A stretch of 56,718 bases of DNA, counting the filler, from Sphacelaria rigidula (taxonomy: Eukaryota): assembly GCA_964200075.2 (NCBI GenBank). It is 7 parts of 7 records of this genome, joined end to end, with 100 filler letters (N's around TTAATTAATTAA, not from the genome) between each part and the next. Parts side by side here need not be neighbours in the genome. Positions count along the whole stretch, not along the records: positions 8,118 to 16,134 come from CAXNAA020012626.1; 6 more parts are not named here. One strand, given 5' to 3'. Made by a program: the position numbers and the translations under genes. Positions 1-56,718 of the stretch are shown piece by piece (position 1 is the first letter of the stretch; the number at the start of each line of letters is the position of its first letter). The notes beneath the pieces are model-generated. The model was not told the DNA's origin. It did not search any database and saw nothing but the letters and a program-made list of their open reading frames with translations.

Positions 1-19
1 CCTAGGGATTGATTCGTAC

Positions 20-80
20 GAGTCGAATCAGTTATACTAGAACCAACTAATTTTCCAGACGAATCATTATTTGTCCGACC
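20..80 (+). repeat. Dispersed repeat or transposon end shared with the start of scaffold 7 (48703-48762)
   Basis: 'ttatacta(g/a)aaccaa.taattt(t)ccagacgaatcattatttgtccgacc' is near-identical at both scaffold starts. Confidence 0.75.
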
Positions 81-3000
81 CTTGCGTAGTTCATGCACGA
101 TCTCACGCTCCTCCCCCCCCCGTCCCTCATTCCCACCTACTCCAGCATATCCCATAGCGTCGGCCAAAAATCTGGATCCTGGCCACATCTTGCCGCTCTG
201 TCGGCAGCAAGGGCATCGAGTGGGCAGGATGCATTGTTCGCATCCCCACCAAGCACACCGCCCCAAGCCTACAGCGCAAGAAAGTTACCTTCCTCGGCTG
301 GCAGGGCAACTGCGAGTGGTGGCGGAGGGGGCGGCAGTGCGAGGGCGCGGGAAAGCGGGAGTCGGCGTTCTAAGCTCCGAACGACGTTTGCGCACAGCCC
401 TCCACAAGAAGAGGGGGCTCCTGCTGTGTCGCCGACGGGGCTAGGGGTCGAGGTCCGAGGAGGAGGAGGGCGGGGGGAAGGGCAGACTTTTGGTGGGATG
501 AACAGTGCGGAGGAAGGGTATATGTCGTTTGCGGCTCTGGGATATAGCAAAAGCGTGGGCCCGGAGTAGGTGAGGAGTGTGTGTGGATGTACACGGCCTG
601 AAAGGACAAAGTTGGCGCGTAGTTTTCATGTGCCCAGCCAAAAAAAACTGCGTTTTTACTTTTCCCATTCTGGTGGTAAGGGAAGACTTGTATTCAAGTG
701 ATTCTCGTCTTCGTTTCCGTTTTTGTGTTACTTCGCTCAGGAATAGATGTCAACCCTCAAGCGAGCGGATGACGGTCGTGTATCGTATTGTTTTTTGATT
801 GTCGTACACGACTGCTTGTTCAGCAAAAAGATTCCTGAGCTCTTTTGTGGTCACTGGTTGGAGGGGGGGTGAAATCGAGTATGTGTGGTTAGTGTGTGGG
901 TATGCGTGGTAGGTGGGTGGGTGTTGGCGCGTTCGATTCATGACGATGACTTTCGAACACGCAGGTCGGGTCAATCGCTGGATGTCTGGTTTCGGGTTAC
1001 GCTACAGTCACAACATGCAGACTACAGCTTGTATTCGGTAGTAGGCGTTGGTGTTTTTTTAGAGGGTACGCGGGAAAACAGGGGTAGCGTAGTGCATCCG
1101 TGTGTACTGCAAGTGTGGGCTTTTTGCTCATCTGTTCAATGGTCGGAGAGATGTATGCGTCTCAAGCGATGGTTGATCCACAGCTAAGAGGGACCACTTT
1201 ATTGTTGAGCTGCGATTTTGCCGGAGCATGATGCACGAATATGATTGTCACCTGAAAGAGACCGCACAGACATGAGGAGAATGTACCTCGGAGGGTGTCG
1301 GGGGCAGGGCAAGTAAAGTGTTCAGAGATAGCATATTTCTGCTGCAATTCGTGCCGAAGTTTGAGCACGTCAAGGTAAGGCCACGCCGTAGAAGATATGG
1401 TATGCTCACGCTGTGCTCGTACAACAGATGTGGACCGTGGGGTTCGATTGCTGTACGGCACACTCCACGCCCTGTGATGTCGACCTCCCGGCAAAATGCG
1501 ATCAGGCTTGAAAATTGAAACAGGCTGTCAGTTTGGTGAGGCATTTCAAGAGTATTTTTCACGTGTACGCTGTACTTCCGAGCAGTTTGCCGTCGGGCGC
1601 ACAAATGGTGGGAAGAGTACTGTTGAAACTCAGGTTGAGGAATTTTTCCCCCTCGGTATATGCCGCTGTAGTCGGTTTGTACTTTTCTTGAGCCGGTTGC
1701 AATTTGATATCTACGCTGAGAGAGAGCTGGCTTGAAAGAGGGACATAATTTGAGGGGTCAGAAGGGGGGCGGCGTTGGACCACGAGTTCTTGTAAAAAAG
1801 CCAACCTCGTACTGGGCACGGAAATCAGGGGTGTGTGTGTGTTTGTGTGTGCGCGCGCGCGTGTGTGTTTTCTCATGCTTGCGATCCGACTCTTGATTCA
1901 TCTGCTCGGAAATACAGTAGACCATGCCGTTGGCATGGCCTTTTCATTTTACGGGAATCAACAGTTGCAATTTAGGGATGCAGTGAGTGCTCCAGCTCGT
2001 GCAAGGTTGATACTCCACGTGGCCCGAAAATAAGGGTGGGTGCTAGGTTGGTTGCAAGTGGGCGAACGCCCTGTGTATGTATGCCGCACCCTTTTACAGG
2101 ATACGGGTTGGGAACAGATATGAGAGAGAAGTGAAACAGATCAGGGTTTGAGTGGGTGAGGAGTACTGTAGTACAGATCGAATCAGGGTTGGATGATTGT
2201 TTTGAAAACGTTATAATTCTTCCGCTTGACTTTCATTTGATCTGAGTGCGACGTATGATACGGCACTTAGATGCTCGCATGATCGTTGAATGTGACCGGA
2301 TATCGATTGTTGCTATTATTCCTCTGTGATGTGCAGCGATAGACCTGCTTCTGCACTTTTGTTTTATCTATTTTGCTTGTATGGTGGTAAGAAAATATCT
2401 TGTTGCGAGTGGCTGCCTGTCTTGGAAGTAGAGCATGACCAAGCCATGACAGGGTTACTCCCGATGTTGGTGGCACGGTTGGGGCACGTGCGGGAGGCAC
2501 GTATTTCCGGCGGTGGAGTGAAGGACAACACACAATCTGTCGAATCTGTTCATAGATCGGTGACGGCGCTCGCTTGCGAGTGCGGGACGAAATAATTGCC
2601 GTTTGTGTCTTGTGCCGCATGTGCGCCGCGCACGGGTTTGGTCGCTTAGCGCAGGTTTAAGATAAACATGTTGGATTTTTTACGCTTTTCTTCTTGTATA
2701 CGACTGGTTGTAGATGTCTCCTACATACCAAGGTACAATAATTAGCCGTCGAAACATATCTCGCGATGACAGTAGTCATGACCTTCGGAGTGCAAGCCCG
2801 CGCAACAAACCAGATCTGCACGACCAAAATGCTGGCGTTGGGTGTGATTGTACCGGTCCAATAAGAAACAGTTACAGTGGGCATACGAGTTTATCCGATA
2901 CCACGCACGTGGACGCCGTTGGCACACGATGGTAACTACCCGATATACCGTGAATTTCCAGTTGATCCACCCTCAACAACAACTATGTCGACATGTTTAT

Positions 3001-3539
3001 GTGCTATTACGTCGGCTACCCCACCAGTATACTCCACTCCAGTGGAGTGAAATACAGTCAAAGTCTTCATAATAGACACACAAAAAGACTAACCGTGTCA
3101 CTGGCTCATGATCGCGAGCAGCATGGCGAACGCGTGTACCGCGACGCTGCGCCGCCACACTCGGTCACCAGATATCACTTGCGGTACGTCCAGCCAAGCC
3201 ACTATGATTGGCCTCCAATGCGCCAAATGTGAAAGCTACCGAGCTGAGCTGACCAGCTAACCCTGCGGATATGAAACCTCTGAGTTCACGTCTGTCCCAC
3301 TGCCATGGAGTACGCCTTCAGTGGTTGTACGACGCGAGATATGCACAGCACTCGGACTTGCTTGCCCGTTCGTGCGATCGTCTTCTGAAGTTGTACTCGA
3401 CTCGGACTTGCGCTTCATACCTCTGCCTGAAAGGGTTGAACTTCCTTCCCCATCGACAGTTCCTTCGGCGATGTAAAGTGCTACGTCTGAATAAATCTGC
3501 GGTTTCTCTGTGCGACGGGATAGGCGGGCGCTCTGTTCC

Positions 3540-5245
3540 AACGTGTGGACTATTATCCCGGCCAACACATACTCCTCGAAGCACCTCTCCTGAGAGCACC
3601 TCTCGTGTAGCATTTGAACCACCCCATCCTCGGTATGCTGCTTGCAGGACTCTGCCTTCCCGATGATTTACTCCTCACTACATGACGACTGCTTGGAGCA
3701 GCCGTTGGAGCAACCCTCGCGGGCATTATTCACGAATAAGACCACTCCATGCCCAGGATGCTGTGGGCAGAACTCGGTCTGCCTTCTGCACTTCACGACA
3801 GAAGACGGTCTCTTGGAGCAGCGGTCGTGGGAGAATATGTTGATCACCACATCCTCCATCTCATCCTCGGCATTCTTTGAGCGGAAGTCGGCCTGCATTC
3901 TGCCGTTCACCCCATACAACGGCTGCTTGGAGAAGCCATCGCGGGAGCACCTCTCGCGCACCACATTCACCATTCTGTTCTTGGTCTGCTGTTTGCCGAA
4001 TTCCGCCTTCCTGCTGCCCTCCATTCCATACGACGGATATTTGGAGCAGCCTCCGTGGGAGCACCTGCCTCTCACGTACCGTACCGTTTTTGGCATGTTG
4101 CTTGCAAAGCTCCGCTTTTCTGCTACTCCTACTCCATGCGATAAGTATTGGGAGCAGCCGTCGTGGAAGCACCTCTTGTTCATCACGCCCGCCATGCCAT
4201 TCTTGGCATGTTACTTGCATAATTCCGCCTTCCTGCTGCCATCAATCCCATACCATGAGTACGTAGAGCAGCCGTCGTAGGAGCACCGCCTGTTTTTCAC
4301 GTCCACCATGATGTCCTGGGCATGTTGCTTGCAGAACTCCTGCTTCCTGCCACCATCCATCCCGCACGACAATCTCTTGGGTCAGTCGTCGTAGGAGCAC
4401 TCCTTGTTCTCCGCGTGCTGCTTGCAAACTCTGCCTTCCTGCTACCCTTTATCCCGCACGACGGTCTCTTGCAGAAGCCATCGTGGCGGGAGCGTATCCT
4501 GTTCTAAACCTCGACCACCCAATCCTTGGCATTCTGCTTGCAAAATTCCACTTTTCTGCTGCCCTTCACCTCAAACACCAGGGAGTTGAAGCAGCGGTCG
4601 TCGTAGGATCACTTAGGCCCGTTATTATCGTCGCCGTAGGATAACTTAGGTCCGTCATTATCGACACTTTTTTCAGAGATCTCAGAAATATTCCGACTTT
4701 TCGGACTCTGCGTTCAGACTTCTCCGAAAACGAAGCGGCTTGATTTTTTCTCCGAAAGCTTGATTTTTGGAGAAGCCCAAAAATCTCGGACTGCAACGCA
4801 GCACTTCGGGGAGCTGCGCTGTGAACGCGCCGTGGCGCTCGCAAGCATTCGAGAATCATCAGGTACCTCGCCAATCCCGGCAATTTCGGAGATTTCCAAA
4901 AAAGCAGTGACGATAATCATGGGCCTTACTGTGCAGCACGTTCACCATTCCGGTCTTCGCGTGCTGCCTGCACAATTCCGCATTCCTGCTGCCCTCTATT
5001 CTTTACACCGGGTGCTTGGAGCAGCCGTCGTGGGAGCACATCTTCCCTCTCACTTTCATCACTCCGATCTCCGCGTGCTGCCAACAGGACTCGGTCACCC
5101 GGCTGCCCTCCAACCCGTACGACTGACACTTGGAGCAGCCCTCGTGGAAGCACGACTCGCTCAGCATGTACACCATCCCGTCGTTGGAATGTTATTTGCA
5201 GAACTCCGCCTCCCTGCTACCCTCCAACCCATACGATTGACACTC
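3540..5245 (-). pseudogene. Decayed tandem array of EsV-1-7 cysteine-rich repeats (more than 10 units)
   Basis: Minus-strand motifs 'RCSHGGCSKYPSYGMEGSRKAEF', 'RCFHDGCS', 'CSKRPSSVVKCRRQTEFCPQH' and 'GMVNV' match the EsV-1-7 consensus (C-x-H-x-GC-x-K-x-P-x-YG-x-EG---AEFC-xx-H). Many stops and frameshifts, and interrupted by a MITE. Confidence 0.85.
4616..4925. mobile_element. Tourist-like (PIF/Harbinger) MITE inserted in the EsV-1-7 array
   Basis: TIRs GGCCCGTTATTATCGTC (4616) and GACGATAATCATGGGCC (ends 4925). TTA flanks both sides (4613-4615, 4926-4928). The left end is locally duplicated (second copy at 4649). Confidence 0.8.
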
Positions 5246-6660
5246 ATTCGTCTTGGTGGCATCGGGCGTCGGAGCTAGGCCGATAAACGCAAGTTGTCGG
5301 CGCGATTGTTCTATCCCGCTATTCCAGCCTTGAGAACATGCGCCGACAAATCCTAACGGTAGTTGCGCCTGAAAGAGGTGTCTGCGCGTCACAAGTGTGG
5401 GGCTGTTGATGTCTTCTAAAGGCATCACCTGGCAAAGATTTCGCAAAGAAAAGAGTCAACAGCAGCCGCACGTCAACGATTACACTGTGAGCGGCCGTAC
5501 AGCCATCACTCGAGAACCTGTCCACGATACATTTGAATGAGGGAAAATAGCAAGCGGAATAGGTCAGCTTCCGACGAAGAAATACCGATGAGGGTTCGGT
5601 GGCTTGACGTCACAATTTGACGCCATGCCACGTACCCATGAATCAAACCTCGATGGCGCGTCTTACAGTCGGGGATCTCCACGGAATGAAGCGATTGTGC
5701 TGTACTGTGCTGTAGCAGCACAGTATAGCGCAGCAAGCCGCCACCGAGCTTAGTGCCCCTTCTCCAAGTCTAAATGCCGCCAACTCCACTTTGGGCAACA
5801 CGTCTTGCGAAGCCAAACCAGCTCGTTGACGTAATTCCATCTTTATAGCTTTGCTAACCGAAACGTTTTGCTTCTCTTGCTTAAGCCGGTTCGCCCTATG
5901 TGCTTGACGGGTAAAACGAGAACAAGGCAAAGGAGGCAGGGTGCGACTCAGATCTTCAAGGAACACATAACGTGGAAAGGAATTCTCACCCGCGAGCGCA
6001 GCAGGACCAACGCGCAAACACTATTAGTATTACATCTCGGCTTCTTGGTTCCTATTCTAATGCGTGCAATTTTTCACATTCCGAAGAATCCAAAAGTCAA
6101 GTTCAATGATGACCAAGTAAACCGCTGAACTGCAGTACTTAGACTCCGAAACTAGCGCTCGTCTTGGGCGTAGACACGCAGAATGTTGTTCTGGGGCGGT
6201 TCTACTGATATTATGTTGTGATCTTTTACCCGGTACAGAGAGTAAAACTGTACATGAAAAGAAAAAACATCGATCATTGCACTTGCAGTAGCGTAGTGTA
6301 GTGTTGTAGCGTAATGTAATGTGCTGTGCCGTAAGAGTAGGTTAAGGCCCAAGGACTGCCACAGGAAGCATTAAAACTGGAGGAAGTCTCCGGTTTTCGG
6401 CCATTTTTAAAAAACATGTTCCACGTCTGAAAAAATCCAGAGATCTCTACGATAGAATTCCTTAAATGTAGCCGAGACTGGACGGCAATTTCCGTGCCGT
6501 TGACAGGAAGTCCGGTGAGAAAAAGACGAGACATCCCGTCAAGTATGGCAGAACACAGCCGCGAACTTCCCGCGGGGGCGGGCGGGAATGGCTACAGATA
6601 GAAAGGGGAAAGAGACGCGAACCTTTCCTCATGAACGAAAGAACGACGGCTCAATGATTT

Positions 6661-6927
6661 CACACGTCGGACAGCTCATGACCTACCCAAGATAACTAAT
6701 CGATGGCGACTCTCGGACCCCTCATCCCAAAACACAAAATACATGACGGCAGGGTCCTAGAAGCAAAGGCGCTTCGTTTACGCTACTCCGAGTGCTCGGC
6801 GTCCAGCGCTGTAGGGAACAAATACGAACCCCCCCCGGCCAAATGAGCTATTATAGCTCATGATCCGGATCATCAGTACACCAATAATAAGTGATGTTCA
6901 GGTAGCTCATGAGCTGTCCGGCGTGTG
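6661..6927. mobile_element. MITE, ~270 bp; family member at 32677-32927
   Basis: Imperfect TIRs cacacgtcggacagctcatgacctacc / ggtagctcatgagctgtccggcgtgtg. The internal 'cggcgtccagc...ccaaatgagct' is shared with the scaffold-5 copy. Confidence 0.7.
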
Positions 6928-8017
6928 CATTATTTCCCGTTGCCGATAAACGACGAGACGATAGAACCGTCCCCGCCGGTAGGTTTTGCCACGAGACTTT
7001 CCCTCCGAGAGAAGCCCTGGTTTCTTGCTGACCCCTGCCCTTCTCCGAATTTCACCCGTATCTTCCTGTTTCGCCCTAAGGCCGCCACCAGTCAGGCCCT
7101 TATTTTGTGTATATCTCGTCGAACGTCAAATCTCGCCATCCATGAGTAAGAGCCAGACTTACTCATTTTTGCGCCACACAAGATCTCAAATGCTGCAAAT
7201 ATTGGGCACCTTCAGGCTCTCGTGGGGTGTAAAAGCGGGAGCATTTGGCTTTAACACCGCCAGGCGAGATTTGCCCAAAGCGTGCTACCCGCTATGAATG
7301 GACCACATGAATCCATATCGTCACGCATGTGCCCTGTCGATTTCAGCACTTGCCTTTACTCTTGCGCCCTCCCCGTACAATCCGGCTCTATTCTGGTTGA
7401 ATCTAGGCCTTAGTCAGGCGTGAACGACACTGGCGAGCCTAACGGCTGTGTTCATCGTGGAGTAGGGTCATTATTTCACTGGCCCATGATTCTCGCGATA
7501 ATCTGAGCGTCTCAAAACCGACAGCAGGTATACAATACTGGTACCAAGAGGAATTGGTACTTTACACTGGCCTGATATGTGAGGTGTTTCGGTTTTTCGC
7601 TCCAAAAATGTCGATGTCAGGGAAGGAAAAAGAACATAGAAGAACCTTCTCATCGCGACGATCAATCTGGGGAGGAAGCCGTTCAGATCAGTGTTAGAGA
7701 GGGCAGCAACATGACCACTTACTTGGAGTCGAGGAAGTAAATTAGCACATGTTGGGTGTAGAGTACAACATGAGAAAGCACCATGAAGAGAACATGCAGG
7801 GGGAGCCAGTAGTTTGAGCGGCACCACGGCAGCAGCGGTGGCTGGTAGAGGGGCAGGAATGGCTCAGGCTCCCTGGTGATCTGGCCTCGGTCAGTATTAC
7901 ATATCCCCCTTACGCCTCTACCCCCCCCCCCCTGCCCCCCCCCCAAAGGGGCGTGGGGTCCATGCTCAAACCGCCCGGGCCAGCAACCCAAGAAAAAACA
8001 GGCCGGGGGTGCCCTCG

Positions 8018-8117
8018 NNNNNNNNNNNNNNNNNNNNNNNNNNNNNNNNNNNNNNNNNNNNTTAATTAATTAANNNNNNNNNNNNNNNNNNNNNNNNNNN
8101 NNNNNNNNNNNNNNNNN
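8018..8117. other. Artificial scaffold linker N44-TTAATTAATTAA-N44 (identical linkers at 16135-16234, 24252-24351, 32369-32468, 40486-40585, 48603-48702)
   Basis: Six identical 100-bp linkers carry a six-frame stop palindrome. The segments between them are 8017 bp (last 8016 bp), i.e. size-sorted scaffolds. Confidence 0.98.
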
Positions 8118-8800
8118 CGGGGGGGGGAAGAGCAAATTCCAACTATCTCGACACGAAAGTCCCCCCCCCCCAAAAAAAAAAACGGTCTTCGAGTTTCAGA
8201 TAGTGCCCTCGAGAACATGTGTGCAATTTTTCGTGTTCTAACTCGAAAAATCGGCGTGAGGAAATGCCGGGGAATAGATTCTGGGGGTTGAATCTGGTGG
8301 CGAGTCTTGATTGCCGTTGGATAGGCGTACAAGGTGAGGCGAAAGAGAGGGTAAAAACGTGTGATGGGGAAAAGGGTGGGTACACTGGCTGACCTATATG
8401 CGACTGACCTATATATAAATATGCGTAGTGTTTCGAGTCGGGTGCACGCTTATTTTACGGCCAGAGGGAAAAGTTGCACCGAAAGGAAGTTTCAAGGCCA
8501 CAAGATTGTTTCGGTTGTTGGTGAAAATGCGGCTGGGAACGTTACAATCTTTCCGGTGGTGATTTTTTTTTCAGATTTTCGGGTGCCATGATAGGACATC
8601 CTCTTCCTCTTCCCCCCTCGACAGGATCAAAGGTAGACATCCCAAACGAGCAATCCACTCTTTTGATACATCGCCACGAGTGGTTGTGTGGGGTCAGGGT
8701 ATGGAGCGCGTCCTCCTCAATGCAACCTTACGACAACCACCACCCAACGAGAACGCATTCGTGTCGTTTTTGCATGAAAAGCCCCTGTCCCCCACTCCAT

Positions 8801-9296
8801 GAAGGGTTGGCGTCAAGTGGCAACGACGCTGTAAACATGCCACTTACTGCTCAAGCTAGAAAACCAGGCAACCGTTTTTTTCGCTTGCGTTCCTTTGCGG
8901 TAGCCATGATGGTGATCAAGTTAGATCATCTTGTGCGGCGTGGGGGAACTTCAACTCCGCGCAAAGATGATGATCGTACTTCGTGTTCAAATGATGAGAC
9001 ACCTACGATGAGGCAGTGTGACCTGCGGCTTTCTCTGGAAGTGGCGGTACCAGAAAATGAGGCAACTCATTGGAGACTGTCATTCGTATGCAAGATAATC
9101 AGTACGCTTCGGGCCTAACAATCTTAGCAGGGTGCAACTCACCCCTCATGCGACTCGCCGAACACGTCACGGCGCTTCGCGCTTGGCGATTGCGAGCGGG
9201 CTCGGTCCGCTGAAAACCCGGCGTGCTCCATCCCGGCTGTGTAGGGACGCGAGGTCAATGGTCATATATGACTTCGGCATGCAAGATCATGAGTAC
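8801..9296 (+). mobile_element. Non-autonomous retroelement or LINE 3' fragment, 'family B', longest copy
   Basis: Homologous copies at 11800-11907(+), 24465-24710(-), 29717-30075(+) and 32011-32368(+). Variable 5' truncation and a common 3' end '...gcaagatcatgagtac' followed by a C-rich tract. Confidence 0.8.
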
Positions 9297-11799
9297 AGCT
9301 CTGCTCTCGCTCCCCCTCCTCGCCCGGCCGCTCGTCCGTCCGTCCTTTCTTCCTTGTTTCGGCGGCATTCGCGCAGACGCACACACGTAACCAAGCACCA
9401 CAGTCAACACGACGCAGCGGAGCTTGTGTATGAATAGTCGACGCGATATATCAGGGGAAAGGGGGCGGCAATGCCGTCATGGGAAGAACAAGCCACCGCC
9501 TGCCACGTCAACTATTGCCGAAAGGACGGCTGTGTGTATACGTGCTGGTGCTACTACTGCTGTTGTGGTTGCTGCTGCGCGACGATATTGTTTGCCCGGG
9601 AAAATGCACTATTATTCAATCGAGGTTGTCCGTGTGTGTCTGATTGCGGAGCGAAGCGAAGAAGGTACGCTGAGCGGTAAAAATGCGAAGCAACGACGAC
9701 CGACCAGCGATCGTCGACGAAGTAAGTGTGCAAGGGACATATGTTAATGGAGTGGAGTGGGGTATACGAGCAGAGGTAAGAGGTGTTCAAACCGCCAACG
9801 CCGTCTCGAAAAAGATGTGCGGAGTGTGTGCAGTGTGTGTGTGTGTGTGTGCACGAGGCTTGCTATTGTGATGATAAGTACCTTTGGATAAAAGTGCGAG
9901 TGCTTGTGAAGTAGCTGCTATTCTTTCGGAAGGGGGGGGGGGGGGGGGGGGGGGGGGGGAAAGGGGGGGGAGGGAGGGGGAGGGGGTAGTTGGGGGTTGG
10001 TTTTGTTNNNNNNNNNNGGCATGAGAGCACAACGGGATGATGTAGGCCGACGGCGGTGGCTGCAGCCACTCAGCAGGCGTCGGAGAGGGGGGCTTCAGGG
10101 AGGAAAGTGCAGGGAACGCAGAGAACGCAGTACTAGAGTGTTAGTTTTGTTTTGTTTTGTTGTTGGTCATTTTCGCCGGGGGTGTGTCTCATACCCGTCC
10201 ACTCTCCACTCCCCACCCCTGCTTGCTGAGGCGTAAACTCGTGATGAGAGGGACCGGACCGCATCACACATAAGTCGTCATGTCGGCATTTCTTGTGCGA
10301 GATGTGTAATTTAGTGACTTCGTGCGGGGGTGTGCGGGACATGTGGTGTCGGGCGTGTCTGCGAAAAACGAACAACACAGCCATAGACGTCTGAGATACG
10401 GTGTTATTTTAAAAACTGGAGAACGCGCTTCAAGTGATGTTCGTTGGGCGGAATTTCCCCCCCTTCGATGGCAAGAGGGTCGTCCGCGGTGCGCATACGC
10501 CATGTTGTATTCGAGGTGACCGAGGTGTTGCGGGAGATGTGGTCAGTTGCTCGCTTTTTCGGTCCCTGTGCTTTCTTGTGTGTTCGCGGGGGCGAGCTAT
10601 TTTGTCGTTTCTTGTCCAATCTGCTTCACATATCCGGTTGGTACCGTTTCCGAATGCGCCGTCTTCTGTGGGTTTATTTTCCAGCGGCAGCTTACGCGTC
10701 ATTGTTTTCGAAACCTTTTGTTTTGGGCGTCTCGCACGTAGTATTGTTTTCAAATTGTTTTTGAACGTTGTTTTTCCTTATCCAGGCGGCAGAACTCCCC
10801 CCCACCCCCCCCACCCCCGCCCTCTCCCTCTTTTCGTTTTTTTAGGTACGTTTATAGGTGTATCGATTGGGAAAAGAAGCCGCTATACGCTCTGATCACA
10901 CAAGTATTTCGTGGGATGCCACAAAGATATTAGAGAAACATAATCATTTTTTGTACTCGAGGTACGGGGGAAGGGGGGGGGGGTGCGAAGGAGTTGGAAG
11001 AATTTGTCGTCGCAAGCACGCGCGGGCGAATTCCCTCTCCCTGATAGCCGTGGATACCTCCTGTTTTTACGGCAACTTTGAAACGCCGAATCGTTTGACG
11101 TATCACGCCTTGGATACTCTTGTAACAGCGGTGATCCGTCGGTGACAAGTGATAATTAATGTGATACTTTGGATATTGGGGAAGGAGGGGGTGTAACCAT
11201 GGGGGAGGGAAAGGGGAGGGGGGGGGGCATGCTTTGCAGCTGTTCAAATTGTACTTATATCCTCTATACATATATTGAATATATAAATCAAATAGGGGGG
11301 GGGGGGGGGGGACACCAAAAAGTTTGGGGAAATCTTTGGGAACGATCAGGGTGGGAGAAAAAAAACGGGGGAAGTGTGCACATGTTNNNNNNNNNNTTTT
11401 TTTTCTTTGTCTATTTTTGTTTTGTATGGATTTTGGAGGTTTGGGTTGGGGTGTGGGGTGTCACGTCAAAGATGTTGGGAAATCTTTGGGAACGATCATG
11501 ATTGGAGATATAACACGATGAAGGCTCGAACTTGTCTTTCGATTAAAAGTACGGCGATTGTTGCCCTTATTGAATGAGGGGTGGGAGTGATGTACGGTCA
11601 CATGTGACGATGAGGGGTCACGTATACATGTAAAAGCATGTATTCTCTCAAGCTGATCTAATTCGTACGGGTACGAGTAGGTGTAGTCTAGGCAGTTTGC
11701 AAACGGGGGCAAATATGGGTGGAGGGAGAGTGCGCAGATCGCAACTGTCCTTGGAAATGGTGGAAGGTCAACCCTCCGTCCCCCTCCGTCCCTGTACGA

Positions 11800-11915
11800 A
11801 TGGTGATTGCGAGCCTGGTCCGGCGATAACCCTGCGTGCTCCGTCCCGCTTTTGTAACGATGCGAGGTCAATCGAATTATGACTGCGGCATACAATATCA
11901 TGAGTACACCCCCCC
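11800..11915 (+). mobile_element. Family B 3' fragment with C-rich tail
   Basis: 'tggtgattgcgagcctggtccggcg...gaggtcaatc...gactgcggcatacaatatcatgagtacaccccccc'. Confidence 0.75.
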
Positions 11916-12273
11916 TGCGAAGTCAGCGCTACCCTTACATCTTCGCGCCTACTTGTCATTAGATGTTCACCGCAGCTGGCATCTGACGTCCGCATGTAGT
12001 GTGATTGATAGAGCGGTGGGGCCGGCTAAGGTGTCCTCTCATTCGAGGTTTTTACCCAAGGCCGGGGGAGATGCGGAGGGGGAAGCTCGGTCGGTGAGCG
12101 ATTGACGTTGCACAAGAATCTCGTGTGTCCTGTACTATCTGTTTTGACTCTGTCGAATGTGCATCACTCGGGGCAATCATTTGCTTGCACCACACGGATA
12201 AGGGGAAGATTTCGTCTCAATGTTTGTATCTTTCGTCGCAGGTGTTTTTCATCAGGAGGGGGTCAATGCCGCC

Positions 12274-12304
<31 letters not shown>

Positions 12305-14178
12305 CCGAGCAAAGGAAAACTAACACCCCACCCCCCCCCCCCCCCCCCCCCCCTACAGGAGGACAAGAGGTTGATGAACTCACTCTCCCCTGCCCTGCCC
12401 CCCACCCCCACCCGGCGTTTGGAGGTTGTGTCCCCTTTTCAACTCATAGTATGTATCTGGAAAAATCAGTATCATCAGGAGGGCAAAGAGGCAGGGTATG
12501 ATCCGGAGGTGGGGTGGAGTAGAAGGGGCAGGGTCGTGCTAAAAGTCGTACGCGTACAACTATTGAAAACAGCTAGTGTTACTTTTTAAGTTTCATCTTT
12601 CTTTTTTACGTTTGCTTAATATATATATTAATATACATCATTCACAATATTATTTTGTACCTTCCTGTGCATTATTTTTGGTACCACTTTGATAGAGATA
12701 GGTTAAGATCATGTACGAACTGTTGGTTTGCAACGGGTGGAGCGCAGTCACGGTTGAGCCGCGCTAATCTATTTACGAAGTAGTGTTTTCGTTTCGTACG
12801 TCCTTGATGGTGTGTGCAGTGGTGGTGCCATATACTGGAAACATGGGCTCCCGATTATCGGAGTTTGCAAGCCGTGGGTTCGTGTCTTGTTTTCGTTGTT
12901 GTGCGCCTTGTATCTCTGCTAAATAGTTGCGGCCTGTTGGAGCCTTTTCAAAGGATTTCGGCGAAATTAGTTAGGTGAGGTAGGGTGAGTTGACGATTTG
13001 AGGGCAATGCACGAGAGAGAGGTTGTCGGGTTTTTATCTGGCCGATGAAGATACTGCGGGTCACTTTACTAGGGCGTCGGTAGTAGCCGTCTGTTTTCAG
13101 TTAGTACTCGTCGGATCACGACGATAGGACAGGAGTCAGGGAGAAGGATAGTTTGGGGGTACATAAAGTTAGTTGCTAGTCTTTTCTTGTTTCACTTTTA
13201 TTTTGTTGTTCTTGTCTTTTTTGCCTTAGTGCAGCGTTCACAATTTTACTCTCGTCGGTAGTGGTTGTCCTATTGTTTTCGTTTTTTTTTTTTCTGGTGA
13301 CCACCTGACGATATTACGCTGTGCGCGAAAAATTGGCTCAACGGTAAAAATGTATAATGTCGAGAATCACGGTAGTACCGACCAGCGCTTCGGCAGGTCG
13401 ACTCGAGCCCCAGGCTGTTTCGCAGCTCGAACGCGAGGAGGGCCTATTGCGCCGTGTTCATTTGTGTGTGTGTCGAAGCGTTTTTCTGATGGGTGATGAG
13501 TTCATTTGCTTCTCGTCTTGATCTGACTATATATATAGGAGTAAGTGTGATCGAAATGAGGAACAAAAGACACGATCCGGCAAATACACATTTGACACGA
13601 GACATATCAAATGAAAAGCAGACTATTACGACCGCTGCTCCGCATGTTCCACCCAAAATTTCGCGGTCACCACAGGAGTCGGACATCCCATTTTCCAATT
13701 TCAGGTGGGACGGAAAGTCCTTGACGTAATAACGAGAGATGACTGTTTCATGATGCCCCCCTCCCCGGGATATGTATCTGGACGGGCGTCGTTCTTTATT
13801 CTCTTTTTGTTCAAGACAGGCCTATGGACCGCAGGCGTGAGGACACTGGGTATGTGTACATCGTAGCTTCTCACTCGGTGAAAGGGTACGGAGCGTGTGA
13901 AGACGCGACGTGGGCTTGAAAACAGAGTGACCGGATGGGGAGCCCAGACAGGGTGTCTCCAAATGAGGAGTATGACAATCCCACACTGAGGATTGGAGGA
14001 TGACGGTCCCACGGTGACAGGTCCGGGTTAACGTGCCCGGGCTTATCAGTAAGCGGGTCGGGTCATACAGAGGTCATGATCACATTGTAAGACGTAACCG
14101 TATATACACGTAGGACGAGCACGAGTACGACTCCTGGCACCCGCACTCGTTGGGCTGCTCCTTGGCCGTACAAGTTGG

Positions 14179-14390
14179 TAGGGCTAGCACTCGAGTCATT
14201 GCTCGTTGTGGAAAAAAATAATCAGGGCGAGCACTCGAGTCATTACTCGTTGTTGAAAAAATTCAAATGGCGCGCACTCGAGTCATAGCTTGTTTTGGAA
14301 AGGATTAATACGGCGAGTACTCGAGCAAGTCCCTCGTGAAGAAAATGACTCGAGCACACGAGTCATTGCTCGTGATCAACTGCTCGAAAG
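14179..14390 (+). repeat. Degenerate ~43-44 bp tandem repeat after a TAGGG start; probably a hAT-like subterminal region
   Basis: 'gcactcgagtcatt(g/a)ctcgttg' recurs at about 14187, 14231, 14274, 14317 and 14354. Confidence 0.6.
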
Positions 14391-14846
14391 GAGGAGTCAG
14401 CAATTCGATGAGCAAAACTAATCATGGTAGGTTCTTCGACGATTTTGTTGAACCTAGAATCTTCTAGTTCATATATATATGCATACCTGCAAATGCATGT
14501 ACAAGCATCAAGCTCCAAAGCTCGTTTTCATTTTATTCAAGCACCCCCCGCCCCCCACCCAGATCAGACTTCTTTTACCAAAGCGGCGGAGAATACCTCT
14601 CGAGTAGTACATAATGGGCCACCATGTTGTGCACAAACAACTTCAATGAATCGAAAACTGCTCCAAAAGGGATATCATGGCAGCAGACTCGTGTGGTACG
14701 ACACCAGCCAGACGTGAACTTCTTGCCATCACCTTCATTCTATCCACAAATAACTTGCACAACGTATAGGTAAAATATTCCGAAAAGGTGAACCATCATA
14801 ATTTCTGCATATATTGTAGAATAATAATGATAACGGATTGATTCAT

Positions 14847-15178
14847 TGATCATCATATATATAACGATATTTTCGTGAGATTGAGAGTAGTGGATACGAT
14901 TGAGGGTGAAAAACGGTCAATTAGTGAGTGAATCGTTTTAGTTCCGAAATGTCCCTCCACAGGACTCAGTTTGTTTTCTGTAATAGCTTGCCCACTGAGG
15001 CCCTTGATATCCCTGAGTAGGATATCGACCTGTAGCTGTAAGCACACGCCAGTGATGGAGGCAAAGAAAAGGAAATAAGGAATGAACAATCGGCCAAGTT
15101 AAACCGAATGATCAAAGCCACTCTCGATCAACACTCTACTCTCAATCTCACGAAAACGTTGTTATATATGCATGATCA
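14847..15178. mobile_element. MITE with ~60-bp imperfect terminal inverted repeats
   Basis: tgatcat..atatataacgatattttcgtgagattgagagtag versus ctactctcaatctcacgaaaacgttgttatatatgcatgatca. Confidence 0.65.
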
Positions 15179-15312
15179 TTTTTTTCTTGTTGCGACGGAT
15201 TGATCTATAATACAGGGTGGGTCATTTGCGTCTGTCTGTATGATGAGACGTTCTTCGCAAGTCAGAATATAGACTGGTTCACGGACAAAACCCAAGAACC
15301 ATTCATCGGCAA

Positions 15313-16010
15313 CACTTCACGACGTTTGAAGAAGTTAGACCCTGGGATCTTGCACACATGTTCTATGGATCATTACGCAACTTTCGAAGGTCGAGGCTTG
15401 CTTACTTATGAAAATTTTCACCGTTTTTCGGGGGGCTATCTTTTTCGGGGAAACGTCGATCCAGTCGGATCCCCGCCCGCAAAACGGAAGAGAAAAAACC
15501 CCGTCCATCCACAGTTGCGTAACTACCCACAGCACAATTAATTGTGCAAAATTTCAGGATCTAACTCCTCGAAATGGCGTGAAGTTTTTCGCGTTTATGC
15601 GATGGACCTTGCCGTGCCACGGTGAAACCGAAAACTACTACTACTTGGTACTACATTATTGGTGGCAAAATTGCGTTTTTGGGCCTCCGTGAACGTGGAA
15701 ATTCAAGCATCAATCAATCAAGTTTCGCCACGAAATTTTGCGAGGCTCTTTCTTGGGTTTTGCGGCGACAGGAGGTTCGCGAAGAAAATGAAAAAATATC
15801 AGAATGCCGGCTTTCCAGGGTCCCGGAATGGAGACGACTTCGAAAAAGCGACTTGGATCCCGCCGGACCCCCGAAAAATGGTGGAAAAAAGCCAAGAAGA
15901 AGTAGAAAAACCTCGTCGATCGAAACTTGCGTAATGACTCATACCACATTTGTACAAAGGTTCAGGGTCTAACCCCTAACAACTGCGTGAAAGTTTTCGC
16001 GTTTGTGCGA
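15313..16010. mobile_element. Composite MITE-like element with inverted and direct copies of an ~85-bp unit
   Basis: 15313-15400 is the approximate reverse complement of 15910-15995. 15540-15602 is a direct copy of about 15950-16010. Confidence 0.55.
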
Positions 16011-17364
16011 GAATGTGAGCTTAAAACGTGCAAACTGTCAACTACTTGATTTTATAATATTACGAGCTGGGCCAGCCTAGAGGCGGATTTGAAGTTTGCA
16101 GGCCCATGCTCTTTTATACATTTAGAGTTGGGCCNNNNNNNNNNNNNNNNNNNNNNNNNNNNNNNNNNNNNNNNNNNNTTAATTAATTAANNNNNNNNNN
16201 NNNNNNNNNNNNNNNNNNNNNNNNNNNNNNNNNNCTGACACACTTATGAGCCTCTTTTTTCGTGCAACCAAATACCCCCACCCCCCCTATCGTAGGATGA
16301 CTCTGTTGGCGGCTGCCACTGAACACTGGGAATTCGAATTTGCACAATGCATCTGATTTATGTCCTGCCTCGATTTACTGTATTTGCAGAGATGTTCGGC
16401 GTGACAGTGTGTCATTGCTAAACTCGCGCGTGCTGTGAGAACAAAAGTACTCGTGTGGATGAGTTTTACTGTTCTTCACAGTGACAAAAACAACAATGAA
16501 CTATCGGACTGTCGCCACGTCTGCCAAACAGATACCCGATGAATTCTCCGCAAGCATGGGATATGTATCGCTCTGGGCGTAGGATATGACCTGCCCCAGT
16601 GAGACAATGTCATGCAATCAATGACCGGGCCGGATACTGTTGCGCGAATGCCTTTCCGTTGGTCTGCGAGTGTGGGTGAAAGGGAACCGTCCTGCTTGAC
16701 AGCAAATATGCTCGGGCACATTCGAAAAAACATGAGGTGCATTAGTGATTGTTTTTCGAAAAGGATGCGGGTGGAAGTGTTCGAAACACTTGTTTTTCAC
16801 CACGCAGCGGGGGCGGCGCCACGGCCGTCAGCCCTGGCACACACGCTCCCTTAGATGAATCAAACGCCTGAAACATTTCGGGGTAAAATACTTTCACCTC
16901 GCACAAGGGTGACAAAAACACCTCCGATACCACGGTTCTTTCCACGCACTAAGAAAAATATCGTAGCGACAACGACGTGATCGAAGACAACACGATCATG
17001 ACTGCACTCATAAGAACCCCATCATACAGCATAGTGTACAAAAGTAGAACGTGAAAAAAAACAAAACACACGCGAGTGTGTTCACCAGATGCTCCCATCA
17101 CGCTCGAGGATACCATACAGACACATTCCTACATGTCTGCGTCCCAGCATCCTGTACCCCGCCGCCGGCGGGGCGTACTCCTTCAGCCGTCGGTTCCGCG
17201 CGCCCCAGCACCGAACCCCCTCCCCCCCACCCCCCTTCTCTCCCGCCGACTGTCCCGTATAGGCCCTGGCAGTAAGGGATGCTTCATCCATCAATGGTTC
17301 ACGAACAGAGATCGCCACGACCTCCAATCGTACCCACGACCTCCATTGGTGTCTCAGGCACACT

Positions 17365-20300
17365 TTACTCTTCTGTAGAGAGATCTTCCTCCCCTACAGC
17401 GGCTTGTGTATCCTCTTCCAAGTCTGCTTCAGCGGCTTGTGTATCCTTTTCCGAGTCTGAGGTTTGGCGAGCACCCATTCGCGCTGATCCATCTCCAGCG
17501 CGGTCACCAGCAACTGCAGCCACTGCGGCACCGAATCTCGGACACTTGTCGTTGTCAGAAATTGATCGAACATCGGCGCTGGCTCGGGCTACCGCGGCCG
17601 CCGCCCCAAACGTCGGCGGACCCCCTGTTCCATCTCTTTCCTCAGCATAACCGCCGCCGCGGGTGGCTACCTCTCCTGCCACACCATCGACCGACGGACC
17701 CTTTCTCCGGTGCGCGGCTTGTGCGCCGCCGCCGCCGCTACCTACCCCTGCCGCGCCTGCCGCGAATAAGGTAGGTGAAACCACCCTCCGATGTCCGGAC
17801 ACAACGCCGCTGGCGCTACGAGGGGCTGCCGCCGCTGTCACACCCAACGTGGGTGAAATCCATTTCCGAGGCGTGGACTCAACAGCAACACCACCGCCAC
17901 CAGAGACTGGCGTACCTGCCGCAGCAAAGATCGATGCGTCACTGTCCCGGGGCGCTGCTTCAAGATCATCATCGGGCGTTGCCATACCTTTCCCCTCCTC
18001 CGGCCGCGTTGGCTCATGAGCATGATCTTCACTCGCTTGTAACCCCAATCCTGCCCGTGGTCGTGGCCCTCCACTGTGGTCACGACAGACAGCGGGGAAT
18101 GGCGTTTGCACCGCCCGAGGCCGCTTCCCCCTCCCCGCTGGCACAATTGTATCGGCCGCCGCCGGCCGTAGTATCGCCGGGACATCAGCTGAGAGGTCGG
18201 GGTGTGACCCTTGTTTGCAGTCAACAGCAAGGTTGACCAGGTCTCTACCGACAAACGTTGAAAATGCCTCGGCTCGATGTGGCGGCATCTCTTCCACGAT
18301 GATGCGCTTCAGAAGCATAGCGAAATTGTTGACTACATCGAAGAGGAGCATATTTGTGGCGTTGGTGTCGCTGGTGATCCCTTCGTCGGAGGAGAAGTAC
18401 TCGTGTTGAAAGAAGCACAGACGATCCTCGTGCTTCCCGCGCACCAATTTCGCACACACGCCGTGCAACAATAGCAGGGCGGACTCCGGCATAATTGGGA
18501 GAGAAAATTGCCCCGGAAGCTTCGTCTCACCACAAAGAATGTGTCGCGGGTGCACGGTGTCGATTGACCTGCAGCGAAAAAAAAAGGAATGGCGGTGAAA
18601 GAGTTTCGGTTGAACGTAGGGGGCTATGCGGACCGACGGTCATGAAACTGCGCTTCATGGCGTGCTGTTGCATGGCCTTCATACGTCTTCTTTGCTTTGG
18701 GGTCGACATATCGGAGCCTGTTGGATGGATAGCAGCGGGAGGCAGGGTCGGTTTCGTGATCACCGCCAAGCTGAAATGAAGTTGTGTGTGCCCGATACCG
18801 GGCAGTACTGTCGTACTGTGCAGTGTTTGTTGTACTGTACAGTACCGTACCGCGCAGGGGGGGGGGGCAACATGGGCACTCTAGCCCCAAGTTTCTGCCG
18901 CAGATCCCTGTATTTCGGCGCCCTCTTGCGGGGAGAGCCTCATGGCGTAAGGGGTAAACGGCGGGTGCAGTGAACAGAGTGATGGCGGCGCGCGAAAGCC
19001 CGCGTGCGGCCCATGGAAATGGGCAGCGAGGGGGGGTGGTAAACGGCGTGATACATGAGCGGGTAACCCGCATGCATTATCCTGCGTTCATGCGATGCCA
19101 CAGGCATGCACAGTCGAATATGTCCCAGGTGATGCTGCGTGAGGGCTGTCGGCGCGATACTCGCGTGTGATTACAGCGGCATGGAGGAGTAAATGGTGTT
19201 GGTGACGGCATGACAGTTATGCGGGCCACGAGGTACATAGCGGAAAGAGGTGGGCATGATTACCGCTGTGGTTTCGACCACGACAAGGCACTGCCGTTTG
19301 CATAGGGGTTGGCCGTGAGAGTTCAAGCGTTTTGTAAGGTAATCGCGCGCCGTGAGGGCACAAGCTTCTGGCTTATGGCGCTTCCAGACGGGTGCAATTT
19401 GGTGTCGTTTTATCAGGGGGGTGGTTTATACCGTGACAGTGTCGACGTGTGGAGCGACCCCTTCACACATAGGCGGGTAGCGGTGCGCACGAGTGGGAGA
19501 AAGCAAGAGGAGTGGAGTGGAGGCAAGCGTGACAGTGCTGCATTACACCCTCGCGCTGTTATTGGGGTAAGCGTATGCTGTTTTCAATAGTTTTGTGCGC
19601 GACTGTGAACATCGCTGCGTGCTTGGCCTCACCTGCTCTTCGCTGCGAAGGTGTGCCTAAGGTGCGGTGCTGCACAGACAGTGCAAGTAGCCCCCTCCGC
19701 CTTGTGCTGGGCTTTCCTGCACGTGGGGAGAGCACATGATACCAACCAGTCTAGGTTGGTGTTGATTGTAGTGGTTGGATTGCGATTTGTGCGTACGTTC
19801 TTTGCCTGTGCAGCCTGTACTGCTTCATCTATTTTTAGAGCCAGTGCGAGCACCCTTCCAGCATTTCAGCCACTCTGCCCAGCTCAAGAGTCATCACGGG
19901 CGACCGGTTTTCAGCGGTCAAAGGCACTTCTTCGCCCGTGCCAACGGGTGTTTTCGTTTCCCTATGATATGAGGTCGTCGCCTTTGCGCTGTTTTGGGTT
20001 GGGGGGGGTTGCGTGATCGAGTTGTACACGAAGATACGCACGCTCAACAGACCGTGCGGTGCATGGGCCTCACCTTGTAGGGGCTCAGCTTCGAGTAGGT
20101 CTTCTGCAGACCTTGTTGTCAACGTCCCCAACCTCCACGGAAGCAGTCGTAACACCAATCACGCCGTTCTTTTTAGCAAATTCGGTCCACCTACTGTGGT
20201 GAACGTTCCACTGCCGGTGAAAGCAGCTGTCAAGACGCTGTGGTGGACCCAGGACGGCCTGTGAAAGACGTGGGTGTCCGGATTCACCCGCGTTGAACTT

Positions 20301-21345
20301 GCAGGACCCCAAGAGGACGGCCCGTAACGGCCCAAAAACCGCCGTGCAGCGCTGATGCTTACCCCCATCGTTTGACGCCGATAGGGCTCTGTTTCCAAAA
20401 CGGTTTTTTTTGCAGCCTTTGTGTGCTCCCTGCGGACCCTGTGCGAGTGTGATTTTCTACTGTTGTCGCCGTTACATGCAACGCCTTCGATGTGTTTTCT
20501 GACAGCCGTCATCTTCAAGTCCGCAGCGTACCACCTGGTTTGTGGGGGTTCTTCCCACCCACCGTGTTCACCACACACGGTAGTTGACCGTGTTATACAC
20601 GGATATTCGGCTTCTCCACTTGACAGCAGTTATCACGATATCTTTCTTTACGCAGGGGGAGCACTATACGCTGAGATATCCTTGCTGGCATGCACGCGAT
20701 GTTGGCTGAAACATGATGAAAAAAAGCGGCGGAATCACGACTTCTCTCTATTTTCAGTATAAAATTAAAAAACTACGGATCTTGAAAATATCAGACGCTA
20801 ACTACTGTAACATGGGCGGTAGTAGCCGAAGCCGAATGCCTGAGATGTTTTGACTTACTTGATTTTCAAATTTGACTCTGCTTGCTTCATACACACGATA
20901 ACCGCTCCTGTTTAGAAGGACGGTTGCCACGTGTCGTTTTTCTGCTTGATGTTGCGGATCTTCGCTTTCGCTGTTGCCCAGCGTGCCCCTGCTTTTGTAT
21001 TTACTTTGGTTTTGGTTTCTGCGCCCATGTCGGGAATTTAGCCATAAGTGTTCCAGCGTTCCTGACCCTCGAGTCTAGAACACTTGGCCTACTTTTTTTG
21101 CTAGCCCTGCCGCATGTAACCGACCTCGTTTATAGGAGGGTCACGGGTAATGCGACGCGATGATTTATACTTTGGTGATTGGTAAGTTACAACGATGCCA
21201 TCACTGGCCGCGTCGTACATAGCAGTGTTGAATAAGTGTTATTGAAGTCGCGGTATAATCGGTTGCAAGCGTCTCCTCATACAGGACCAATACATATTAT
21301 GATGAGGTAGATTGCTCTTCCGGAACTGTCCGTTCCGCCATGTCG
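17365..21345 (-). pseudogene. Multi-exon gene of unknown family with a decayed 5' half; best-preserved exons ~19465-19264, 18770-18634, 18568-17365
   Basis: Phase-compatible GT-AG junctions give ...CLVVVETTA|LGGDHETDP...FHDRR|SIDTVHPRHILCGETKLP... into a ~400-codon ORF. The upstream segments (19630-21345) look coding but carry stops and frameshifts. Confidence 0.55.
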
Positions 21346-23580
21346 ATATTCGACGGTTGGTGCAGCCTGCGGGCTCAGAGTCCGCCACTCGCTATTTTTT
21401 GCTGTCACTTTCACCAGATTTTTCACACAATTACCCGCCCCTGAAATCGGTCGGTGGTGTTTTGTTTCTATCAGGGATTATTGGACGAAGTAACGTGACG
21501 GTACGACCGGCTGGGGGTTTTACGCCAGTTTGTGTTCGGGCCAGTCTCGTTTTAGTCCGACGGGCAAATACGGTGAGGAGTGGGCTGCGTTGGTCCTCTC
21601 TGTCCTGTGTATTTGTCGTGGTTCAGAAACGTGCTGGGCGATCCGCCTCGGAACTACGCACTAGGACCGAAGGTTGTGTATCGTTCACTACGTTTCTTTT
21701 GACGTGTACGGACACCTGACCTCACGAACCGGTCGGTTGTTTTCGTATCGTCGTGTGAGAAAAACAAAATGCTGTACGGCTGGATCATCAACCAGACGTC
21801 GCAAGCGAGTCGTTGCTCTCACAAACATGTACCGACAATTCACTCACGTCGACCAGGTTGATTCGTTCGTATCATTCTATTTATTTTTATTTATCAACGT
21901 ATGGTTTTCGCGGGAAACTACCATTTCCGCGACGAAATCGGCTGAACGTTGCTGGCTTTTGCTGATTGACAGGGACGATTGATTTGCATGAAGTTGGTTG
22001 TCGGAGTGATGAAATGCCTTGGCCGGCTTGCTTGTTTTTCTACCAATGATCTAAAACAAATCGGACATCCGGAAAAGAGCGAACTATTTATTCATGATAT
22101 AGTTATGGCAGGGTAGGATTATCGTTTCAATGATAGGTCTCTGATTTCTTGTGGCTATCCCGGATATGCTCACGGTATTCTGAAGACACAGCATTTTGTG
22201 GTAGATGGTTTGATTGTTGATTTTGGGTTTTTATTTTGATTTTTTTTGGATTTCCCATGACCCCGTCCAAAGAGCTCACGGAACCTGAGGACACCAAATC
22301 ATTGTATCGGTTCGATTTTTCTTTCTCTTTGCTTTGTGCTTGTGTTTGTATTTTATCGTTTTTCTGTGTTGATCGCCCCTTCCTGTTCCCCGTACCAAAG
22401 AGGACTCGATCTTCAAATGGAGTCTCAATTTTCTGTGGTGTGGAGAGGTGTGGCTCGATGCAAGTTCGTCCCTTCTGAAAAGTGACTGCACTTGAACGAT
22501 CCAGGGTGGGCTAATGTGATGGTAAATGACTGTGTCTGAATTAAACTAGTCCTTTGGGATTTGCGGATGATCCCCAGAAACGACCGGCGGGTATGAAACG
22601 ATTTTAGTCGAATGTGCGCTTTGTAAAGTAGATATGTAAGTGTGTTTTGGATCCTTGTTGAGGAATCTGCAGACTGGTCTGTGCATTACGGCCGGGCAAC
22701 TACGCACGTTTCTCCGGGCGCTTTGATTGGCCACAGCACGGCACGTCAGGCTGATTTTGTAGTTGGATTGCTTGTATCCGATTGGCTGTATGGGGCACGC
22801 GCCCACCCAAGGCACGCGCCTTCATGAGGGTATTATGGAAAATTTTAAGCGAGGCAGGAGGTGTTGGGAACACAGCGGACCATAGCTGCTCCCCACCTCC
22901 CCCCACTTGCGATCCACCTGCCAGAGAAAGGCTTACCGTAGAAACTAATCACAAGAAAGACCACCAGTTTTCATCTGCTCTACGCGACTTCTCATTCTCA
23001 GGCCGGCAAGCCGTGGCAAGCCAACGAGAGTGAGTCACGTGTAACATGCCCCTTTTGTGCCCTTTTGCGTTTCCTTTATTGAAAGAGCTCGGTGCTTACT
23101 TCAATAACAGCTGTCTGCTGTTGACGAGTGCCGTGTGTGAGAGAACCCTACTGCTTGAGTTAACGAGTCGAAAACAGGACTAGTGGGTCACATTCTCATC
23201 TACCTTGGGGTGTGGCTTGCTCTGCTAACGAATACTTCGACATAGGCGTGTGGACATACACTCGTAATCAGTGTGCTGGATCTCTATTTAGCAAAAGCTG
23301 TTGAGAGTTATTCATCCTTTAACCCATGTATACATGGACTGGGGGGCAAAACGATGAACTACTTTCAACAATTGTTTCCGCGTGACGGATTCCATACGCT
23401 GATGACGGTGCAGTATGCAGGATATGCCCAGCTGACGCTGTTCACAATACATCTCTTTTTGCCCAATTTCTGGACGATGAATTCGAGGACAACGTGAAGA
23501 TTTATTTCGAGCTTGTTCCGCTGTTCAATTTCCAACTCTGCCAGTGTTCATGGAATTTGCGCGGCAGAAAAACATATCTG

Positions 23581-23708
23581 AAATAGATCCTTTTTTCGCC
23601 CAACTTCAATGGGCGAAAAAAGGATCTATTTTGAAAAGGTTCTTATGCTGTTCGAAACAAATCTTGTTTTTGCCCAAACAAATTGGGCGAAAAAAGGATC
23701 TGTTTTGA
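23581..23708. repeat. Two tandem hairpin units; the first is a perfect 22-bp stem with a 7-nt loop
   Basis: aaatagatccttttttcgccca-acttcaa-tgggcgaaaaaaggatctattt (23581-23631); degenerate second copy at 23654-23708. Confidence 0.85.
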
Positions 23709-23941
23709 ATAGCTTGTCTTGCTGTCCGAGCAGGAGAAGATATTAATATATATATATACCAAAATAATTTGAAATTTCCAAAATTGGAAAGGTCTCTCCA
23801 CAGGGTTGCTTGCAGAGTTTCGACAAAAACGTCATGAAAAAATATTTTACAGGTACTAGGGTTTGCAAATGCTGCACAGGGGTTTTCACAAAGACTGTGG
23901 AGAACCCTGTGCAGACAGGGTGCTATTTGTCCACGTGTGTA

Positions 23942-24122
23942 GTACTGAGAGTGCTTACTCAATATTTGAGTAGAGTATTGGAGGTCGTACTCGATCTACT
24001 CATATTTTGAGTAGAGTATGTGAGGCCGTGCTCGATCTACTAAAAAATTGAGTAGAGTGCTTGAGGCCGTACTCTATCTACTTGAAAATTGAGTGAAGTA
24101 TTTGAGGCCGTGCTCGACCTAC
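23942..24122 (+). repeat. ~41-bp tandem repeat (about 4.5 units) with an internal ctactca/tgagtag palindrome
   Basis: 'gt(a/g)ctcgatctact.a.a..ttgagtagagt..ttgaggcc' repeats back to back without spacers. Confidence 0.85.
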
Positions 24123-24209
24123 TACTGCTACTACTGCTAGTACTAGTACTACTAGTACTACTAGTACTACTACTAGTAGTAGTACTACTACTACTAGTAG
24201 TAGTAGTAG

Positions 24210-24251
<42 letters not shown>
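24120..24251 (+). repeat. (CTA)/(GTA) trinucleotide microsatellite at scaffold end
   Basis: Direct reading. Confidence 0.95.
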
Positions 24252-24351
24252 NNNNNNNNNNNNNNNNNNNNNNNNNNNNNNNNNNNNNNNNNNNNTTAAT
24301 TAATTAANNNNNNNNNNNNNNNNNNNNNNNNNNNNNNNNNNNNNNNNNNNN

Positions 24352-24430
24352 AGACGGAGCACCGTTCCTACTCCTAATAGAGACACCTCCAACATTCTGG
24401 CGCTCATTACTTTCTTTCCGTAACTCATTA
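24352..24430 (-). mobile_element. LINE 'family A' 3'-region fragment
   Basis: Matches 31300-31370 (agacggagcaccgttcctactcctaata.aga.acctccaac.ttc.ggcgctcat). Confidence 0.8.
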
Positions 24431-24464
24431 CGGAGAGGGGCGGGGGGGGAGGGGGGAGGTCAGT

Positions 24465-24710
24465 TACTCATGAATTTTGCATGCCGTGATCATGTGACCG
24501 TTGACCTCGCATCCCTGCAAGGCCGTCGAGCACACCGGGTTTTCGCCGGACCAGACTCGCAATCAATCACCAAGCGCGAAGCGCCGTGGTGTGCTCGGCG
24601 AGTCGCGTGAAGGGTGAGCTGCATCCTGCTAAGATTGTCCGGCCCGAAGCTTACTGATTATCTTGCATTTAGATGACAGTCTCTCCAAGGAGTTGCTGCA
24701 GTTTCTGGTG
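24465..24710 (-). mobile_element. Family B copy in minus orientation, C-rich tail at about 24432-24460
   Basis: Reverse complement aligns with 9040-9296. Confidence 0.8.
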
Positions 24711-26076
24711 GAGAGAAGGATGGAGAGGGTTTCAGCTTGGCTGCTCAGCAACCCGCATACTTTTATATGTTAACGGCGCTTATTCATACGTGTGAAATTG
24801 ACACGCGCCCCTCTCCTCCCCCGAACTGAAGAACGCCGACTCGGTGTTTTCGACTCAGCAGCGACGCGAGCGTGCGAATTTTACAAACTAGACGTTTGTT
24901 ATGTCCGATGTGCTAAGTCATCAATCGCACGCACGGTACTCCTCGCCATCACAAGAGTGGCAGCCAACCGGCGAGCCCGTTCAAAACGGGCCCGGTGTGT
25001 ACGTGTGTGTGTGCTGTGTGTTTTGATGCCATCACCTTCCCCCCCCCTGCCCTCCCCACGTTTTGAAATGACAGGTTTTTCGCGAAACTTGGCGATGTAC
25101 AGTATACCGCTCTACCGTATTTTATGACGCCCTTAATAAACCCTCACCGCCGTACCCCGCAAGCATCGCACGTGTGTGTTTGTGTGTGTTTGTGTGTGTA
25201 TGCCAAGTCAGGTGTCCAGGGCTATTGCTCATCGTAGGTATTTTCAACGAGAAGCGCTCCACACGCCTCGACGCTTGCTTCAACAAAGAAATATCGTGAC
25301 CACACCCCTTCCTCCCCGCGCGTTTCGCTTCCAATCCCTTTCTCCGTACCCGGCGATCGATTCGTGTTGCTCTACAGGTTTGGAGGCGATTGAGGTTTGT
25401 GCTGCCCGGGGGGCAAGCGTTTTGGCAAAATCACGAGTCTCAGGTGCTGCGTGGCAGTGCCGCAGTACTGCCTGATCGCCATGATGCGGGAACGGCGGAA
25501 AGTTCATTTTGGCTCTACCGGGCTGGGGGCAGGCGCCTGTCGATAGACGTTAAGGTGTGTGAGTGGTTGAGTGCTTGAGAGCATGGGCTTTGGGATTTAT
25601 ACCAAGAGCATCTACGTTTTTCGTAGCAAATCTTCACACGAATGTTCTAATTTGTAGAGTTCGAGAAATGAAACCGGAGGTAGAGATGGAACTATGTTCC
25701 ACTTCAAATATATGTACATGACCCACGTCCTCTATCCCCTTCTCTTTCGTGATATGGAGGAGCATGCGCATTTAGGCTGTGCAGCTTACCCAGTACAAAA
25801 ACCTTGCAATTTCGCGCTTGCCTAGACACGATGGTGCTCACCAGACCGGCCTGAAAAATGTGCAGTTGGCTCCTATACACGCCCATCTGTGTTCCCCCTT
25901 TGTTCCAGTCTATGCGTTTTTTTTTTTTTTTTTCTTTTTTTTTTTGCCAAATCGTCACCCAGACGGGCAGACATGAATGGCAAATCATTTATTGCTGCAC
26001 ACAACCGCAACTCTTTTCATGCAGCAAGCAGGCTTCAGGTTTCCGGCTATTTAGCCTACAACATGTCTCTACTTTC

Positions 26077-26141
26077 ATGTATGTATGTATGTATGTATGT
26101 ATGTATGTATGTATGTATGTATGTATGTATGTATGTATGTA
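26077..26141 (+). repeat. (TATG)n tetranucleotide microsatellite
   Basis: Direct reading. Confidence 0.95.
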
Positions 26142-26399
26142 TATAACCCTACGAGTACCTACACATGTCAAGATTGTACCTCTGATGCCCCCGTCGCCCA
26201 CTGGCCCTCCTGCCTGCCTGCTCCCCCTCCCCCACCCGGAAACGAGATACCAAAATCCCAGTAGTGTTCACCACTTGGCCGATTAGAACCTTCCTGGATT
26301 GTTATCACTTGATTTGAGTGTAAACACCGATATTCGGATCTTTATCGGGGCTGACAGCCCCAACTGCCCCTCGCGTGCGCAGAACGCGTGTTCGTCGAA

Positions 26400-26580
26400 A
26401 TCAGCACCTGCGACGCCGTTTTTGAGGTCTGCCAACGCCACGCTTTGCCTACGGAACGCTTCACACCTCCCTTGCCCGAGGATTCTCGGTATGCCTTGAG
26501 TTGGGGTTCGGGTTCGGGTTAGCGTTATTAAAAAAAAAATCCGAGAAAATTTCGTCATCGACCAAGTGGTAACCACACCT
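26400..26580 (+). repeat. Short dispersed repeat with a GGGTT-rich core; relatives at ~30400-30605 and ~34960-35050
   Basis: 'cccttgc.cgagg.ttctcggtatgccttg.gttgggg' is shared with 30488-30530. Confidence 0.6.
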
Positions 26581-26637
26581 CCAAAATCCACACAAATGTA
26601 TTCTGAACAAAATAAAAACGAACAGATCCCCGTACAG

Positions 26638-27543
26638 GATGCCCGGGAAGTGTCACGAGCTTCCTCGCCCATCGCCGACGTGTACGTCAGCTCGGACGAA
26701 GACGGTCCCGAGTCAGCCCAAAACGAGCAAGGCGGAGGCAGACTGAGGCGACGCTCCGATCCCTGGGGCCGCCGGCGCTCCTTCAAGTCCAGCCCGGAGA
26801 CGCTACGGAGCTCTGCGAAAGAATCCTTCCCTTCGACAGCCACTGCATCCTCGTGCCATGGTGATGAAAATCGTGGCGTGGGTGATAATGGTGAAAATGA
26901 TGATGAGATATTGACCTCTTCTGGTCCGGTCGACCACGCGAGAGCTCGTGATGCTCGTGGTGGTAGGTCGCCTGCACGAGATGAGAGGCAGGCGGGCTCG
27001 ACGGCAGCAAGGGAGCGGACGTCACAAGCAAGGAAGGAGTCCAATACGAATGCTGGCACAAGGAGGCGCGCGATCCCGGGGGATTTGCTCCTCCCCCACG
27101 AGAGGGAAAACGGCGCGACTTGGGCCGCGCAAGGTGAGGCAGGGAGCTGCCGGCGACGGGTCCACGGGGCTGCTCGGGGCAAAGACGTCGTAGCCGGAGC
27201 TACTGAAGAAAAAGTTGCAGCCCCATCCACCCTACCCGTAGCAGGCACGGGCGGAGATGCGGGCTCGCGAGGATTGGGGGGTGGAGAGCAGGGACACCGT
27301 AGGAGTCAATCGGTGTCGGGCACAAGCACCGAAACGGGATCTGCGGTGAGAACGAGAGAGGGGATGGGGCCAGGAGCAGAAACGTTGACGACGGCGGAGC
27401 CTACGAGGGCCGCGCTGCTTGGACGTGTGCGGCAGCTGGAGGATGAAATCGCGTCTCTGCGTCAAGCGATGGCGGAGGGTGGAAGTGCCGAAGGTGGTGA
27501 TGGTGGTGATGATGGCGGTGATGGCGGTGCTGTGGTAGTGTAG
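26638..27543 (+). CDS. Probable terminal exon (or single-exon ORF from ATG 26596) of a low-complexity G/S/R/E-rich protein with a short C-terminal coiled coil
   Basis: ~300 open GC-rich codons; in-frame acceptor gtacag|GAT; coiled-coil-like 'RAALLGRVRQLEDEIASLRQAM'. No family recognised. Confidence 0.55.
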   Translation, partial: DAREVSRASSPIADVYVSSDEDGPESAQNEQGGGRLRRRSDPWGRRRSFKSSPETLRSSAKESFPSTATASSCHGDENRGVGDNGENDDEILTSSGPVDHARARDARGGRSPARDERQAGSTAARERTSQARKESNTNAGTRRRAIPGDLLLPHERENGATWAAQGEAGSCRRRVHGAARGKDVVAGATEEKVAAPSTLPVAGTGGDAGSRGLGGGEQGHRRSQSVSGTSTETGSAVRTREGMGPGAETLTTAEPTRAALLGRVRQLEDEIASLRQAMAEGGSAEGGDGGDDGGDGGAVVV

Positions 27544-29232
27544 GGGCCGCGAGGATTTTTCAGAAATTGGGCAGTTTGTTCTTCGCGGTTTTGCTTCTTC
27601 CGTTTTTTTTCCGTGCTGTTTTCCCTCGGTTAATAGTAGGGTCCGTCGGAAACCCAGGGCGGAGAAAATAGTTGATTTCCATTGTGGACCATTCATCGTA
27701 TTCAGATCTATTTGGGGTTTATGGTCTCTCGCGCTCGCCCAGCGTGCTCCGTACGCGTTTTTCATTACATTGGCGCGGGCCGCGCCGACGTGAGCTGTGC
27801 CAAAGCACACTTTGCCCGGAACGTTCGCCATATGTAGTCCACTCGTCCAGGGTTTTTGGTATGCCTTCGGTTGCGGTTTGTGTTACGGAGTGTGACCTCC
27901 AAGTTGGACAAAAACGAAGCGTGTGTTCAGCTGTAAACATGGGGGAGACGGTCGCGGTCGGGAAGAACGTCCCTTATGTTCGTTCTTTGTTTTCTTCACT
28001 TTTTTGGGAGAGGGGGAAGGGGGGACGGTGAAAATATTCACGTTAAAACTACCGTTCTTGTACCGTGCGTATGTTTGAGGGCACGCGTGTTTCTTGTCAG
28101 CGAGAGGCGACGGGCGTTCGATGTGTGCTCAAGATCAGCTTCTCCTCGGGGCGTGATGAGGCAGCTGCCGCATGCCTCATGTCTATGTCTTATGACCATG
28201 GATAGAAGAGTACCCGTGGATGCTGAGCGACGTGGACCATATAGGGACTTTTTTTTCTCCTCATTTTGTTTCTGTACGCGTTCTTCTAATGGATGATACA
28301 GCGAGAGGGAGTCAGCGGTAAGTGGGGATATGGTGGTAACATGGTGAGGCTTGGGCAAGCCAAAAGTATGAGCAAGTTTCGTAGCGGGGGATTGTTGAAT
28401 GTTGGTTCATTACTTGGGCCCTGTTGGAGAAAATTCGGTGTGGTGCGGTAATGTGCGGGGGGTATTGTGCGGGGCGTTTTTTGTTTAGCCTCTTTGGTTT
28501 ACAGAGTTACAATACATACCTCGGTTGGTTTTTTGTGTCGCCACGTGTTCTCATGTATTTCGTGAATCTGTGGTTTTGACGAAAATGCGTAAGATTTTGC
28601 GTGCTCCTCCTGAAGCACTTGGATTTTGTTTTTTTTTTGTTTTTTTTCAAGCAGTATTTAGCCCAGTGTATGCACTAAAATAAGTTTTCCCATCTTGTGA
28701 GTAGAAATGTGGTCGCTTCACGATGGGAAATTTTGGTATTCTGGCCTGGTTGGTGATCATATAGTGGTTACTTTGCGACCATGTGGGGCTGTGTGGTGCA
28801 CGTGTGGGTTTGTGTACTTCGTGTGCGGATTTTACGTTGTATATTGCACGTTTGGATTTACGCTTGTCCGAGCGTGGGGAGAAATGATCGGATCTTTGCC
28901 AGTCAGGAGCATGTATCCCACACGTACCTGGAATTCCGGATGCGGATAGCTATTTTAGTTTCTCCTTCGAAAAAATTGAGGTTGCTCGCTTCACGACATG
29001 GACGAATCACCAACATGTTTGTAAGAGTCGTACCAATCTTACGTTTGCACGCGAGAGATGGAGCATGTGGGCCCCGTGTTTCAAGTAGATTGTGTTTTTT
29101 TTTTCGGTCATGATTTAGTTAACAAAAAATCGTTGGTTTTTGGGTGTGTGTGTATACACACCGCAATTAATTTAATCCGCAAACAAGAAAAACATATGCG
29201 TTTTAACGTTGGGCTACTTCTCTCTCTCTCTC

Positions 29233-29269
<37 letters not shown>

Positions 29270-29716
29270 TAGTGGCGTCATGCCGCCGCGCCCCGCTCGT
29301 CTAAATGAAGAGTAATAAATAAATAAAACATCTGGTACAACTGTAATCTGTCAAGGCACGATTAAGGGTTAGAATTCCCGCATATGCTTATGGGGCTTCT
29401 ACGATTAGTTTCTGGTTTCCATCCTTGAAAACGTAAGGATGCGAGCAGCAAATAAAAAACAAAATGATGAGAGTCGACGGGGTGCGAAAATCCGATCCGA
29501 TTCGCGATTCCAAAGTGTAAGGCGTGTGCTGGGCGAGATATGGGTCAGTCCTTGAAAACTACGCAGTTGTCCTAAGGAAGCGGAGGGGTTAGACATGTGG
29601 CGAATGTATTACCATGTATATGGTACATACACACGATCGAAGTATCAAAGCGCTATATCGTACTTGCTTATGCTCGGGAATCTTCAATTGCTGGGTTGTC
29701 GACCCTTCGCCCATGA

Positions 29717-30090
29717 CGCAGTGTATATGTAACTCGTGGCTGTCTCTGAAAATGTCGACATCATAAAATGAAGCAACTTATTGTCGGCTGTCATCCACAC
29801 GCAAGACAAGCAGTACGCTTCGGGCCGAACGATCTTAACAAGATGCAGCTCGCCCTTCATTCGCCGAACACATCATGGTACTTCGCGCTTGGTGATTGCG
29901 AGCGTGGTCCGGCGAAACCCCGGCGTGCTCCGTCCCGGCTTTATAGGGATATAAGGTCAATGGTTTCATGACTACGGCTTGCAAGATCATGAGGACCCCC
30001 CCCCCCCCCCACCCCCTCCCCCCACCTTTTCAGGTCAATGGTCTTATGACTACGGCATGCAAGACAATGAGTACCCCCACCCCTTCACCC
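29717..30090 (+). mobile_element. Family B copy with a tandemly duplicated 3' end and C-rich tails
   Basis: 3' end at ~29945-29995 plus C run; second 3' end at 30032-30075 plus C run. Confidence 0.8.
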
Positions 30091-31059
30091 CTTGGCTGGA
30101 GACAAGAAATAAAAGACATATTGATGGCAGTTATCACCGCGAAGCAGCCGAAGATTCTCTTCCGACCGAGGACACATACCGCAACGAACGATATACTTGG
30201 GACAAACGTGCTCAAGATTTTTATTTGATGTTTTGGCTTACTCGTCTCTGCTGCCCTGGCATGTGCAACTGGACTTCACGCGAACTGGTCGACGAAATCT
30301 GTGGTGAGGCAACTACTTGTTTGCAGTGCAGGCTACAAAATCCAGATCTTCTAGGGCTGACAGTCCCAGGTGTCCGCACATCGAAACGTGCCAAGACTCA
30401 TTTTCGCTCAGATACGCGCCTACAGAGCCGGCGGGGATTTAAGCTTCATGTCAACCGTACACTTTCCCTTGGACCTCATATCCATGCCCCTTGCTCGAGG
30501 GTTCTCGGTATGCCTTGGGTTGGGGTCGAGTTGAGACTTGAAAAAAAAAGAAGGTATGGTTTAACCACGGAAACTGGCGACCAGTTTCCAGTCAAGGTGG
30601 CACCTACTTACCCTTGTGTATGCCATAAGCGTGCGTACTTGCTATGGTGATTGTTTTTGGTCCCTCGGGAGCAGATCCTCTTGGTAGATGGGCTGGTTGT
30701 CACACGTGCAGTTATTGATACCCGAGGGATCCCGTCGTGGTCATTGTCCACAAGGTGGACGTTACTGTCAGGGCCTGGCAGATTTGGCATGCCTGAGGTC
30801 TTGCTCGAGAGGCCAAGTTCAAGAACAGGTTGGTTGAGACGGTGTTCGTCGCCTGAGATGCCTTTTTTTAGCAACAGAAAGTACGCGATTAACGGGACGA
30901 AGGACCCGTAAACCACAACCGTTTGCCGCGAACTAGGCCCTCATCGATGAGAGCGCCGTAGGCTGTGGGGAACTCTCTTCAGTGGAGGGTTAGGCTGTGG
31001 AATATGCCAATATATATCTGGCTGTTTGTGGAATATGGTAATATGTCATCCTGCGATAG

Positions 31060-31640
31060 GGGAGAGAAGGGGGTGGGGGGCGTACTCATTTGTTGCCTTA
31101 GTCGCTTGACCATTGACCACGCATCCCTTTCGAGACAAGGGGGCGGGGGCGTAATTATTTGTTGCTTGCCTTAGTATTTGACCACTGACCACGCACCCCT
31201 TTCGAAATTGAGCATAGGCGGCGAGGGGGGGGGAACGGGGGGGCGAGCTCATTTGTTGCTTGCCTTAGTCGTTTGACCATTGACCACGCATCCCTTTCGA
31301 GACGGAGCACCGTTCCTACTCCTAATACAGATACCTCCAACGTTCCGGCGCTCATAACGTTTCTTCCATACATTGAACAAAAACATTTTACTCATCTTAT
31401 CCCCGTCCTGTTTCGCCGCCTATGACCACCATCTATTTCCTCGTATAGCCATTGTTTTCTCCCTACCGCCTGATGCATCAAAAGATTTCATGTCACCTTC
31501 GTTCACGTCCCGCATTTTCCCCTCTAGCACGTCCCATTCCTCCTTGTATAGGTCACATTCTGCCACTACATGACTTCTGCTTTCTATTGCTTTGCAACAG
31601 AGGCAGTTCTGTGCATCTACTTCCTCCTCCACACGACCAC
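31060..31640 (-). mobile_element. 5'-truncated LINE ('family A'): ORF2 C-terminal zinc-knuckle region and 3' end, terminal ~55 nt triplicated
   Basis: Minus-strand 'EEEVDAQNCLCCKAIESRSHVVAECDLYKEEW' fits the C-x-C-x7-H-x4-C knuckle of non-LTR RT C-termini. 3' units at 31086-31137, 31155-31206 and 31248-31302. Confidence 0.8.
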
Positions 31641-32010
31641 TGGTATATATATATATATATCACTTTCTTCTCTCTGGCAGGTCCAGGATCCCCACCCGAG
31701 ATCGCAATTCCAATAGCGGCGAGGGGGGGCAGGGGGGTTGGTGCCACGAAAAAACAGACTCGTGTGTGTGTCGGGCGACCTAGCACACTCGCGATGCGCT
31801 TGTATGCGAATGAAAACGGTGTCAAGCAGTGTGAATGAGTGTTTCTTATCGGTAATAAGCGCATTCGAAAAACCGTCGCCGCTTTCAACGGCGATTTGAA
31901 GTCGAATTTCGTGGACAATACTGCCCAACACGCCCTCCCCCCCGCCCCTTCGCCTGCTTCGGCGAGAACACGGCGTGCTTCGTCCCGGCTTTGTGGGGGC
32001 GGCCCCCCGA

Positions 32011-32368
32011 TGGGGTTGGCGTCGGTTGGCGATGACGCTATACAATACGCCACTCCCTGCGGAAGCTAGGCAACCAGGTTACCCTTCTTTTGGGTGCGCT
32101 TGCGCGTTTTTTGCGGTAACCATCATGGTAATCGAGCTAGGTCATGCTGTGCGGCGTGGGCGAGCCTCAACTCCGCACAATGGGGATGATCGTACCACGT
32201 GGTGTTCAAATGGTGAGGCACGCATAAGGTATTGTGTAAGCCGTGGCTGTCTCTGGAAGTGGCAACACCAGAAAATAAAGCAACTCATTGTAGGCTGTCA
32301 TCCAAATGCAAGATAATCAGTGGGCTTCGGGTCGACCAATCTTAGCAAGGTGCAGCTCATCCTTCATG
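32011..32368 (+). mobile_element. Family B copy truncated by scaffold end
   Basis: Colinear with 8801-9150. Confidence 0.8.
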
Positions 32369-32676
32369 NNNNNNNNNNNNNNNNNNNNNNNNNNNNNNNN
32401 NNNNNNNNNNNNTTAATTAATTAANNNNNNNNNNNNNNNNNNNNNNNNNNNNNNNNNNNNNNNNNNNNGAGGGGGGGGGGGGGGGGGGGAGGGGAGGGGG
32501 GAGAAGGGGGGGGGGGCGGCGGGGGGGGGGGGGGGGGGGGGGGGGGGCTTCAGCGCCCAACAGAATTGGTCATCGAGTAGATGCTATTTTTCAATCAATC
32601 CTTGCATATCGCACATTGAAAATATGGAAAATGTGAAAACTTTGCATTCCTGGATCGCTGCGAGAAGCTGACTTTT

Positions 32677-32927
32677 CCCCACGTCGAACAAGTCATTAGC
32701 TACCTCCAACATTCAGTCGAAGGCGACTCTCAGATGCGTTGACCAATAACCATCGACACAAAACACGTGACAAGTGAGGTCCGAGAGGCCAAAGCGCTAC
32801 CTTTGTGCTCCTCCGCGTGCCCGGCGTCCAGCCTTACAGGAAGGAAGCAACTATGAAAAAAGGGCCCAAATGAGCTGGCTCATGTTGCGGATTATCAAGT
32901 TACGTAGCTCATGAGCTCTCCGACGTG
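32677..32927. mobile_element. MITE, same family as 6661-6927
   Basis: TIR-like ends ccacgtcgaacaagtcattagctac / gtagctcatgagctctccgacgtgtgg. Confidence 0.65.
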
Positions 32928-33067
32928 TGGACGTTTTCCTATCGAGCTTGACTGACACGCACTTTGCGCCCAGGCCTTTTACCGGCAAGGTATGTGCTTC
33001 AACTCAGCCGACATCGTCTTTAATCGGAAAATGACTTGACAAGAGCCACACGTCCATCTGTGGCGTT

Positions 33068-36000
33068 TCAGGAGTCAAGGAAGCACGGTTTTGTTGGATG
33101 TAATGGTGGCAAAATCACTATCTGTAATTTATCATCGAGTTCCAGCTCCAAGTACAGTGATTCCAAGATGAGAAAGATATGTACGACGTCTCCACCCTCA
33201 GCTGTCGATGTCTGTTGTTCTCATACCCCGTAAGCAAAGTGGAAAATGTCGTTGGATGTACTCAATCGCTGAATATGGTGAAACCCCGTGAGTTACAACA
33301 TCACTGAAATATGGCAGAGACGGCGATTCTGCCAACCAACATGTATTGATATCAACAACATCATCAACAGCTTTTCCAAGTCAAGCTACGTGTACATCAA
33401 GACTGACAAACCGCTCCAAATGTTGACAAAAAGAAAAGGCACATCGACGACCGACGACATGAACCACATAACTTTGGTGGAATACGAGAAACATTGCTGC
33501 CTGGCAAGAGAACGATTGGTAACACCCACATCTGGCAGGTCGACGGCAGCCTCGAGTTCGTTTGTTCCCCCTTGGAAGCCCTCAGTGTATATTAGCTCCC
33601 CGTGTGACTCCACCAGGCAGATGTAGGCGTGAGGCATTGGCGGGTCGTAGTCGAGAAGGTAGCCCTCCACTACACACTCGTTGTTGACGCAGAACTCCAA
33701 GGTATTCCAGCCGAAGTTCACCTCAACGCTGCAGACCACAAATACAATCATGACAGCGAAGCAATAGCGATACCCATATCATCCGTTGATGATCTCAACG
33801 TTGATCTCGACTCAAAATGAAATAAACTCAACGGAGTGATGCTACGGTAGGGGTGCTCGAACTTTTTTCTGAGGTTACAATCGTTGGGAGGCCTATATCT
33901 CATCCCGAACACGACTTTTGAAATACGTGGGAGTACGCGAGGATTACTATCCCAATGTCCGAGGGATATCCCGCACGAATTTGCAAACGGGGATGCCCTC
34001 ACCCATATTCTTGTACAATCTAGATTCGTTAGGAGCCCCTGAATCAGACAAGATTCCGCGCGAAAAGTGCACCCCTACCGTAGCATTGCTCAAAGGAAAA
34101 AACGGATCGTGGAAATCGCGATGATGGAATCCTCACCCCGGCTGCACCTACGCACTGCACAGTACGGAGAGATTAGAACCACTAACATAGTTGCTCTTCA
34201 GCTTGTCACAACGTTTCCTGTCAAGTTGGTGCTATTGGCGACACCACTACTACCCGCCGACAAGGCGGGTTCGGCAATATCCCGGGTGTTCGCCTTCCGG
34301 TGAGACAACATACTCACATAATTCTACTGTGAGCCTACTAGGATGTACTGAGACGAGTAATTATTTTGTTCTGAACGTAAGCTAGCAAACTTCCGACCAA
34401 GGATCTTAAACCATGTACCGTACGATGCAAGCCCCGGGTGAAAAAATTACTGCTGCCGTGTACAGCAAAAATCACAAGAACACTTCGCGTCCCCGACAAA
34501 AATAGCAACACATTTCCGCGGGATCCCTCAACAGAACAATATGGATTGGTGCCATTCGTACCGCGACTTCATCCGTGTGTGTCCAACAAAAACAGCAACA
34601 GCAACAACGACGACCCGTGTCCTGCGTTCGGCCAAAGCTCCTACCTGAGATAGAAGTTTTCGATACGGGCAGTGGGGCTAGCCTCGTCATAAATAACTAG
34701 CTCGGGCTCCTCCGGCTGCACCACGTCGGAAAACATCGCCAGGTGCACCGTTGTGGTCGCATTTCCTACAATGGTGTACAATGACGCGCAATGACCAAGT
34801 GTCCACACATGCAACAACAAAAAAGCATCGCCACGAACGCATGCGGTCGAAAAACACGAAATGGGCGTTGACAAACGTAAAGTACGTACGTCACAGCACA
34901 CACACACACTATCACACGAGACGTCAAAAGCGAGTCATTCACATCTATCGTGGGCACTCACGTCACCTGCAGTGCGGTGCATGAACGTGGCTTTGGGTTA
35001 TGGCTAGGGTTGGGGTCAAGGTTAGGCACAACAGCGGGAAAACAGTAACGTACAGATGGATTCCAACAAAAGTGCAGAACTACGCAAGCCCGGCATGATC
35101 ACACTATCTTGGGACCCCGCCGCACCATGCTTGTATAATGGATCGGACCCGTGAGTCGCTCAGCTTAACCCGTACTGTGGTATAATTTCTCCTGTCTGTA
35201 TGCCGTCAGCTACCAGCTGGCTGAAATACTGCCAGATGCGTCTCGTTTTTTGTCCCCGCAGCTATCTGATCGTCTTCGCTAAGAGCGTGAGGACTTGAGT
35301 GAGTGTTAAAAAGGGTCCGTTTGTCCGAGTTTGTTAGACGACAATCGACGCGGTGCGGGAGAGCTGATCCAATCCTCCATCTATTCCAAAATGTGAGGCG
35401 TGTGTCGGGCGAGGGGAGGACCGATACCAGCTAGCCGGGCAAGAAAACCGCGCATTGAGTCAGATGGCTTCAGTATCTTTTCATCTTTTAAACGGCAGCA
35501 ATTCAGGGTAAGCTTTGCATAGCGTTTTAATATCAACAGTCGCCCCCTTGAGGCGCGTACGTGTAGCCATCCAGTCTGGGACTCCGCTATGGAGCTGTCA
35601 TGAAGCTCGCACCTTCGTGTTTGCTGTCTTGCACAATAGTCATAGTGCCAGGTATTTTTGATGTATATTTTAGAACATCCCATTTTTCAAAAACCCCAAT
35701 TTGGACAGTGCCAGTGGCCGTTTGGTCTAGTAAAGTGTAGTCTAGTGTGGTCTGGTGTGTACCTCCCGAGGCGAGAAATAGGAAAGCGGTCAAGATTTCA
35801 TTCACATGGTAACTTCGGAAGTTCTTTTCGACGAAACCCCAAGACCTCATTTTGGATGGATCTTAAGTCTATCTTGTACGCAGGGCGATCTTTGTGTGAA
35901 TATCTGCAAATGTGGGCACGCTGGGCTTACTTCTACTTCTTGATGTTAAGACTTTCAATTCGACACGGGACGGGGCAAGTAACCGGCGGACACAGACATT

Positions 36001-37300
36001 TCACGAGCGCATTCTTCCCGCCGTTTTTTTTTTTCTTCGCCGAGGCACGAGATACGAAATACGAGATACGAGATATCAGATACGGCTTACCCGACGTTTG
36101 CAACGGATGAAACCCCAAGGTTGGTCGGCACGAAATGAAATGAGAGGGCATCCGCGGAATGCGTCGGCGAAGTCGCCCGTCACGCGAGGAAAGAGGGGGG
36201 AGGGGGAGGGGGGTTCCTACACTCGTTATGTTCTTCTACACAACGCACAGTGTTTCCACCTTTGACACCATTTTCATGACGAGACTGCGATTCGTAACAC
36301 CTTAGTGCAACACAGGTACATGTGTGACGATCCCCCCTTTTGCAACACTTCCTCGGCAACATCAGAATGACAGACCGTGCTTCGTTCCGGACATGAGCCA
36401 GTCACAACTCTAGACACAAGCTTCGTGTGCAGAGCGGGTATAAAGCGCACACGTGAAGTAAAAAGGGAATCAGTCATGACCGGACAACCCTACCTTCATT
36501 GGACATGGTGAGCACCACGTTTGTTGGGTTAATCAAGACATCTGCTGTCAAGTCCACCGATGTAATATTGCCGTACCCAAGCTCCGGGAACACACAAATT
36601 TCTTCTTCATCCGGTACGTCAACCGACGGTCGCTTGAGCTGTGCAAAAGGTTTAGGATGTATCGCACCGGACAGGAAAACAAGGCAAAAAGTCAAACATA
36701 TTCAGTCGTTAGAGTACAGCAAACATGGCTTCAGTGAAAGAGCAATAGCGATAGCTACAGCGGAGGATAGAACAGTGTTGCAAAGAGGGGTACAATGCAA
36801 GCATTAGAAAGCACAGCACACAGCACACACTATCTTCGCAAAGGGGAAAAGTGTAGTGGACAGTACAATATGTTGGACCGTTGAGCTCTTGACACTTCCT
36901 TTACACTCGAGGTTCGTACTGTACATACACACCATACACAATTGTGGATCGTGTCCGACGCACCGGACTAGTGTGCTCTCTGTACAAACATCATTGCATA
37001 ATCAATTCCATAGCCATGTTCTTGTTCAACGAGAAAATGGAGGCAGCGATTCGTATCGTCGAGTGAAATGCTTCCGTGGTACTTGTAGCGACTGCGGTAT
37101 GCGCTTCCGAGAATAGACGCCGGACACCTCTCATGACACCTTCCACGTACCGGGGAAACTGCACTGTACTTCGCCGACCACCAACCACAAACACGGGACG
37201 TCGTACCTCCATTATCGCAGCCCAAGGCTCGCAACAACCAAAGCGCAAGGGCAGAAACTAAATAATAAAGAATGCTTGACTCATGAATAGCCTGCAACAT
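33068..37300 (-). CDS. Complete-looking 5-exon gene for an unknown 252-aa, probably secreted protein; exons 37300-37151, 36638-36494, 34765-34645, 33728-33530, 33211-33068
   Basis: All four introns are GT-AG and phase-compatible (0,1,2,0). Exons total 759 nt with no internal stop. Hydrophobic N-terminus 'MLQAIHESSILYYLVSALALWLLRALG'. The three internal exons are best supported. Confidence 0.7.
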
Positions 37301-37905
37301 CGCGCGGCAAACAAATGCTTACGAGTACAAACATGTGCAATTTTGGGAAATGCTGGTCGGCGATTGGCAGCGTTCCACGCAAGCGCTACACATATCACCG
37401 GCTCCTTCGCACACATGTCGACTGGTCAACCCGTGCCCGCACTCTTCATTCGTTTTCGTGCACCGACCCATCAATACCACACTCTGCATGGGGGAAAATA
37501 TTGTCAACCTATATGCCGAATGCTCGAGTAAGATTTTCGTTTGTAGTTTATTTCCACGGGAATTACGCACTGCCATTTGGGCAAGTCGCGCATGCGTCTA
37601 ACCAACCATCCCCCGTTTTATAACCTGTTATACCCCACAAGAGGAACACGTGTGGTCGTTCGTAGCTCCGAGTCTCATTATTATTATTTCCGCGCATTAG
37701 CCCTGGTAGTAAGACATGTGCTAGAACGAGGGGATATAGTAGTCAGCATCAGATGTTTTCAGAATTCGTAGTTGTTGTAGTTTTCGAGTTTTTTTCGAGT
37801 ACTGTTCTTCATTACTACTTGAAATTGCTAGCGCCAGTAGAGTTACGGACAAAGCGTAGGCCGCGCTCAAACTGCAGTGCCTAAGCTGGTCTTTTTGGAA
37901 CGACA

Positions 37906-38250
37906 CGGACTAGATACCCCGTAGATCAGGAGGGTGTTATTGACCGTTTTTGGTCCAAAATAAACAATTTTTTGGCTCTTCCGCAACGAAACGGTGAATA
38001 TTCAGATAAATGAATACGTAAACAATTCTCAACAATAACGATCGAGAACGTGTTTCCCTCCTTGCATTTTCTGCGGATGACCTCTTTTCGTTTTTTTTCC
38101 GCATCAAATTTCCTATGGGCACTCGAAAGTGCTAGCGCCGATAGTATTGGCAAAATAAGCAGACCACGCTCAAACCACGATGCCCAAGTTGGTGTTGTGG
38201 GGGCGATACGGACTAGATACCCCGTTTATTAGGAGGGTGCTGTTGACCGT
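37906..38250 (+). repeat. ~44-bp direct repeat pair (37906 and 38207)
   Basis: acggactagataccccgt..at.aggagggtg.t.ttgaccgt occurs twice. Confidence 0.75.
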
Positions 38251-38619
38251 GAAGGGTCCGAGAAACACAGTTTTCCGACTTCAACGCAGTGAATAGGTGA
38301 AATAAAATAAAATAAACATTTTTGATAATTCAATTGTATGATCGGAATCGAGTCGGTCCACCGAACATACCGAAAAGCTAGAACCTGGGATTGCACTTTC
38401 GCAGGACCCCCGGAGATCGGTGAAGCTCGTGAGTCACTCAATATTGATCGCAGATATTTTTTCTTTCAAAATTTGTGAAGAGGCTCAAAATATCTCCAGA
38501 TGCCCATTTTTTGGCAGCCAACAGTCTCTGTGATGAGCGGTGGCAAGCGAAACAAATTTGGAAAATCTTTGAGCAACTAAGAAATCACGATTTTTGGTAA
38601 CTAATGACGCTGACGACTG

Positions 38620-38820
38620 TACACATATGTAATAGGTTGACTCAATTCCTTGTGTCAACACATGAGGAGAGATTCAGGCAGGAGGATCATTCACGGCGAG
38701 TGACCTCCGGCGAGGTCAGCTGACTGTACTCTTCGCCACATAGTCATGCTCCACATACTTCTCCGACTACAGTACCCGTATATCATTATCCCGGATCGAT
38801 CACCCCGAACAGCCCCTCTA
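38620..38820 (-). mobile_element. Possible polypurine tract and 3' LTR of the Copia remnant
   Basis: Minus strand reads TAGAGGGGC then TGTTCGGGG at 38811, about 1 kb downstream of the RNase H fragment. The distal LTR end is not defined. Confidence 0.35.
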
Positions 38821-39570
38821 ATCGAAACGGGATAATGATCACGAAAACTTTCACAAATTGCCAAAAATTAACAACGACCAATCAAACCTTGATTTCCTCC
38901 TTCATATCAATCATGAACCTTTCAGGTGTTTTCATTCCGAGCATTTTCCGGAAGATATCAAAGACATTCAAAATAGATTCAATTCAAAATCAATCAATGC
39001 ATTCAAGAAATTTTTCCATCAAATTTCACTTCATCTCAAAAACTTCGGAATCCGCGCCGAATACAAATTATCCTGGGGAAAATATCCTCAACGCGAAAAC
39101 AACTTTTCTTCAGAAAAATAGTTATGGCATTCATGCGCACCCTTGTAGTTATCTGCCCGTCATATGCGGGTGTACCAGACTTCCCTTCCTGGAGAATGTG
39201 GTAATGCTTCAAGACAGAATCCGCAGACGAAAATCGTACAGACTGGGCCGCCTAAGAAGCGGACTATCCTTCAGCCGGGTCCAACTAACGATCTATCGCG
39301 AGTTTTGCCTACTATGACACATCGTGGTCATCTGCAAATCAACGCGCGTCTTTCACTTCACGTAGCACTGCGATCTGACAAGGCCACCCTCAACTCTCTA
39401 TACTTTGCAAAAACTTCGTGTGAAGGCGCGAAGCAAAACCTTCCCCGATGTTTGCTTTTCGTACTGTTGCTTGAATATCAAGACGCTCTTAACTGGATGT
39501 TCAATAGTCCTCCAGCCCCCCTGCTACAGCATTCTTCCCGAGTGTATCATCATGACCATCCCCCCCCCCC

Positions 39571-39734
39571 CTTCCCCGGTTGTGCACACAGGGGGATTAA
39601 CACCAAACTCTTTTGGGCATAACATCAAAGTACGCCGAATCACCGGATAAAACGGAAACCTTCCCCGGTTATGCACACAGGGGAAAGGAACGCCAAACTC
39701 TTGTGGGCATAACATCAAAAGACGCCGAATCACC
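39571..39734 (+). repeat. Tandem duplication of ~75 bp (39571-39644, 39660-39734)
   Basis: cttccccggtt.tgcacacagggg..(a)ac.ccaaactctt.tgggcataacatcaaa..acgccgaatcacc twice. Confidence 0.85.
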
Positions 39735-39884
39735 AACTTCGCTAATGTTGCCTGCAGAAACATGACACTCAAGTCCCCGTCCGCGGTTCTTCGAAGCAGT
39801 GTACAGCAGCACCCACAATTAATGCCAGTTCATTGCACACATGGGAACAAAATCAAGAAAATCAAGACCTCAAATCCAACCGAA

Positions 39885-40090
39885 AACGAATGATCGCGGT
39901 GCCGGAAAAATTCGTCTTTGTGCAATGATTTTGTGAGAAAATCAGCGGGTGATCGACTTTACATGAATCACCCTGGACTCCCCATTGGCCACCCGTTCAC
40001 GAAAGAAGTGGTGGCGAACGTCAATATGCCTGAAGTGTGGTACGCTGGCTGGGTTATTTGCCAAGTGCCCCGCCTTATTATCACACATCC
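39885..40090 (-). mobile_element. Ty1/copia RNase H C-terminal fragment (degenerate)
   Basis: Minus translation 'CDNKAGHLANNPASVPHFRHIDVRHHFFRERVANGESRVIHVKS / ADFLTKSLHKDEFFRHRD' carries the copia DN...KHIDxRHHF...ADxLTK motifs, with a frameshift. Confidence 0.9.
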
Positions 40091-40664
40091 TATTTTGAAA
40101 AGGAAGGGAAACAATATCACCTCCGTAGGATGGTTAATCAGGTAGAATCGCTCGTCAAAAGCCTCCCCCGCAGCCAACATACCATATAACTTGCGCTCTG
40201 CACAGCGGGCGAACCGCCACGAATATTTGGTGTGATAACAACCGATCGTGAAAATCGAGGACAACGGTTTTCAATAACGATGATAAGTCGGTTTATTACA
40301 ATCTTCATATATGTGGACCATTTTTTATTTATTTTGCCTGCATTCCTTCACGTGCCGAAAGCTAACACCATTTTCTGCATGTCGTACAAGATTGATATCC
40401 GATAACCGAATTTCTGGGATCCGATGTGTATATAACAGGGTTGCCAGAAAAATGAGAACGTATTTTGAAATGAGAATCAACCGCTNNNNNNNNNNNNNNN
40501 NNNNNNNNNNNNNNNNNNNNNNNNNNNNNTTAATTAATTAANNNNNNNNNNNNNNNNNNNNNNNNNNNNNNNNNNNNNNNNNNNNCGGTATGGTATACCC
40601 CGGTAAATACCGGGGGTACGCTCGGTACGGTACCTTACCTACGGTGCCTGTGCAATACTCCTGA

Positions 40665-41070
40665 CAAGGGCGGGTGAAAAAAATATCCCTGGACCCGCAC
40701 TACCCCCCCCAGCAGCTCCTGATTTGATTTTTTTTTTCTCAAACGAGACAAGTGTTTATCAGCCTTTGGGGCGTCACTTGCTCAGCAAGACGTTGTTGAA
40801 ACAATGCGCACGAGCCGTGCGTGGTTCGTTCGTGTGTTTCATGAATAAGCTTGGATGGTGTGCCAAGGGTGGGTGAAAAAAATATCCCTGAACCCACACT
40901 ACCCCCCCCCCAGCAGCTCCTGATTTGATTTGACTGTTTTTTTTCTCAAACGAGACAACTGGTTATCAGCCTTTGGGGCGTCACTTACTCAGCAAGACAT
41001 TGTCGAAACAATGCGCACGAGCCGTGCGTGGTTCATTCGTGTGCTTCATGATTAAACTTGGATGGTGTGC
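40665..41070 (+). repeat. Tandem duplication of ~200 bp (40665-40863, 40864-41070)
   Basis: Near-identical units starting caaggg(c/t)gggtgaaaaaaatatccctg. Confidence 0.9.
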
Positions 41071-41700
41071 AGTGGTTTGAGCAGTGTCGAGTGTTGTTTT
41101 CGATTAATTTGTCAATGATAGTTCTTTGATGATCAAGATGATTCAAGCAAGCAAGTAAAAATGACTACGCCAAATGAATAACGCAGATCCTCCGGCTACA
41201 CCCCCTCAGCCACACTAGTGCGGCCGTTGCAGTGGTTGCTGCGGTCACAGACGGGTGAAGGGTTTGTGGTTCGTCGCAACTGCCCCCCTCCCCCGCCTCG
41301 ATTTTTTGCCCCAACTTATTAGTCTCGCCGCATTTTCGCGAAAAACCCTTGGCTCTGCTTATTCTGGTGTTAAGGTGCCGAACTCTAGTCATCTGACTCA
41401 CTTAGGTTTGCTAGAATTCATGATCAGGTTGCATCAAGCGGTTTATATTCGCTTCCACAGCGTACTTCAAGCCCAACACCAAACCACGACTTGCCGAGAC
41501 CGCGACTGTTTTGTTTTTTGCTGCTTGTGCTTGGGCGTGCTCTGCAAGCGAAGTGACTCTTCTCCGCCGTTCAACTCAGTCTAAAACCAAGTAACTTGTG
41601 GTTGAGCTTGGTTGCATTGAGTATATAGGATTTAGTATAGAACCGGAACCTGCCAGCCCGGTTGATATAATGTGCACTTTTGGATTTGCAGATCAAACCC

Positions 41701-42130
41701 AATTTAGACGGGATCTTACAAATAATTGGGGATGGATCTATTATTGGGGATGAGAGACCCGAAGAATTAAAATCTTCGTATCCACACCAAATCTTCGAAA
41801 TATCGTTCCATTTCTTCACATACTGATAGATTTTGACAACTGCTACACATCATGCAAATTTGGATCTCGATAACCGAAATGTCGGGGTCCTAGGTGAAAA
41901 ACTAATTTCAGCGAATTTTGGGTGTCCGAACGGACGCCAAAATTGCTCCGAAATTGGGTTCTCACCTAGGACCCCAACATTTAGGTGATCGAGATCAAAT
42001 TTCTATGGCGTGTAGCAGTTGTCAATAGCTACCAGTAGGTATAAAAATGGAGCCATATATTTCGAAGATTTGGGGTTTTTTCATCCCCAATAAAAGATCC
42101 ATCCCTAATTTGTAAGCTCCCGTGTAAATT
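41701..42130. mobile_element. Fold-back (whole-length palindromic) MITE, ~430 bp
   Basis: Arms pair along their length (ttgacaactgctacac / gtgtagcagttgtcaa; ggggtcctaggtga / tcacctaggacccc), centred near 41928. Confidence 0.85.
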
Positions 42131-42540
42131 ACTGCGCAGAAGGCCCCGCGATCACAGCTAAATACGAGAGTAAACCTCTTGACACCTGTGTGTACGAAGC
42201 ACTAGAACAACAAATCTACTGAATGTAGTTTCCAGCTGGGTAAGCTTTCGCATGGGAATGTCGTTAAAAACAGACCTCTTGATCGACCCGTGAGGAGGAA
42301 CAATAAAATACTTGTAGATACTGCGGGTCTGGTCTTCTTGGATCGAACAATGTGGTCGATATCTTCGACGAAGATCCACCGCACCCCTTGCATACGCTGT
42401 ATAATCTAAGTGCTCTGTTGTGTTGGAACTCTGTTAGTGTACAACAATATAAGTGTAGGATGACTACTAGACCAGGTACAGTAACCTGCATTAGACCCTG
42501 CCCGAGCTACAGAGGAAGCGACTCGCACACGGCATAATAA

Positions 42541-45500
42541 ATGGACGGCGAGGTGCTGGTGGGCGATCAGTATGCTTCCGATTGGGACGAATCAGACATC
42601 GGTACAGAAATCAGCGGGGAGAACAGTGGTGGTAGTTTCGACGACACTTCTCGTGTTACAGAGGTTCACCCTAGTTCACCAACGAGATGTGACAGTGAGG
42701 CTATTGATGCCACAGATGCCTGCACCGAGGAGCAGGTTGACGAGACCATCAAGCTAGCAAGTAGGATGGCGCACAAGGATAAAACCCCGCTTCACCACGA
42801 TAATCCAGATATTAATGATGGCTCGGCCGATCAGACGTTAGGCGCCGTCACTGACATGAGCGTGGATGTTGGAGGACCCGATGAGGAACATGGGAATGTC
42901 GACGGTACGCCGGATGGCGAAGAATGCGCCCTGCGTAGAACATCAAGCATGGGCTCATTCATTGCGCCTCTTTCGGAGCATAACAAGGAAGTCGATACCT
43001 TTGGACCACAGGTTAAAAATAAAGACAGCGCTCATAACAGCATTTGTGCTCATTCACCATCAGTGGAGGACGATTTTGCAGGGCGAGGTTCGCGAGATGG
43101 TGAAGGTCGGCAAGACGGCACCCAAGAGGTTCAGGAAGTGTTGCGGGTTAAAGGTCGTATCGAGACTTCGTCGGAGAATGGGGACCACGGGCTGAGATTG
43201 GACCAAGGAAGAAGCAGGGACAGTGGCACTCCTACAATGCTGCACAAAGCTAAAAATCCTGCGATGCTAAACTCGGATGCCGTGGTGCCTCACGACGCGA
43301 ATACATCATCACCAATAAAAATATCGTCGCAATCCTCCCAACAACCAACGCTACAAAAAACGACCCGAGCAGCAGAAGATGGCAGCAGCGTCGGTGCACT
43401 AGCACAGACAGTCTGTCGGGTGGAGATGGTCAATCAGGATGTGACTTCTTTGCGTTTGGAGCAATCAGTGGAGAACGCCCTCCTGCTGCAAGGCGCAGCC
43501 GACAAGACGAGCTGCAGAATCCAGGATGGGGTTTGTTCAGCAACGTCATTGTGGTCTTTATCACTGCAGCGGTGTCGATTGCCTTCCCTGTTGCCCGTGG
43601 CGGGTCTGCTGCACAATCTGAGCGTGTTGTGCTCGCTGGAGGTGAACGGCTGCACTGGTCTGATACTCACTGGATTAGAACGAGTGCTGGAGGACGCGCC
43701 TTGCCTTCGGGCCCTGACGCTTCGTAGATGCGGTATCTTCCAGTTTCAGCCGCCCCTTGCCAGCGGGTCGATTGAGGTCAGTCAGTCAATCGCTTGCGTC
43801 AGGTACCAGGTGGTGGGCATGGATGAAGTGGGAAAAACTGGAGAGGAAGACAAGGCCGCGAACGTAGCACCAAAGCCTCGTTAGATGTTGTGAAAATTAT
43901 TACAGTATGATTACTCGGTCTTTTTTTTTTCGTCGTGCGGAACATTCAAACCATGGCAGACTTTTGTTGGTGTGAGACTGATTCACTATTTTCACCTTTT
44001 CCTCGACGCTTTAGTAGACCGGCTGCTTGACTTTCTTCACCCATAAAGCTACGTGACCTATAATTGATGTAATTTTGCAGTGAGCATATTGTAGCAAGTG
44101 CCGGATAAACGCTAAAGTACCGTGGTGATAGCTCCATTTTCTGATTTGCCTGCCAGGTACGTGATATTTAGTCCAAATAACTGGTCTATTCATTCTCTCG
44201 CTCAAATCCTGGCCAGTAATATTATTTCACCTGACACGATCGTCTTCCGCTGGTTTTCGTTCGCCACACCGTTAGTCCCCCTCCTTCTTGGCATGATTCT
44301 GTAGCCTCAAACGATCAATCTGTCACTCCCCCGGTCGTGCCCAACATATTATTGTCGCGACTTGGATCAGCACTCTCGCACTACTTCCAATTTTCGTCAA
44401 ATATCGTTCGCTGGTCGCACCCTCGCGTCTTTAACGACCGAAATTGGACACTTCTGAGAACTAAACCGTATCTGGTGAGACTCGAACGCTCAACTCCGCC
44501 CCAATTGGTTTTGAGCTCCACCACTTAGACTACCGGGGCGTAGCGGTCAATGGTAGAGCGGGCAAAAGGTTTCGAAATCACCCTCGGCAACGAAGGTACG
44601 GCAGTATCGGCGTTGATCGACCATCGCTCGATTGAAAACACGGCGCCATCCTCTCGTAGACGCTTAGTGAATGATACAAGAGGAAATGGCAAACAAAACA
44701 TTTGTACGGCCCCCTGTCGTTGGACGGCACAGGTACTAGACGTGAGTCACAACGATTTAGCCAGTGCTACCGGATTGGAGACTTTGGTTCGACTGAAGAC
44801 GTTGAACCTAGAGGGAAACTGCCTTCATAGCTTGGCCGATCTTAGATCCCTCGTGCCACCAGGGACAAGCGGACTCCGGCAGTTGGATTTGACAGGAAAT
44901 CCGGTGCAGAAGGTGCCCAGGTAAGGCTCTGATACTGAGTCACGGAAATACTCCAGATAGGTTTTACCAGGTCTTGCTAGACTGTTATTTCTTCGGTGAT
45001 GCTGTGTGCACTGGCATGAGTTCATCGGAAATCCGTAGGACGGGGTGCGTGTTACTGTCTACTTCTACTACTGCCGTCGGCTGACGTCTGACGAAATTCA
45101 CGGCATGAGATGAAAATGGGTCCCTGAGTCGGACGTGTGCTCAAGGGGCTTTGTGCTGGGGTCGTAGAATGGTGGCTAGCTGTGTTCGGGGAGCAGGAGA
45201 TGGGTGCAGTCATTGCGGAGATGAGCGATGATCCTGATAGTCGTCTTCAGCAAGATTTATTGTGACGCGGTTGATCTTCTCGTTGAAAAAGTACAAACAT
45301 GAGCCGCCGGACCAACTGGTATGGTACATGTGAAGTCCGTTTCGCGCCGGGTTGAGGGTTCGAATTCCAACATGAACATTGTTTCCTCTCAGGAGTACCT
45401 GATTTTCGTCGCTGAACACGTCAGGACACGAGTACCATTTTTTTACTCAAGTTCACACGGTGCCGGAGTAGTGATCCTGTTCACGATACTGAAAATGTCA

Positions 45501-47640
45501 GACATTCATCGGGGGAGAGATGGGTTGATACGGACTCGTCCTAAGGAGAGGAGGGGCTGCAAGTATGATCAAAACAATAACAAGGGGGAAAATGCAGTGC
45601 GATACGGTTGGGATCTGTAAATGCTGGAGGGTTCATCGGCAGTGAACCTGACATAAACACACACGCACACACACAACACACAAGTCCAAAGTAGTGACGA
45701 TGTGCAACGGTTTTGACACGAACTCTTGCTTGATTGCTCTTTGCCCCTCCTTGCCCTCACGTGAAGATATCGAGCTTCGGTGGTGGCAATGCTCCCGTCA
45801 ATAGGTCTCTTGGATGGAACACCGATAGCACTACCTTGGCGGACCAGAATCGCCGCCGAAATAAACAACAGGTGCATATTACAATCGTGTTACGGACCCT
45901 TCGAAACCGGATAAACATGCCTTCGAGTATAATAACTGACGATTAGTATCCGACCAAATCGGATGGATGGTGGAAGTATGTTATGTTCTGTGAATGCGCA
46001 ACGAAGATCCTTTTATTCGTTGAAACCATGAGCAATTACGGTTTCTCGCGGGAGCGAGTCGTGATACAAGGGATACCACAAGAGACGAAAAAGAGTCGTT
46101 GGCTCACATGAGCTCTGATGGCCGACGGTATATTGCAGAGTGCGCCGTTAGTCGGTCACGCGCTGTGAACACCCTGTGAACACCCCCATAAACACTAGAA
46201 GTCTAATCGTTTGACCGATGAGAAATCGATCATTGTATCGATACACGATTTTTTCCGATTCTCATCTCATCGGCAGTGCGTCATGAATCGCTTCGCGGCC
46301 GACTGGTCAAACCCGACTATAGACATCAAAGTGAATCTACAGTACGCAAGGGCAGAAAAGTAAGGTACCCGCAAAACACGCCATACTTCACCCGGCCACA
46401 AACCGAAACCCATCTCTACATGGACGCGATCACTGTATCCCAGCAGATACGAAGCAATCCAGAAACCGTCAGTAGCTCGAGGACGTCCTGCGACCTCTCC
46501 CCACCAAAACAACTGGGGGGGTTGTAGGGGAAGGGATAGGTCTGTGGATGGCTATTGCAGCGATGGATTAGCATGGGAACAATCCAAGGGAGCTCGCCAT
46601 CAAGCCAAGGGTATGGGGATGGGCGTGGGGGGGTGCCTTGCGTCTTCCCCCGGTATTGCGAGTCCTGGGCGGGTGAGAAAATGGAAGCGTTTGTCGGTTA
46701 CAGGAAGCAGCGCGCTTCAGCGGTCACGTAGTGAATCATCGTCGACTCACGACCTCTTTGAGCGCCGCCAATCTCGAGGTAACAAACAGCAGTCAGAAAT
46801 GAAGAAAACACCGATCCAGTCACCAGTGTTTCGGACTTCGTTGTTCATTCGGTGGCCCGAGTTTCGGCTTGGAGCGCCCATGACCAGTGAATTCCCTATC
46901 ATCATACCAGTAATGTCGAAGAACTTTAGTGCCATCGCCCGATCTGTCAAATCATGACTGCAGCAGCGAACTTGCAAAGGAACGGGAGATTCCGGTGGCT
47001 GCGATCTTAAACCAAATACACCTTGCACGTGGGTCGTCTCTCGGCTGAGCGCGCTGCAGTGCTCTTTGCAACATCGTTTGCGGACGTTCGTTCTTTGTTC
47101 TTGTGCCGTGCTGTACTCTTTTTTGAATGGCGATGGCCGATTCAGGACTCCAACGCAAAGAATTACTACATACCGGGCTTGGCGGGCTTAGGTGAGCCGT
47201 GGCACTGGTCAAGACGGGGTGGGCGAAGGGGGGGAACCATTCACCAGTGGGTTCGCAGTTATTTTCTCATGAGATGAAATCGGCAATCACCGGTCACTGT
47301 ACCACGAGGAAGAACAGAAACACAACATCAAGCTAGCGAATGTTGAAGAACATATTCCATGTTGGCTCACGAGCACCGTGCATGTACGCCGATCCGTGGG
47401 TGATCGTGTGGTTCATTCAGTAAAATGCATGACGATAAACATGTACGAAGTAGTAGTGTATGATGTACCATCCCGCTAGCCTACACAACGCCGCCTACAC
47501 GGTAAGCGTGTTCCCAAATGATTCCGCCATGCCCGTACTCGCGTAGGCGTAATCTGGGGAGGTCCTCCACGAGCGCGTAGAACCTCATTCCGAGGTTCCT
47601 CCAGCGCGCCAGCCTCACCTTCAGGGGCCGCAAAAAGCAG
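42541..47640 (+). CDS. Leucine-rich-repeat protein (SDS22/U2A'-type LRRs with LRRcap) with a long acidic disordered N-terminus; exons 42541-43776, 44733-44920, 45767-45871, 46447-46778, 47547-47640; possible last exon 48461-48506
   Basis: LRR motifs 'LRALTLRRC', 'VLDVSHNDL', 'LKTLNLEGNCL', 'LRQLDLTGNPV' followed across an intron by the LRRcap 'RYRASVVAMLPSIGLLDG'. GT-AG junctions are phase-compatible (0,2,2,1). Confidence 0.85.
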
Positions 47641-49099
47641 GTGAGATCTACATTAACATATTAACACGTTATACTTCTTGCGGTTCAACCTGAAGTTACG
47701 ATTTATGCTAGGCATCACACGTGGACAATATGGCATGACTTGTGTATTGAGCAGCACTACCAGAACTTGCAGTCCCATTTCGAGTGTTATATCCAGTATT
47801 TCAGATGTCGAAACTTCACTTCCATAGGGATGGGAAACAGGCAGGTGGTTGTAAGCCCATTCGATACTGGTTATCTCACTCGAGCAACTCAGGCTAGGCC
47901 CGACCTTATCAAATTATCGGATCTTTCTTATGTTCATCGTTCACCGCATGTAGCTACCGCGACGATGCCCCCATGGACGCTTCCTGTGATCGGAGGGTCT
48001 GACTCGGTTTTTTTGGTAGCATCGTGCGTGCCGTCCTTATCGATGAGTCTCTGTGTAAGTAACTATTAAATCAAAGAGCCAGAGCCATGTCCGAATCTAC
48101 CGACCATGTGGAACTCAGAACCTTACATCAATTCTCACATAAAACCCAAGCACTGTAACCAGAATAAAACAGCAAAGAGCCACCCACAAATCAGTTACTA
48201 CCCGAGCATATCAAGGGTTCATATCCGCCCGACGGGGCTACTGCTAATCATCGAGACCCCTGCCGGCAAATACTATAACAACAGTATGGAAAGAGTGCAC
48301 CATCACCTCGATATGGATAGTTTTACGACTTGGCAAGGACTGCGGACGTGGCACAACTTCCTTCAATATACTACACTAACGGTACTACACTAACGGCGGA
48401 GCATGGTAACCGGCAAAATGATTGAAAGTTGTATGAAAATTGTGTCAAAATTGGTTGCAGGTCAGCCTTGAGGAGGGTAGACCGATGTGTTACATTTCGC
48501 GGTTGACGGATACTAGCTATTCAGACCCCCCCCCCCCAGCCGTGGGTCGTAACGACTTCCTGATCAACGGCCCAAATGACCCGACGAAACAAAAATCAAT
48601 AGNNNNNNNNNNNNNNNNNNNNNNNNNNNNNNNNNNNNNNNNNNNNTTAATTAATTAANNNNNNNNNNNNNNNNNNNNNNNNNNNNNNNNNNNNNNNNNN
48701 NNGAGTTGACTCATTATACTAAAACCAAGTAATTTCCAGACGAATCATTATTTGTCCGACCTTGAAAACTACAGAACAGCAGTGGAGCCACCGACTTTGT
48801 CCACGAGGTCACCAGCGCGTGTCATCCTTCGAACCTCTTCGAGAGCACATTGTCTCTGATTACCTTGTAGTCCATATTTTTGATACTGGTGACACCAGTA
48901 AGTAAAACGGCACATGGCAACTCAACATAATGCATACTATGGTTGGGTGTGGTATGGCGGTGCTTGCTGGCGTGGCGCTGAACTTGCGCTTACATCGCGT
49001 GCGTAGTATGATGGCGTATGCACACTCTTCTTGAACCCATGTATCATATCATGCGACTATCACATATGCTAATCTCAAACTCATTGTGGTACAAGTTGA

Positions 49100-49358
49100 G
49101 CGTGTGACGGTCGTGACGTTCACTCAGACGTCACAAACCTATGGTAATGTGACATGTAACGTTTATTGCGACGTGCAACATTTCAAAATACGTTACTGTG
49201 GCGTATAAGAAAAAAAAACGTCATACCACAGCACATTTTTTCACCGGTACGTTACGTTACGTCACATTTGTGACGTATTCCAAAAACATACGTCACGTTA
49301 CGTCACACCCTTGTGACGTACGTTTGTGACGTGTAACATGTAACGTAAAGAGTCCCGG
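49100..49358. repeat. Cluster of GTGACGT/ACGTCAC and GTTAC motifs, typical of a DNA-transposon subterminal region
   Basis: More than 10 short motif copies in both orientations within 260 bp. Confidence 0.55.
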
Positions 49359-50096
49359 AAATTTCATATACATGTCTTCGCGGCCGAAAATGTTTTGGTT
49401 GGAAATTCATGGGTTTTTTGCGAATCTCTTAATTTCTGGTTTTTCCTCAACTGGTGTCTAAATGGAATGAACTTTAGTTCTAAAAATTCCAATATCTGAC
49501 GCTGTAATTGAAGAAGTATGGTCAATCAGTATACCTACTTGTCAGTCAGACTAGGTAACACTACTTCATCAGCAGTGGTATCCCAAATTAATCCATCAGG
49601 AGCAATAACACAATTTTCTTGACTCATTGGAAAATGTCTCCATTAAGTTGTTATAGTTTTTGCTGTAGCAATTGCTTCATCAAAATAAGGTTTAAAAATT
49701 CTGGTTTAAAAAACATTTCAAGACTTTCTAAAACAGTCTCGCGTAATCTTTCATACTTAGCTTTTTGTGCTTCTTTACTTTTAAATTCAATATGTAATTC
49801 TAGAAGTGGATTCTTTTTTTTCCGTCTTCTTTGTTCTTTTGCTGCTTAACAATAACATATTTTGAAAGTTCAATGACTATTGAACAATTTTGAGCAAAAA
49901 GAGAGAGTTCATTAGAGCATCTTCTAGGAAAATAAAACTTGTATAAAAAAATTTCGTAAAAAAAAGTCATTACAAACATATTTGTATATTCATTAAAAAT
50001 ATATATTTAATATTTTCCATGAATTTACAATTGAAAGTTAGGACACCTCAAACCTTCCAAGAACGTTTTCTATGAACGATAAGATTACTTACTTTA

Positions 50097-50160
50097 GCCA
50101 AGGTGGTGACATTGGTATCCAATCCTTTGATGTTTAGGGGTTCAGCTCCCCTCTTTGGTA
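50097..50160 (+). pseudogene. Degenerate organellar tRNA (Leu-like) with the D/anticodon region partly deleted
   Basis: Acceptor stem GCCAAGG/CTTTGGT-A; T arm AGGGG-TTCAGCT-CCCCT; Leu-like 5' TGGTGACATTGGTA. It abuts the rps12 ATG. Confidence 0.65.
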
Positions 50161-50450
50161 ATGCCAAGTATTAATCAATCGGTCCGTGCACTTAGGGGTT
50201 TAAAAAAAAAAAGGTGAAATGTCCGAGTCTTCGTGGTTGTCCTCAAAAAAAAAGAGTTTGTTTCAAATTCATTATTTGTTCTCCTAGAAAGCCAAATTCC
50301 GGTCGACGTAAAGATACTAAGGTACGCTTATCTGATGAGATAAAATCAACGGCTTATATTCCTGGTCAAGCGCATAATTTACAAGAGCGTTCTCAAGTTT
50401 TAGTTCCAGGAGGTCGTATACCTGATCTTCCTGGTGTAAAATATCGTCTA
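50161..50450 (+). pseudogene. rps12: Mitochondrial-type ribosomal protein S12 pseudogene (frameshift in A11 run, 3' truncated)
   Basis: [15 protein letters not shown] / [16 protein letters not shown]...[15 protein letters not shown]....TAYIPG..HNLQE.S.VLV.GGR..DLPGVKY. Divergence is mitochondrial-like rather than plastid-like. Confidence 0.93.
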
Positions 50451-52214
50451 ACCCTTTTGAGACTGGAGCTCAGTAACAAGGGGTTCACCATGTATTCGTA
50501 ACATGATAATTAACAAGTCTGGTAGCGACCTGCCCAATCACCGCGAGGCGAAATTTATCGACCACATCTGAACGACCAGTGGAGGGGGGCTGTCGCCGGG
50601 AGTGATGTCACTGCAAAGTTGGTGTACCCTGTCCCTGGCCCACAAACAAGCCTTCGAAGCAAAAGAAAGCCCAAGTGGAGGGGGCTCGGATTCCCGATTT
50701 TTTCATCATCTACTTGCTTTTTATATACGTCCGACCTCTCATCCCCCGATTTTTTTTCGGTCAGCATCCTCTAGTAAAACCTAGTTGAGAACACTAACAC
50801 GTGGTGCTCGGGGGAAATTTCGCACGGTCGAAACGCGGACGGTCTCTCGCACGAGGAAGAGCAGCAGCAGCGGTAGCAGAAGCAGAAGCAGAATCGGCAC
50901 CGGCCGATTCAGCCCCACCCCCAAGCGTCACAGCTGCTGGTAATAAAGCTGCTGCTGCTGCTGCTTCTCTTCGTGCAGGAGACGGTCGACGTTTCGCTCG
51001 TGCGGCAAATGCCGATGCACCTTGCGCATGATCGCTGTCCTGCTGAGATCCCTGGTCTGTTCGCGTGTTCTTACCGCTACTACATTTTCATGATTACGTT
51101 TATTTCGTCTTCGATGGGACAGGGGGCGATTTGTCGTGATCATGAAGTTGTAAACCGTTACATTATCATCATCATGAGAGTCATGCCACGGTAGGGGTTC
51201 ACATTTGTGCCCAGATTGTTCTCTTTTTGAGGCTTCTGCAAATACGAGGTACACATAATATGGGTCAGAAAATTCCCGTTTCAACATCCATTTGAGGCAT
51301 CCCTGGCCCATTGGAGTGCCAATCGTGGCGATCTCTCATATTTTGCATGAATCCTTTTTTGGATGAGATAAAGGGCGCCTACAAATTCAAACCTCGAAAT
51401 ATGCTGTGCACCAGTACCGTGGAATTACTCATGATTTCATTCTCAATTTTCTTGTTTCGATAGGACGGGGCGTGACAGCAACGATTCTACGTCAAATAAG
51501 GGATAATGATGTCACGGTACAGTGTAGCACAACCGTACATACTTCCGGAAGGGTTAAGAAACAGTAAGGGCCTTCATTATCGACAAATAAACAAAATTGC
51601 AGAATGTCTGAAACTTTGGCAATCGCCTAAGGCTCACTATTATCTAGATCTACTGTTGCTGTTAGATACTCTCATTACAGATGGTGCTGATCTCGTCGTT
51701 TGCTTGCCTTCGCTGGCAAAATAAAGGACAGGGTTACGCTACCTGCCCGTGTATGGGGTTCATAACTGTGGTAAAACCTCTTTATCACAACCTCTCTGTG
51801 ACACGGGGGGGTGGTCGGACAGGCCAGGGCGTGATCGACCGGCTCTCTCGGGATGCTGCAGCAGCACACATGAGAGAAAATACCGGCTGTAGAAAGCCCC
51901 GTGCATAGATTGCAGCATGCTTACTCTCTGTGAGTTGTATGCGCAGATACACCCAATCAAACCACCAGCTATAGACTTTTCAGACGGTGCGGTAGCGTAC
52001 ACTCGTAGCAGCACTGCAGGCAAGTAGGTAGCTACTGGATTGCTTCTGCTCTTCGCTTCGAAAGTGCGCATGTCTGCGGACGACGATCACCTTGCTTGAC
52101 CCTAACAGATCCAACACCGCTGCCGGGGCACACACCGTCTAAGGAGATAGATACCGCCAACCCGCAGTGCTTTTTACTCTGCGACATAGCGCAGGGTGTC
52201 ACTAGCAAGGCTCC

Positions 52215-52425
52215 CATTGATTCTTGCATGCTTGCGAGCGCCGCGGCGTGCGCCAAGGGCAGCTCTGCGGAGTATTGTGCTGGGGTCCGAAATATTCGGC
52301 GTTCGCCACACGTGAAGGCTCGGCGAAAAAATTTAGTCGCTTCATTTTGGAAGAACGTTGAAAAAAAGTTGCGAAAACGCCTAAAATCTTGGCGATCTCC
52401 GAAAAAACTGTCGATAATAACGGCC
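52215..52425 (-). mobile_element. Partial copy of the Tourist-like MITE at 4616-4925
   Basis: Reverse complement gives 'ggccgttattatcgacagttttttcggagatc' and 'gagctgc...cgccgcggcgctcgcaagcat.c.agaatca', both matching the scaffold-1 MITE. Confidence 0.7.
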
Positions 52426-52575
52426 TCGACAGGTGAGCTTTTTTTTTGTATCGCAGGCAATAGAGGGGGACGCACGAGTTCTGCCCAATCCTGAACCTCC
52501 CTTTCCCGGATCCAAAACGATAACAAAGACAGGGTCTGAAGTAGATGACACATACAAGGGCAACACAAAACTCAC

Positions 52576-52812
52576 CTTTGCCAGGGAGGAAAATGTAGCT
52601 CTACAACTGTTGAACCTGCAATTGTACGATCTGCCAGCGGTGTCCTGATCCATCATGTCACTGCCGTCACCACCTTCCAAGGAATACACACTCATTTTAC
52701 ACAGCACCGCCCGCTGTATGTTGCCTGCGTCGAAGAACTCGTCGTCAGGCGACAGACGCCTTCTCACCGGACTCGAGAGCAGCCCGCGCTCGGGAGCAAC
52801 TCCCTCCTCCAT
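52576..52812 (-). CDS. ZNF511: First exon of a ZNF511-like C2H2 zinc-finger protein; the rest is not found in this scaffold
   Basis: 'PVRRRLSPDDEFFDAGNIQRAVL' resembles ZNF511 'PVRFPREHQFFEDGDVQRHL'. It is followed by half a finger, 'YNCRFNSCRATFSSLAK', and the donor AAG|GTGAGT. Confidence 0.65.
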
Positions 52813-53399
52813 AGCTCTGGCTTTTGTTCCGCCAAGTAAAACCAGGTGCTTGCTGTCTTCCTGAGGTATGTTGATCTAACTCTGTCCTTGGTGTTTTAGT
52901 CACCAGTGTGAGGCAGATGACCATACATACACCATGTCCCACAGAAGACGTGACAGTTTGAACCTCGGTGCTACTGTTGAACGGAAGTTTGCTCTTGAAA
53001 GGAGCTCCCAATACTACAAGAGTCCACCCACGCATCCAAGAGTCCACCCACGCATCCAATTGCGTGGGAGCGTATGTGCACGACGAACCAACCAACGCAC
53101 CTTGGCGTTTTCGGAACAAAATTATTCAAAATATGCGGAGGGAAAAGAAAATGTTCCTGTTCGTATACACGTTCCGCCGCAACAGCTCGCAGATACCACC
53201 AGGTATATAAGAACGCAACCGGTTGTGGATCCAAACGTCGAAGTGTGTTTGGTATTCATCCCAGAGCGCTCTAATCACATAATATATTGCATCCGTTTGA
53301 GCACGGCGAAGATCAACCAGGGCATCAATTGCGTGTTTCTCCTCAACAGCTTTAGGATCCAATCACAGTCCCCCGGCCGCACGTGATTCAATTCCAATT

Positions 53400-53693
53400 A
53401 TGGCGAGCGCGCTCAGTCACCAGAGTCCGCGGCGTCTGCGACATGCCATCAGGGCCGAACACGGGCGAAGATCAAAATCTCCCTCGCCATCACCCACACG
53501 TCGCCAATCCAGATCCACGTCCCCGTCTCCTTGGAACAGACGACCGTCTGTGTTGTTTCCCAAGTCTCGTTCCCCTTCGCCAAGGAGAGAAAGCATAGGA
53601 TGCCAAGACTTCGTGACACAGCAGCCTTGCCCACGGTATTATATGAAGCAAGTCAAGCTTCATCCATCCGGCTGTCAGCAATGGTCGTCTCAG
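53400..53693 (+). CDS. Probable first exon of a Ser/Arg/Pro-rich protein
   Basis: ATG at 53400, 98 open codons with RSKSPSPSP/RSPSPRR, and a phase-0 donor CAG|GTGAGA. Confidence 0.5.
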
Positions 53694-53884
53694 GTGAGAG
53701 TATCATAAGGTCTATTTATTGGTCTAGTAAGTACCGAGGAAACAGCATACTGTCACTATTGTCTCTGGTACTCGTACACGCGCGTATTACTGTCTTCACC
53801 AGGAGATGGCAGAAGGTGATACCCTGATGCGGAAGCACGAGGATGATGCTGTCACCGTCCTTGGATCACCTTTTGAACCTATTA

Positions 53885-54476
53885 TACGAGTATGAGCTGG
53901 GCCAGCAAACAATGTTGGGTGGTTTTCTCGCCCAGGCGACGAACGGCGTAGGATAAGGAGTCGGATGCTGAAATTTTGACAGCAGCTTATTCTGATCGAA
54001 ATGCAGAATATCACGTGAGCAGCAATTTCGGCATAAACAAGATAATGTCAGGAGTCCAGGAAAAAAATGAGAATCTGCAGCTGCTCCCGGGATGTATCAT
54101 TTCCTCGGGTGCAGAACGTCTTCGTGAACTTTCAGCTCAAGAGTTGTCGAATTGGGTTGTGCGTGCAACGTTTTGCGTGGCGCTGCAGCACCCCACTAAT
54201 ACCCATTGCGGGGTGATTGCTGACGTGAACCCACCGCGTTCGAAAAAAAAAAACTCCAACACGCTATCGCCCAACGATATGAGACGCACCCCGTACTCTA
54301 TGCAATACAATAACGTTATCGGCAATACGACGCCAATCGAACAGCGACGCAGTCTTTTATCATCAGGTGGGTCTGCAGTTCACAGTGATATGCTTATATC
54401 AGGTTATTTCGGGAAACTGGGAAAGCTGTGGTGTAAGCAACTTTTAGCCGACTTTAAGCTGGCCCAGCTCGTACGG
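53885..54476 (+). repeat. Diverged direct duplication; second copy at ~55975-56615
   Basis: Shared blocks 'attttgacagcag', 'caagataatgtcaggagtcca', 'gtgcaacgttttgcgtg.cgctgc' and 'cgggaaactgggaaagctgtgg'. Confidence 0.85.
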
Positions 54477-54497
54477 GAACAAAAGATCGTGCGTTAA

Positions 54498-54977
54498 GGC
54501 CGCTTCTGAAAGACTGAAAAAAACATCTCCCCGAGAACTGCCCTTCTGAACCTTTCATCACAGATTATTGGCGGAATACACGCCTTGGCGGATTGGGCCT
54601 CCTCGGAAGGATTTACTATATTTTTCACGAGGATTCCAGCGCGCTTGTCCGATCTTTCGTACGCCTAGTTATACTTTTGGCCGGATTCTGGATTTTTTCA
54701 GTCATCCCAAAAAACTTCGAGTTGTCGGGGAAAAGTGTGTGTTTTCCCCAACAACTGGAAGTTTATGGGGGTCACTGAAAAAAAACAGAATCCGGTTAAA
54801 GGTAAAACTAGGCGTACAAATAATCAGAAAGGTGCGCTACAATCCTCGTGAAAAATATAGCAAATCTTTCCGACGAGGCCAAATCCGCCAAGGCCCGTAT
54901 TCCGCCAATAATCTGTGGCGAAAGGTTCAAAAGGATAGTTCTCAGAGATATTTTTTCTCAGCCTATAAGGAGCGGCC
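54498..54977. mobile_element. Fold-back Tourist-like (PIF/Harbinger) MITE, 480 bp, TAA target duplication
   Basis: TAA|GGCCGCT...AGCGGCC|TAA. The arms are complementary along their whole length around a GTGTGTG loop near 54735. Confidence 0.9.
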
Positions 54978-55003
54978 TAAGATTATATTTGTACGGAAAC
55001 TAA

Positions 55004-55392
55004 TAGAGCTCGGAAATGGTTTGTCCAACCATTAACCAGTTGAATGGTTACTTGTAGCGCACTCATTAACCATTTGAATGGTACATACTGGTTTGGTCAT
55101 CAAGCAGCGTAACCGCGAGCGAAAAAGCCCTCCCCGGCAGAGGGGGGCCCGCCGGGGGCGCCCCCGGAGGTACGTTTTCACGCGATTTGGTTTCACTAGA
55201 GCTAGAAAATATGTGAACTTTGGGCCAATTTTCAAGGGCTGTATGCAGCCTACGTGGCCGGTAACGACTTATAAAGCCAGTAACGGTAAATAACGGTTTG
55301 GAACCATTATCCAAAATTTTCATATTACCATTACCATTATTACCATCATAATGATAATGGCTAGTTATAACTGGTACCATTTCCGAGCTCTA
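55004..55392. mobile_element. hAT-like MITE with perfect 17-bp TIRs
   Basis: TAGAGCTCGGAAATGGT ... ACCATTTCCGAGCTCTA; no clear 8-bp TSD. Confidence 0.8.
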
Positions 55393-56418
55393 GAGCTTTC
55401 TATTTCTCCCGTTCGATGCTCTCCATCACGAAATACTGAGCTGGTAATAATCCAGTAAATACGAGGTAGCTCAAGAGTGAATTAGCCTGGGGAGGGTTGC
55501 GTGGTCGTCTTGGAGAAGACTGCAATACTGTACGTGCTGCTGGAGGCAGGAACTCCCAACGAGACTTCGTGACGACCGCAAGACTATATTCACGCGAATT
55601 TACGCGACGCTCGTTGTTCTGGAGATTTTTGCACTGTTTGGCATCTGCTTGTGTGTTTCGTGTGGTGGAAAAACAAATTGTGATTATCATTATTCTACAT
55701 GCCGATGATATATTCACGGTGGGAAACACACACTGAGGTGTGATCAATTTGGAAGATAACGAAACGGTTCTCGCGAAAAATCTCGGACCACTTCGATGAT
55801 ATTCGGGGTGTCATCACGTGAGAAGTTTTCTAGCAAGGCATTCTGAAGATATCGCAGCAGACTTACGCTGAGCAGTTTGGTCGAGCAGTTCAGAGTAGAA
55901 AATGCTACTGTAAGAGTGTTCCAATTCCGGTGGGTATGAAGCTCGATGACTTTGATGTGGAGGAAGCACGAGGAATACGAGCTCGACCAGCCAACGATGG
56001 GTGGCTTCCTCGCTCAGGCGACGCACGGCATGATATTAGGGGTTGGACGCTGCAATTTTGACAGCAGTTTATCATGGTCGACATGAAGAACATCACGTGA
56101 GCAGCAAAGAAAAAAAAGAAAAGGAAGTTTTGGGGATTTGAAATTTCAGCAAAACCAAGATAATGTCAGGAGTCCAAGAAAACAATGAGAACCTGCAGCT
56201 GCTCACGGGATGTATCATTTCCTTGTATGCGAAAGGTCTTCGCGAAATTTCAGCTTAAGAGTCGTCGAATCAGGCCGTGCGTGCAACGTTTTGCGTGACG
56301 CTGCTGCACCCCTATAAGTCAAGTGATGGGAGACTCTAATTATGGAGGTCATGAGATCGAATCCCGACATATTCTCTTTTTTTTTTCGTCCGTCGTTAAG
56401 GTCATGTACTATACAGTA

Positions 56419-56419
<1 letters not shown>

Positions 56420-56486
<67 letters not shown>
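56420..56486 (+). repeat. (ATT)n microsatellite
   Basis: Direct reading. Confidence 0.95.
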
Positions 56487-56488
<2 letters not shown>

Positions 56489-56643
56489 TCAGCGGCGGTG
56501 CCGTGTGTTACCAGGTTGGTCCATTGATATGCTTACATCGGGTTTATTCGGGAAACTGGGAAAGCTGTGGCGTGAGCAAATTTTAGCCGCTTCTAAGCTG
56601 GCCCAGCTCGTATGGCCTTGTCGTGAACTATTTTTGTCACCTA

Positions 56644-56718
56644 TGTGAAGTGATCGAGGTGATGGTGTACGGGTGCGCGACCTGGACGATCGCACACGTC
56701 AATTTCGGTGCATTACGG
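56644..56718 (+). mobile_element. RTE-type LINE reverse transcriptase fragment
   Basis: 'EVIEVMVYGCATWTIAHVNFGALR' matches the RTE 'xxLLYGCxTW' motif downstream of the RT domain. Confidence 0.7.

Follow-up and report, generated by a model that had tools for sequence, protein, structure and literature searches.

The stretch of DNA analysed here, called the window below, comprises 56,718 nt of Sphacelaria rigidula and is a chain of ~8 kb contigs with N spacers from an assembly of 244 Mb in 27,214 contigs (GCA_964200075.2). It contains copies of two retroelement families, the LINE family A and the shorter, non-coding family B, many of them truncated or stacked on one another (Table 1). The family A element that the sequence-only reading had placed at 31060-31640 is present, although its coordinates had to be redrawn, as it resolves into the three stacked A units of Table 1. 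Likewise, what that reading took for the tail of the 470-nt A copy is the downstream copy of a target duplication.

The window also holds coding features outside these elements. At 25376-29102 (+), contigs of two runs join position 25552 to 26624; the skipped 1071 nt, shifted by 2, read GT..AG, and the joined frame is open for 364 aa. This region is a likely spliced host gene. A degenerate tandem array of Cys/His-rich coding units occupies ~3000-5300 (-), with a related piece at 52218-52423, and appears to resemble EsV-1-7 repeats. Open frames of 424 aa and 447 aa lie at 17365-18639 (-) and 42541-43884 (+), respectively.

Table 1. Copies of families A and B in the window and the features of their junctions
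Feature	Position	Strand	Basis
Non-coding B copy of 500 nt that lacks the optional 5' repeat	8804..9296	+	85.5% to B majority sequence, positions 63-562
5' motif common to B and full-length A	8804..8843	+	36/41 identical, 0/5000 shuffles
3' module common with A (closing helix and two hairpins, predicted)	9223..9296	+	alignment, fold
Interrupted C-rich tract after B	9297..9345	+	C fraction 0.55 in first 20 nt
C-rich tract upstream of B 5' junction	8782..8798	+	sequence; no scorable duplication
5'-truncated B, followed by A + C7	11804..11907	+	profile search
Family A 3' fragment, cut by contig edge, behind C tract of a B copy	24352..24431	-	
5'-truncated B with C-rich tract	24464..24709	-	profile search
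5'-truncated B, followed by C15 run	29710..29996	+	profile search, sequence
43-nt B 3' fragment stacked behind preceding C tract	30032..30074	+	profile search
5'-truncated A LINE, 470 nt, C-terminal end of EN-RT ORF (broken)	31245..31714	-	
Upstream target-duplication copy of the 470-nt A insert (C7 and ~10 unique bases)	31713..31729	-	14-nt match
Downstream copy of the same duplication	31214..31231	-	14-nt match, flanks
Stacked 64-nt A 3' fragment	31151..31214	-	profile search
Stacked 57-nt A 3' fragment	31082..31138	-	profile search
B 5' part with 48-nt repeat, C-rich tract before it, cut by contig end	31952..32368	+	

Element ends and their flanks

Termini were detected in the window and in a genome sample by profile search with A and B end profiles. 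All eight window termini named by the sequence-only reading were recovered (8/8): those of B at 9296, 11907, 29996 and 30074 (+) and 24464 (-), and those of A at 31245, 31151 and 31082 (-). Its description of these termini as followed by C-rich DNA and never by poly(A) proved accurate for all eight. The first 20 nt past the ends have a mean C fraction of 0.68 and contain AAAAA in 0/8 cases, and CCCC occurs within 15 nt of the end at 7/8. Terminus 9296 is the least pure of them, with an interrupted tract whose first 15 nt are free of CCCC.

The genome sample, 199.4 kb in total, was made up of 20 stretches picked by contig number and was drawn from longer contigs only, so that densities derived from it are rough. 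Among its 27 matches, 24 had an intact end and flank; these show a C fraction of 0.63, CCCC in 21/24 and AAAAA in 0/24, against a background of 4.0% for CCCC and of 2.7% for 20-mers in which C reaches half or more. The tracts are short and interrupted, and C frequency drops to background by ~25 nt after the end. Because C decays in this way and the flanks past the tract vary between copies, the element stops there, and neither further conserved sequence nor poly(A) follows the C tract. The same absence of AAAAA within 15 nt of the end was seen in all of the copies for which both junctions were analysed (0/90). Furthermore, contigs of four public runs that extend past the A end (455, 366, 59 and 58) give a G-run consensus on the + strand with an agreement of 0.52-0.57, where the runs may include the source sample.

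Structure of family A

Recovery of a full-length A element and classification of its enzymes, which had been proposed as a check, were achieved by upstream walking through four genome searches. The reconstructed element measures ~6 kb. Behind a constant 5' end come a pyrimidine tract and an array of 62-nt monomers (~10 in the copy measured), then ~1 kb in which no long frame occurs, and finally a single ORF encoding an AP-endonuclease, a reverse transcriptase (RT) and, at the C-terminus, a Cys/His motif. In the majority sequence, the 5' region contains no additional frame longer than 107 aa. Only 5 nt separate the stop codon from the C tract, leaving a 3' UTR of ~5 nt. The monomer array, variable in number, is found at L130:4550-5140 and in other full-length copies, and is reminiscent of mouse L1 promoter monomers.

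Genomic A copies are broken and ~89% like the majority sequence. Pfam matches are limited to Exo_endo_phos and RVT_1, and the RT domain was detected in a genomic copy (PF00078, E 5e-21). The intact relative P0001, 72% identical, has both endonuclease and RT, and genomic copies align over its residues 1-1360, consistent with a single EN-RT ORF; the 470-nt window copy is 60% identical to residues 1204-1360 (E 8e-49), with its stop likewise 5 nt before the C tract. Both the majority sequence and open relatives retain intact endonuclease motifs. One such relative from a metagenome, L193, shares ~80% DNA identity over 4.8 kb, an open frame of 1361 codons and the same C-terminus. All metagenome relatives that include a 3' end (3/3) finish in the same motif and C8-10, one of them being only 51% identical in protein.

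The closest named proteins come from Ectocarpus, as fits a brown-algal host. Two Ectocarpus protein lineages match the A RT at 65% and 58% identity, and a tree of 33 rows places the A RT in a 12-row clade with six Ectocarpus-labelled proteins at a support of 100/99. The Ectocarpus proteins of this clade are unnamed, so the label RTEX is one that we infer.

Family B and the sequences common to both families

Family B is 500-562 nt long and non-coding, the upper length including a 5' repeat. Its middle matches nothing in A, so that derivation of B from A by simple internal deletion was rejected. A SINE in the strict sense would have a head derived from tRNA, 5S or 7SL RNA with a Pol III promoter; the B head matches the A 5' end. 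An origin from a ribozyme or small RNA found no support, as Rfam returned three weak unrelated matches in 10 loci and ARAGORN 0 genes in 8. In about 13 of the best 30 copies, the 5' end is formed by a 48-nt duplicate of the copy's own hairpin segment from near the 3' end (e.g. 31952-31998 in the window), and the start points of this duplicate are clustered. A Penelope-like or split-repeat reading of it was rejected because the partner is an AP-endonuclease LINE.

The claim of a ~70-nt 3' end common to both families was borne out by alignment. The A and B 3' ends are identical in 56/72 aligned columns, a score reached by 0/5000 dinucleotide shuffles, with the same outcome for the majority sequences and for two window copies. 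The profiles of the two families also share a 5' motif (36/41 identical, 0/5000 shuffles). The earlier view of a LINE/partner pair with a common 3' end is supported, B being the non-autonomous member.

The minimum-energy fold of the A 3' module is predicted to form a closing helix and two hairpins with 21 pairs. All 21 predicted pairs are possible in B, and 9/10 substitutions fall on unpaired positions (P 2.7e-4); folds of single module copies are no more stable than those of shuffles (z -1.15 to +0.14). As the A stop codon is located 5 nt before the C tract, the common 3' module is coding in A. The 5' motif (8804-8843 and 32013-32053 in the window) can be drawn by eye as an H-type pseudoknot, and in such a drawing two of the five differences between A and B would preserve pairs via wobble. 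The folds of two copies of the 5' motif were unremarkable (z -0.74 and +0.72) with a tool that ignores pseudoknots, and therefore the pseudoknot stays a guess.

Insertion sites and target duplications

The sequence-only reading had left a choice between an oligo(C) tail and targeting of C/G runs. Upstream of the 5' junction, C makes up half or more of the adjoining 20 nt in 24/30 full-length A copies (background 2.7%). For target duplications, 113 copies with both junctions were collected, of which 23 were dropped as having family A as their upstream DNA, leaving 90. The dropped copies include three real junctions stacked beside A (L030, L059 and the A copy of the window). A duplication was called clear when it reached at least 10 nt and included at least 5 bases other than C, a definition by which pure-C duplications are unscorable. 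The suggested tabulation of 3' flanks and duplications thus yielded, besides the C-rich ends of the 24 sample termini, clear duplications in 14/90 copies, whereas 200 permutations gave 0.8 on average and never more than 4. Most of them begin with the C tract and finish in unique bases, and the 470-nt A copy of the window carries one of this type. By this strict test a clear duplication was absent from 76/90 copies, which are ~11% diverged. No empty allele for 24352-32368 was found among the 15 joints listed from the contigs of four runs (1742 more were unlisted). Directly behind another A/B 3' end, we found 19/90 copies.

The C tract could instead be a true tail, a long oligo(C) carried on the RNA by post-transcriptional addition or RT slippage, with insertion sites needing little or no C. 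C-rich DNA is indeed found downstream of 70/90 copies versus upstream of 45/90, an imbalance that implies either that C is added at the 3' side or that 5' flanks have been lost. In L049, L007 and L009, moreover, 12-25 C-rich bases missing from the upstream copy separate the element end from the duplication, and the Ectocarpus table gives "(C)n 3'" for RTEX-1 (PMC12477816). However, a tail explains neither the C-rich DNA upstream of full-length 5' ends nor the fact that in most of the 14 duplications the upstream copy contains at least as many Cs as the downstream copy. The tracts are short, interrupted and back to background by ~25 nt, and L039 has a duplication and no C tract at all. We therefore regard a true tail as unlikely. 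The C tract fits better as largely an insertion target and less as a tail, in favour of the targeting half of the earlier proposal, and the most economical account has the elements inserting at C runs with duplication, together with a variable number of RNA-borne Cs.

Long C/G runs

The pair had also been suggested to explain the many long G/C runs of these scaffolds. Of the 69 sample runs with a length of 8 or more, 19 have an A/B end no more than 25 nt away on the expected strand, 10 of them at 5' junctions and 9 at 3' ends, with 0 on the wrong strand and 0.9% expected. In the window, 3/22 runs of 8 or more and 1/13 of 10 or more are linked to A/B. The link is thus real but accounts for a minority of the runs, and half of it consists of runs used as targets. 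The pair covers ~3.6% of the sampled DNA (7.2/199.4 kb); since it also adjoins roughly a quarter of the long C/G runs, it shapes brown-algal genomes.

Several long G/C runs are located beside contig ends or N (4/19 unexplained window runs), as would be expected if the tracts were artefacts, arising in sequencing or from assembling short reads into many fragments. This is extremely improbable, given that strand polarity is strict, that unique bases are duplicated, and that the same ends recur in three unrelated metagenome contigs and in the library of a near-gapless Ectocarpus assembly. For the element ends, it is already refuted.

Discussion

Common 5' and 3' ends, 5' truncations, C-rich junctions, duplications that start from the C tract and stacking were all observed directly. 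We consider it very probable that family A is a brown-algal RTE-X-type LINE and family B its partner, and that both were inserted at C/G runs by target-primed reverse transcription. This process is established LINE biology, as is the recognition of the 3' tail by stringent LINEs, which their partner SINEs borrow. The A protein would bind the structured last ~70 nt of either RNA, and B would be mobilised in trans via its 3' module. The endonuclease would nick the G-rich strand at a C/G run, where reverse transcription would be primed, and a few terminal Cs of the RNA could pair with the G run, probably aiding priming by the A/T logic of L1 transposed to C/G. A second nick 10-25 nt further on would then lead to duplication of the C tract together with a few unique bases. 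Owing to the duplication of the C tract, each insert would end in a fresh target, giving rise to head-to-tail stacks.

It is quite possible, if somewhat short of probable, that the AP-type endonuclease cuts G runs specifically, that the RNA ends in a short oligo(C) and that insertions rebuild their own target. The oligo(C) would in this case come just after a folded module overlapping the stop codon of the ORF itself. Alternatively, there might be no sequence-specific nick, and breaks at G runs, for example in quadruplex-prone DNA, could anneal RNAs that end in C. The targets are degenerate and variable in length and most copies have no clear duplication, as such use of breaks would predict. 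The majority sequence and open relatives, however, preserve intact endonuclease motifs, and clean 10-25 nt duplications starting at the element end are the product expected from staggered nicks, as established for L1. We accordingly find break use distinctly improbable, and nicking by the endonuclease remains the mechanism that we favour.

The pair resembles human L1 with Alu in that the 3' homopolymer matches the nicked strand and starts the duplication, and stringent LINE/SINE pairs in that a common structured 3' end mobilises the partner. Family A differs from L1 in using C/G for A/T, in its one ORF, and in having the 3' module within the coding end, its 3' UTR being ~5 nt long. With one ORF and no AAAAA after the element, it also falls outside the L1 clade, which is marked by ORF1 and ORF2 and by poly(A).

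The sequence-only reading supposed that C-tailed LINEs were not well described; the same arrangement is, in fact, annotated in the Ectocarpus TE library (PMC12477816). In the entries of Dinatale et al., RTEX-1_Ec32 is given as "single EN-RT ORF; (C)n 3'" and RTEX-2_Ec32 as "(C)n termini/TSD", both with C-rich duplications and lengths of 5.5-5.9 kb, while (CAA)n or (CA)n ends are given for the other Ectocarpus LINEs (PMC12477816). The 607-bp, non-autonomous RTEX-N1_Ec32, the most abundant family, has a 60-bp 3' end 83% like the LINEs, weak 5' LINE homology, possible tandem copies and a C-rich duplication (PMC12477816). In the parts of that article covered here, the C-rich ends of these families appear solely in the supplementary table (PMC12477816).

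As far as these entries go, family A is like RTEX-1/-2_Ec32 in its single EN-RT ORF, (C)n 3' end, C-rich duplications and similar size. It differs in its length of ~6 kb, in the 62-nt monomer array, on which the table is silent, in its older copies and in belonging to another genome. From the RTE and CRE elements of Ectocarpus, as tabulated, it is set apart by C-rich ends and EN-RT order versus (CAA)n or (CA)n ends and, in CRE, RT-EN order. Family B is like RTEX-N1_Ec32 in its size of ~600 nt, its non-coding and non-autonomous nature, its 3' homology to the LINE, its tandem copies and its C-rich duplications; unlike the entry for RTEX-N1_Ec32, it has strong, local 5' homology and often the 48-nt 5' repeat. 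Matching anatomy and protein grouping suggest that A and B are of the RTEX-1/-2_Ec32 and RTEX-N1_Ec32 kind, and any assignment of a given Ectocarpus protein to RTEX-1 or RTEX-2 is presumptive.

Targeting of (C)n repeats has also been described for Chlamys Penelope-like elements, which are unrelated to family A, by Craig et al. (PMC8557442). As portrayed there, Chlamys elements have a GIY-YIG endonuclease and a PLE-type RT, whereas family A has an AP-type endonuclease, a LINE RT and no GIY-YIG domain. Among the papers listed in searches of the open literature, there was no mechanistic study of C-ended LINEs.

The A/B pair is real and well supported and its kind is already catalogued in Ectocarpus, and the remaining interest is the biochemistry of C/G targeting. 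The present analysis adds evidence that the C tract is largely a target, that B and the LINE have a sharply bounded 5' motif in common and that the predicted pairs of the 3' module are maintained. Biochemical confirmation would make the pair a source of a G-run-cutting LINE endonuclease and a clean means of testing how tail-target pairing acts in priming, for which open relatives exist. Should specific cutting of G runs hold, it would represent a naturally occurring nickase of G runs and the C/G counterpart of L1, so far just table entries.

The common 3' module encodes the peptide GCVVNG in family A. P0018 and related proteins, which belong to a more distant lineage with ~50% RT identity, retain this C-terminal peptide, hinting that the RNA motif may be older than the brown-algal clade.
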